Part shown: positions 1-64,000 of the stretch, piece after piece
How the letters are laid out: each line of letters opens with the position of its first letter
Numbering within the stretch: the stretch's first letter is position 1
Assembly: GCA_040954595.2 (NCBI GenBank)
Contig: CM082578.2
Location: forward strand, 6,991,519 to 7,055,518
DNA: 64,000 bases
Reading direction: 5' to 3'
Origin: Balanoglossus misakiensis
Lineage: Eukaryota > Animalia > Hemichordata
Made by a program: the position numbers and the translations under genes
Notes under the pieces: generated by a model
What the model saw: the letters and a program-made list of their open reading frames with translations, nothing else
Database searches by the model: none
What the model was told of the DNA's origin: nothing

Positions 1-3000
1 CCCTGTTTGGATTTTGCTCTGTTAGAGCTGATAAAATAGTTGAAAATTAACTGCTCATGACAGATGTGATAAGGGGGAATTCTGATCGGATGATATGTAA
101 TCAACTGGTGCTGGGAGTGTGGGGCATGTGTCAGAGGTGTTTGTGTGACACTTGTCATGCAATGGCCAGTCCACTTTTGGCCGTCTGACTCCCCCACCTA
201 ACGACAGAGCGTACACGGCAGTGTGTGGGTGTGTTGGTACACTCTACTTAAACTTTTTTTTCTTTCGTTAATTCCATTTTCTACTTGTTTTTTTATTTGC
301 CATACAAGAGCCTTTTCTCGCGCCCGATTGAATAAGACTGACCTGTTCCCAACAAACTATTCTGTCGCGATATAAAAGGGGGATTGAACTTTCCACATCA
401 TGCAATTGGGTCACTTTGTATGTATCTCGATATGTATTTGTGAATGCCGTTCTTTGGCTATAGAATAGATGATGGCCCATCCCTTCATAGTTGAGTCTGG
501 CTGGACCGGTCGGTCAGTCAGTCAGTGCGTTGGAGTGTTGTGTACATTTCAGCCCCCCGACAGGTGGGTGGATGCCGGTCTGAAGGAACGGCCGCAGCCC
601 CTTCAAAAGAGGAAACAATCCCAATTGTGAGAAGCATTTGTAAACCGTTGTGTACAAATGTCATGCCCCCAGTCTCCGGATCTGTTGGACCGCTTCCAAT
701 GTCAACTCTGTCTGAGATGCTCACTCCCCCCCCCCCTCCCCAGAAGTGCTGACTGCACAACTTTTTTTCTTGGATGAGTGTCAAGACCAGTCTGTCGTCA
801 TTTCCGAAAGTGTGACATGTGAGAATGAAAGAGGTGTCAACACACTTTTGCTCCTCCATAACTAGCCAAAGATAAAGCGTTGGCAGAACTGTCAATATTT
901 GCATAGATTGGTCATCTCTGACTTGATCCCTCTCGGCCTGCCACTCCAAACTTTTTTTCTTTCCAATTCGCGGTCTAGAGGGACTGTTGACCTGTAAGGG
1001 CAAATTAACCCCCCTTCTTCCAATCCACCAACCAAACAATCAAAATCTCAGCCAGGCTTCCTTACGAGAAGGGATTATGATATAAGAAAAAAAAGGACCT
1101 GTTCAATTCAAGTGTCTGTCGGTGATTTTCGCATTTTGTGTATGTCCGCCTCGTTGAAACCAAGTCGCGATTATAATAGCACAGCTGAATGGCAAAGTGG
1201 AAGAAATGGTCTGTGTGGACTTGGAACTGTGCCAAAATACTTTGAGAGAGACTGGCTGGGTATTTTTACAGTTTGTGTAAAGCTACTTGCCCCGTGGACG
1301 TATCACTGGAGCAAAACTGTCCTTTGACCTACTTGCATGTATTTATTCGGGAGCCGTGATGAATAAGCTGTTTGGGCTTTTATGGGCTTTGGGGGGATTG
1401 GAGCTGGTGACAGACATTCTGAGGTCTGTGCTCTCGACGGCTTTCGCTTGACTGAAGGTTATTTCGCGTTTGCCACGGAGACGACTGGCGAAAAAAATGA
1501 GGGAGCTTGTGCAATGTGGTTCCGATTTGGTTGGGTTTTCTAGAATGATTCGGTAGCCCGAGGAATAACTGGGAAAAAAGGGGCAAGGTACCTGCTGTGT
1601 GTAACCTCCCGCTGGAAAGTGTATCAGCTCTTGCGTATCCATGGTTATGGAGTGAGTTTGTTCGTCCAAGGACTCCAGTCGACATTGATCTGATACACTT
1701 TTTTTGCATGCTCTCATAATATCAGAGACAGACGATTTTTAATGTGACGATTGTACATGTACTTTGAAGAGAAAGCCGTGAAGGGAACTTCATGGCCGAG
1801 TTGAATTACTGACAAAGGTTCATCACTGATCAGAGAGGAGTAGCACCCCCTGGAAACTCACGACAATTTGAACATCTTGTGTGGGCAGTATCTTCCAGAG
1901 AGGGTTTAAGTGTCAAGTTTGCTCTGGTTCTACGGAGAAAAAAAATTCTGTGGATTTTTTAAAATACATTACCGGTATATACTACAGTGTCAAAATTCGC
2001 GTTGTCGTTCTCTTCTACTGAACAGTGTCTCTATGCAAGAAATTCAACCAGATTGTCCAACTTACCCTGGTACTGTGAATGTCTGTAATATTATTAGGTC
2101 AACTGTCATTCAATGCCGTTTATCATGGCTCCGACATTCATGAAAAAAATCTACCCACAGTGTAAAATTATTCCCCACACATAATAAAGGCAATAAAACA
2201 TTCCTGCCGACTTGAAAGGGATTTTCTCCAATGATGTCATTGCTGTCATGGTAACCACATGTTCTCCTGTAAGATTGAGTGGAGTTAGCCAGTTTCTTTG
2301 AGATAAAGATATCTGTGTTCATTGACTTCCTTTGACGGCGTTGCTATGGAGACTGTTTCTGGTGGCTCTTCTAAGAAAGCTTTGTTCCGGCATAAAATAT
2401 ACAAAAAAAACCCAACAAACCCACATCCTGTCCTTCCAGGAAAGACCTTATTCAAATCCGACTTTCATTTATGAACTTGAGCCGCCCACGGTCCCAGTAT
2501 CGGTGCAAATGTACTTCCACGGAAATGAGTGCAATATTCATTGCCGCGCGCTAGGCAGTGATGTAACATGACTAACCCAGACTACAAAACGCACTTATAC
2601 CGGGAAAAAAACACCCCTGACTTCCCCCATGTACTCATTTCGTTTCTTTTTTTGATTCTCAATTTATAAAATTTCGCTCCCGTCATCTGTCATCTCCTTC
2701 GAATGCACCAGTGGTTTTGATTAATTTGCAGTTTGTTTATTAGCCGGCTTCGGTATCGTAGAGGTGATGCGTCCCCACATCCAAGCTTCAATTAATGGAT
2801 ATTTCCTCATTTAGCCATTGATCAAAAGAAAAAAAAAAAGATGGCACGACTGAAAAGAACCGTTGACATTACACTTGCGCATTGACGTTTCAACGCCTTT
2901 CATGAGTGATTCCGGATAATTGGTGTGTGGCTTGGGACATAAACTATCTCTTTGAGTTTCAATGCTGCTTTCTTTCTTCGTATTCAGTGCCTTTCTTTCT

Positions 3001-3422
3001 AGCCCAGTGTCATTGTTTTATTTTTGTGCAGTCAGGCAGATCCGTTTGTCTTGTCTGTGGCATGTTTTGTACTGCGGGTCAGTCGTAATGGCACGTACTG
3101 GGCCTTCGGTTTTTGAAGAAACTTAGCCAAGCATACCCCTCATTGGTATGAATGGCTGAAGGTGCTTGATTGTGTCATGCATGTAAACACCACATATTTT
3201 TTACCGCCTTTTTTTGGGACCGAGAAAGTTGGAGGGCTATTGCAGCCAATATGGCTTTCATTAAGGTCCCATGACACCCTTTTTCACCTAGCCAGCCACT
3301 GATATTTGGTCACTTCATTAACCATGTTCAATAATAATTTTCATTTCTGTCTGAAATACATGGACAAATTAACACAGCATTTTTTAACCAGATTTTTTCT
3401 TGTCTGTCTTTTCTTCTTACAG

Positions 3423-3766
3423 AGGAAGCAAGGCAGGCCAAGTGCGGAATTCTAGTTCACTGCCTGGCCGGCATCAGTCGATCGGTGACGGTGACCGTGG
3501 CCTACCTCATGCAGACGCTCGCCCTGTCGCTGAACGACGCGTACGACTACGTCAAGAAGAGGAAGGCGAACATCTCGCCCAACTTCAACTTCATGGGACA
3601 GTTGTTGGACTTTGAGAGTACGCTGAGCAACAGCCCCTGCCGGAAGGGCACTTGTAGCTGCGCGCTGGAGGGACGGAAGTGCGCGAGCCCGGACACCGCC
3701 CTCTTCTCCTACAGTTCGAGTTCGGAGACGAGCTGCGAATTCCACTTCGACATCTCTCCCAGCTGA
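3423..3766 (+). CDS. DUSP7: Last coding exon of a dual-specificity MAP kinase phosphatase (DUSP6/7/9, MKP3-like); upstream exons lie outside the window
   Basis: Polypyrimidine tract plus AG at 3421-3422, then [30 protein letters not shown]...[26 protein letters not shown]. This contains the HCxAGxSRS catalytic loop and the [15 protein letters not shown] signature of MKP3-type DUSPs. TGA ends at 3766; AATAAA near 4014. Confidence 0.9.
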
Positions 3767-4738
3767 AAAGACAGCAAAAGTGTCGGGGAATACAAAAAAT
3801 GCTCCGGAACCTACTACAAGCGAAATTTTAATCAGCCAGTCACTTTGACAGTGCAAAACGGCAACTGGCATCAGGGATTGACATTGTTAGAAGTTCAGGA
3901 GCGAGAGGAGAAGGAGACCCGTGTCCATGGCAACAGTGTGTAGTAGCTGAACTGTCCTGACAGTCTGTGGTCCTTCCCAAGGATTAGATGAAGTGAATTT
4001 GACCTACCCTAATAATAAACTGATGAACTTTGTACAGACAGACTTGTTTATTTGTATATTTGTTGACCAAAGCACATTGTAAATTGTGTACAGATATCCC
4101 TTTTTCTGAATTTGTAAAACAGCCACTATCCACCAGAATTGGTGTTTCACTAGTGGTATTAATTTTCTCCTTTATTTTGTATGTTTCGTTTTGTAGAGTT
4201 TTATTTTTCACGAGAAATCTCTAAGTAAACATGGATAGTATTTACCTAAATGTGCCACATGAGACGTTACCTGTTCTCAAGAAAGAGATGTGTACAATTT
4301 GCTGATGAGTTTGTTTTTTTTGCAATCTCACTTCCTGTTCATTTCTGTAGCTGTGCGCACCAGTGCTTAATGTAAATTGCAGCTCTAATGTTGTCGACGA
4401 CAACTTGCCATTTCAGTCTCTTGCTCCGGAGGATATAACCCGTCCACACAAACGAAAAAATTGCTACGAGGCTTGGCTCGCTTTTTGACCGAGGGTGGTG
4501 TTGGTTTGATTTGCACCTTCTTGTTTTTTGTTTTAAAATCTAAGCTTGCCAAGCTTTGATGAATCTCAGGAAAACTTGAAGTCACACTCTCAGAAAAAAA
4601 TTCCCCACTTTCACGGACTAGCCAGTTATAACTATCAAGACACGCCATAGACCGATACATACAGTACTATAGAATGAGACAGCCATTTTAACTACTGGCA
4701 GATGAATGTCACTCATAAGGGGGGGACCCCATTCATTT

Positions 4739-4896
4739 TTCAATTCTGTACATTGAATACTTACCCACCAAACTTTCGGGAATTAATACCTCAGGCTCCG
4801 TTAATTGCAAGATTAGAACTTTTAGCCTAGACTATCCTGTGACCTGGGTCACAGGACCCCCTAGCTCCTCAGTTTAATACCTTGCAGAGACTGCAT
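4739..4896 (+). repeat. DIRS left inverted terminal repeat
   Basis: 4755-4876 is the exact reverse complement of 11318-11439; imperfect match continues to ~4896. Confidence 0.95.
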
Positions 4897-5273
4897 CGGA
4901 CATCTCTGTTCTCCGCTCCGTGCAAGTTCCTTCGTCGCGGCTGCTTTTTCTGCTCTAGGATCGACAGCTAAGTGATTTTTCCCTTGTTGGATATCATATT
5001 TCGTTGATCTCTGTTAGCGTTTCCGCTAATTTTTGTCTTTCAACGATTTTTTGGACTTTTTTGCCGTGTCCGCGTGTGATTATTTCAGCGGTACACGCAG
5101 CTTGCTTAGACGCTATATACGTTGTTTTTTCCACTCGGCGCGTTTTTCACGTCGACCGAGTTTGTTTACGGTTGCTTATAGAGGTTTCTCTAGTATTCAT
5201 AGACCGTTTTCAGTGTTTCTTGAATATTTTTATTGTTATTTTGTTCATCACTCGTTCCGATTCCTTGCCGATC

Positions 5274-7682
5274 ATGGCTTCTCATTCGAATCGAACGTGT
5301 GATTGTGGTCAGCAGTTCTCACTGCTAGATAAGCATCGTCTGTGTTCCTTTTGCCGAGCATGCAAACAGGCTCAGCCTTGTGACATTTGCTCTTCGTGGA
5401 CACAGATAGATTGGTCTAATTTCGCCCCCTCGCTCGACGTTGCCACCGCGGACATCCCCGAGGCTGGCCCGTCATTGTCAATCTCTGACTTGCGAGGCGT
5501 TGGTCACGATCGTGCTCATTCGGCCGACAATACCAACACTGAAATTAGTGCCATACAGGGCAGGCAAACTCCTAAGAAAACGGACGTATTGCCTTCCCGT
5601 CATACGGTAAGTGATGCTAGACCACTATCGGAATTTTCCGAAGGGTTTATTAACCCCGGTGAGACAACTCAGTTGTCTTCTCCCGTGGTTTCTGCCCGTG
5701 ATATTTTCGCGCCAAACGGAATCACTTGCGTACAAAGTAGCAATTCCGTTCCCGCGCAATCTGCTTCCGTTGCTAGGGCACCCGAACCGACACGTACTGT
5801 GACAAATAATCAGGTTTTCGGGGGGCCTTTTCAGCAACACACTGGAGCAGTTCAAACAGGGCCTGCCCCAGCTGAGGTTTTTCCAGGTTATCCTAACGTC
5901 AACCAATACCCTATACGGTACCAAGGTTCGATGTTTTCTCATGGTATACCTACTCAGGGCAATTTTCAGAGGGATTTCCAACAATCCGGCACTTTTCAGC
6001 CGTATGGAAATTATCCCCAGGTGTTCCATCCGGGTATGTATTATCAGCCCCCGGTTTGGAATTACCCTAACCCTTATGTCTCAGGACAACAAATGTCGTA
6101 CCGCCCTCCAAATGAGTCGAACGTTACGCAACCAGGGTTTCAGCAGCCTATCCCCATGGCAACAGGGCTTCCTATGGGAACCCCAGACCAGATTGGGACT
6201 GTACCACTGCAAAGTCAGCCGTCTTCGACGGGAAGGCCTACCTCTCGGCAGACTCATCGTTCTGCCTCAGCGAGCATAGGACATAGCGGCAAACGCGCAC
6301 ACGTCCCTTCTGCTAGTGTTAGTCGTCCTGGCGCCCCTAGCAACGGGTCAAGCCAGTCGACACATAGTGTACATACTGTTTCGGCAGGACAACCTTCAGC
6401 GGATAGATCCGATTATCAGGTTGCACGCGCCGTTGCTAAGAAACATACGTCTCAGTCTCGCGACGCACTTCAGCGTTATGCTTCTCCGGCGTCCAGTGAG
6501 GATGATGATGACGATATTGAATCATCAGTCTCCCCCTCTCGCCGTAATGTCGTCGACCCTGACTCCCTTTCCGTACGCGCTCCCTCCGAGGACCGCGAGT
6601 TGGAGGGTAATGAGTCAGACGCGGTCGCTATCCAGTCGGTTGCCAGCGAAGCTAGGTCAACACAACAGGAAGTCGACAGTTATGACACACAGTCCAACAT
6701 TGGAGATACTGGGTCAAGAAAGTCAGACAGTTATTTCCACCGTTGCTATGGGTATGTTTATGAGACGTTCGGGGAGGAATGCCCTCCCCCTCCACTACCT
6801 CCTCGGCCTGAATCTCATGTGTTGGCGTTTGTCGATCCAACAAAGAAACAGACCGATCTCCGTTCACTGCCTAATTCTCTTGCACTGAGTACCACCATAG
6901 AGAGAGTACAGCGAGAGATAGCAGGAACTAGCCCCAACACGCTGCCATTACCTATCGGTAGACTACCGGCAGCATCCAGTCTGTTGCGCAACAAGCGATA
7001 TAAGACGCATGACTCATTGTTTTCGGCTGGCCTCCCTAAATTAGATGAGGATGCCGTCAAAGTGGATAATCAAGCTGGAGCATTTAAAACTGTCCCAATT
7101 GACCGCACGGCATTGCGGATCCTTGGACAGTCTGTTAATGCAACGGTGCGGACAATTTCTCATTTGGACTGGTTCGTGGCACAATTAGTGCGCATCGCAG
7201 AGTCCCCTGAGCACCCCAGCCAGTTTGCGGACTTAACTCGAGCTATCGGTAATACCCTAGTGCATAGTCTCGAGTTTTCCGTTCGTAGTCATGCCATGCT
7301 TCAATTATTGGAACGAGATGCGTTTCTCAATCGCCCCTCCGTTCAATTAACCGATGAGCTTAAAGCCAAAGCACGTGTTGTGCCATTGGACCCTAAAGCT
7401 CTGTTTGCTGGCAAATTAGCCGGTTTCGCCAAGGAAGCCACTAAAGCCGTTCAGAGTAACGCTTGGCTATTTGGACGAAACGGACAGAAAGGGCAGGACA
7501 CAGGCGCGAATACAAATCGCCCCAAGCAGTCCTCCAAAAAGCCTAAAGCCGGGGGTAAGGCACAGTCTAAGTCATATAAACCTCGTGCCCAACCCTACAA
7601 CAAAGGCATTCGAAGTAAGCCGAAAAGGGCATTTCCTACTTCGACACCTACAACGTCTGGCCAGAAAGGTCAGCGCTCCTGA
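5274..7682 (+). CDS. DIRS ORF1 gag-like protein (~802 aa from the first ATG)
   Basis: ATG at 5274 (MASHSNRTCDC). N-terminal Cys/His cluster (C-x-C...H-x2-C-x2-C-x2-C...C-x2-C..W) typical of DIRS gag, P/Q/S-rich middle, helical C-terminal region, basic tail. The ORF-track extension to 5004 starts at a non-ATG codon. Confidence 0.88.
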   Translation: MASHSNRTCDCGQQFSLLDKHRLCSFCRACKQAQPCDICSSWTQIDWSNFAPSLDVATADIPEAGPSLSISDLRGVGHDRAHSADNTNTEISAIQGRQTPKKTDVLPSRHTVSDARPLSEFSEGFINPGETTQLSSPVVSARDIFAPNGITCVQSSNSVPAQSASVARAPEPTRTVTNNQVFGGPFQQHTGAVQTGPAPAEVFPGYPNVNQYPIRYQGSMFSHGIPTQGNFQRDFQQSGTFQPYGNYPQVFHPGMYYQPPVWNYPNPYVSGQQMSYRPPNESNVTQPGFQQPIPMATGLPMGTPDQIGTVPLQSQPSSTGRPTSRQTHRSASASIGHSGKRAHVPSASVSRPGAPSNGSSQSTHSVHTVSAGQPSADRSDYQVARAVAKKHTSQSRDALQRYASPASSEDDDDDIESSVSPSRRNVVDPDSLSVRAPSEDRELEGNESDAVAIQSVASEARSTQQEVDSYDTQSNIGDTGSRKSDSYFHRCYGYVYETFGEECPPPPLPPRPESHVLAFVDPTKKQTDLRSLPNSLALSTTIERVQREIAGTSPNTLPLPIGRLPAASSLLRNKRYKTHDSLFSAGLPKLDEDAVKVDNQAGAFKTVPIDRTALRILGQSVNATVRTISHLDWFVAQLVRIAESPEHPSQFADLTRAIGNTLVHSLEFSVRSHAMLQLLERDAFLNRPSVQLTDELKAKARVVPLDPKALFAGKLAGFAKEATKAVQSNAWLFGRNGQKGQDTGANTNRPKQSSKKPKAGGKAQSKSYKPRAQPYNKGIRSKPKRAFPTSTPTTSGQKGQRS

Positions 7683-9762
7683 CTACCCAATATCGCTACC
7701 TCCCATTCCATCACCGGACATTCAAGTGGGAGGGCGCCTTCGTCACTTCGCCAACGAATGGCAGAAAGTGACAGACGACCAATGGGTGTTGTCAGTCGTT
7801 CGAAACGGGTTCAAACCAGAGTTTCTGACCGATCCTCCATTATCTTGGGACCCACCGCGTTTTGCCAATCGGGCAGGGCCACGCACGTCGGCAATTGCCG
7901 AGGCAGTGCAAGGGCTGTTATCAAAAAATGCGGTACGGATTGTAAACCCGTCTATAGACGGACCGGGATTTTACAACCACTTGTTTCTCGTTCCCAAAAA
8001 GACAGGGGGGTGGCGGCCGATTCTAAATCTAAGACCTTTAAACCGGTTTCTCCGCATAGAATCTTTTTCAATGGAAACCACTCGGTCCATACTGGCCGCG
8101 GTACAACCCGGCGATTGGATGGTTTCCATAGATCTCAAGGACGCGTACTTTCATATCGCGATCCACGAGGATTTCAGAAAATACTTCCGGTTTTCAGTAA
8201 ACGGAATCGTTTACGAATACACGGCTCTTCCGTTCGGCCTAGCGTCAGCACCTCGCGTGTTTACCAGAGTAGTGTTAGAGCTAGTAGGGTTTCTTCATCG
8301 CCAATCTGTCAGAACGCATCCGTATCTCGACGATTGGCTGCTACCCAATCTAAGAAGAGACGTACTCGAGAAGCATGTCTTCCTAGCTTGGTCCAGTCTC
8401 CTTCGCCTCGGCCTTATTCCGAGTCTGGAGAAGTCAGCCCTCACCCCATCACAAGACATGGTATTTGTTGGGATGAGACTTATGACACACGCAGGAATTG
8501 TTTGCCCTACCCCAGATCGAGTGGACAGACTTTTGGCTGTCATCAACTCAATCCTGTCTCGCACATCTATCCCGGTCAGGCTCCTGTTGGAAGCTATCGG
8601 GGTGATGGTGTCTATGTTGGCTATCATTCCCTGGGCACGCCTGCGTCTTCGACCAATTCAGCTGTACTTACTGGCCCTTTGGCGGCCATCTCGACAGCCG
8701 ATAGATCACATTATTCATGTACGACCGGCTCTCCGTGTCCACCTATGGTGGTGGCTAGACACAGAGAATCTGCTGAAAGGTGTTCCCCTACGGGTACCAC
8801 CGCCCACCCAGTTTCTGTTCACGGATGCTTCAACAACAGGTTGGGGAGCGCATCTGGACGAACTGACTGCATCGGGCAGTTGGTCAGTCGACCAACAAGA
8901 GCATCACATCAATTGGTTGGAACTCCAAGCTGTGTTTCTGGCTCTCAAATGTTTTCAGCGGTCGGTCACCAACCAGCATGTTCTGGTCAATTCAGACAAT
9001 GCTACAGTGGTGGCTTATATAAACAAAATGGGGGGGACCAGATCCCCAACCCTGTGTTACCTGACTTGGGAATTGTTCATGTGGTGCAAGAACCACAATA
9101 TTCTCCTTCGAGCCCGTCATCTGCCCGGCAAACGGAATCACGTTGCCGACGCGCTGTCACGAGACCGCAAGGTGGTCCCGACGGAGTGGGAAATTCCCCA
9201 AGAAATAGCCAATCAGGTTTTTGCGAAATGGGGAACTCCCATGGTGGACTTGTTTGCGACGTTTCAGAACCGCAAACTGCCTCGGTTTGTGTCGCCAGTC
9301 CCAGACAGCAGAGCTCTAGCCGTCGACGCATTGTCGATGTCGTGGAAAAGCCTACTGCTGTACGCGTTCCCACCACTGCCTCTCTTACCACTAGTCTTAA
9401 GGAAAATAGTGGACGAGGAAACAACTGTGATTCTAATAGCACCGGCCTGGCCGAAGCGCTCATGGTACCCGATGCTACTGGACTTAATGATAGATCGACC
9501 TCTGGAGTTACCTCTCCGCGAGGATCTACTGTCCCAGGGTCCTCAACTGATTCATCCCGACCCAAGCGTGTTCAGACTTCACGCGTTCAAGTTGTCGAGC
9601 AATCCCTCATTGCGAGCGGATTTTCTGAGACAGCTGCCGCCACCATCGCTAGACCTCAGAGAGCCAGCACCTTGGCAACTTATGAGGACAAGTGGACAAA
9701 ATTCTGTGATTGGTGTGATAAACGGAGTGTTGATCCACTCACAATTTCTGTTAACCAACTAG
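7681..9762 (+). CDS. DIRS pol: reverse transcriptase, RNase H and N6-adenine methyltransferase-like domain
   Basis: VGGRL start of DIRS RT, FLVPKKTGGWRPILNL, DLKDAYFHI, LPFGL, YLDD; RNase H FTDAS...HINWLEL...DN...ADALSR; MT-like DLFA...YAFPP. The frame is open from ~7420 but the first ATG (8071) is inside the RT domain. Start is given at the inferred +1 shift point. Confidence 0.95.
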   Translation, partial: DYPISLPPIPSPDIQVGGRLRHFANEWQKVTDDQWVLSVVRNGFKPEFLTDPPLSWDPPRFANRAGPRTSAIAEAVQGLLSKNAVRIVNPSIDGPGFYNHLFLVPKKTGGWRPILNLRPLNRFLRIESFSMETTRSILAAVQPGDWMVSIDLKDAYFHIAIHEDFRKYFRFSVNGIVYEYTALPFGLASAPRVFTRVVLELVGFLHRQSVRTHPYLDDWLLPNLRRDVLEKHVFLAWSSLLRLGLIPSLEKSALTPSQDMVFVGMRLMTHAGIVCPTPDRVDRLLAVINSILSRTSIPVRLLLEAIGVMVSMLAIIPWARLRLRPIQLYLLALWRPSRQPIDHIIHVRPALRVHLWWWLDTENLLKGVPLRVPPPTQFLFTDASTTGWGAHLDELTASGSWSVDQQEHHINWLELQAVFLALKCFQRSVTNQHVLVNSDNATVVAYINKMGGTRSPTLCYLTWELFMWCKNHNILLRARHLPGKRNHVADALSRDRKVVPTEWEIPQEIANQVFAKWGTPMVDLFATFQNRKLPRFVSPVPDSRALAVDALSMSWKSLLLYAFPPLPLLPLVLRKIVDEETTVILIAPAWPKRSWYPMLLDLMIDRPLELPLREDLLSQGPQLIHPDPSVFRLHAFKLSSNPSLRADFLRQLPPPSLDLREPAPWQLMRTSGQNSVIGVINGVLIHSQFLLTN

Positions 9763-10655
9763 CGGAATTCTTTTTATTCTTACATAATGTTAAGAAATTC
9801 TCCCCGAGCACTTTGACTGTTTATCGTACCGCTATTGCAGCGACGATCAGAAGTGTCGGGGGTCCTGATTTTAGTCACAATGCAGCTTTATCTGCAATGC
9901 TCAAGAATTTCAAGATTGAGAGACCCCCGTCGAGGCGGTTGGTCCCTCAATGGAGTTTGTCCTTGGTTCTAAGCGGGTTACAACAACCTCCTTTTGAACC
10001 ATTAGCTTCTATCAGTTTAAAGGCACTTACCCTTAAAACTGTCTTTCTTGTAGCGTTGGCATCTGGCAGTCGCAGAAGCGAGATTCATGCTTTTGGTGCC
10101 ACTGATGGCTTGTTGACTATTAGTAAGACGGAGGCAGTCTTACGTACTAGGCCAGGTTTTTTGGCTAAGACCCAGGTGCTTGGTTCTGTAGCCACTCCTT
10201 TTTCCATTAAAGCTCTTGACTCCCTGACAGGGCCAGATCCACAAGAGCGTTTTTTATGTCCGGTACGTTGCCTTCGTTGGTACTTGAAACGAACCGAGTC
10301 CTTTCGTGCGGGTAGGACTAGACTTTTTCTACCTATTCCCCCCACTCCCAAAAAGGATATTTCAAAGTCCACCATTTCTAGTTGGCTCACTAAAACGGTT
10401 CGTTGGACTTATGATGAGAGTTCAGAAACTGACCGTCGCCTTACCAGAGTGACAGCCCATGAGGTTAGGGCTATCTCTGCTTCACTGGTGTATTCAGCTG
10501 GTGTTCCTGCTGACGATGTCCTTCGTGCAGGTACATGGCGCTCACCTAATTCCTTTGTCAGTTTTTATCTTCGGGATATGGCTTCAGAATCGGACGGTTT
10601 GTTTTCCCTTGGTCCGATTTCCGTTGGCCAGCAGGTTGTCATTCCTGGTAAATAA
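7758..10655 (+). CDS. DIRS ORF3 tyrosine recombinase with a long N-terminal extension overlapping pol
   Basis: The C-terminal ~350 aa carry an integrase-type N-terminal helical region (STLATYEDKWTKFCDWC) and catalytic motifs R (SRRSEI), LCPVRCL, H-x-x-R (AHEVR), W and Y (FVSFY). Same frame as gag. Confidence 0.93.
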   Translation: MAESDRRPMGVVSRSKRVQTRVSDRSSIILGPTAFCQSGRATHVGNCRGSARAVIKKCGTDCKPVYRRTGILQPLVSRSQKDRGVAADSKSKTFKPVSPHRIFFNGNHSVHTGRGTTRRLDGFHRSQGRVLSYRDPRGFQKILPVFSKRNRLRIHGSSVRPSVSTSRVYQSSVRASRVSSSPICQNASVSRRLAATQSKKRRTREACLPSLVQSPSPRPYSESGEVSPHPITRHGICWDETYDTRRNCLPYPRSSGQTFGCHQLNPVSHIYPGQAPVGSYRGDGVYVGYHSLGTPASSTNSAVLTGPLAAISTADRSHYSCTTGSPCPPMVVARHRESAERCSPTGTTAHPVSVHGCFNNRLGSASGRTDCIGQLVSRPTRASHQLVGTPSCVSGSQMFSAVGHQPACSGQFRQCYSGGLYKQNGGDQIPNPVLPDLGIVHVVQEPQYSPSSPSSARQTESRCRRAVTRPQGGPDGVGNSPRNSQSGFCEMGNSHGGLVCDVSEPQTASVCVASPRQQSSSRRRIVDVVEKPTAVRVPTTASLTTSLKENSGRGNNCDSNSTGLAEALMVPDATGLNDRSTSGVTSPRGSTVPGSSTDSSRPKRVQTSRVQVVEQSLIASGFSETAAATIARPQRASTLATYEDKWTKFCDWCDKRSVDPLTISVNQLAEFFLFLHNVKKFSPSTLTVYRTAIAATIRSVGGPDFSHNAALSAMLKNFKIERPPSRRLVPQWSLSLVLSGLQQPPFEPLASISLKALTLKTVFLVALASGSRRSEIHAFGATDGLLTISKTEAVLRTRPGFLAKTQVLGSVATPFSIKALDSLTGPDPQERFLCPVRCLRWYLKRTESFRAGRTRLFLPIPPTPKKDISKSTISSWLTKTVRWTYDESSETDRRLTRVTAHEVRAISASLVYSAGVPADDVLRAGTWRSPNSFVSFYLRDMASESDGLFSLGPISVGQQVVIPGK

Positions 10656-10699
10656 ATAATGGATTCCCCACCTCCGAAGGTCTGTCGGATTCTGTTATT

Positions 10700-10790
10700 T
10701 TCCCGAAAGTTTGGTGGGTAAGTATTCAATGTACAGAATTGAAGTTTATTTCTAAACTAATTTCTGTAACATTAGAATACTTACCCACCA
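10700..10790 (+). repeat. DIRS internal complementary region (ICR)
   Basis: 10700-10743 is the reverse complement of the left terminus and 10739-10790 is the reverse complement of the right terminus; the two halves overlap at TTGAA. Confidence 0.95.
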
Positions 10791-10810
10791 TTCCCACCCG
10801 CCTCCCCACT

Positions 10811-10998
10811 AGGTGTTGTCTGAATATTTATTGTACCTGGGGACGTATTGTTACTTACGGTCAAACCTGTGTTGGTGACCACCTGTACTCCCCACCAGGT
10901 ATTGTTCGGATATTTCATTTTACCTGGGGACGTATTATTACCATAGACAGTATGTCTATGTTATTACTTAACGGTCAAGCCTGTGTTGGTGACCACCT
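10811..10998 (+). repeat. Imperfect direct repeat pair in the DIRS 3' non-coding region
   Basis: tacctggggacgtatt at ~10834 and ~10921; acggtcaa(a/g)cctgtgttggtgaccacct at ~10857 and ~10971. Confidence 0.8.
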
Positions 10999-11297
10999 CT
11001 ATAGGAGTGATCTCCTCTATATTATGGTCACTTTGTTTTTTGTCTGCCTATGCAATTACATGTGCATTTATTGACTTGTCTATTTAGACCACCTGTCTGT
11101 TACGGCCAGTTTAGGAGATCCGTTGACAGACAGGACCCTATGGGCTATTTTGACTGTTAGTTTTTTGGTGGGTGTATTATTGTTTCTACGAACATATGGA
11201 TCACCGTTCTTGTTTGCTTTTGGCACCTGGCGGTTATCTGGGTTTTTTGTTTGTGGAATTATCATTCTCTAGCTGTCGTACTCTAAAGAGCGCATTC

Positions 11298-11475
11298 ATG
11301 CAGTCTCTGGCGGAGTATAAACTGAGGAGCTAGGGGGTCCTGTGACCCAGGTCACAGGATAGTCTAGGCTAAAAGTTCTAATCTTGCAATTAACGGAGCC
11401 TGAGGTATTAATTCCCGAAAGTTTGGTGGGTAAGTATTCTAATGTTACAGAAATTAGTTTAGAAATAAACTTCAA
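11298..11475 (-). repeat. DIRS right inverted terminal repeat with a 3' extension
   Basis: Reverse complement of the left ITR, plus a unique extension (aattagtttagaaataaacttcaa) that is mirrored in the ICR. Confidence 0.95.
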
Positions 11476-14400
11476 AACTGTTTTTATCATACTATCAATC
11501 AAAGATGCTTAATATTGTAGTAAAAGAGTAAAAATACTTTGTCTTTCAACTGCATCTTACTTAAAACTGGAAAAAATTATCTTGAAGTTGTGAAGTGACA
11601 AGGACGCCCGGTGCTCTAGACCCATGGTATCTTATCCATGGGGGACCCTGGCACACTGACTACCAGAAGGTATATCAGGGAAACTGCCAAGGGTTAAGAG
11701 GAAAGGGAAGTGTCCAGGATCCAGACGGGTTCAAGATACTTGCATTGCTGTATGCTTTTCCCCAAACAAATAAACTTTGTCTCAAGTTGTATTAGGAAGA
11801 TTCTTGGCGAGGATTATGTGAGCTTAGCAAACATTCAGACCGCACTGAGTATTCCAGCGATGTGAAACGGAGATACGCTCTGAAGTTATGAGGACGCAAA
11901 GAATTCCTCTCTCTCTCTCTCTCCCCTTCCCGGTAATGGGATACTGCAGTCGGAACGGTGACGATGACGTCAATAGCACAGCATGCTGGGTAGTTTCCAA
12001 GGCGCCCCCAAAGTATGACACCATTCTGAAAACATGCCAGTCATCAACAGACTCTTTAAAACATGTGTTGGAATGTCGGGTGGCCGGACGACTGCCGAGG
12101 AGGAGGATGGGGGAGGGAGGGGAGATCCAGAATGCACAAATGAAATGTTGGACGCTTTTGCGAGTCTATGCGCCCAGTACTAAAAGTCTCAGCTGTCGCT
12201 ATGACATATTGGTATAATCTTCTGGAGGCAAGGAACTGAAATGGCACCAACTTATTCTCGAACAAAAATCCCTCTAATTGTCACCTAAACTCGAAAACAA
12301 TTAAAAAACAAACAACTAGAAAGAAAAATCAATGTGAATCAGGACCAGAGATCAAACCACCAGGTCGGAGGTCAGAGAGACCAGTGAGCAGACTGGACTC
12401 CTGACATAGCAATAACCGTGTAGAGTTACCGAACAACAAACGAATAGAATCATGGATTACAATCTCCCGAAGTCTGGAGATGGTAGAATTTTACGATCAG
12501 CTTTTCTGATGATATGAAAGACTCTTTTTAATTAATTAATGTGGAAATGTGATCTTCAGACCCCTCACAAGATTGTATAAAAAATAGCAATACTCGAGAA
12601 GAATTTAAAAAAAATCTATATCTTTGCTGTTACAATCCAATATTGACAGAAGTCTGTGACAGATACTTTGTGTCTTCTCTGACCAGCCGCTCTTTCAAAT
12701 TATCTCTATATGTTTTAGTTCTAAAAAAAACACTGAACTCCATCTTAGTGTCGTCTCATTTTATTCAGAAGTATTTGGTGAGATTTTAACATGTGGTCCA
12801 TGTTGATGTACAACGAGAGTTCTTTTTACGACAGATAATAAAGAAAAAACATTTGTGAAGTACAATTTGAGACTTGATTTCTTGTCTTTGTCTTTCTTTA
12901 AGTCTGGTGGTGTATATATCCTTCTGAATCCGTGCTCTGTGAACCTGAAACTGCCTTCTGGACTCTTGTATCCGTTTGTCAAAACAAGGGCACAAAATCT
13001 TCAGCAGAGAGGAGAAAACAACATGACATAACGTTGGGATGCCGTGAATTCCATCTCAGATTCTGAATTGACATCGCCTCCATCTTAGTTCACATCCTGG
13101 CAACAGAGGACTTCAAGACGGCCCCCCACATCATGATTTTGCGGAGAAGAGTTCCGTCTCCAGTAAAGGCGGGAGTCTTGTGAATTTGTGGCAGAATTAT
13201 TCAACTATATCATGTTATAATGCTTCAAAGTGAGTTAGGTTAGGCGACCCACTTTCACATTTGTTTTTTTTCCCCAACAGTTCAACATGCATGAAATATT
13301 TTAAGTCAGCACATTTCAAGTCGAATTTAGATTTATGTGACGTCAAAGCAGCCATGAAGTTTTATTTTTAAATATCAGTTCCCACTCATATCCTGTGCTA
13401 TATTGCTATGACAGATCTGGCCACTGAGAGATGGTGAATTTTCTTTCTAATACAGATGAAAAAAAACAGAGTTCTTCAACCCAGAAACTGGCCAAGAGTT
13501 GGGAAGGATATCTCATTGAACCCTGGTTTGATTGACTGCTTGCCAATTCAAAGCTTCACGTGAAAATTCATTTTCAGTGAAAAGGTACAAAATTGACTGC
13601 CACTGCTGTACAAACAGTCTATACTGCAGTGAAGTTTATCATTTTGAGAACGCTATTTTTAGTAACCGGCTTGTGGGAAGTGACGCTGGCACTGGTAAAT
13701 GTCATTTATTTATAATTTTAATTTGCCTAATCATCGCTATGAGGCGGACATTTCATCATTGACACGACTTTAACTTTTATTGGTTGTGAAAGTGAAATTG
13801 AATGATATCACATGAAAGGATAAAATGCATAAAAATGGGGGTGTTAGAAAAGAAAATAGTGTGTATAACCTTTCCATTCACTGAGCACAGCAGGTCATAT
13901 GATTGATTTATTTTTAGATATTAGAATCTACAAAGAGCACTTAGTCTAATGAATTATTATAATCACAAAAGTTGAAAGTATCACTATTATTGAACTAGAA
14001 TATTATTCACTTAATATTTTCTATATTAACTGGATGGCTAAATCATTGACTTTGTGACAGGAAAAGCAGCTATAGTTGCCAATGGTTTCTTAATATATTA
14101 TTTGTTCTGTAAATTATCAAAAGCCGTTACTAAAAATGGTCTGTTAATTGAGTTAGGCCTTTTAAAAACAGAACTTGTCTTCCTTGTCATCGAAAACTGT
14201 GTACGTCTATTTTGAATGTATGTACACAGTTTGTGATGACAAGTCAAGTATTGTTGGGTGGTTGTCTTCTGTTGATGGCCAGAATTTTACATTGGACATG
14301 TTATCAACTAAAGAATTTAATTAACAGAGCTGTGTTATGAGTATACCATTAACAAGTTGTGTGTTGGATATGTAAAGGGATAAAGGAGCAAACTGTAGTT

Positions 14401-17400
14401 TATGAAAAACACCAAACAGGTTCACGTGTGTGTGGAATCGATAAGAAATCGCCCGCAGTCTTCAATACATTCACATTGATTTGAAGACTTGTGGTCGTCT
14501 TCTCAGGTAGTACACATTTCACGGGAGAATATTATCTTCAAGACGACAGAATAACACCTCAGTGGCAGCACATATGAGGTCTGAACTGTGACAATTTCAT
14601 AACAGACTCAATCCGAATTCTACCAGGTTACATGTAAATGTTGTCCCCTTGCCACTGGCCAAGGTGATGTATGACTCAGGAGAATGTGATCGGTAACACT
14701 AAAAAACATCCTCGCGAGCCAGAGCAACGATGATGTTCAAAAAATGAACTAGTTCACGGTCATTGGGGAGGTGAGAGACTTGATCGTGTGAATGGGAATT
14801 ATGCCAGCCAAGCTTGCTTATGGCAATGTTATACCGTTACACTGAAAATGAGAAGATGGCCTGTCATGGTGTTGTACGTAGCTCAAGACAAATTAATTCC
14901 CCGATACGTCTCCAGATATTGTCTGATATGCTAATCTGTAGTAATCTCAGAAAGTGTTACCACCCAGATCCTATGGCACACCAGAAATGACAATCACCTG
15001 GTTATCTGGCGAATTTTAATCTGCAAAATGGCACAATGTCGAAATAGCAAATAAGGGGCAATCTGTTTGATATTGTAGGGGGGGGGGGGCTGGGAATCGG
15101 GCAGCTAGTGGCATAAACTTTTTGACTATTAATTGTGGCATTTCTTTTTTTTGTGGGGGGGGGGGGGTGAAGTGTGTGACAGGAAAATCTTCCACAAATT
15201 AGTTTGGGAGACAAAATGGTTAAAATTGACACAAAATTGGAGGAATATATCGGGGAACAAAAGTATATCAGCGCATTTTAATGACAGCCGCCAGCTTCTG
15301 ATGTTTTGGTCAAAATTTGAACTTGTGAACTAAAGAGAATCAATTTTATGAGTGCATGTGTATCGACTGGAACAGCGAATACTGAGAACTGAAAAGAAGG
15401 CGGTCAAAGGCATTGACTGTGAAAGTTTTATCAATTTGTTGAACACTGCTTGCATGAAAGACATTTAACGTGTGTAATTATGTCACACTCAAAAATACAA
15501 ATTTTGATCAAATGGGAGCACAGTGTCCTTGGCGCTATTTTTTCACAATGTGGCTGAGATTTTGCATGTATTTTCCTGGACATCTGAAGATTCCATAGCC
15601 ATGCATACAACCCTAAAATGTGTTGTACTTTCAACTGTAATAATGGCAGAAAAACTGGGACCAAAAGTCAGATCAGCAGACCGAGAGACAATTCAATGGA
15701 GATGGTACACCTTATTCGCATGTGGTCATGCTCTAAAATGACAAAACTGTGGAAATTTTCAGATTTAAGTCTTGTGAGGACAAAATTCGAACTACGAACA
15801 TGAGAATTGCTGTAAAGATGACAGCATATAGCAATACTGTGTTATTTTACTGATTTTTAAATTTTAGATCTCACCACTTTCTCGCGAATTGTATAGGATC
15901 CCCAAATATAAACCTCATTTGTCTCTCGGTATAATGTCAAACTCATTCACCCCTAAATCTGAATTGTCTGTAAACGCATGAAATATACCAAGAAACAGGT
16001 CCAGGTACACCAGCCATTTTGTGTGGATGCAGATGGGCACGTGGTATGCCATTAAATTGGGCGTGGAATGTCTGCCCTCCAGGGAATACTCATACATGTA
16101 TTGCAGTCTTACACATGAATGGAACAGTAACTGTCATCGTGTCCTGTAAACAAGTAATTTGTCATCATACTTTGTGGAATTGACCCTATGCTAGGTGAAT
16201 ACTAAACATGCCATTGCCTGCATTAAAATTATGTCTCTGTCTTGTGATGGCTCAACATGCATCTCTGTCTGTCTGTCTGTCTGTCTCTGTTTGTCACTGT
16301 CTCAGAACACCTCGAAAAGCCATATCATTAATATTTTAACTGATAACTATACATTCACCTATATCAAAATTATTAAATTGAATGTGTGTTATATTTTCAA
16401 TATGATACATTTATATTTTCAATATGATACATTTAGTACACATTAACAATTTTGAAATAAAAAAACACACAATAGCATAATTGTAAATAATTGTTTGAAA
16501 TTTGAAGATGCACATTAATGATATGAATGCTACATCGCCAAATTTCGTTTCAGCTATAAATCATTCAATTAAGTTGCTGATTCCTTATTAAGATATCTAT
16601 ATCCTAGTAATTACATCAATTAAAGAAATGCCGGGATCAAAGTAAATACAACTTATGTAACAGTATTATAAACTCAAGAATTATAAAGCAGGAGGAAGTC
16701 CTGAAAAGATTATCAAGGTTACACTGTCACTTTTAGTATTTGTATGACGGGGACCAGAAACTTTAACTTGACATTTTATTCACTGGTCACATATATATTG
16801 AACTTTATGGGGGGATGGGGAATTTTGTCAGTTTGAGACAAGATGCTATACTTTCCAGCCTGTATGAAGGAAACACGTTTTACCATCCCACCCAATTTCT
16901 CGGAATGTGATGTGCCTTTACTTGTACCTCTGAAAAACAACCACGGGACTGTACCAATTAAGGCTTAGGTGTATATAGACAGGGTCAATGTACGGTGCAG
17001 TTGTGGCATGGGATCCAATTTCTCAGCTACTGTGAATTCCATTGCCAAGCACCAGGCTTATATACCCATCATAAAATTTCATTCGCCCTGTAAATTCCCT
17101 GAAGGTTAAATGGAGTTCAGTGCCCTGAAATTGGGTATAGACCATAAAAAACTAGGCCTGATCAATAGGCCTAAAGCATTGGGGATTTCAAGTTCAATAT
17201 CTGGTTATTGAACTTTGTCAAACTCTACATATCAAGTTCCTCAGCCCATTTCAACATGTGTTACCCACAGATCTATAACCATCACAGATATCAATTTATT
17301 TTCCTTATCTGTCCAGACCTACCATGTTTTTAAACAGGCCATTTCACACCAAATGCACTTACTCACTCATCAAGAAGTTTCACTATCATGCTACTTTTAA

Positions 17401-19353
17401 TCAGTTAATTAGCTTATTATTAATCTTGTGATGAATTAAAAATCCCTCCCCTGAGTAAAATCTACAGATAACATTTTGTTTTGTCTTGTACTTAAAAATT
17501 CTTTTAATTGCCATTATAATTAATTGCTATTCCGGATATACTTATCCATATTTTCCAATTAATATGTTTTCCTTGCATATTGCCTTTCTGTGTTACCTTC
17601 CATACCATAATTTAAAACAGGAAACAATAATTATGACGCAGTGTTCAGTATTGTACACTCCCAGTTTTTTAATACTGTCAAACACTTCCACATCCCAGTT
17701 TTGTTTATTGCAGCTATTTCAATCATCAAATTCAAATTTTAGCTACGACTTGACACCACGGAAATACAAATTTTTAGGGCAGGAATTTAAACCACATCCT
17801 TGGTGAAGTCAACATGTCGTTTTAACACCAGGGCGATAAGGTTACTCAGATCGCACACGATCAGTAGTTGTCCAGCTCAGTGCAACATACCATCTATAGA
17901 CGTTACAAGCCATAGACTCATATGTGCCGATACTGTTTTTTATTAGTCGGTTGTCCATGCAAGGAATTAGCTGTCCCTCAGAGAGCAGGCAACGGAAGAC
18001 AACATGAAATCACCATCAACATTCTATACACATTGTTGTTGCTGTCCACCTCTCTCTCTCATCTCTAGTAGTAATCTGCGTATGATTATTTTCAACATAG
18101 CCACCATCCAGTTAATATTTGGTAATTATTTTGGCACACAATTAAAAATAATAAACAAAGAATTTAATGATTCCAGATCTTCGATGTTGTTGTAACACAC
18201 TGGTAATACACAGCTTGTCTTTAGTATTCCAATTCACGGGTATCTGAATGTCTGGTATTTTAAGTAACCGCATATCTCAAGACTCTCTCTCTCACTCTCT
18301 GCTTTACTTGCAGACATCTTAGGCAGATTTTTTTTTCTGAGCTCATGCAGTGGCTAACAGTGGCCAGTCCTTTAGCATAGTGTCAAACGCACTCACATAA
18401 CACAACAGCGCGGCTGTTTGCATATCCGCCCACCTAGTACGATGACATCACCGGTTGCCAGGGCAACCAAATGGCCTGATGGAGTAATTGGATGGGTTTC
18501 ATCTTCTTCACTGATAAAAATTCGTGGAAATGAGACGCTTTGACAGCATTGCAGTACTAGTATTTCTCCTAGCACTGCTTCCTGTTGGCGAGAAAATATA
18601 TGAGATTTTTTTTATTTCAAAATAATCACACTGCATGTATCAGTGGTTTTGATTAAAGAAAAATAGTAGTATAAAAGAATCAAAGTCTGAGATTATTTTA
18701 GTGAAGGAATGGCATTTTTCTAATTTTTCATTTAATTCACCAAAAACTATTTTGTAAATATATACTAAGCCTTAATATTTGTGTGTATATTTTTCACAGT
18801 AGCAATTTAAAAAAATCTATATGTTTCCCTACAGTGAGAGCATCAATTTCCAGTAGATTTCATAATTTATTTTATTTTATATTATTTTATTTTAAAAATT
18901 GCTATTTCTTAAAAATCTTCAAAACTTATTACAACTTCTTCGAGTCATGATTGTTTAGATATGATCATTGGTATTTTTTATAAGAATGAGAATTATTTAC
19001 AAATATATGCAGACATGGTAATATATTTTATGAAAATCTCAGAATATAGGTATATGATTCGTAAGAGTTTAGTTAGTAATTTTACACTCTTGGTGTTTGT
19101 GTTCGTCTTTCCAGATTGTAGATATTGTCTGTGTATATTCAAATTTCTGTGTGTCATGGCTAGGTACTAGTTCAGAATTCCCCAAACTGTTGTTTCTTGT
19201 TGTTAAATTTAAGAAGGCTGTCTGACCTTAAGGTCATCACAGCCATCAACAACATGTCCCCTCGGAATAATTTGATGCAAAATCGTTGGCTTTGTAGTCA
19301 TTTTTAAATTTGTTTATCCATCAACCAACGGGCGAACATAGCCCATTAACAGG

Positions 19354-19425
19354 ATGGGGTACCCACCTCTTCTGGGTATTAGGGAAGCAATGAGAAGTAA
19401 AGTCCCCTGCTTAAGGGCACAACAT
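19354..19425 (-). repeat. Degraded SINE-like fragment
   Basis: aagtcccctgcttaagggcacaac resembles the reverse complement of the gttgtgcccttgagcaaggcact core seen in tRNA-derived SINEs. Short and diverged. Confidence 0.3.
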
Positions 19426-19775
19426 CGCGTCCATGAAGTCACTATATACTCAGATAGAAAATCTAAGGCCATTGTCAGTGTTAGTATAAAGTGCTGTTTA
19501 TGTATACTTATGAAATATGATCATTTTCAGCGCCCATAGCCTACAGTGTTTTTATCACACGATTGGAAAAGTTTGTTGATACAGCTGGGAGTTTTTTTTC
19601 TGCGTTTTAATGATACGACCAACGGACAAGACTTTTGTTGTTTCAATCAGCCTAAAATGTGCGTTTGATCTTATATTTTAGCTAAACAACGCCCTCTATG
19701 GTCATACTGAGTGTGGCTTATGATACCAATGATCTCAAAATCAACCCCACCGGAGTGGGGGTGGGTTGGGTGTTT

Positions 19776-19780
<5 letters not shown>

Positions 19781-19860
<80 letters not shown>
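19781..19860. repeat. (CA)40 microsatellite
   Basis: Pure CA dinucleotide run. Confidence 0.98.
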
Positions 19861-19862
<2 letters not shown>

Positions 19863-22800
19863 TTCATTTTATTACTGAATGTTCAAAGACTGTTTAAATC
19901 TTTTGTCTTTACCAATCAAATCATTGTACTTCTGTCGGTGTTAAAATGGGCAGTATAAGACTGAGAAACCAAACCAAACCAGGCTGCATGCCCCCCCTGG
20001 GTCCAACTTCAAGTCTTGCTTGATGTGGCGAGTATCTATTCTGAAAGTTTGGATGCCAGTGTCGTATAAATCAACGAACAGTGCATTAAACCTCCGACAG
20101 CAGATACTGACTGCCAATCAAAAACAGAAAGTGTTGGGGGATGAGTGCACTATAAGTATATTACCCAGATGTAGATTATATAGATGCCCGCATAAAAAAA
20201 AAAAAAAAAAAAACAATGTGCATATAAGGTGGTCACTAAACTTTTATGACGATAAACTTCGAGACTTAAACTGCTCTCTGGTTGAAAATGAAATCAGACA
20301 ACGGAATATGTCCACTTCAAATGTTGGCACGTCATAGTTTTGTTTTTTAATGCATTGCAGGTCATTGATCTGCCGTACAAGATCTGATGATCTCTGGCGA
20401 TAATGTCAGACAGACAAATAATCAAGCCTTATGGGGTTTTAAATTTCTCTCTTTTGAGTTATTTTCTATCTCAGGTAACCACGCAGGGTTTCCATGGACA
20501 GACAGCTCAATCAGATTTTGTTACTCGGCTATAAACCTTAAAAAATAATCAGGCAGAAATTATAGTCACTGTGCGACATTTTCATCACTTTGGGGGGATA
20601 TGGCAGTAAAGAGAAAAGTGGGAAATAAACCCATAGACATGGTCTATCCACCGGGAGGAAGGGCAAATTGACATTTCAAATCCATGAAATATTAACAGTA
20701 ATGACAAGGTTCATCATATCATTTTTCAGCAGACAAAACATCACCCGGATTTAGAATGATCCAATTCTTGTGGACTTTTAGGTCGGATTTAAAGAACAGG
20801 AGAACCATTGTCCCCTGAGACTCGCGGAAGAGGCGTGCGGTGATATGCAAATAGGGTTCAACAAAGTTCAACTGGAAGATTATGATGAACATTAATGACT
20901 AGAAAAACAATGCCACAAATATTTCATATCCACATACACGAATTGAAAAAAATTAAAGTATCCTGAATATAGAAGACAAAAAGTTTGGGCATAGGATATT
21001 GTCATTTATGTTTAGCAATTATAGTGATTACCTTATATTCAGGTAAATTCCCATTGTTTGACCGATAGCTTTGACATCCTTGCTAAGAGAGCCAGTACAC
21101 GCTAGTTTGTTAACTTTTAGACAGCTCCAGAATGAGTTCAATATACCGGTATCTGAAGAAACTGCATGAGATACATATTACCTCGAGCGGCACGTACCTG
21201 AAAACCATTAGTTTTTTTGCTATTTTCTCATTATTCTGGCTCATATATCTGGCAGTGACAACTACAATTGATCACTCTACTATGTACACACCAAAAACTA
21301 GTGATGTACGCAACAGTTCTAAATACATATTTTTTAATAGCAGATCTCTTCCCAAGGTCACCTTGAGACTGTCAGTCTACAGAGAATCCATGCAGTGCCG
21401 TATCTTTTTAAACATAAAACTCTGATATACCTAAAAGTGACACCCCTGGCCATTGAAAGGAAGGATGCTACGTGCGTAGATGGCAGCCTTATAATTACAT
21501 TTCCGTCTAATGTTGGGTTTTCCTGGAGTCTTCATGGGGATTAGCATTTGGAAATCAGAGTCCGGTGGCCAGTTCATGATATCCCAGTATTTCAAGGTCT
21601 TTATTTCTCTTATCCGATGTGTACTGTTGTAGGGTCACGCAGATAGACATATGAGTATAGACATTTCTATGTATTCTGCATGAAGTCACACGCACACACA
21701 CAAATACTAAATGGCAAGGTAGTTTGATCAGTGCAGGATGAAATGAAATGCGCTTAGGTGATTACACTATTAAAAGTGCACGATCAGCTTTGAAAAGTGC
21801 GCATGATTTTCTTATTTATCGTATTGAGACGTACCACAGGTAGTAGACACAGCTCACTCTGCCAGATTTACAATCATGTTCCGTTCACCATTCACAGACC
21901 CCAAGCAGACTCAACCACTTTACAGAATATATTACAGGTAAGCTGTACAAACAGCCCCTCAAATAAAACACACATATGAACCACACCGGTGTCAAAAAAA
22001 AGGACAAATCTCTGATATTGCATGACCACATGCTGAAAATGATATTCTTGGCTTGGCAATCATTAAAAGCCAATTTTCTCAACGCTGCAGTTCACAAGAC
22101 AAGATTAGTATGTGACTTATTCACAGGGTATTACCAGTAAAGTTAAATTCCAAAAAATATACACACAGATATCTTGAACACACCAGAAAACATAGCACTC
22201 GCTAATTCTCACACAAATATACAAAACTTGCCCCTGCATAACAGTTCAGGGGTGGAAGGAACAATTATGTAGAACCACAGAGTAATTTTTGTTTGGACAA
22301 ATAGTGATCTCAAGTTCAACTAGACACCAGACTACAACAGGTTGTTGGCAATCACCACTGCATTCATATATGAATTCATATTTGGAAGATGAATGTCTCA
22401 CAACCTGAAATGACTTGAAATTGTCTCTTTTGTGCGCTCGTATATCTGCAGGACAATACATAGTCTAATTTTAGCACAGCCATGTCACGATCACGATCAC
22501 AGTTACCTGTTTTTTCTTCTTCGTTTTTTTTTTTTCACTTCCTGCCTATTAGAGGACAGGAATCAAAAGAAAATAAGCCCACGCACCAAGTGCAGACATG
22601 GTGAATAATATTTTTTTTCATTTTTATTTCTGCTCTTCTGTGATCTTCTTTGAAGGGGAACTTCTTAAAAAGGACCAAGAATCCTGGTTTTCTTCAGTGA
22701 AGAGAAAGTAATTAATCCTCTAATTTTTTTTTTTCAATTTTTTTTGTTGAGTATCAAAAAGAGTGATACAGCTCTTTCGTCAATGTTTTAATATACCAAA

Positions 22801-25394
22801 TGATGATGTTGCGATAACCAAGGCATTGCAATGGGTTAAACTAAAAGTAGAAGTCATACTGGCATAAGGGTGGTACATCACATCACATCTCATACATATA
22901 GGCCCTGCAACTGTCATCAGCGTTCAATTTTCCTCTGTTATACACAACCTCACCACCAAATTCAGCTATACAAATATAACACTGCTACTAGCCTTGAACA
23001 TCCTTAGCCTCAACTTGGCTCCATTACTCAGTCTCAAAATGCAAGTCAATATGTGGGTGTTATACTTCACACCCAACAAAAATTCAGGATTGTCAATCCA
23101 CTACATAGTCAGTCGGGGGTTTCAGTATTTTCTTGGAGACTATCATTTCAGATGGACCGCAGAATTGCCGGCAATTTTTTTCCCCCTCTCTGCCAGTTTG
23201 CACGACTCCTGTAGCCATGTACCCGAACACAGCAAGTGTTACAAACATATTAAGGAGGTAATTAGATTTTGAACTCGAGCTCTGCATCTGGCAAGAATGT
23301 GGTTGTGAAGATGTACACAGTAAGAGGCACAAGACGGGATCTCTGCCTTTAATTGCACTGGTGTAGAGATTCAATTGGCAGAAAAAGTCAAACTGGGCTG
23401 GTCGGCCAGTTTGACACACTTGGGCACCGTTGCAGCTTTCTCATATGACAGGAATTGACGTCAGTCTTGATGCAATTATAATGCACACACAGGTAGATTG
23501 GGTTTTATTGGCCCCTCTTCTGTGAGACTTTATATGGAGGCGATTTGTGAGGTCTGCCTGCCTTCTCATTCACCCCCACATTACTTTGGGGAAGACTTGA
23601 TCACAATCTGATTAAAATCAGATGCAGAGTAAGGTGCTGGCGATAGCTATTTTTGTGATGGTTAGTTTTGGCTATTCTATTCTCTCGCCTTTAGCTGTTC
23701 TGTTCTCAGTCTTGGCTGTTCCTGGGTGTACCCTTCCGAACAGAACAGCAGAGAATCAGCAAAAGCAAGACGGTGCCCAATGCTACATCAGATTATTGTA
23801 CTTGACCACAGCTAGACGGGTGTGCATGTAGACTGCATGCACGCACACACACACACTCTTTTGCTCAAAAACCAATACAGCAACATATTCCCTCTATCAG
23901 TCTAATCTGGCCTAACAAATTAAGTCTTCATCTTTTACAGTTATCAAATTGTTGGATCTTTTCCTTTCTGTAACATATGGTGAGAGCTTTTCATCACACT
24001 TCATGTGTATCACAATTTTGTGGATCATTTTACTTCACTAATAGTCGTTGTAACCCATGAAAAAGCAGATTTTGTTTATACATATAATTGATATTTTCCA
24101 TTGAAAAAGGTAAAGATGGACTCATCTGGCAAATTTAAATTTACGGAAGAAAAAAAATGGCATCAGTCAGTTCAGCTTTAAGAGGACTATCAGTGCCCTT
24201 GCCAGTGGCAAAAACACAATACACATGAGAAATTTCTGACACAGGATCCATCTACAATAAAAAGCCCATGCCCTTGATTCACAAGAAGCTTTGGAAATCT
24301 CGCTGATCAACATCATGATCTATGCAAGGGTCCCAGCTACATGTACCATCCCTTCGCCGTGAAATGCCACACAAAAAACAAGGATGCCAAAAATTGAAAA
24401 GTTTTTTTTCCCACTAGGCTGGTACTTTATTACAAGGAATACAAGGAATGCCAATTACTGAAATAGTCATTTTCTCCTTGATTTTTCCCCAGTATCATCC
24501 GGTATCCCGAGGTTCTCCCCAAAAGTCAACTGTCGCCTGGTGCTTTCAGATTAGGATGAAGACTCCACCTTGGGCTTGGGATGACGCACATTGTGCTTCT
24601 TAGCAAACCTCATATTTTTGAGAAATTTGGGATCCACCTGCAAAGAGGATTGAGAGGGAAAGAAATCTGTTGTGAGAATCTGGCTCTTCATATTCTGAAT
24701 AGGGTGGTTATATATACATGTACATGTGTGCTATTTTGATCAATTGTTCCTCGTCATCCATACACACACATACCCACCCACCCATCAACACATCCATCCA
24801 TTCATTTATACACACACACACCCATCCATCCAAACACGCACAATTTCCAGCCTATACAAACACCGATTTGCATTTACACATTATCTGCAATAGAGATAAA
24901 AACAACTCCATAGGTGTCACTTAGTCATTTTTTTTAATCACAAGAGTATAATTTGTTCTCGGTGAAACTTTTTCTCCATTTCCTCCCAAGAAAACTCCCT
25001 ACTCGAGCCGCATCCTTCAAGGACTTGACCATGAGGCGGGCAGTTACATGTACATGTCCTGTATTTTTTCACATCTCATCAAATGTAGCATGGACAGATT
25101 CAGCTAAAATGATCCGTGGGCATTGCCAGGAAAACTGCTTCACACAGGAAGCCACTTGTCGGTCTTCCGTCCTTCGTCCGGCTAATTATCCATCTCCTAT
25201 TGTCTTGTCCTAATACTCCTGGGTTTAGGTGCAAGATGAAAGGACGTGACCAAGGACGAAGTGTGCTATTTCTGGGGAAACGACAATTATCCACAAGCGA
25301 TGTTTTCTGTGGCTTCAAAAATGGGCAGTAAATCTGCACTTTAACGTACATTTCGCGATAAGCGATTATTTGCTTTATTTGTTTCATAATTTAA

Positions 25395-25575
25395 AGGTAT
25401 ACAATGAATCACCGTGACCCTTAATTAACATATGACCAAATATGGATAACCAAATATGGATAATAGGGCATTTCCGTTTTTTCGCGTGGCCACTCTGAAA
25501 AAATCTGTGATTGGCCAGATCACATCTTTCCATGGTAACAATAGCAAAATTTGCATAGAGGTGACAAGTATACCT
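25395..25575. mobile_element. Kolobok-like MITE with TTAA target duplication
   Basis: TTAA|aggtatac ... gtatacct|TTAA. The internal ccatgg...ccaatcacaga...tggcc motif recurs in diverged form at ~40110-40255 and ~62240-62320. Confidence 0.65.
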
Positions 25576-26065
25576 TTAAGGCATATGACGATCATATCTG
25601 GAGATTGGACCATTTCTTGGTGGTAAACCTGGCAAAACTACATGCCATACAGCTGTCTTTTAAAAACCCCGTGTTTACCTTCATTAGGTCTTTGCTGTTT
25701 TCGCCTGCTGTTTCAACTACTGTAGATGGCCACGTTCAAATCTTGCGTTTCACAACAGCCAATTTTCTCAAACTTAGTGCTTGAGAAAATCTGGGGTGGT
25801 GTTTGTAATAAATTATAATGCCACTAATTTCTACTATTTCCTCATCTTTTCCTCGCATTCTCCTGCCTTTCAAACTCAAAATTTTGAAATTCTGGTTTCT
25901 ACATTGTCCATGTCTTTGACTTTACAGAAAACCATGCTCAAACTCTCAGATCAAACTGCTCTGAAAATGTCATGTGAGCAAACATAACTTCAGCAAAACT
26001 GTTACATGGCAAGACTGTGGGATTTTTAATAATATACTATTAGTTTGATTGTTGGATCTCTAAAC

Positions 26066-26790
26066 TTATTTCACAGGTTAGTCTGCACAACCTCCACCAT
26101 GTTGACTGTTGCATAATTATCTCCATATCTTGCATAATTGTTGATTGTCCAACTGTGAAGTTAAATGCCTCACAAAAGTTGAAAGCTCTGCAGGTTAACC
26201 ACACTAAAAATTACCACATGGGCAGGAGTTATGTTGTTGTTGTTTTGCAAAACAATGGTTGGAAATCAGTCAACTACCTGCAGATAATTTATCTGATGGA
26301 TTAGTATTGACCTATAGTTTGATTTTTAAATCATTACCCACATTACATATACTAGTATTCACTAAATTAGAAATATGGAAGTTGTCTTTCTGTATGTTTT
26401 CAGTAAGTGGTATAGGAATCAACATTATCTCTTGAATAATCACTTTATTTCACAAGTTATTCTGCACAACTAGTTGACTAGCTGCAATGATTGTAGCGGG
26501 TGCTGCCGGGTTGACTGTTGCTCGCAGCCCTACTTAGCGCTGCGACAACCAGTCAACCTAGCAGGCTGCAGCACCCGCTACAATCACTGCAGCTGCAATG
26601 TTGACTATAATTGCATAATTCTCTCCAAATATGAATTGTTATGTCCAACTGCAAAGTTCAATGCCCAACAAGAGTTGAAAGGTCTACAGGTCAATCACCT
26701 TCAAAATTTTACCACACGGGCAGAGTTGTTGTTGTTTTTTCTCAAAACAATGGTCTGAAATTAGCCATCTACCTGCAGATTATTCATCTC
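26066..26790 (+). repeat. Diverged ~230 bp local duplication; the second copy carries a ~115 bp hairpin insert
   Basis: 26066-26295 aligns by eye with 26446-26790 (ttcacaagtta.tctgcacaac, tgtccaactg, agttgaaag, caaaacaatggt, ctacctgcagat). 26481-26595 is an imperfect palindrome absent from copy 1. Confidence 0.75.
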
Positions 26791-29676
26791 TTCATAAAAC
26801 CAGGTAGTGAAAAAGACAATACATATTAAGTGCGTATTAGACCACACACACGCACACACACAAGGATGAACAAACTGGGTCTTCATATCTGCGTTATCTA
26901 TTTGCTATACAGGACGTACCAATCTCCTGTTTTAACCACAGAGGGCGCCACACACCAAAACACCAATTTTTCTCTGTGATTTTCACCAGTGATTAAAAAA
27001 AACCTCATCAACTTACTCCTTTTAATGATGGATATCTGTGTGTTTTTGGCCTCTTGATACCATTACGATGGTTTTTGTAATCTGGAAAATAATGAAAAAC
27101 AAAATACATGCATTGAGTTAAATTTGTAAGTGAGAAAATGACATGAATTTATGGGTGCAAATTATTCTACCTGGAAGTCTAGTACTTTGTCAGAATTGTT
27201 CTATCCACCTAATTCAGAGCAGATACACAACATCAGCAAGGTCTATTTTAAAATTATCCACAGTCCCCGTATTGTTTCCAGATCACAGGAAAGTGAACTT
27301 ATACTCACTCTGATTGTGGTTGGTATGGTTCTTTGACTTGGCCATCTTCTACTGTTAGGTGCTCACAGATTCAGCTACCTGACAAATAGTATGAAGACTG
27401 CATATTAGCAATAATCTTCAATACATGTGCACTGTAATGAATGATTGACATGTGTACGACCAACCACACTGACTCCAGAAATACTATGGAACATGCATGG
27501 AAGCAGACTCGATTGAAACACCTGTGAAATCAAAGTTGTCTTTTCAACAAGGACTATTGGTATTCTCCGTCTACTTGGTTGTGCCATGGGAGTGGAAGGT
27601 GATACACCTGTAGTTTTCTGGTTGTGACTTGTGAACATTCAACAGAAGTCAAAGAGGCATTGATCTCGAACTTATGTCATTATACATTTATGTTCTATTC
27701 ACTGAAATATACTCTCACTTCAACTTGTTCACACGTTGCTCCACTCAGACTGAGTCTGACCCATGCATTTTGACTAAATTTGAAATGATGGATTGGAAGT
27801 TTGAATGTATTGAAATTCACAGGAAGCGATATTGTGTTTAGCAGGGAAAATTTGTCGTCGAGCATGCATCATCAGCAGTGTTTCATCTACACAGGGGCAT
27901 TCAAGTCAAACCCTGTTGACATGTTGGCACCCCTTACCAACATGTTGGAGATATTACATCCCCCCTTGCAAGAATGGAATCTCAACAGTTACAACACAGC
28001 AAATAGAAGAATGCTGGAAAAATCTTTCAGGAGATGATATTTCGTGTATACAGTTTGCAGTATTGTTTTCTTTCGGGGGGGGGGACGGTAACAATTACTG
28101 ACTCAAATGTCGACGTTTACCCACACTAAAAAGGGTTTTCACATAAAAGAAATTTATGAAACAAAGGTGTTTTGTCATAACCCAAACGGAAAACGCGTTA
28201 TATGAACATTTTGTTTTAATATATCACGCATAGATCGTGGACAGGGCAAGTTCCTTTGGCATGTCACTGATGGGTCATTGCTTTTACAGCAAAATTTAAT
28301 CCTTCTGATGGAACAGATCGTGACAATACCAACAAACTTCAAAACTCTTTTTATTGTACTTTATATCTAGCTTAATATATACTGTGGATGGCATAAAAGA
28401 ACGTCAATATCAGGTAGATTTTATTTGGTACCACAATACGTACCTAAGTTCTTCAAAATGGCGGATCGGAAAGGACTATTGAGGGCGCACTCCACAAATC
28501 ACGTTTCACTGTTGCCATAAGGGGCGCACTTTTCATGACTCATTTTTGCATCTTAGTATGCCTAGTCTTAATACCCGGTAAATACTTTTTCAAGAAAAAC
28601 TTAACATTTAAACTTTAGGTTCATGGAATTCATCCTACAGTACACTACTCATGTACTTATATAGAGATGAGTATATGGGCTGTTCAAAAAGTTATACAAG
28701 TCTGAGGCAGACATACTAAAATTTCTTCCATGGATTGGTAAAATGTAAACCCATCTCGATTATTAAAGTTTCAGCAACCAATTGCTTCTATAAATCTATA
28801 AGAAAATAAATTCTACCAATGAAATATCTTTTGGTTGAAGTCTGTCAAAATTTCATAAATACCAAACATACAACAGTGGTAGTAACAATCATTCATCTAT
28901 TGTCATCATTTGTTTCATAGGTACTTAGTATGTCTATATTGAGAGCAAAACAAGGTGTGTGCAATAATTGCAATGTGTTTTTGTCAAGAAATGCTGCTTT
29001 TCATTCACTCTTTATCTGAAGTCAGATAGCAACATCTGTGTGTTGTTTAAGCAATAATGTCATCAAAGATGAGACACTGCAGACAGCACCATTTTATTTG
29101 CTATTTGAATGTCCGTTTTTTTCATGAGTGGCAAATGATCAGTCACATTTATTTTAAAATGGCAGCGAGAAAGACGCCCTCAAACACAGTTTCCTTTCCC
29201 TTTTTTTTATATATTTACTTTACACATGTTGGGCAGGTGGAGGTAAGCTGTCCATGCCTTCCAGTTAACTCATCAGCATGGATTTTTTGTAGTTATACTT
29301 ATAGAAGTGATACCAGACATGTTCGTTGCTATACCCCAAAAATTTTGATCATAGGCATTAAAAACTTCCTGGAGTTTTGAGATTGAGCAGTGTTTGTAGA
29401 AATTTTCTAGTGTATCTTGTTCATATTATTTGTGTGGTATATTGATTTATTGTCAATTTTGATAGCCATGGTTTATTTCCATCCAGAATCAACTTGTTGC
29501 ACTGTATATTGCTCAAATCACACACCAAGAGAAACTGAATGAAGACATAAATATCAACAACACAATGACACCATCTTTATTTCAGAACAAAACATTTATT
29601 TCTTTTGTATATGTTTCAAACATGGCAGTGGAATCAGCATGCTTTTCCAATCTTTCATCAAATGAACTGCTTGTTT

Positions 29677-32617
<2,941 letters not shown>

Positions 32618-32750
32618 TTTTATCCAAGTTTCTGTGAAAATTCACGCAACGAAAGAAGAAAAATCGTTAAAAAGTAAGAGGTATGCTGACTAAGATGCGC
32701 AACGGATCTCTACAACAGCAGGACTGTTCTGTTCGCGAGATGATCGTCGG

Positions 32751-32860
32751 TATTTATAGCAGTTCGTTGTCAATGGTAACTTCACGTCGTCTTGACAACT
32801 CGATTGTCTTCTGATGCATAATTTTCCTCATTTCCGAAATTCGCTACACTTTAAACCAAT
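32751..32860 (-). promoter_or_regulatory. Alpha-tubulin core promoter: TATA box with two upstream RFX X-box-like palindromes
   Basis: TATAAATA on the minus strand at 32751-32758; GTTGTCAATGGTAAC at 32766-32780; GTCGTCTTGACAAC at 32786-32799; CCAAT near 32856. Confidence 0.6.
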
Positions 32861-34734
32861 CAGATCACTCTATTTAGATTTCTTGATTTTTCGAAAATTT
32901 GATTGACACCCACCACCCAAAGCGCGCGCTCCCCACGATGGAACCAATGCGCGACAGCTGGCGCGTTGCCAGGCATTCGCCATATTTCGAAATTTTTGAA
33001 TCTTGCGCGCGGGTGAGCGGTACCGACATTTCCGACATCAAGTTTTTTTATCGCGATCTGAACACAACACATGCAACACTGCAACATCTTTCCTGAGTCT
33101 TTTTTCCCGATCGGTTGCTTTCGAAACTTTACACGCATTTCCTCTCTGCACCACCTGTCTTCGCACGGTGTCAGTGGTCTCGACTGAGGCGTTGATACGG
33201 TTGAAACACAGGCTCACATGTGTGCGGTACAGAGCCTGCGGCCGCAGTGGGCAAGAGAAAGAGAAAGGCAGTGAAACACCTGGCATATTTCAGAAAAATA
33301 CAGTGGTGGTGCAGAAATACATACTTATCTGTATCCTACTCAATGCATTACAATGTACATTGTAATCACTTGAGGGGTTTAATATTTTTGAAATACCACA
33401 TGACAAGGAGTCGAAAATCCATAGACAACAATGAATTAGTTAGATTTTGCACATGCAATCAGTGTGCTTTATGTTCAGTATGCTGCCAGCAATAGCAAAC
33501 CAATGCTGCATCTTTGAATCTGTCAGTATTTGCCGAAAACAAGTTTATGAGGAAAACAAATATCAAGATCCTCCAACATGCTTTCATGCATGCACACATA
33601 CATCGTGAAAAGTGTATTCAGCTTGAAAAGCACAAAGAAAATATATTTTCCAATTTCAAAACAAATCTTTATTTCTCTTCAACATTTTGTATTATCAAGA
33701 TTCAACTAAACCACTTACATGTACTCTTGTTGTAAAGTTTCTCCTTTCAATAAGAATAGAAAGAGCTTGGATTAGGCATGTGTGATTGGTTTGATGCATA
33801 CATCGTTGATTATTTATTTTCTACAAAATATAGCATTTTCAGATTATCTCTATGTGCGATTGGCGTCTTTCTCTACTTGCATATTATAATTACTATAAAT
33901 AATTTTATTTACAGAACGGAAAGGTTTCTTTTATAATGTTTGATGATCTATACACAGATGTGATTCAATGATGTATAATACAAAAGTTCATACACATTTT
34001 TTTCATTATTATTGACAAAATTTGAGGGATACAACATTCACGTTATTGTTCAACTTGACATGAAAAAGATGAAACACCAGTGACAGTTACATAAAAACTT
34101 TACAGTACATTTTTTAGTTAGACAAAATATGAAATTAAAGCTACATTCTATAACTGAACAATTTATTTTTTAAGGAAGACAGTCTACATTTTTTATTCCT
34201 GGGCGCTGGGCCAAAAGTAATCAAAGTTTATGTTTCACATCCTTGTGGTGTTTAAGTTCTGGGGAATTTCACTCTGAAAACCAATGATTTTAAGGGATGC
34301 AAAACACAAAGTTTCATTTCTACAATATAGAAGCTTACAACATAACATACAAAACACGCTCTACAACTTTACATTTTTCAATATCATCAGAGAGACAGTT
34401 CCAGACTGCAACATTGAAGCAGTAGGAATTAATATTCACAAGAATGTTGAGTAAAAACCCACAAAATTTACATGAAATTGAAAATAAGCTGTTGGAAGAT
34501 AATAATATTTGTCATTTGCGTACTATATACAAACATAGTATCTCATTCAATTTTTTCTTTTCCTCAATATATTACAAAACTATATTTACAAAATTCTATA
34601 GAATCTGGCTAAACATATAATTGAAATCACTTTTGAGCACCAGTGTGCACATCTACTGCTAATGTAGTATAATGCGATTTTTTTTTACATTTCTATTGTT
34701 TTGTAAAGGGTTTTGATTGTACACTTTGTTCAAA

Positions 34735-37700
34735 TTAACCTTTGACCTCAATGTCATCTTTGAAGGTAATTTTGGAAGTTGATGCATATTTGTCTGTGTC
34801 TTCATCTGTTCCGTTGCTTCTGACGACACTTCCATTCACATCTTGTGGTGCCAGGTTCTCAACAGACGCACCGGATAATTTTTTCACATCTGGGGTTATA
34901 AGGTCATCTCTGCTGCCTCTCCTCGGTTTCTGTAGGTAGGCATAGGCTGGTATTCTTTGGAACGGTCGCACCTGGCTGCGCTTGGCAGGGTAGGGCTTGT
35001 CGAATGTCGGGTACCGACCTGGTACGTGGTACCACCCGGCGTTATGGACAAGTCCCGTCATCGGCCGGGGACAGGGAGGCTCCCCCAGGAGGCTGCCGAT
35101 AGTACTGTGTGGTCCATGCACATTGCGGGCGTTGGCGGGATCCCAGGTGAATTTACCGGGTACGGCGCACTTTGACCTGTGCGCCGAGTTCTCGTCCATC
35201 GCGCTGACCGGCCGGCTACCGGGCCACGTGCCACTCTGATATCCGCTCAGCGCCGTGGAACATCGGCTGGTGGCACTGGGTGTCCGTTTGGCCTTTGCGT
35301 CTCCCCTGTCGTCTCTGAACCTTATACTCACAGACTGTTGGAGAGAACTGACGCCGCTTTGCGCGCCTGCTGCGCTGAGCGGTCGCGAGTCGACGGACCC
35401 CGGCGTCTTCGAACTTCTCCCCTCGGTGTCCGCGGCATCGAATCTCACGCTTCCATTGCTCGTGATCACAGACCTGTCTCCGTACTTCGAACTCGCTGAT
35501 TTGTACGACGCATCGCCGTATACACTTCCGCTTGACCGGTGCGAGAGCCGACTCGGAGACCTGTTAGTCGGAGTGAAACCGCTTCGAATGGAAAGCCTGG
35601 CCAGCAAGGACCTGTTGGAATATCCAGCTTTGCTGCGCCTGTCCAGTTTCTCCAGTTCGGGGTCATGCCAGCTCATCTGGCTGTGAGGGCGCTCCACAGT
35701 TCTTTTGTCCGGCTGCTTGACTGGCGCGTAATCATATTCACCGTGCTGTAGTTGCCGTTCAGCTCGAATCAGACAGCACCTGACGACTTTAGTTATGCCA
35801 TGGTCAGGGCCAAGAAGTGTCGACCTCAGATCGAGCGACCTCTTCAAGAGTTCAATGGCTTCTTTCTTGTACTGTCGACTGCCATCAGTGTTTAACATTC
35901 GACCTGTGGGCAAATGTAAAACTTGCTGTTAGGGTTATTTTGTGATAGTTGAATTTCTAAATGAAAGGAAAATGAAAAAAAAATTAGGCATTTTGTGATG
36001 GAGCTTGAACAGAAAGGGTCAAGCAGACTGACAAAACTCAGTGACAATCAACCATAGGCAACAATTGTGTACAAATTTTTTTGATAACAATTTTGTTTCA
36101 ATTATCTGCTCTAGAACAAACAAGTAGGGATCTCGAAGTAGAAATAGACTCATTGTTGCTGACATGCAGATAGTGTTTGTGTTGTGTCAGGGTGATTATG
36201 ACTTGCCTAAATGGAAGAGTGTGGTAGCCACCAGCAAGTGCTTTGGTCCTAGACTGGTTTCTCTGATCTGCAGCGCCCTCCTGAACATGGGTTCCGCGGC
36301 TGCCGGGTTGAATCTGAGGGGAAGAAGAAGGGGGTTACAGGTGATTTCATGCAGAAGTAGTGCAATGTCAGTTTTTCATGATCCTTACATATCGCATAAA
36401 GCTTTCTGCACTGCATATTGCATTAAATCCACAATCAGTTAAAACTATCCACAAAGGTCAACAAATTTTTGTCATTGAACCCCTCTGTTTACAAGTTGAT
36501 GCTCTTCACCAATTTGCAAAGTACAAATTGTAAATTACAGCAACCCCAAACTCACCCTTGCTTGTTTTTGGGATTCGACATCAAGCAGGCCAGATCATCC
36601 AAAACTTCTGCCACAAGAGGGTGACATGCCCCATACCAACTTTCCCTCAAGTTCAGTGCCTTCTGTAGATTTTCCTCAGTCCTTTTGAAGTCACGCTTCT
36701 TATTCCTGAAAGTAAAGGAAAAGTATGAAATGTATTGTGTGACCATTTTACAGACCTAGTACACCATAAAGAGTGGTAGGAACAAAAATATTCTCTGTAC
36801 TATATTGTTAAGCCTACTTCATTTTGATGATTCTAACTTTTCCAATACATGTATATCTCCATTCATGAAGCAAAACACTGGCTTTAGTGATAAACAGAGA
36901 TTAAAATTCTTGGCCTTCTCAATTTACACAGGATTATTCAGCATAAACGCCCCCATTTCTAACTAAATGTAGTGTAAACCATCATATTGCACATATTTAT
37001 TTACTATAAACCATCCTATTATTAACCAGTGTAAATCACCAAAATTAATACTAACCAGTAAACACCAAGATTGTAGTAGACTGTAGCTCTGCCTGTTGTA
37101 CTATGAGCAGCTTTCATACAGTCTTTGGCTCCTTCTAAATACGCCAAAGCCTCCTTAAACTCTCCGTCATGGATCTTGAGATGGCCAAGTCTATTTAATA
37201 GCCGCCCTGCAAAAAATAAACATAGTTACATTGTTATTAGTTATTATGTCAATGTATGATGGTGCTGTCACTAGTATGTTTTCATACATACACACTCAGA
37301 CAGACAGACCAACAGACAGATTTGCAGCACACATCATTACATAGAGATCTTACTTTCCCAGTTCCCACAGTGATTTACTCTACCACACACACATAAGACA
37401 AACACATTCTGCTATGCTTTCACTGGCCCTTATAAGAACCATTTACGTCTTAATTCGTGCTTGTCTCTTGCAATTAGCATCGCCGTATTGCAGCTGAGCA
37501 AGGCACCTTAGGAAGGATACGAGTCTGACACGAACATCTACAGTACAACTTACAAGAAATATGCTTCGGCTGTTTTTAGAACATAAGCTGAAAGACTGCC
37601 ACTACGTACGTAACGTTATCAGTGTTTACTATTGCTATACTCAAATTAAAATTTTAAACCTTCCCCAAATTTGTTACATTTCTCTCTCTCTTATTGAGAA

Positions 37701-40700
37701 ACCTACCTTTGCTTTCCATGTGTTTAGAGTAATTCTTGGCACAATCCTCTTCCGGCATTTCGATCAGTGTGTTGAGAGCTTTCTTGCAAAAGTCCTCAGC
37801 TTGTCTAGTTTTCAGTTGATACAGATGCCACTCGGCTAAACTCTCCTCAATCTTGAACATCATAACCATTTCCCTGCTATCTAGAGGAATTTTCTGAGTT
37901 TGAAGAGAGACAATTGCAAGTCAGAAGTGAGAGGATAATTTACATGCATGTGGGATGTACCTGGATATGGTACTTTTACCATTTTATGGACATATGTAAA
38001 TTGGAGGTGAGCGTGTACCTTTAATCACTGATGATGATTCCACTCTAATACAGAAGTTATAAACATTGATAATAATTAATACTCTGCTGAATAACTACTA
38101 CCAACAGACACCCATGCTATATGGTCTACCATAATACAGTAGCTCGGCGCACACATATGTAGACTCACCTGTTTAATGTAGCTGTAAGCCATGTGTAACA
38201 ACTTCCCTGCACTCTCAAACTGGTTGAGTTCATTCAAGAACTGGCCTGCGTGTCTGGCCAGTGCAGCCAGCTCATCCTTACCTAACGGTTCCATGTCATC
38301 TGTTGAGATAAAAACAGTCACATGTTACAAGAACTGTGCCAGAAAAATGCTCTCAATCTGAAACTACAGGATCCTGATATGTGCTACATAAGTCGTATTT
38401 GAATCTCAACTTCTCAACATTGAAAAATTTTACTTGATGATACACATTTTTAATTTTAGCGTTTTAATTAAGTGTTACTCAGTTGTTTTAACGCAACAAG
38501 ATAGCTCCATCTTACCCGTGGACACCGTGTCAATGAAACTGTCTGACGTTGCGGTCAGAAACAGATCCTCGATCTTGGCCCTGTCTTCGTTGATCTCGTC
38601 CATGTTGTGTTCCATCATCAGGTCATCGCCTGTGTTCGTCTCACTCAGAAGACCGCACTCCATACTATTCACACTCATGCTGTCCCCGTCTTGGCTGGCA
38701 GGAGGCTGGATCTCGTCGTCGACGTCTTTAAGACTGTCGGCGGGAGTGGCCGGCGTGTTCGTGTTCTCAGCGCTGTAGGCTTCTTCGATGATAGACAGCT
38801 GCTTCACCAGATCTTTCCTCCCGATGTTTAGTTTGTCTGGAAAAAAAAAGTTTGTGCGTTTTGAATCTTGTGTGGGAATGTAAATCGTACTAGAATAACT
38901 TGGCTGTTGACATTTATACGATTTTTGAGTAACTCTGGACTTCAAATGAGAAAGGCCTACCTCTGCTTTGAAGGTTCCCATCACTGATATCACCTTCTGT
39001 CAACTGTAAAGGACAAAGTTGATTAATCCTAAATTCGGACTGACTTCAAGTTATTGCTAGAATAATACATGTACTGCAAGCTTCTTTTAAAACAAGCATG
39101 ATCTCAAGCAAATTTAAATTAAAATACGAAGAGGTTCAAACATATACAAGTGTTCTGAAAATCAACATGCATCTCTGTGTCTCACATTAAAACCTATGAA
39201 CATATATATCATATCAAGTGGCTTCTAACCTGCATCTTCTCAGACCATCCAACACACTCGTCTCCGACATCAAGTACAATTTCGACAAGGCTACTGATTT
39301 CTTCACGAGGGCGCACATCGCTGGCTTTTTCCACCATTTCCGTGTAAAGCTCTTCCGGTTGAAATCCGGCCTCTTGCAGGATCTTCCAGTAATGATGAAG
39401 ATCTAGCTTCCTGGACTCATCCTCTCCGTTCATGGCAGAAAATGTTCTGGGGAAAAGATCATATCAGGTGTCTCAACGGTAAAATATGATATACCAGATG
39501 TCTCAGTGTTTTTATCACTGGAAGTGATAACAGAGAAATTTTGGATAAAGTTTCTTTTAAATTTCATCTGGACAACATTGAATGAAGCAATAAAATTTTA
39601 CTTTGAACGCTTATCAAAGTGGTACGCTTATCAAAGTGGTAAACTTTTTAAACATTTAAACATAATAACATTGTCATTAAAACATTCAGAGGTAGAAAAG
39701 GCAACTTCAAAGTAAAAGTTAGTGAATGTACCGGTACTCCAAACTGCGCCACCAAGTGCCAAAAATTGAAAATTCTGCGTAATGTGAACTGCAGAGGGCC
39801 AGCTCCTACCTTGGCTCTGTGAGAACTTTACTTAGAGCAGCCAACTCTCCGCTCATTTCCAGTTGCCAAGGCAGCTCTTCAGACCTCCTGGGACTGTGGC
39901 TCTGCTGCATAAAATAATGGGCCACATGTCTGTGGTACTGCTGCTTTGTCCTTTCCCACTCTTGAGGCATGTTGGGGTTGCTGGTCGGCCGAGCTGTGTT
40001 CCCGACAACACCTACGTACAAAACACCACACAATTTTGTGAAGGAATTCCTGTCACTCTCATGTTCTGAGGCACACAGCACAATAAAACTGTTTTCTCTT
40101 AGAGCCTAGAGGCATACGGCCACCTATGCAAATTTATCCACAGCAACCATGGAGAGCGGAGATGTAACCAATCACAGACTTTTACAATGGCCACACACAA
40201 AAAGTGTGTCACAACATGACCATTTGAAGACTTCAATATACAGGTATATGTAAACTGACGGTGATTGTGTCGCTTTCACCCCTGTTTCCCTCAATAGAGG
40301 TCCAACTTTACCATAGAAAACACTGGATTTGGATCAAACCATGGCGGTGAAAGGGGGTAAACCACAGCCGAGGTTGTCATATAACTTACCAAGCAACGTG
40401 TGATCCAGTGCCTCTCTGAGATGTTGATGGAAGAAAGTTAACAGACCACTGGGCCTCTCTATCAAGGCATCCAATGAGGCCGTTCTGAACATTGCCCAGT
40501 CTAAGGACGAAACTTCAGTGCTTCCAGTGTAACCTATCATTTTAAGGATTTCCAAAATTTCCCCCTCTGTCAGGCCTTGTCTGGAGACAGCAATGAGCCT
40601 CATGGCGTCTGCCACCCAGCCAATTAACGCTGGCAAAACAAAACAAAACAAGACAGTTGATTTTAAAAGATACGGATGCTGTTGTGTGGATGGACTGTTA

Positions 40701-43700
40701 CATATATGCAAATTTGTGTCTTACCAGTACATGTACTATTAGACTCCCATAGTCACTCACTTCGTGGTTATGTTATAAATTCTCAGCAAGGACAACAATA
40801 TGGCAGTGATGTGTCAAAATGCCCTCCCCAAAAGAATGTAGTGAATATCAAGACAGTCAACTGTGGTTAGAATATAGTATACCATGTATTATATATGACA
40901 GACCTTGATTGATCAAAAGTATAAAAAAAAACTGAAAATATGATGCACCACACAGTGGTACAGTGGCCAGATGTCAGCTTTAGTTGACAACCAATTTCAT
41001 CAAGAAGCAAACAATATAGTGGCATACAAAATAACCCCACACTTACGGACAGGTTGTGTGGCCGAGGAACTGGTCACACTAGTGGTGATGGACGACGCGG
41101 CCAGATCGGGCGTCCAGCTGTAATCCTTGATCCACCTCTCCAGTATGAGTCGCCAGAGGTCGCGGTTGTTGGAGGTCTCCAAGTAACACCCCAGCTGCTT
41201 GTTCAGGTTCTTGTGCGAGCCGATCACTCGCAGCTCGTTGGCCAGGACGGAGAGGAAGAGCGGTCGGTCGCTCAGCTTCCACTCCACTATCTCGCTGACC
41301 TGGTCTCTGTCCAGACTTTTGCAGTGCAGGGCCAGGTGTTCCTCCACTATGCTTCGCTTCATGTCGCCGCTGTTCATCAGTGCTAAGGTGTGGATGATGG
41401 TGTCCTTGCGACGCGACAGCGCTTGGTAGCTTCGGTCTGATCGCACCGTGGTGAGGATGATTTTGCACTGCGGCGGAATTGGAGTTGCTAGCCATGATAA
41501 TTCTTTTATCTGAAAACAGTATATAGTAATTATTTGTTTTTAATTCTTCTTTGGTTAACTTTCAACAGCCACCAAATCTGAACTGCAGGCTGACTTAGTT
41601 CTGATGATAGTGCTGTAAAATGAAACTGAGGTGCTTAATGATGAAGATGGTACTTTTTCTCACAGATAATTGGTCACCGACTGGAAAGGCTCCCCTAGTT
41701 TGTAGAAAAAAACATCTGACCAGATAATCTTTAAACTCCCTGTCTCCTACCTTCCCTTACAACAATCACCCCCCTCCCCCAAAAAGAATGTATTTCTGAA
41801 GACTTTTTACCTGTTGCGCACTATGTCCATATGTTGCACTCAGTTCATCGACTCCATCGATGATCAACACACACGGTCCCATATCAATGGCAGCTGTAAA
41901 GGCTTCTGAGATGTGATGAAAATCAGCCAAGTCATGCGTGCTTGCCGATGATGCTGTGTCTCTCTGTTCACCTGAAGGGAGATATAGCATGCTTTAGATC
42001 AATACTAGAGGATAAATTTATCATTTCTGTGTGATCTTTTCGTCCTTCCATAAAATGTGCTTCCAAATGCGACAAAATTGTCTTGTTCTGTCTATCGTGC
42101 AGCATTTCACAGGAGGATCAAGACAATGCCTTTTGACAGAGAACAAAATTGGCATGGCAGATATCACAGCACATACCACCCTGTCACAACCCACGAGAAT
42201 TCTCCTCAGCCCATCCCTGTGAAATCCCCCCCCAACCCCACCCCAAAATGAGCATGTCCTCACCAATGTATTCGTCTCTGAGGTCGTAGGTCGCTCGTCT
42301 CATGAAACTACTGATGTCCGTACTGATTGAACTGGCACCAACGTAATGAGTCAAGACTTTGACAGCAGGGTTGTTCTCTTGGAAATCTTTGACCCAGTTG
42401 GCCACCACGCTGCTTTTCCCACTTCCTCTCTCACCAAGCAACACGAAAATGGACTTGTCGCTCGCGTTGACATCTCTTAAATTTAAAAGTGCAGTATTTT
42501 AAGTTATCGCCCCCACACAGAAAATTGAATTCAGATAAACGGGCATATATTTGGATAAGATATTATATTCAAAATTCTACCATCACAGACTGTTACATAT
42601 GTTTCTATTTATAGTAACAACCAAGACAGAGAAATTTATTTTCAGAGATATGTTCTTTCATAATAAATGCATGGTTTCTTTTAATAATTAAATTCACGCA
42701 TGACTAAAGACGAATTATTTATGGTACAGATAACGAAAGTAAATCACAGATATAGTTTGAAAGTTCTCATTTTATGTGCTGGTTTACAATACCATCCCAT
42801 CGTATGGTGATTATTTCCTCCCACTTCAAAGTCAACAATGGCCCTCATAGGTGCTTGGATGACAAGCATCTCTTTAATCATTGTCAAGTCTACAATGGCT
42901 GCCAGAAAGAGGCAAATGCACAATGGCAATACTCCTGAAAGCACAACAATCGGTGTCTGTGTCACTTTTGGTGTTCTATGGAAAGTGGTAGGCGGGCACT
43001 TAAATAGTGAACTAAATCAAGGTTTGTTGATCTAGGCCAATTCAATGAACCCAACGATAGTTCCAGTTTTTTTAATTTTGTGATCATGAATGACCCTGAA
43101 CACAAGGCTGGAGTCAAGTGATATTATTACAGTCACTAGAGACCCTATTACACCCAAGTAAAGTGTTCTTGAGAAGTGCAACATTGCTAAACCAACCACC
43201 CTGACTAGACCAAGTACACTACCACACACACCTGGTGTTATCTAGCGGCAAAGGATCTCTTGAAATCTTACTGACAGTACTTCACAAGTTTTCAAGGGTA
43301 TGTAGCCAAGCTGCTACAAAAGATACATTTAAATTAAACTCACAAGACAGACAGCCTCCCACTCAATACAAATGTCCAACAACCCGTGACCCAACAATCA
43401 CTACTTTGTACTGAACACAAAAGGGTGTTCAGTCACCGTGGAATGTCTTTGGAAAATAGAGAAGATAACCACTATACTACAAATGAAAATTCCTTGGGAA
43501 ACAGGAATGTTAAAATGCTTGTTTTTGTAAAAATGTTAATCTTGGTGTACATGTTGTTATTATTTAAATAACAATCCGGTAGACATTAAAAAGCTGCTTT
43601 CATAAATAAAAGTTAAACCGCTGCCTTCTATTTCCATGGCTGGCCAATGGTAAACACAACCACATTTTTACAATTGCTATGATGCAACAAGAACGCTTTT

Positions 43701-46700
43701 CCACTTCAGTAAATACTAACGGTGTTTACAGTCTGTCTGACGGATCCCCTCATCAAAGAAAATGGTTTCCCTGAGTGCTTGTTCACGGAGCTAGCTATTT
43801 CTCAAGCAAGCATTGTCTGATGCTGGGAATGGAAGCATGACATGCCAGTAACTAAGATTGGATTTCCTGATTGGGTTGCCATTAATCAAAAACCTGGTAG
43901 CATTTCTAAACAATGTACACTGAAAGATGCATACCAGGGAAGATCTGAAATTTAAAATGGCCGAAAAAAGATGGGCATATGAGATCCGGGACAAATTATA
44001 AACAAACTGCCTACCTTGTACTAGTGCCACCGACCATAATATTGCCAGAATGATTGTGTAGCTTGTTCACACTGCCAGTTTCATCTGCAAAATTTCCAGC
44101 AGCAGATTCTACGAAGTTGTCTAATTTTGCATAGAGTGTTTGGATTTCGGGAGTTGTAACAAAAACTCGTCTTCTGGTCTCTGCGTATGCTTCATGAGCC
44201 GTCCACTCTTGAAACTGTCCTCCACCTGGAAGAAAAAAGTCACAGATTGAGAAATGTTTTCAAATGAACATCACTACATTTTCCTGGCTTGGAGTGCTCG
44301 TTCAGCTCATTTGTAACCACTATTTACAGAACTTTAACGTTCAATACAATTTGTAAAAAAGGTACTTTTTCACAATAGAAATTTCACTTGCAGCAAGTCA
44401 GTGCGCTCAAAAGGTCACACCAGATTTTTAAAATTTTGGTTTATTAATCATCACATCACATACTTTTTTACACCAGTGCTAATTTCGAAAACAATGCCTG
44501 GTACACATGTGAAACTGAAGACTGATGAAACATCTCTGGCTCATCCATCTCCATGACCACTCACCCATTTCAGCCACTAACTGTGTAATATCAGGAGCCA
44601 CAGTGTCAATGACATTGCTCCAATCTTCCAGAATGTGGTCGCCGAGCTCTTGTGGTGTCTTGAAGAATTTGATCGGAAGACCTTTCTTGGCTATCCTTTG
44701 TTTCAAGTCCCTCATCTTCAACTCCGCAAAGTCACTTTCACTGGAGTATATCTGTTGAGCAAAATATGACATTATATTCAAAGAATTCAGAAATATTTTT
44801 TTTTTTTTCCTTTTTATTGTACATTTATCTTGGTAAAACGCAAAATAAAATTGTCAAAGGTCGCATACAAATACAATGTACTTGGTTAGTAACGAGTTAA
44901 CTTCCTTCTGTCTGGTACGTTTCACCTGAAACCTTCATAAGTCAAAGAGTAATTGGTTGCCAAGATATCCAAACCTAGTTGCTATAAAGACTAGAAGTCC
45001 ATTAGCAATGATACAAGGTATCATTAATGTTTGTTTGTAGCTGTAGTGATCGGCTTCTGTGGTGATTGTATTATTTTTACATTTGACCGGTGGATAAGTA
45101 AAGCATATTGGCATAAAATAAAATCAGAGGATCAAAATAAATCTTCAGGGCTTTTAGTTTAAAATCATTTTTAGCCATACAAAAGTCTGACCACATCACT
45201 GAATATAATGTTTTGAAAAAATAATTGCCTTATTTCTTAATCACAACACCTTTCTCCTCTGTAACAACAATGAAATAACCCATCTTCGTCTATCTTTAGG
45301 GTGTTTCTGTTCATAATAAAACTGCACCAACGTGAGCAGTATTTATTCTTCAATTAATGTGATATCAGTGTGATCAGCTAGGTGACAAATGGTAAATTAA
45401 ACCTGATAAATTTTAGCACAACTGCCAAACAATAATAGGCAACCAAACAAGCCACAGTTGGTTTCACAGGTATTTGTTGATGCCATTTATCGTCCACCAG
45501 AGCCAATGTTTCACAGGAGATCACACAAAACAGGTCCCACAAACTGAACATTCTATATTCTGCAATACCCAGTGAAGAAATCATTTCTCGCAAAATACTT
45601 CTACTGGTTATTTAGCTATATTGACTTTAATAACCCACATCACTTTGCCAATTTAGCACATATGGATGTTAATTTCATTTCAAATACACATATGTGCTCA
45701 CACCCACATTGGATGGGCAGCTGTAATTTGAAATAACAATTGACACATTACTCAACACACCATGTAACAGCCTGTTTTAGAAAAAAAATCATTAATCCTG
45801 CTCTTTTGTTTTACCCAGTAAGCAATAATGGCACCTGTTACACTGATTAAATATGCAAAGCATGAATAATTAATATTGTTTAGTCGCATGCTCTAACGAT
45901 TTTAGATCTATTGTCAGTGCTAACTCAACACCAGCGAAGTTGTTCACACTCCAACTGCTGCAATAGCATGTGTCATATAGTATTTCATGTTCACGCATAT
46001 TTATTACAATGTGTTGAGGCAAATATAATATTGTGTAATTGAAAATATAAGGGTGTGAGGCATCAGCATACGAACAACTTCTCTGGGAATATTGTCTCCT
46101 ACATGTACGTCAGACATTTTATTGTTAATAATAAAGTTCTTTTTTTTTTAAATGGCTATGACATTGACTTTGGCCTTGAAATCAATTCCTTATCAGATTA
46201 ATATTGAGATTAATGCTGTTTACATTTATAAACATGTAATGGTCAGTAGGCTTTATTTGCTTGCGTTGCCATGCCAAAAAGTTAAAGCAAACATAACGAA
46301 TCACCCTGTCACAGATTCACCACATTCGCCACTTACAGTCTTACATGCAAGACTTATCCTGAGACAACAGTGGTACAAAACATGTGATTTAATGGACAAT
46401 ACCAGATTCCAATCGGAAATGCCGGCAAACTGCATGTATGCAATCAGTGAACAAAGGCGCACTTTACACATTTGAATAGAACATCGTGGTTAAGTGAGTT
46501 TCACACAGACAATGTTGAATTGAAGACTAATCGGTAGATGTTCTCTGTTCAGCTTATTGTTCCAAAGCAAGGTTTTAGTTCCTTTATCCCTGTGGGATTT
46601 GTTGGAACAAAGGACAACATTATTTTGACTCCAGAACAATTTCCTCTTTTAGTCGCCGTACCCTAAATCTGATTTTAATAAAATTGTGTTATGTCATACT

Positions 46701-48506
46701 TTCTTTTGACAATCAGATGACCAATCATCCACACAGGCAATTAAAATAAATTTGCCCTGTTTTTCTTCTACAAAATCATTTCTGACTTCTTCTACAACCA
46801 ATATAAAAAATTCCACTGTGATCATTTAGACACACAAAGAACAAAGTTGAGCTCTTATTCACACACCTTAAAATGAAAACTACATTTATTATGAGTCATT
46901 TCTTTATGACATACAGACAACCATTAAGCACTACTCAAAGTAAAGAGAGCATTTACACACAGAAGGGTCACTCTACCACATCAGAACATTCAATCCTTTC
47001 ATATTTATCAAGACTATTGAATATTTCGTTTACTCTTCAATTAGAAAAAGTTAAAACTGCACAGCTACTTCAAACAGGAATTCCACATCACTTCAAGTTT
47101 TGTTCCTTGAGAGGACAAGAAAGTGCTGAGAAGGTAATATGAACCTGAAAAGGTGATATTAATACAGGAACTACAGAACCATGACAACAGTACAGTTCGC
47201 AGTTAAAGAATCCCATCTGCATTTTCTATTAAAAACGATCAATGCAGTGTGATTTCACACTTTGGCTCGGTCTTTCACTTTAATTCAATGACCTTAAATT
47301 CTATGCACTTTTTCATCCCGTTGTTTCTAAACTGCCTAGCAACGGAATTAACACCATCAACAAAGCCACAGAATACCGGGTGACGTGAAGTACCCAAAGG
47401 GGACAATAATTGGGTATCCGATCGCACCAACGCTGTGTGTTCTGTGATGGGTCGGTAGCAAGGGGCAAAGTTGCTGTCTGACGTTTTGTGTTCAGAATTT
47501 ATAGGGTTAAAAGAACTTGAGTGGCTGAATGCCCCACAAACAATGAATTGTGTGCCTCTTGTATCTATTCCCAGATGTCATTCTAGTAATGGATAACAAG
47601 AGACGATATGGAAGAAAGCACTTTTACTTTTTAGAGCTGATTGTTGTTCTTTATTCTGTCAATATTTGAATTCTCTGAAGAAAAGGGAAAAAAATTCAAA
47701 CTACCGGTATTATCAGAAATATTATCTTTAGACATAATACACATTTATGATTTTTTACTTTCAATTCTTTATCACACCTGCAATTTTAACCGTTCATAAT
47801 ATGCAAGCACATTATATCCTCACATTCAGATTTTTTACCACTGCATATTTGAATTCTGTAATATGCACCTTTTCTGTCCAGTCAACTTCATAACTCTTAC
47901 CTTTAATTTCTCTTCCCTTTCTGCTTCAGGAAGATCTGTAAATAAGTAGTCGACGTGAGCCGTCTGTCGCACATAGAAGTGACAGTGCGTATTGTCATTG
48001 AGAACCGCAGCCTGTATGATTTCAAGTTCCGTGACGCTGGAAGTCTGATGTGATTCTTGTAAAATCCACGGGTACCCGTTGTTTGCAGCAACCAGGAAGT
48101 TCTTATCCAACCAGTGAGCGTCTTCCGGTAAATCGTGGAATTTCTTCGGCAGCGGCGCAGCGTCCGGCGGCCTGTGCGAACCATAGCGCTCCCCGAGAAG
48201 ACAGATAAAGTAAGGAGTGCATCGATTGACATAATCCAGACACAGCTCTATCACACTGCCGGACTTTGTCTGCTCGTCGTTGATCCCCCACCGGAGATCA
48301 ACCGGAGCGAAGTAGGAACCGCGACTCCGGCATATCTTGTCCAACTGCGGGAAGATCTTCTTCACCAGGAAGTCTCTTTCTTCGTGGAAGTCAACAAACG
48401 TGGAACTCAAAAACGGTCTGATTGGTTGTCGCCACATAAACTGGCGTTTGAGCGTACTCATGCTGCGTTGCAGCTTTGGCCTTCTTGTTGAACTGGAAGA
48501 CTTCAT
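34735..48506 (-). CDS. TTC41: DUF4062-NACHT(P-loop)-TPR protein, TTC41/GNN-like (NPHP3/TEP1-related), about 16 coding exons
   Basis: Exon 48506-47901: IRPFLSSTFVDFHEERDFL...VDLRWG...FICLLGERYG...SVTELEI (DUF4062). 42475-42264: Walker A GERGSGKS. 41971-41811: Walker B LIIDGVDEL. Further exons at ~44751-44565, 44225-44015, 41509-41047, 40629-40390, ~40010-39810, ~39445-39230, ~38835-38515, ~38300-38170, ~37890-37708, ~37205-37060, 36705-36555 and ~36315-36205 (TPR-like, HPLVAEVLDDLA). Last exon ~35902-34735 encodes a disordered Ser-rich tail. Some boundaries are approximate. Confidence 0.82.
40274..40360. mobile_element. Short piggyBac-like MITE, diverged copy
   Basis: tttcacccctgtttc...ggatttggatcaaaccatggcggtgaaaggg; same family as 53869-53951. 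Confidence 0.5.
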
Positions 48507-48973
48507 TTTGGCACAAATTACCGACGACGTCTCTTTGAGGTCGTCACCAGAACACCTGATACATTATCTGGTCTATCTATCTATCATTTTATTTACACTT
48601 GACATTGGCGCCTCCGCACCGGCCCAATTTCATCACGAACTTCAAGTTTGACTTCTCTGTTGTTTCTTCTTTGTGTGAACACCATTTACACACCTGGAAG
48701 TGAACATATTACATTTAATATTTTTTGCAAAACATGAAATATTCTTGAATTTTTTATAAATCCTGACATTACAAAAAAAACACCTTCTAATTTCACTTTA
48801 TACAACTGTAAGTATGCACTCACACAGAACTGGGTACCTCTTCGAAGTTAAACTTGAATGGATATACATCTGCCTCTGCAGGGGTGTTGGACATTTCAAT
48901 TGAAATCAACATTCATATGTATTATTATAGTAGTAAGTTACTGAGAAGTTATTTAATAATTAGGTAATGGTTA

Positions 48974-49784
48974 GGCTGCATTCACAAACACCTCTGGAGG
49001 GGGGGGGGGCGGGAGAATTCAATTTTTTTTACCGCTAATTTTCACATGCCCCCCTTCCGAACTGCCAATATTTTCAAATCCCCCCCTTCCGAACTGCCAA
49101 AATTTTGAAATCCCCCCCCCCCCATTGTCTTTCACAGAGCAAAACCCATCACCTATCTATCTTGTAAAAAGAAAAACAGCGCTCCCATGAAAAGAATTTG
49201 AAACTGATGTTTCCCCTCATCAGTGGGTATTAAAACTGAACATTGTTTTTATTTTTTAAGTACATATATTCGTATTCTGTGTTTGGAGACTTTGTAAACC
49301 GAGAATTGAAGGGGGTGGGTTTGGGAGGGGGTGTCCCCCTCCCACGTAAGAAAATTTTCTAAAATACAGAGCTCAAAGCTGCATTTTAATGAACCCGGCA
49401 AAAGCAAATTAACTCAACTACAGGTATGTTGGGGAGGACAAATTTAACCGTCGGCGCTCAAAGTTATCATGGGGTGGGGCAAGTCCCCTGACCTGGGACA
49501 CTAGATAAACCAGTCAATGATTGAAAGGTGTTGATGAATGGAGGGGGTGGGTGTGGGAGGGGGTGTCCCCCTCCCACATGAGAAAATTTTGTAAAATAAA
49601 GGGCGCGAAACTGCATTTTTGTGGACTCAAAATAAATATTTAGCCGTTAAAGTTTTCAAGTCCCCCCCTTTCAGTCCCTAAATTATTTCAAATGCCCCCC
49701 CTCACATACCCTCAATTTTTTCAAATCCCCCCCCTCAATTCTCCTGCCCCCCCCCCCCCTCCAGAGGTGTTTGTGAATGCAGCC
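48974..49784. mobile_element. PIF/Harbinger-type MITE (~810 bp) in the 5' intron of the TTC41-like gene
   Basis: TTA at 48971-48973 and 49785-49787; ~45 bp TIRs GGCTGCATTCACAAACACCTCTGGAGGGG; subterminal ttttcaaatccccccc repeats; internal direct repeat at ~49310 and ~49543. Confidence 0.88.
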
Positions 49785-50445
49785 TTATGGAGATAGAAAT
49801 TGTGCGTTTGGGGGAATAAAACTCCTACAGTTTTCAACCATCAACAATAATTTTCGTTTGTAACTTATAGTAATATATTCATGATAGGCAATTTGGGGGA
49901 TGATTGAGAAATTTTATTGGGACGAGTTACAACTGTTTGTTTTGTTTCACACGATCCAATCAATGGACGGAAACACTGTGGGCAAAATGTATGCCCCACC
50001 GTCAACAGTCGATAAAGTCTAGTTTTCAATCGGGAATAAAATCAAACATAGTAATTAAAAGTGATAATAGTCCCACGCCACAGACGTGTACATTAAAACC
50101 GGTTCCTTTTTCGAACAACAGACATGACTGATGAAAAAACGCTTATACCACTACCAGTAGCAATGCACAGTAAGTCTCAATATTGATATTGACAACTGTT
50201 TGTCAACGTTTTCTAAATGATAGCGGCTATTACTGCACGGTATAACGCTATTCGTCAGTCAAATGCCCACAGCAAAGAGAGAGATTTACAATCGCAATCC
50301 CCTGGATTTGAGAAATAGCGGAATTAAAGAACTGCCATACCTTTCAAAGTCATACCTCCCCAGGAAATAAACATGAGCCAATCTGCGCCTGTTCAAAGCG
50401 TTCAATGGCTATCGCTAGGCAGCAAAATACTAACGTAACCACTCG

Positions 50446-50906
50446 TAGTCTCGGTTACCCAGACGCCTTTGCTTCTTCCGATGCTCTCCAGAAAAAGGGT
50501 CTGGGGAAATGCTATTGAAAGCTTTGTAAAACAAAATGGCCGATGTCAGGATTTTGATCATCGCCTGATTGGCTGAGCTGTCAGTATGACCCGGGTCACT
50601 GACTCTCGACAATGTGTGATTATTTGTCGTATCTTCATATCAAGAGACCGGTACTTGTTGGTTGATGCGAAAGGCAAAAGGCGTCCTCATGTTAGCATTG
50701 TTGGAGAAATTATATGAAATATCTTTGGTAGACGATTGTCGAAACTATTGCAGTGACCCGGGTCATACTGACAGCTCAGCCAATCAGGCGATGATCAAAA
50801 TCCTGACATCGGCCATTTTGTTTTACAAAGCTTTCAATAGCATTTCCCCAGACCCTTTTTCTGGAGAGCATCGGAAGAAGCAAAGGCGTCTGGGTAACCG
50901 AGACTA
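50446..50906. mobile_element. Non-autonomous DNA transposon with 156 bp perfect TIRs and a 9 bp TSD (TAG...CTA ends; AcademH-like or MULE-like)
   Basis: 50446-50601 is the reverse complement of 50751-50906; AACCACTCG is duplicated at 50437-50445 and 50907-50915. Confidence 0.92.
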
Positions 50907-51344
50907 AACCACTCGGGGATCTCCTTTGACCTCGTTCAAGATCAGAATGGTCGTCCTTTTTAAAAACAACAGTTTTGGGTAACACCATCTTAAAAATACA
51001 CTCCGAATTTAATATATAAGTAAAATTGAAACATATATATTTTTTGAATTGATATTGGATGAGAGGACGTAAGTTTTGACACACGAAATGTTTTATTATC
51101 TGTACGAGGACAAGGGTCAACATCTCTACGGTGTAAGGTTTCACGATCAAGCCAGCTTAGTGACTTTGATCGCAAATTTTCAACCTTTTGAGACTGAAGA
51201 GTTTCGACGCGGTGTGCCGAAGTATTGTTATATTGATTTGGCTTGTTGGCGTTATTGTTATGACTTGTTTGTTCTCGCGGTAATAATAATAACTTGACCC
51301 GACCTCTGCAAAACACGTGTGACCTCAAAGTGTGACAGCAAGAA

Positions 51345-51445
51345 CCAATCAGAGTGGGCCACGCTTAGAAGAGGTTTTTCATGATTTGGAATAATGCAAT
51401 TGGTCAGTTTTTGTCACATGTAGCTACGCGGTGCATTCTCATTGG
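51345..51445. promoter_or_regulatory. ER stress response elements (ERSE) in the HSP90B1 promoter
   Basis: Perfect CCAAT-N9-CCACG at 51345-51363; minus-strand CCAAT-N9-CCGCG at 51427-51445; weaker CCAAT-N9-CCAAA at 51385-51403. Confidence 0.85.
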
Positions 51446-51562
51446 CTCAGAACCGGAAAGGTATTCCCTAAACTTCCAGGGATTTCCGTGTTATCTTCAG
51501 TCAGCTGCATCAGTTCACAATTTTATCGCAAGCGTCGCTTGGAGTTGAAAGAGGACGTCAAA

Positions 51563-54500
51563 ATGAAGAGCAAGCTGTGGTTACTGGGGCTTGTAGGTCT
51601 CATCCTGGCATCAAGTAAGTGAACTTTCACATCAAAACAATGATACCACGAACATGTGTAACACATTCAGAGATCGTCCAACACGAGTGCGGAAGTAGTT
51701 TACTGACATGTCACAAACCAAGTTGTTTCTCGTGTCAAAAAAATGTAATGTGTGGAAAAGGTCCCAAGTATTGATTGTCGCAAGCTAATGAAAAGCTGCA
51801 TTTGACATCGTGAAAATTTGGTGTCGACAGACTGTGCTGCGATGCGGCACGGCGGAGTGGGAGGGACCCGCAGCGCGCAGTCAGCTACTTGAACTGGCCA
51901 TTGTATTACGTGTATCTACATATAACTGGTGGTGTATTGTTTAACATGTCTACAGTCTAACACAATTTGATTACCCCTTCTCACTCTGTCCGGTGCCACG
52001 TCGAAAAACATCTACAGCTTTTTTTTGTTGACCTCGAGAACAGATTTTTTTTCAGAATGATGACGGTGCATGTGTAGACTGTAAGTCGTGATTAACATTT
52101 TGCCTGAGGTACATTCAAATAATTTATGTAAAACTTTAGGAGCATTTTATGTGGCCTTACCTGCTAGAAAATACAATTGCTCAATATCAACCGCTTTAAA
52201 TAGTAATACCGCAAACCGGCCCTACCACAAAAAGACCGTCATGTCTGTTGAGGTCAAAAGTCATCTGTGGAATCTGACAGTGGTAACACGTGACATGTGT
52301 CATTTAAAAGGAAACGCAGAATTCTTGCATGTAATTTTTATGTACGAGATCTTCACTGGGCAAAAATCATCGGAAAATAAACTTAAATGCAAATTATATT
52401 GATACATTTTCAAAAGGTTGTTTGGTCAATGTAGTGTGATCAGAAAAAAAGAAAATGGACATTACTGAAAATAAACACCCATTCAGACAATTGTACACAA
52501 CCATGAAATGATACATCTCCCAAAATTTTTAAAATAAAAGGTAAATGAGAAAAAGTGTATTAGATGATAAAGCTCCCCAAACTGTAACTTTGTGATATTT
52601 TTAGGCACAGTACAGTTTTAATATTCCCCAGAACAAGATGGCATCTCTGCATAGAAATATAATGTATCATTCATAAGTGGCATCTTGTTGAATGTTCTGG
52701 GGAAAATTAAACTGTAATCATGCCTGTTGCAAAATATGGGTCACGACACAATATTAATAAGCCTAATAAAGGAAACTGTAGACTGCTGAACTGTAAGGGA
52801 GAAACTGCTTTGGATTCACTCAAAAAAGTACTGAAATCTAGCCCAGAAGTTACAGCTGGTATAGTTTGAAATATTCATTTGACATCTGAAGACTGGGTGC
52901 AATGGGATCAGCATAGTCCTGCCTCGAAATCGTGCCAATCAGAATGCAGCAATTTGAGCAAAGCATGGGGGTAATCGTGATTACTCGATCAGTGCTGGCT
53001 TTTGATCTTAGTGCTATATTAGAAACCATCAAGCGTGCGCAGGTTTGCAAATATTACGGGTAGCACATAACATGCATAAGTGTAGTACACGTGTTACTAC
53101 TAAAAATAGCCTGGCCATTACAAATATGAGGATTGTCTCGCCCTCATCAATAACTCTCGCCCAACCAATAGTTTTTCGACAAATACTCCTGGTTGTGACA
53201 GCTTGTCATTAACATGTTGAGTTATTAATAGTTCTGTACCACTACTTTTGAATGTAAAAAGATATCTGTGAATGGGACATGTGGGGATGGTTTGACTGTG
53301 TTAATGGGATGGTGACTGCAGGTTGCCACACAGCTGCTGTTAAACACGTACCAACTAATATGGTAGATTTTCCAATACACCAGTAGATTTAGGTGTAATA
53401 TTGTCACTAATGAAGATAAAATAACACAGACATTTCTCTAGTTCAGTTATGAGTCCATAGTCTGATATACATGTACATTGGTGAATGGCCTACATAATGA
53501 TAGAAGTTATGTGTTCTGTGGAAGTTTTTGAGCATTTTTCCTGACGTATGCCATAGACAAAATCACCAGATGTTCAGGAAATTAGATATTTTTGTTTGAT
53601 TCACAAAGGAATAATTGGATGTTCTCATGCAAAAGTGAGCCGATTTAATCAGTAATTACATTAATTAATAGATATTAGTGTGAGATTTTGTTGGTGCCTG
53701 TAATGTGGCAGTTTTGCTGATCATATTCTTTTATTGATTTTATCTCCACAGCGTGTGTCTTGGCTGATGACACGGAAGAGGCTGAAGTCACAGTTGAAGA
53801 TGACATTGGAAGCAGCAGAGATGGATCAAGAACAGACGATGAAGTTGTCCAGAGGTAAAAAAATTTAACCTTTACACCCCTGTTTCATCAATAAAGAACA
53901 ATTTTACTATAAAGAACAATGGATTTGGGCCAAACCATAGTGGTAAAAGGGTTAAATATAATTGGTTGTCTAGCCACATTAAACTTCGCAAGTGCTTGTG
54001 GAAACTATTATTTGAATGATAGTAATGTGATATCATGACATGTCAGACTGATATTTGCATACTGGTGTATGGTTATACAACATAATTCTTAAAAACTTTT
54101 CTTTTAATGTTTTAGGGAAGAGGAGGCCATCAAATTAGATGGACTAAGCGTAGCGCAGATGAAAGAACTCCGAGACAAGGCAGAAAAACATACATTTCAA
54201 GCTGAAGTGGACAGAATGATGAAACTCATCATTAACTCTCTGTACAAAAACAAAGAGGTGAGTTTGTGTTGCGGTTCAAGATCAGCCATTTTGCACATGA
54301 CACATCTGTGACTGTACACATTGGTAGGATGTAATTTGAAGTTGATAACTAAAATAGTTGGAAGAAATAGTTGGAAGAAATTCTATATATCTAAAATTTG
54401 AGCAAGTACAAACATCACAGCCACAACTGATAATTGGTAGCTCCTGATGTCTTCATAAAAGCTTCTATTTATTTTCAACAGATTTTCTTGCGTGAATTGA

Positions 54501-57500
54501 TCTCCAACGCATCTGATGCATTGGATAAAATCCGTCTGCTATCGCTGACTGACAAGAATGCACTGGAAGCGACAGAGGAACTTGTCATCAGAATAAAGGT
54601 GAGATTAAGATAATGTCGGTATCTTCTAATGAAATTGTTCCACTCAGGACAGACTTTGAATATTCTGATGGGCTGTTATAGATAGATGAACTACATGTAT
54701 GCCAAAATTGTCAGAGATACTTGGCAGAATGTTCAGCTCAATTATTCTGCTCAATTTTATTTCTAGATGCAATTCTTTTAACTTTTGATGCATATTTTTG
54801 TTATTCAGGCCGACAAAGACAATCACATGCTGCATGTAACAGACACTGGTATTGGTATGACCAAAAATGACCTCGTAAATAACCTCGGTACGATAGCAAA
54901 ATCAGGAACCAGTGAATTCCTCAACAAGATGTCTGTAAGTATTGACTTTCAATCTAGGCTGATTTTCAAATTTTTATATTCAAGTGAAAGATGTACTCTC
55001 TCGCACTACATGATTCTTATCGGTTTACTGATAGAAGCGTCTGGTTTGCATTTACAGGAAGCATCGTCAATGGAAGCTGGAGATCTGATTGGCCAGTTTG
55101 GTGTGGGTTTCTACTCCTCGTTCTTGGTCGCCGAGAGAGTCATTGTGACGTCGAAACACAACGAGGACAAACAGTACATCTGGGAATCTGACGCCAGCGA
55201 GTTCTCCGTCACCGAAGATCCCCGCGGCGACACACTGAAACGCGGAACAACCATCAGGTGAGGGGCTAACGACAGACCATCTTGTCTCCAGTATTTGTAC
55301 CAAGGGCCAAATAGAGGGGTAGCAGTGAGCATGTTTTATGATCTGAGGTTCAGAGAGCGTGAATATTTGCTGGAGAATACCGTAAAGCTTGCCATTCTTC
55401 ACTGATCGACTGGGAAAGTTACTAGGGCATTTATATGTTTTAATGATAAAAGCAGGCTCACTGTAACAATTACACTACTAAACAGATCTTGGTTCTGAAG
55501 ACCATAAATAATTTTGATCGCTTGTTATATTTGCGAGTACAGTAGCAGAGTTCTGATGTATTTTTTGGTCACCTTTTTTTTCAGTCTTCATCTGAAAGAG
55601 GAGGCATTTGATTATTTGGAGCAAGAGACCATCAAAAACCTTGTGAAGAAATACAGCCAGTTTATCAACTTCCCCATCTACCTGTGGGCCAGCAAGGTAA
55701 GTCTGTTTGTAATGTTTTTTGTAAATTTGTAAAGTAGCATAATATCTGCATACACTTTCACTTGGTGTAATGGAGATGCGCTGTAATATGTCGGAAGGTT
55801 TAGGTTCGATACCCTTAAAAACTAAATCTGATTTTATCCTCTGGATTTATCGTATCACAGACTGAATATGTAGATGAGCCTATTGAGGATGAAGATGAAG
55901 AAGCACCAGCTGATGAAGAGGACGAGGAACCAAAAGATGAAGATGGTGAGTTGGTTTCCTAGCAACAATTTGTGTGTCTGGTCTTGCGATTGTGACATAT
56001 TAGTAATGTATATGCCCAGAGACAAGAACCGAAAGTAGCTATTTTTAGAGGTGATAGTCTGAACATGTATTGCCTGGCCACGAGGGTTTATAAACACCTG
56101 TTGGAGGTACTGTATACTCTGGTAAACTAAATTTTGAAAAATGACATTGTCTTGTAGAAGCCGTAGTGGAGGAGGATGAAGAGGAAGGCGAGAAGGAACC
56201 CAAAACTAAGAAAGTTGAGAAGACCACCTGGGATTGGGAGATAATGAATGCAAACAAACCAATCTGGACAAGAAAGTAAGTCGGAATCAGGTGTCGTAAT
56301 GTTGCAAAAGTTTGGTATTTTGCTGAGTGTGAACAGAGTATAAAATATCTTTTCGTCAGAAATCTCGACATCTCTTGGATTCTTTTGGAAGCATGTTCTC
56401 TGAAAAATTGGGAAAGAATTTGCCGTCTAAATTTCTGCACTTGTCAGCAAAGAAATCACCAAAATCTTGATTGCTAGACTTTGGCATTTGCACTGTGTGA
56501 CGTGTATCTCCCTTGAAGACAGCATAGTCATTGTGCAATAATTATACAATTGATTTTTTTTCTCTTCAGTCCGAAAGAAATCCCTGATGATGAATACAGC
56601 GAGTTTTACAAAAGTTTCACCAAAGACGTGGAAGAACCATTGGCCAAGACACATTTCACAGCCGAGGGAGAGGTCACGTTCAAATCCATTCTCTTTGTCC
56701 CCAAGTCTGCACCCACCGGCATGTTCCAGGATTACGGAAAGAAAGTTGACAGCATCAAGGTAGATATCCTGATTAAAAAAAATTGTTGTGCAACTGCTTG
56801 AACTATTACTTGGTGTCTGTGTCAGATGCTAAACTTTTCATGTAGGTGAGACCCGACATATTGCTGACCTGGAAGGTAATTGTGGGAAGGGGCCATAGAG
56901 AGTGACCAAGTGACCAATACACTTTGTCTTAATTAATTTTCTGGCACATGACAGACGTATCTTGTGATGAATTTGATTCACCTGTACACAAGAGATTATG
57001 ATCATGATCCTGTTGTTGGGTGCCGAAAATGCAACTGACATGGCTTGTTTTCATAAAATCACAACATTACGACTCAACTATGTTTTGTCTTTCTGTGAAA
57101 TTTCAGATGTACGTACGACGTGTCTTTATCACTGACGACTTTGAAGACATGATGCCCAAATATTTGAACTTCGTCCGAGGTATCGTGGACTCCGACGATC
57201 TTCCTCTGAACGTCTCTCGTGAAACCCTGCAGCAGCACAAACTGTTGAAGGTCATCAAGAAGAAACTCGTCAGAAAGGTGAGGATAATTTAAATGGTGCT
57301 CTAGGAAAGTCTGAATACTGGAAATAATATCAAACGTTACAGCTACTCTCTTTTAAAGGCACAAGTCTAAGGAACATGTTAAACCTGCTTGTAAAAAAAG
57401 AATGTCTGCAATGATATTTGTGATACTGACCAACAAGCAATCTCTAATAAGTTTTTTCTCATCACGCATACTGAGAATTTGACATGTGCACACCATTGGA

Positions 57501-60500
57501 AAATCCCAAAAATATTATCACAACCTTGCAGATTTAAATTGCGTTGGACAAAAATAAATTGTAGTGATATTGCGGAAGTTGGCCACCTCATGTTGCTATT
57601 AATTTAAAAAGTCAAAGATTTCTACACCAATGTAGACTTTGAGCATTCAACAACAGTTGACAGTATTTTTTGTTTCTTGATCAAAATAGACACTGGATAT
57701 GATCAAAAAGATGGATGCCGAAGACTTCAAAGAGAAATTCTGGAAGGAGTTTGGCACCAACATCAAATTGGGTATCATCGAGGATCACTCCAACCGTACC
57801 CGTCTGGCCAAACTGGTCCGATTCTTTTCCTCCAACTCCGACACTGAAGTGACCGGTCTCGCCGATTATGTGGAGAGAATGAAGGAGAAACAGGAACACA
57901 TCTACTTCATGGCTGGTACATCAAGAAAAGAGGCGAGTCATCTCTCTTTTAGAGCTGAATTAAAGTTGGCTGTCAAATTTGAAAGAAAAGCCGAGATGAT
58001 GCAACACTTTACAGCTGCTGTTTCTTTGGGGGTCGACTTTATAATGAAAAGCAGTCGTGTATAAACACAAAGGCAGATGATGTAAAGAAAATCTTGGTTT
58101 GTGACGAGACAAAACCAGCTAATGTATACATAAATATAGCTATACATGATTGAAAGGGTATATTTTTCGTTCTTGACATATTTACATGTCTTGTGGTGGC
58201 TACTGATAAATAGAAAGATTTTGAAAACAAAGAACATTGCATGAATATAGTTACAGTGCGAGAAAAAGCGTGAAATGACATGGCAACAGTTTATCATGTT
58301 CAGTGGTTAGTGAGAGGAAAATTCGATTCGAAATTAAAATAATAATACTGTAACAGTAGTCTACCCAACATTGATGCTAACTATGTGAAATCTTGCACCG
58401 ACACAGGTTGAGAACTCGCCATTCGTCGAAAGACTCTTGAAGAGGGGCTACGAAGTCCTGTACCTGACAGAGCCTGTGGACGAGTACTGCATCCAGTCTC
58501 TGCCGGAATACGAAGGAAAGAAGTTCCAGAACGTGGCCAAGGAAGGTCTGAAGATGGACGAGTCCGACCAGGCCAAGGAGAGACATGAGGAGACCGAAAA
58601 AGAATACGAACCTCTGATGAAATGGCTGAAGGAGAGTGCACTCAAAGATAAGGTAAAGAAATCTAATTAGGATACTAGCATTATTTTAAAAGTTGTTTTG
58701 CATATTAAGCTTTAATAGAATGTTGAGGTAATGTGTACTTATCCAGTAAATTTTGTTACTATTGACTTTTTGATACGAACTAAAATGACACTATTGGTGT
58801 ATGCACATTCCAGCTTTGGCAATACTTTAACCTTTTTCCATTTTATTTTATTTCACAGATCAAGGAAGCTGTTGTTTCCACGCGTCTGACTGATTCTCCA
58901 TGCGCCTTGGTGGCAAGTTCATACGGCTGGTCTGGTAACATGGAACGTATCATGAAGGCACAAGCATATGCACAAGCCAAAGACACACAGTCAAGGTAAA
59001 GATGAAATAAAAGTTGGATTTTATTTTTGAAATACAGAACTTTTTTTCTGTTTGGAAATCATTCTTGTGCAAGAGGCTCAGAGAAGCATATCTATTACAG
59101 AAAAACCTGTCTAAACCAAATCAAACCCTAATCTGGAAACCTGTCTATACCAAACACATTTTCCTGTCCCTTAATAACAAAAGACCACATGTTAAAAGAA
59201 CCTCTATAAACTGGCCACCTCTGCAAATCAAACTTTTTCTTGGTCTCTTTGATGATCGGTTTGGATACTAATTGTAAATAAAGCTGATATAAACCTGTTA
59301 CCCAGGTAACGGCTAGATAGAAGCATTTCACGCCCCAAAATCATTCAACTCTGAAGTCACTAAACGTGCTGGTTTTTTTTTTTTGCTTTTCAGCTTCTAT
59401 GCAGGACAAAAGAAAATCTTGGAAGTGAATCCACGCCACCCGTTGGTGAAGGAACTGAAGACGCGTATTGATGCCGATGAAGAAGACCAGAGAGCCAACG
59501 ATCTTGCCGTTCTTTTGTTTGAAACTGCCGTTCTCCGTTCCGGCTTCCAGCTGGATGACTCCGCCTCCTTCGCCGGAAGAATCGAGAGAATGCTAAAAGT
59601 TAGCATGGACATTGATCCGGACGCAGAGGTAGGGTTGAAGTTCATGTTCAAAGGGGACTTTGGATAATATTTGTTAGTTTGGTTGGTTCCATTTGTTGCA
59701 AGAACTAACAATCTATGAAAGGCTGATGGCAACAAATCTTATTTGATTGGTGTAATTTTCATCCCACAATAACTGAAAATGACTATATGAAATGAAATGA
59801 AAGGTTAATATTGTGGATTTTCATGTCACCAACATTATTTACCAGACAAAATTTCTGGGAAAAAATTATTAGATGTGACCATGATAATACATGTATCCAA
59901 AACACTTCTATCATGTGAAGTTTCCACTTCAGCGCTAATCTCATTTCTGACTTTTGTGTCTAAGACCTGAAATACAGATATCAAAAACTGTAACTGTTTA
60001 AAAAATGACTTGCTGTATAAAGCGCATGACTACATCTTCCGGGTGACCACATAGCAAATACTGAAACCATCCTTGTGTTTTTCATCCAATCAGGTTGAAG
60101 AGTGGCCAGAAGATGTCGCTGAAGAGGAGGAGGAGGAGGAAGATGAAGATGATGATGAAGAAGAAGCTGAGGAAGAAGAAATTGATGCAGAAGATGAGAC
60201 AGAACCAGAAGAAACAGCTGTAAGTTTGACTTCTCTTTAAGTCTGGGATGTGTTCGGCTCGGTTCATTATACATGTATTCCTGCATGTGGAAACCATCCC
60301 TTGAAACTGCTTGGAAGTTAGGCAAATAGAAATTAACCCTGGGGAAAATCTGGCAAATTGATAAGGCCCACCTATGACAGCGTAGTGTTGATTATCATGA
60401 ACATTTGAGACACTTATTGCAGTCGCTGGAAAATGATATTTGGTGTTCAAAGACTTCATTTGATAGTGGACATTTTTGCTTTGGTGATCTTCTCTGTTGA

Positions 60501-60699
60501 TGATGGTCGATACATTTCAACTGTCTGCAATTTCATTTTGAACTGTTTGCTTCCGTGTCATGACATCGAAATACTTGTTTCCGTGGCAACACTTTCCTTG
60601 AGAGGAAATCCTCAAGAGGATTGACAGCTCCGTGCAGTGATTAAAAATGTTTCTTTTTTTTATCAACAGGACTCAACAGAAGAACACGACGAACTCTAA
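51563..60699 (+). CDS. HSP90B1: Endoplasmin / GRP94, 17 exons: 51563-51614, 53752-53854, 54116-54257, 54482-54598, 54809-54934, 55058-55257, 55585-55696, 55861-55945, 56158-56275, 56570-56759, 57108-57277, 57690-57932, 58407-58652, 58859-58995, 59394-59628, 60094-60219, 60670-60699
   Basis: Signal peptide [17 protein letters not shown]; [20 protein letters not shown]; [21 protein letters not shown]; [10 protein letters not shown]; [12 protein letters not shown]; acidic tail; C-terminal HDEL-stop. Confidence 0.98.
52611..52716. repeat. Imperfect ~105 bp palindrome, probable MITE relic, in HSP90B1 intron 1
   Basis: tacagttttaatattccccagaaca ... tgttctggggaaaattaaactgta. Confidence 0.6.
53869..53951. 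mobile_element. Short piggyBac-like MITE with TTAA TSD
   Basis: TTAA|cctttacacc ... ggtaaaaggg|TTAA; related copy at ~40274. Confidence 0.6.
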
Positions 60700-63558
60700 G
60701 AAAAAAAACTGCCGAGAATAGTGTAGTTGTACAATGCAAAAAAGACTCTTTGTACAGCCGAGCTATCATCAAAGACATTACCAGTGTTTCGAATTCCCTG
60801 AACGATAATAATTTGGGTGGCACCTTTTTCTGAGACTTTGCTAGCCCTCGTCAACTCCAGTCTTTGCTGCGCTACCAACCGTGCGTTTTTACAGTGTTAT
60901 GCAAAACAAAGGACCATGAATGTATAAAGCCTGTGAACTTTGTGGCTTCATCTATCCTCGGGATTTTCCGTATCCACTTCCCAGTTTCTCTGCAAATACT
61001 GGTTTTCCGTGTATGTTTTATATTTCCATATGCAGTACTCGGAATTAGTCCTTTTATTGCAACCATTCCAGTTTATTTAAAATAAAGACACAACCCAGTG
61101 TTGTATCGTGGATATGAAACATACAGAACAGAAACATGATTTGCAAAGTTTTACTGTCTTGTTGTCTCAAACCCAGTATTCTCTGTCCTGACCCTTTGTA
61201 ATTTTAGGGGCATGTATTTTATATAAAAACTGTTTTCTTTAATAGTTTAAGTTGCATAGAAACTGTTGTTTAACTTGAAAAAATCCATATAGTTTTTTCT
61301 GTACATTGTTGTTCACAGTTAATGCAGTTTTTTCGCTAGAAGAGATTCTATGAGATTCTGTCATCAAACCTTGCCTTTTTATGTTTTTATCAAAATTTAT
61401 CAAATTACGACACGAAAGTCTAGGATCAAAAAATCACAGGTAATACATCATTGTATCAATTTTGAAACAAACAAAGAAAATAAATTATTTCTTAAACAAG
61501 TTCTTGTGTGTACGTGTGGACTTTTGATGTGTGTAGTCCTGTTTCAGTCTGACTATATGCATGACAAATTGTTCTGATGAGTTGCATAGGGGAGGGAGAT
61601 TTCAACACCAGTGTAGTTTAGAGATGTGGTCAATGCTGGGTCAACGTATATTATTTGGAGCTTCTATGTTGCATGAGAGCAGAGTATAATTGACCAATCA
61701 CGAGTGCTGGGGCCTGCCTGTTTCTGGTGTGCAGAAAGTAATTGACCAATCAGAATTTTTTTTTAGGATCTAAATTACTTGGCCAAAAAGGGATCCCCGA
61801 TTGCCATGGTGCCTGAACTGTTCGTCCACACTGCAATTTCTATTTTTTATCTGAGATGCAGAAACTCTAATCAATGCTTTTTTGAGCAAAATTCCCCAAA
61901 CGAATCTTTACTCGGGTAATTTCTCTCTTGTACCTCAGCCTGGAGTTCACGCAAAGTTGGTGGCCTCATAAAAACCTACAGCACAGAATCTGCGTGTGTC
62001 CACTGCTACAGTGAAATTTGTCATACCGCCGTTGGTGGCGACATTAAAAAAATGAGAACAGAGCATACACATTGCCCGTGTATTTCAGAACTGGGTCTCA
62101 ATCTTTTGTACCAACAACAGGTGTGAATAAGTCAGGCAAAATACGCGTATTTACATTTTATGACTTTGCTGCAAAGCGTATCACAAGATTAATTAAATTT
62201 GCTCAGTTGTAGAGTAAGCATGGCCATCGTAAGTTGTTTTAAGGTCTACTTTACACACCTGTTCCATGAGTGCAGAACGTAATTAACCAATCACAAGTAC
62301 TGTGGCCGCCACCATGGGAAAATGCAAAGTACAATGGAAATGTTGCATTTCCCACTATGAAACTTCCTAAACAAATCATGATCTCATCTACCAGAACACA
62401 TGGAAGTAAAAGTACTTTACATTTTCTTTTTCATAGAAATATTTCACTTATTTTCTACTGTACTGATATTTCTTTAATTTTCGGACAAATTGCCATAAAG
62501 TGTTTTCTTGATATACTGTCATCAGGCCATATAATTTAATATACAGAATAAAAAGCATATCCGATATTATTTAAAGCTTACTTTTTATATCGAGTTGCGG
62601 CGCATAAAGGCTTTATCATGATGCGGTGACGTGTACTTTTTCAATGGTCGAGAAAGTTTCAAGAGCATGCGCAGTAACAATATCGTGGCGCCAGCTGATT
62701 GGTTATCATTTCCATCATGGCTGCCCCCTGTACACCGGCGGTGTCCTTTCGAGACACAGCCTGAAAATCTTCTGTCCGTCGATGCTACACTGGATATTTA
62801 GCTTCAGGGAATCGGTAGGCGGAAAAGACAGAGTTGTTCTCTGTTTGTGACCGTACTTGACATCGGTAGTTTAATTTTCACGACTCGTAACATCAATGAA
62901 GAACACGTGTATTTGTTGATCAGCAACATACGAAGCCCCAGTGCCTGTACTCGACTGCAAAGGCGATCGACATATCAACCGGTGTAACGGGGGTTGCGGT
63001 TTTTTCACCCGTTAGTAAACATTCTGGTGAAGCACATTGATTACTGATACTTAGGAGCAACAGCTGCTGTGCACACAATCGGAAGGACAGTTCCATCGGA
63101 TGAGTGATCGGATACTATCGGAAGCGAGGCGACGACCAACGATAGCCTGAGATAAAGATGCGGCTTTCCAGAACTCTGTTGATTTCCATGGTGCTGCTGA
63201 CGTTGATGTCACAGCCTATACTCAGTGGAAAAAAGAAGAAATGTGGCAAGAAGAAAGACCTAACGAAGGAATGCGAAACTTGCAGAGGTATTGCAGCCGC
63301 TTTCCATGAGGTAAACTTAATTATGCATCTCTGACTTCTAAATATTTTTTTCATTTATGCAAATCTTCAAACCCAATAATGCTTTTTGCAGTCACAAAAA
63401 GAAGAAAGTTATTAATTATACCAGAAAAGTTTTGATGATTAGAAGTGAGAGGAACGAAGCTGAAATTGACACGAAAAAGAAAAAAAAGTCAGGCTTCTCT
63501 CAGAGTCAGAACATTACATAAAAGTCTGTTTGTTGATCCTGTGAGAGAAACAGCTGTA

Positions 63559-63729
63559 CAGTGAAACCTGTCCTTACGGACACCTCTGGGACAGGAAAAT
63601 GTGTCCTTAATAGAGACTCTGAGAGGTGTCTTTAATAGACAGGTAATATTCTATTCAAACTGTGACTTTTGTCTTGTTAATAGAGAGGTGTCCTGATAAG
63701 AGAGGTGTCCGTAAAGACAGGTTTCACTG
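63559..63729. mobile_element. Tc1/mariner (pogo/Tigger-type) MITE
   Basis: TA|CAGTGAAACCTGTCCTTACGGACACCTCT ... AGAGGTGTCCGTAAAGACAGGTTTCACTG|TA, with internal agaggtgtc repeats. A degraded relative may lie at ~59097-59225. Confidence 0.88.
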
Positions 63730-64000
63730 TATAGTTAATTTTTATGAGTGATTGTGAATAATAGAACAAAATAAAGAAACAGAGATTTGGTTGGGTTGTA
63801 GGTTTCATTTTTCTCCTTGACTTCTTTTTTCAAATGCAGGGTATAAAACGAACGACCAAAAGTAATTTTGGTGGCGGGAATACAGCATGGGAGGAGCGAG
63901 CGCTTGGAAGTTATGCAAACAGGTAAATTGAAGTACATTTAAAAAAACTTCCAATTTATTCATCCTCTCTGCTGTCATAGTTATTTCAGTTTTCATTTTA

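Follow-up and report, generated by a model that had tools for sequence, protein, structure and literature searches.

DIRS-1 of Dictyostelium and the long-overlap DIRS1-like retrotransposons, as presented in the available part of a survey (PMC3266345), share with the element described here inverted terminal repeats (ITRs), an internal complementary region (ICR), a right extension, the gag / RT-RH-MT / YR gene set and a long pol-YR overlap. That part of the survey covers the overlap, but not ORF2/ORF3 translation, a leaky in-frame stop or a frame rule. DIRS-1 is described as one 4.5-kb mRNA (PMC3950715). Our literature search, with the key DIRS reviews outside its reach, found no description of such a three-way stop in DIRS elements and no explanation of how ORF2 and ORF3 are translated from one RNA or of why a 650-codon second frame is kept over pol.

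Viral readthrough signals include the alphavirus UGA-CUA or UGA-CGG with an extended 3' stem, the gammaretrovirus UAG-G, the luteovirus AAA-UAG-G and the tobamovirus UAG-CAA (PMC3159437). The same stop contexts are found at DIRS gag stops, and stems from some 8-14 nt past the stop, some pairing more than 100 nt away, are a further likeness, those of DIRS being predicted. Unlike in the viral cases, the in-frame product of the DIRS element would be a recombinase, the same point also opens onto another essential ORF in +1, and all three context classes occur within one element family. The retrotransposon Tca2 of Candida (PMC2194720) likewise has its gag followed by a UGA in frame, with a structure predicted 3' of it, but Tca2 is an LTR element and has two ORFs. 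When tested in yeast, the Tca2 junction by itself did not direct readthrough, which calls for caution in the DIRS case. Reporter work found that weak stops supply product in all frames, and that readthrough is the favoured outcome when UGA_CUA sits in an antizyme cassette (PMC9841425).

The element and its reading frames

The window, which is the whole stretch of 64,000 nucleotides analysed, contains an intact, full-length DIRS1-like retrotransposon on the forward strand (4739..11475, ends approximate) that is a polymorphic insertion. An empty-site joint (4743>11481) was present in three DNA runs of one sample, and TTCAA is common to both element ends with TTGAA within the ICR, as for insertion through recombination at a short stretch of shared sequence. 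The left terminus and left ITR (4739..4896) were delimited by repeats I1 and I3, the right ITR and right extension (11298..11475) by I1 and I2, and the ICR (10700..10790), with a circle junction near 10739-10743, by I2 and I3. The arms of I1 (4755-4896 and 11298-11439) match at 95%, and in I3 positions 4739-4782 are complementary to the ICR, so that the ICR is complementary to both ends. A deep contig spanning 5699-9191, from one sample that is possibly the window's own source, had zero differences from the window at 7671-7760; the gag-stop junction is therefore the majority sequence of the element family and not a single-copy nonsense mutation.

The first ORF (5274..7682, forward strand, 802 aa) was named gag by position. 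It has an N-terminal Cys/His cluster and a basic tail, no Pfam match, and a frame open over 4959-7682 with its ATG at 5274. It terminates, as first read, with CAG CGC TCC TGA (stop 7680-7682) followed by CTA. Based on the sequence and on a comparison of 74 families, TCC-TGA-CTA (7677..7685, forward strand) combines a P-site codon, the gag stop and a type II readthrough context, and is a candidate readthrough/+1 shift site. Past the TGA, the gag frame stays open for 990 codons to the YR stop at 10655 (7683..10655, forward strand), with a lead-in of about 640 codons overprinted on pol and then the tyrosine recombinase. This C-terminal YR domain was assigned from weak Pfam matches to Phage_int_SAM_4 and Phage_integrase (E 0.03, residues 661-718 and 865-964) together with its conservation in relatives (37% median identity).

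The pol frame (7420..9762, forward strand; 693 aa from 7681) lies in +1 and joins RT, RNase H and a methyltransferase-like domain in a single ORF, with Pfam matches to RVT_1 (2e-19), RVT_3 (2e-4) and Dam (5e-4, below the curated cut-off). Its conserved start VGGRL is at 7726 and its first ATG at 8071, inside the RT domain. The D-Y-P that would follow a +1 shift at the stop precedes VGGRL by 15 codons, rather than the 17 originally counted, while the predicted product sizes of 802, 1495 and 1793 aa were correct. In the window copy the pol frame opens at 7420, 87 codons ahead of the gag stop; therefore, this copy alone cannot force the shift site to the stop. The first ATG of the YR frame (7758..7760, forward strand), which had been named as a possible sole source of YR, is a by-product of the pol codons GAA-TGG (conserved Trp), has 32 ATGs upstream and cannot be a general YR start.

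The gag stop across the family

We compared 94 anchored loci, window included, which were picked by pol similarity alone. A layout with a gag stop, YR in frame and pol in +1 (type A) was found in 78 of the 94, and four others had it swapped, with pol in frame and YR in -1 (type B). A single in-frame stop with a conserved open downstream frame thus characterizes the 78 type A and 4 type B loci, although an open frame behind the stop was what defined type A, so that part of the YR-frame openness there follows from the definition. The first ATG of the YR frame lies 7-506 codons past the gag stop (more than 100 codons in 27/70 families), and pol has no ATG ahead of its conserved start in 34/70. 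In these and the following family counts, relatives are treated as independent, except in the tree-controlled TTT-CG test.

The gag stops differ in composition from the other stops of the same elements. TAA was used at 2/74 gag stops versus 14/50 YR stops (p 5e-5) and 10/63 pol stops (p 0.012), and TGA was followed by C at 29/48 gag stops versus 5/33 in the comparison (p 7e-5). C tends to follow TGA and G to follow TAG (p 0.006), and AA precedes the gag stop in 17/70 families where 3.7 were expected. These contexts match readthrough classes I-III (PMC3159437), and their excess over background, counted without regard to kinship, suggests that the gag stop across the 74 families looks selected for leakiness. 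The final gag residue is Arg or Lys in 26/70 families; this has been reported to strengthen termination, and the effect of AA before the stop is disputed (PMC9841425).

A sister lineage, more A+T-rich and mostly from one assembly, offers a comparison. Its gag frame closes 2-37 codons past the stop, TGA is found at 0/11 of its gag stops, and +4 is A in 8/11 versus 5/74 (8/9 versus 0/11 within one assembly). Predicted splice donors lie 8-38 nt after its gag stops, 10/11 of them scoring above 6. In this lineage without an in-frame ORF, the leaky-stop signature is absent and putative splice donors stand in its place.

Downstream of the window's stop, the stem-loop of the original prediction (7694..7736, forward strand) was recovered. 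Its predicted 5' arm begins 11-12 nt past the stop and has the V-G-G-R codons of pol as its pairing partner. The region 7690-7740 folds at -18.6 kcal/mol (z -3.3, 0/200 shuffles), a longer fold over 7683-7760 gave z -2.2 (5/200 shuffles), and the 5' arm beat 992/1000 composition-matched shuffles. The stem of the other TCC-TGA clade is predicted to pair with the same partner. Among families, an arm just after the stop reached z<-2 in 25/74, versus 3-10 at nine other offsets, with no stem in 49/74, in a shuffle test that cannot resolve stem start positions; clade folds had a mean z of -3.5 versus -0.6 to -1.4. A duplex ranking without shuffling, in which 30/74 fell in the best decile, was confounded by G+C and was replaced by this arm test. 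Single-sequence folds of 80 nt showed no enrichment at the gag stop, and formal covariation of the stem was not significant, with 1-3 compensatory pairs per clade and 40-397/500 shuffles reaching the observed score. The same held for an eight-member clade in either register, the second having been chosen post hoc. Contigs matched at 80% likeness yielded no diverged subfamily or close relative against which the window element's own stem could be compared.

From these features, we propose that most ribosomes on the full-length RNA would terminate at the gag stop and yield Gag, that some would read through it to give Gag-YR, and that others would change frame by +1 or -2, either at the stop or a few codons from it, to give Gag-Pol, with the 3' stem acting as a putative stimulator of recoding. 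Readthrough to Gag-YR appears likely, and for a +1/-2 shift located on the stop or next to it the odds are somewhat better than even; the whole three-outcome explanation would stand at about an even chance. The conserved feature is a weak-looking stop that leaves both frames open and is put together from parts that can replace one another: UGA-C, UAG-G, AA ahead of the stop, and stems particular to a clade. TCC-TGA-CTA is the version of the window's family. That long-overlap DIRS1-like elements in general obtain three essential proteins from one RNA through such a contest between termination, readthrough and frame change at one stop is a tentative extension, which we hold at slightly under even. 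If true, it would be a natural case where both escape routes from one stop are essential, it would explain why a second frame of 2 kb stays open across pol, and the four families in which the frames were swapped, each of independent origin, would show the routes of the two enzymes to be exchangeable. One stop codon would then set the coat : reverse transcriptase : recombinase ratio, and the family would offer a natural collection of signals for readthrough and +1 shifting from animals and other eukaryotes.

Entry into pol and competing explanations

The position of the shift is bracketed by the pol frame itself. Behind the gag stop, 0 pol-frame stops were found in 1443 linker codons versus 32 expected, including 0 versus 5.3 in the first three codons, and the shortest +1 overlap upstream of the stop is 10-12 codons. 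If common to all families, pol entry would lie in the interval from about 10 codons before the stop to about 3 codons after it. A shift exactly at the stop, as originally predicted, gains moderate support from this bracket and from TCC, CCC or TTT directly before the stop in 14/70 families versus 6.8 expected; 32/70 families have neither these codons nor an upstream TTT-CG. A minor possibility is that readthrough gives Gag-YR while the shift into pol occurs further upstream in the gag tail, at a UUU_C(G) site like that of influenza PA-X (PMC3498833), for which TTT-CCT (7632..7637, forward strand) would be a weak candidate here. As with PA-X-type UUU_CGN sites, TTT-CG is enriched in the gag tails of a third of families: Phe before CGN within the last 70 gag codons is TTT 24 times versus TTC 3 times (31:27 elsewhere, p 0.0014), and TTT-CG (24/70) never occurs together with TCC/CCC/TTT-stop (14/70; p 0.0015). 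This pattern was found post hoc and, unlike a PA-X site, is labile, with 18 changes on 68 rows and losses between close relatives; tree control left p at 0.06-0.125, and TTT-CG was rejected as a universal shift site. It is absent from the window's element, and TTT-C is absent from the overlap in 34/70 families. The long +1 overlap upstream of the stop was rejected as a sign of upstream entry, since it equalled synonymous shuffles (p 0.23).

Two further explanations were weighed. Splicing or a subgenomic RNA, which could supply a start for pol and/or YR or a Gag front piece and would leave the stop an ordinary terminator, is unlikely in our estimate. A strong donor at 5607 in gag, the donors of the sister lineage 8-38 nt past its gag stop and a junction promoter in Tca2 speak for it; the rough matrices used found no splice signal at the junction, where acceptors were not enriched (5.98 vs 6.25, p 0.35). 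Moreover, the window has no scored acceptor entering pol before VGGRL, 41 full gag genes have no shared donor, the overlap has fewer donors on the sense than on the antisense strand (0.39 vs 1.08 per kb), and splicing leaves the stop-context bias unexplained. The other is reinitiation, in which ribosomes terminate, stay on the RNA and restart nearby at AUG or near-cognate codons to make free Pol and YR. In 2/4 type B families the stop overlaps an ATGA that lies in the YR frame; this would fit reinitiation, as would its low-level occurrence at overlapping AUGs in reporters (PMC9841425) and the GTG at 7726 that begins VGGRL. Most type A families, however, lack a nearby AUG in the frames that would be required, and the first VGGRL codon is GTG in just 27/74. 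Stops between the gag stop and a downstream start would also be tolerable, yet zero occur, and we consider reinitiation quite unlikely.

The antizyme and polyamine question

The gag stop of the window's element had also been read as a candidate antizyme-type switch that could respond to polyamine levels. As in ODC antizyme (PMC1874602), ORF1 of the window element closes with UCC-UGA, ORF2 lies in +1 and a 3' structure is present (predicted here); the CCC, UUU and GUU variants of antizymes also occur among DIRS relatives. The 8-nt antizyme match is weak alone because GCTCCTGA was found 4 times in the window. Unlike the antizyme site, that of DIRS is not conserved family-wide, with 23 different last gag codons; TCC-TGA was found in 4/70 families and CTA after the stop in 7/74. 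Position +4 is C in the DIRS element and a conserved U in OAZ1, the predicted stem starts at 11-12 nt whereas the mammalian antizyme pseudoknot lies about 3 nt past the stop (some antizymes have none), and frame 0 of DIRS stays open for 990 codons. An Rfam scan gave chance-level matches only, with no recoding or antizyme element.

That selection favoured a switch by which polyamines determine the ratios of Gag : Gag-Pol : Gag-YR is very unlikely given the rarity of TCC-TGA, the different stem spacing, the Rfam result and a literature search that found no DIRS-polyamine tie. In its favour are the GC-UCC-UGA match itself, TCC retained in three related families, CCC in 6/6 Pro-ending families, and the finding that in HEK293T cells OAZ1 shifting and UGA-CUA readthrough both increase with spermidine (PMC9841425). 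By analogy with the same work, a generic polyamine effect on a weak UGA is plausible, and any polyamine response would be a general weak-stop property with no dedicated sensor. What stands of the original prediction is the layout, the leaky context and a stem in about a third of families, and not the conserved antizyme or polyamine design.

Several loci depart from the common layout. In the four type B families YR would have to be reached through a -1 shift, and no canonical slippery heptamer was seen in them by eye. Locus L076 has a gag stop and pol in +1, but its YR frame is closed. Stop-less fusions in L062 (gag-YR, 1626 aa) and L092 (gag-pol, 1451 aa), and likewise L052, were set aside as evidence because single mutations can explain them. 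A search of viral contigs found nothing, and a search of 301 genomes returned two further loci.

The DIRS1-like element and the layout of its junction

The window contains a full-length DIRS1-like retrotransposon (approximately 4739-11475), which carries inverted terminal repeats, an internal complementary region (ICR) and a right extension, and which houses the junction under study. By ORF reading, the gag frame spans 4959-7682, the pol frame (7420-9762) lies in +1 relative to gag, and the tyrosine recombinase (YR) frame (7683-10655) is in frame with gag, all on the forward strand. Re-reading the sequence bore out the original prediction's details of the junction except for one distance: D-Y-P stands 15 codons, not 17, ahead of VGGRL, the conserved pol start at 7726. 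As an added correction, the pol frame is already open 87 codons ahead of the gag stop. The top named protein match came from Ptychodera flava (86% across 63% of pol). An empty site was found in three DNA runs, all from one sample. Depth over the element's contigs far exceeded that of the flank, consistent with several copies, although depth itself gives no copy number. One deep contig across 5699-9191 had 12 differences from the window and none at the junction, so TCC-TGA-CTA is the sequence of the window's DIRS family.

Relatives were picked on pol similarity, with layout playing no part, using 75 of 121 available rows of a pol alignment as query; of 463 metagenome loci, the best 80 were taken, and genome bins supplied another 23. 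Counting the window, 94 of 104 loci had the pol N-terminus. Among these 94, 78 were type A, with a single stop after gag, YR continuing in frame and pol in +1; four were type B, in which the single stop is followed by pol in frame and YR lies in -1; and 12 were unclassified. Five of the latter resembled mutated type A, four were truncated or decayed and one was of another lineage; the YR frame was closed in locus L076, and gag and YR formed one open frame of 1626 codons in L062. This fused frame and that of L092, in which gag-pol is one open frame of 1451 aa, may be mutated copies. Collapsing loci at 80% pol identity left 70 type A and four type B families. The type B families (L002, L039, L044, L073) occupied four separate positions in a FastTree tree, and at least three of them have a gag that aligns clearly to gag from type A relatives. 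The gag-stop junction is a real design found family-wide. In two of the four type B loci ATGA overlaps the gag stop in the YR frame, and in three of four the YR frame opens at equal distance from the pol anchor. Several bacterial genome bins held eukaryotic DIRS contigs (L081-L103, G001-G005, G091, G186), one of them with dozens of retroelement matches; these contigs are probably host contamination.

The gag stop and entry into YR

The simplest route into YR, and in our judgment quite a likely one from the reading frames, would be readthrough of the gag stop. The first YR-frame ATG lies 7-506 codons past this stop, and more than 100 codons past it in 27 of 70 type A families. Were pol the only constraint on the sequence, one would expect 463 stops before these ATGs; openness of the YR frame is in part a consequence of how type A was defined, which is not so for the share of loci that are type A. 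ATG 7758, named in the original prediction as a start that might alone account for YR, arises from pol's conserved Trp codon, and 32 ATGs precede it.

The gag stop also looks to be under selection for leakiness. Counted without regard to kinship among families, as are all stop-context comparisons here including that with the sister lineage, the 74 gag stops were TGA (48), TAG (24) and TAA (2). TAA was more frequent at YR stops (14/50, p = 5e-5) and pol stops (10/63, p = 0.012). A +4 C followed 29 of 48 TGA gag stops, compared with 5 of 33 TGA stops in the control set (p = 7e-5), and all four type B gag stops, where the in-frame ORF is pol. TGA paired with +4 C and TAG with +4 G (p = 0.006), and AA stood just before the stop in 17/70 families (3.7 expected). 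By the readthrough classes in the available part of PMC3159437 (class II, UGA-CUA/CGG; class III, UAG-G; plus class I), eight families belong to class II and 14 to class III, and three resemble class I; of the other families, 29 have +4 C and the last 20 show none of these contexts. At +5, two bases after the gag stop, C occurred in 1 of 70 type A families, with about 27 expected from neighbouring codons.

A sister YR-retrotransposon lineage, found later (11 of 13 newly found loci; pol in -1, short pol/YR overlap), serves as control. Its gag frame closes 2-37 codons past the stop, and TGA terminates none of its 11 gags. With the caveat that this lineage is richer in A+T, +4 A occurred at 8/11 of its gag stops against 5/74 families of the main set, and within one assembly at 8/9 against 0/11.

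Entry into pol and the predicted 3' stem

We lean slightly towards a frame shift at or beside the gag stop as the way into pol. No ATG precedes the conserved pol start in 34 of 70 families, the window's element among them. Pol-frame stops were absent from 1443 linker codons (32 expected) and from the first three codons past the gag stop (5.3 expected), while the upstream +1 overlap was no longer than synonymous shuffles produce and measured 10-12 codons at its shortest. An entry point common to all families would lie about -10 to +3 codons from the gag stop. Last gag codons are varied (23 different ones), with TCC, CCC or TTT in 14/70 (6.8 expected, p = 0.007), tracing to about eight changes on the tree; Pro was CCC in 6/6 and Ser TCC in 4/6 families. 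TTT-CG, a PA-X-type shift site in the available part of PMC3498833, was enriched in gag tails and never co-occurred with such a last codon; it is labile, and its significance was lost under tree control. Neither feature occurred in 32 families. The frame change could be +1 or -2, which the sequence fits alike, and TCC-TGA is the best candidate shift site in the window's element.

UCC-UGA is the commonest antizyme shift site, and the mammalian antizyme pseudoknot begins 3 nt past the stop (PMC1874602, in part). In HEK293T reporters, an antizyme cassette carrying UGA_CUA gave more readthrough and less shifting than one with UGA_C, and both kinds of recoding rose with spermidine (PMC9841425, in part); by analogy, a hybrid site can in principle yield the two products and might be sensitive to polyamines. 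The antizyme-style regulation originally proposed is unsupported, no conserved polyamine sensor being present among the DIRS family junctions compared.

The predicted stem (7694-7736) is plausible, with a fold z of -3.3 and an arm that outscores 992 of 1000 shuffles. Single 80-nt folds at the gag stop showed no enrichment across families. With distant partners allowed, the arm directly past the stop reached z < -2 in 25/74 families, where nine other offsets gave 3-10, and clade folds averaged z -3.5 at the stop against -0.6 to -1.4 elsewhere. In the other TCC-TGA clade (three sequences) the arm pairs with the VGGR codons, as in the window's element, with 38/39 cells paired and one compensatory pair (189/500 shuffles reach this score). 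Another three-sequence clade had 36/36 paired and two compensatory (43/500). Neither clade outscores its shuffles, and covariation in an eight-member clade was not significant. Gly codons are easily paired by Pro-rich linkers.

Published layouts and splicing

Earlier papers by Goodwin and Poulter may already propose readthrough. Our literature searches turned up no mention of recoding for DIRS elements. The available parts of PMC3266345, PMC7192593, PMC9210276, PMC6681497, PMC3783388, PMC3950715 and PMC8547959 describe ORF overlaps and not a mechanism, PMC3950715 describing a single 4.5-kb mRNA; DIRS is unnamed in that of a frameshifting review (PMC5009743). As far as the available part of PMC3266345 goes, the long overlap is confined to half of the 28 elements, and it is to this half that the model applies.

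Splicing looks like the solution of the sister lineage and not of the window's DIRS family, given the lack of an acceptor signal at the junction and the donors of the sister lineage. Scored with rough matrices, acceptors at the junction were no stronger than elsewhere (p = 0.35), none led into pol ahead of VGGRL in the window's element, and sense donors were depleted across the overlap. In the sister lineage (L124-L132, L134, L135, and L072), a donor-like site lies 8-38 nt past the gag stop, scoring above 6 in 10/11 against 14/74 in the main set, from which YR may be joined by splicing.

A very strong donor match also occurs within gag at 5604-5612, past codon 111, at a place not common to relatives. 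A perfect splice-donor motif, or the complement of one, is present in the terminal repeats and the ICR (4757-4765 and 10777-10785; reverse, 10717-10725 and 11429-11437); it equals the 5' end of U1 snRNA, and similar motifs lie near the ends of many relatives. Elsewhere on the minus strand are a tubulin exon or gene part (29677-30657; Pfam Tubulin, Tubulin_C) and a 397-codon open frame with a weak TPR match alone (34735-35928).
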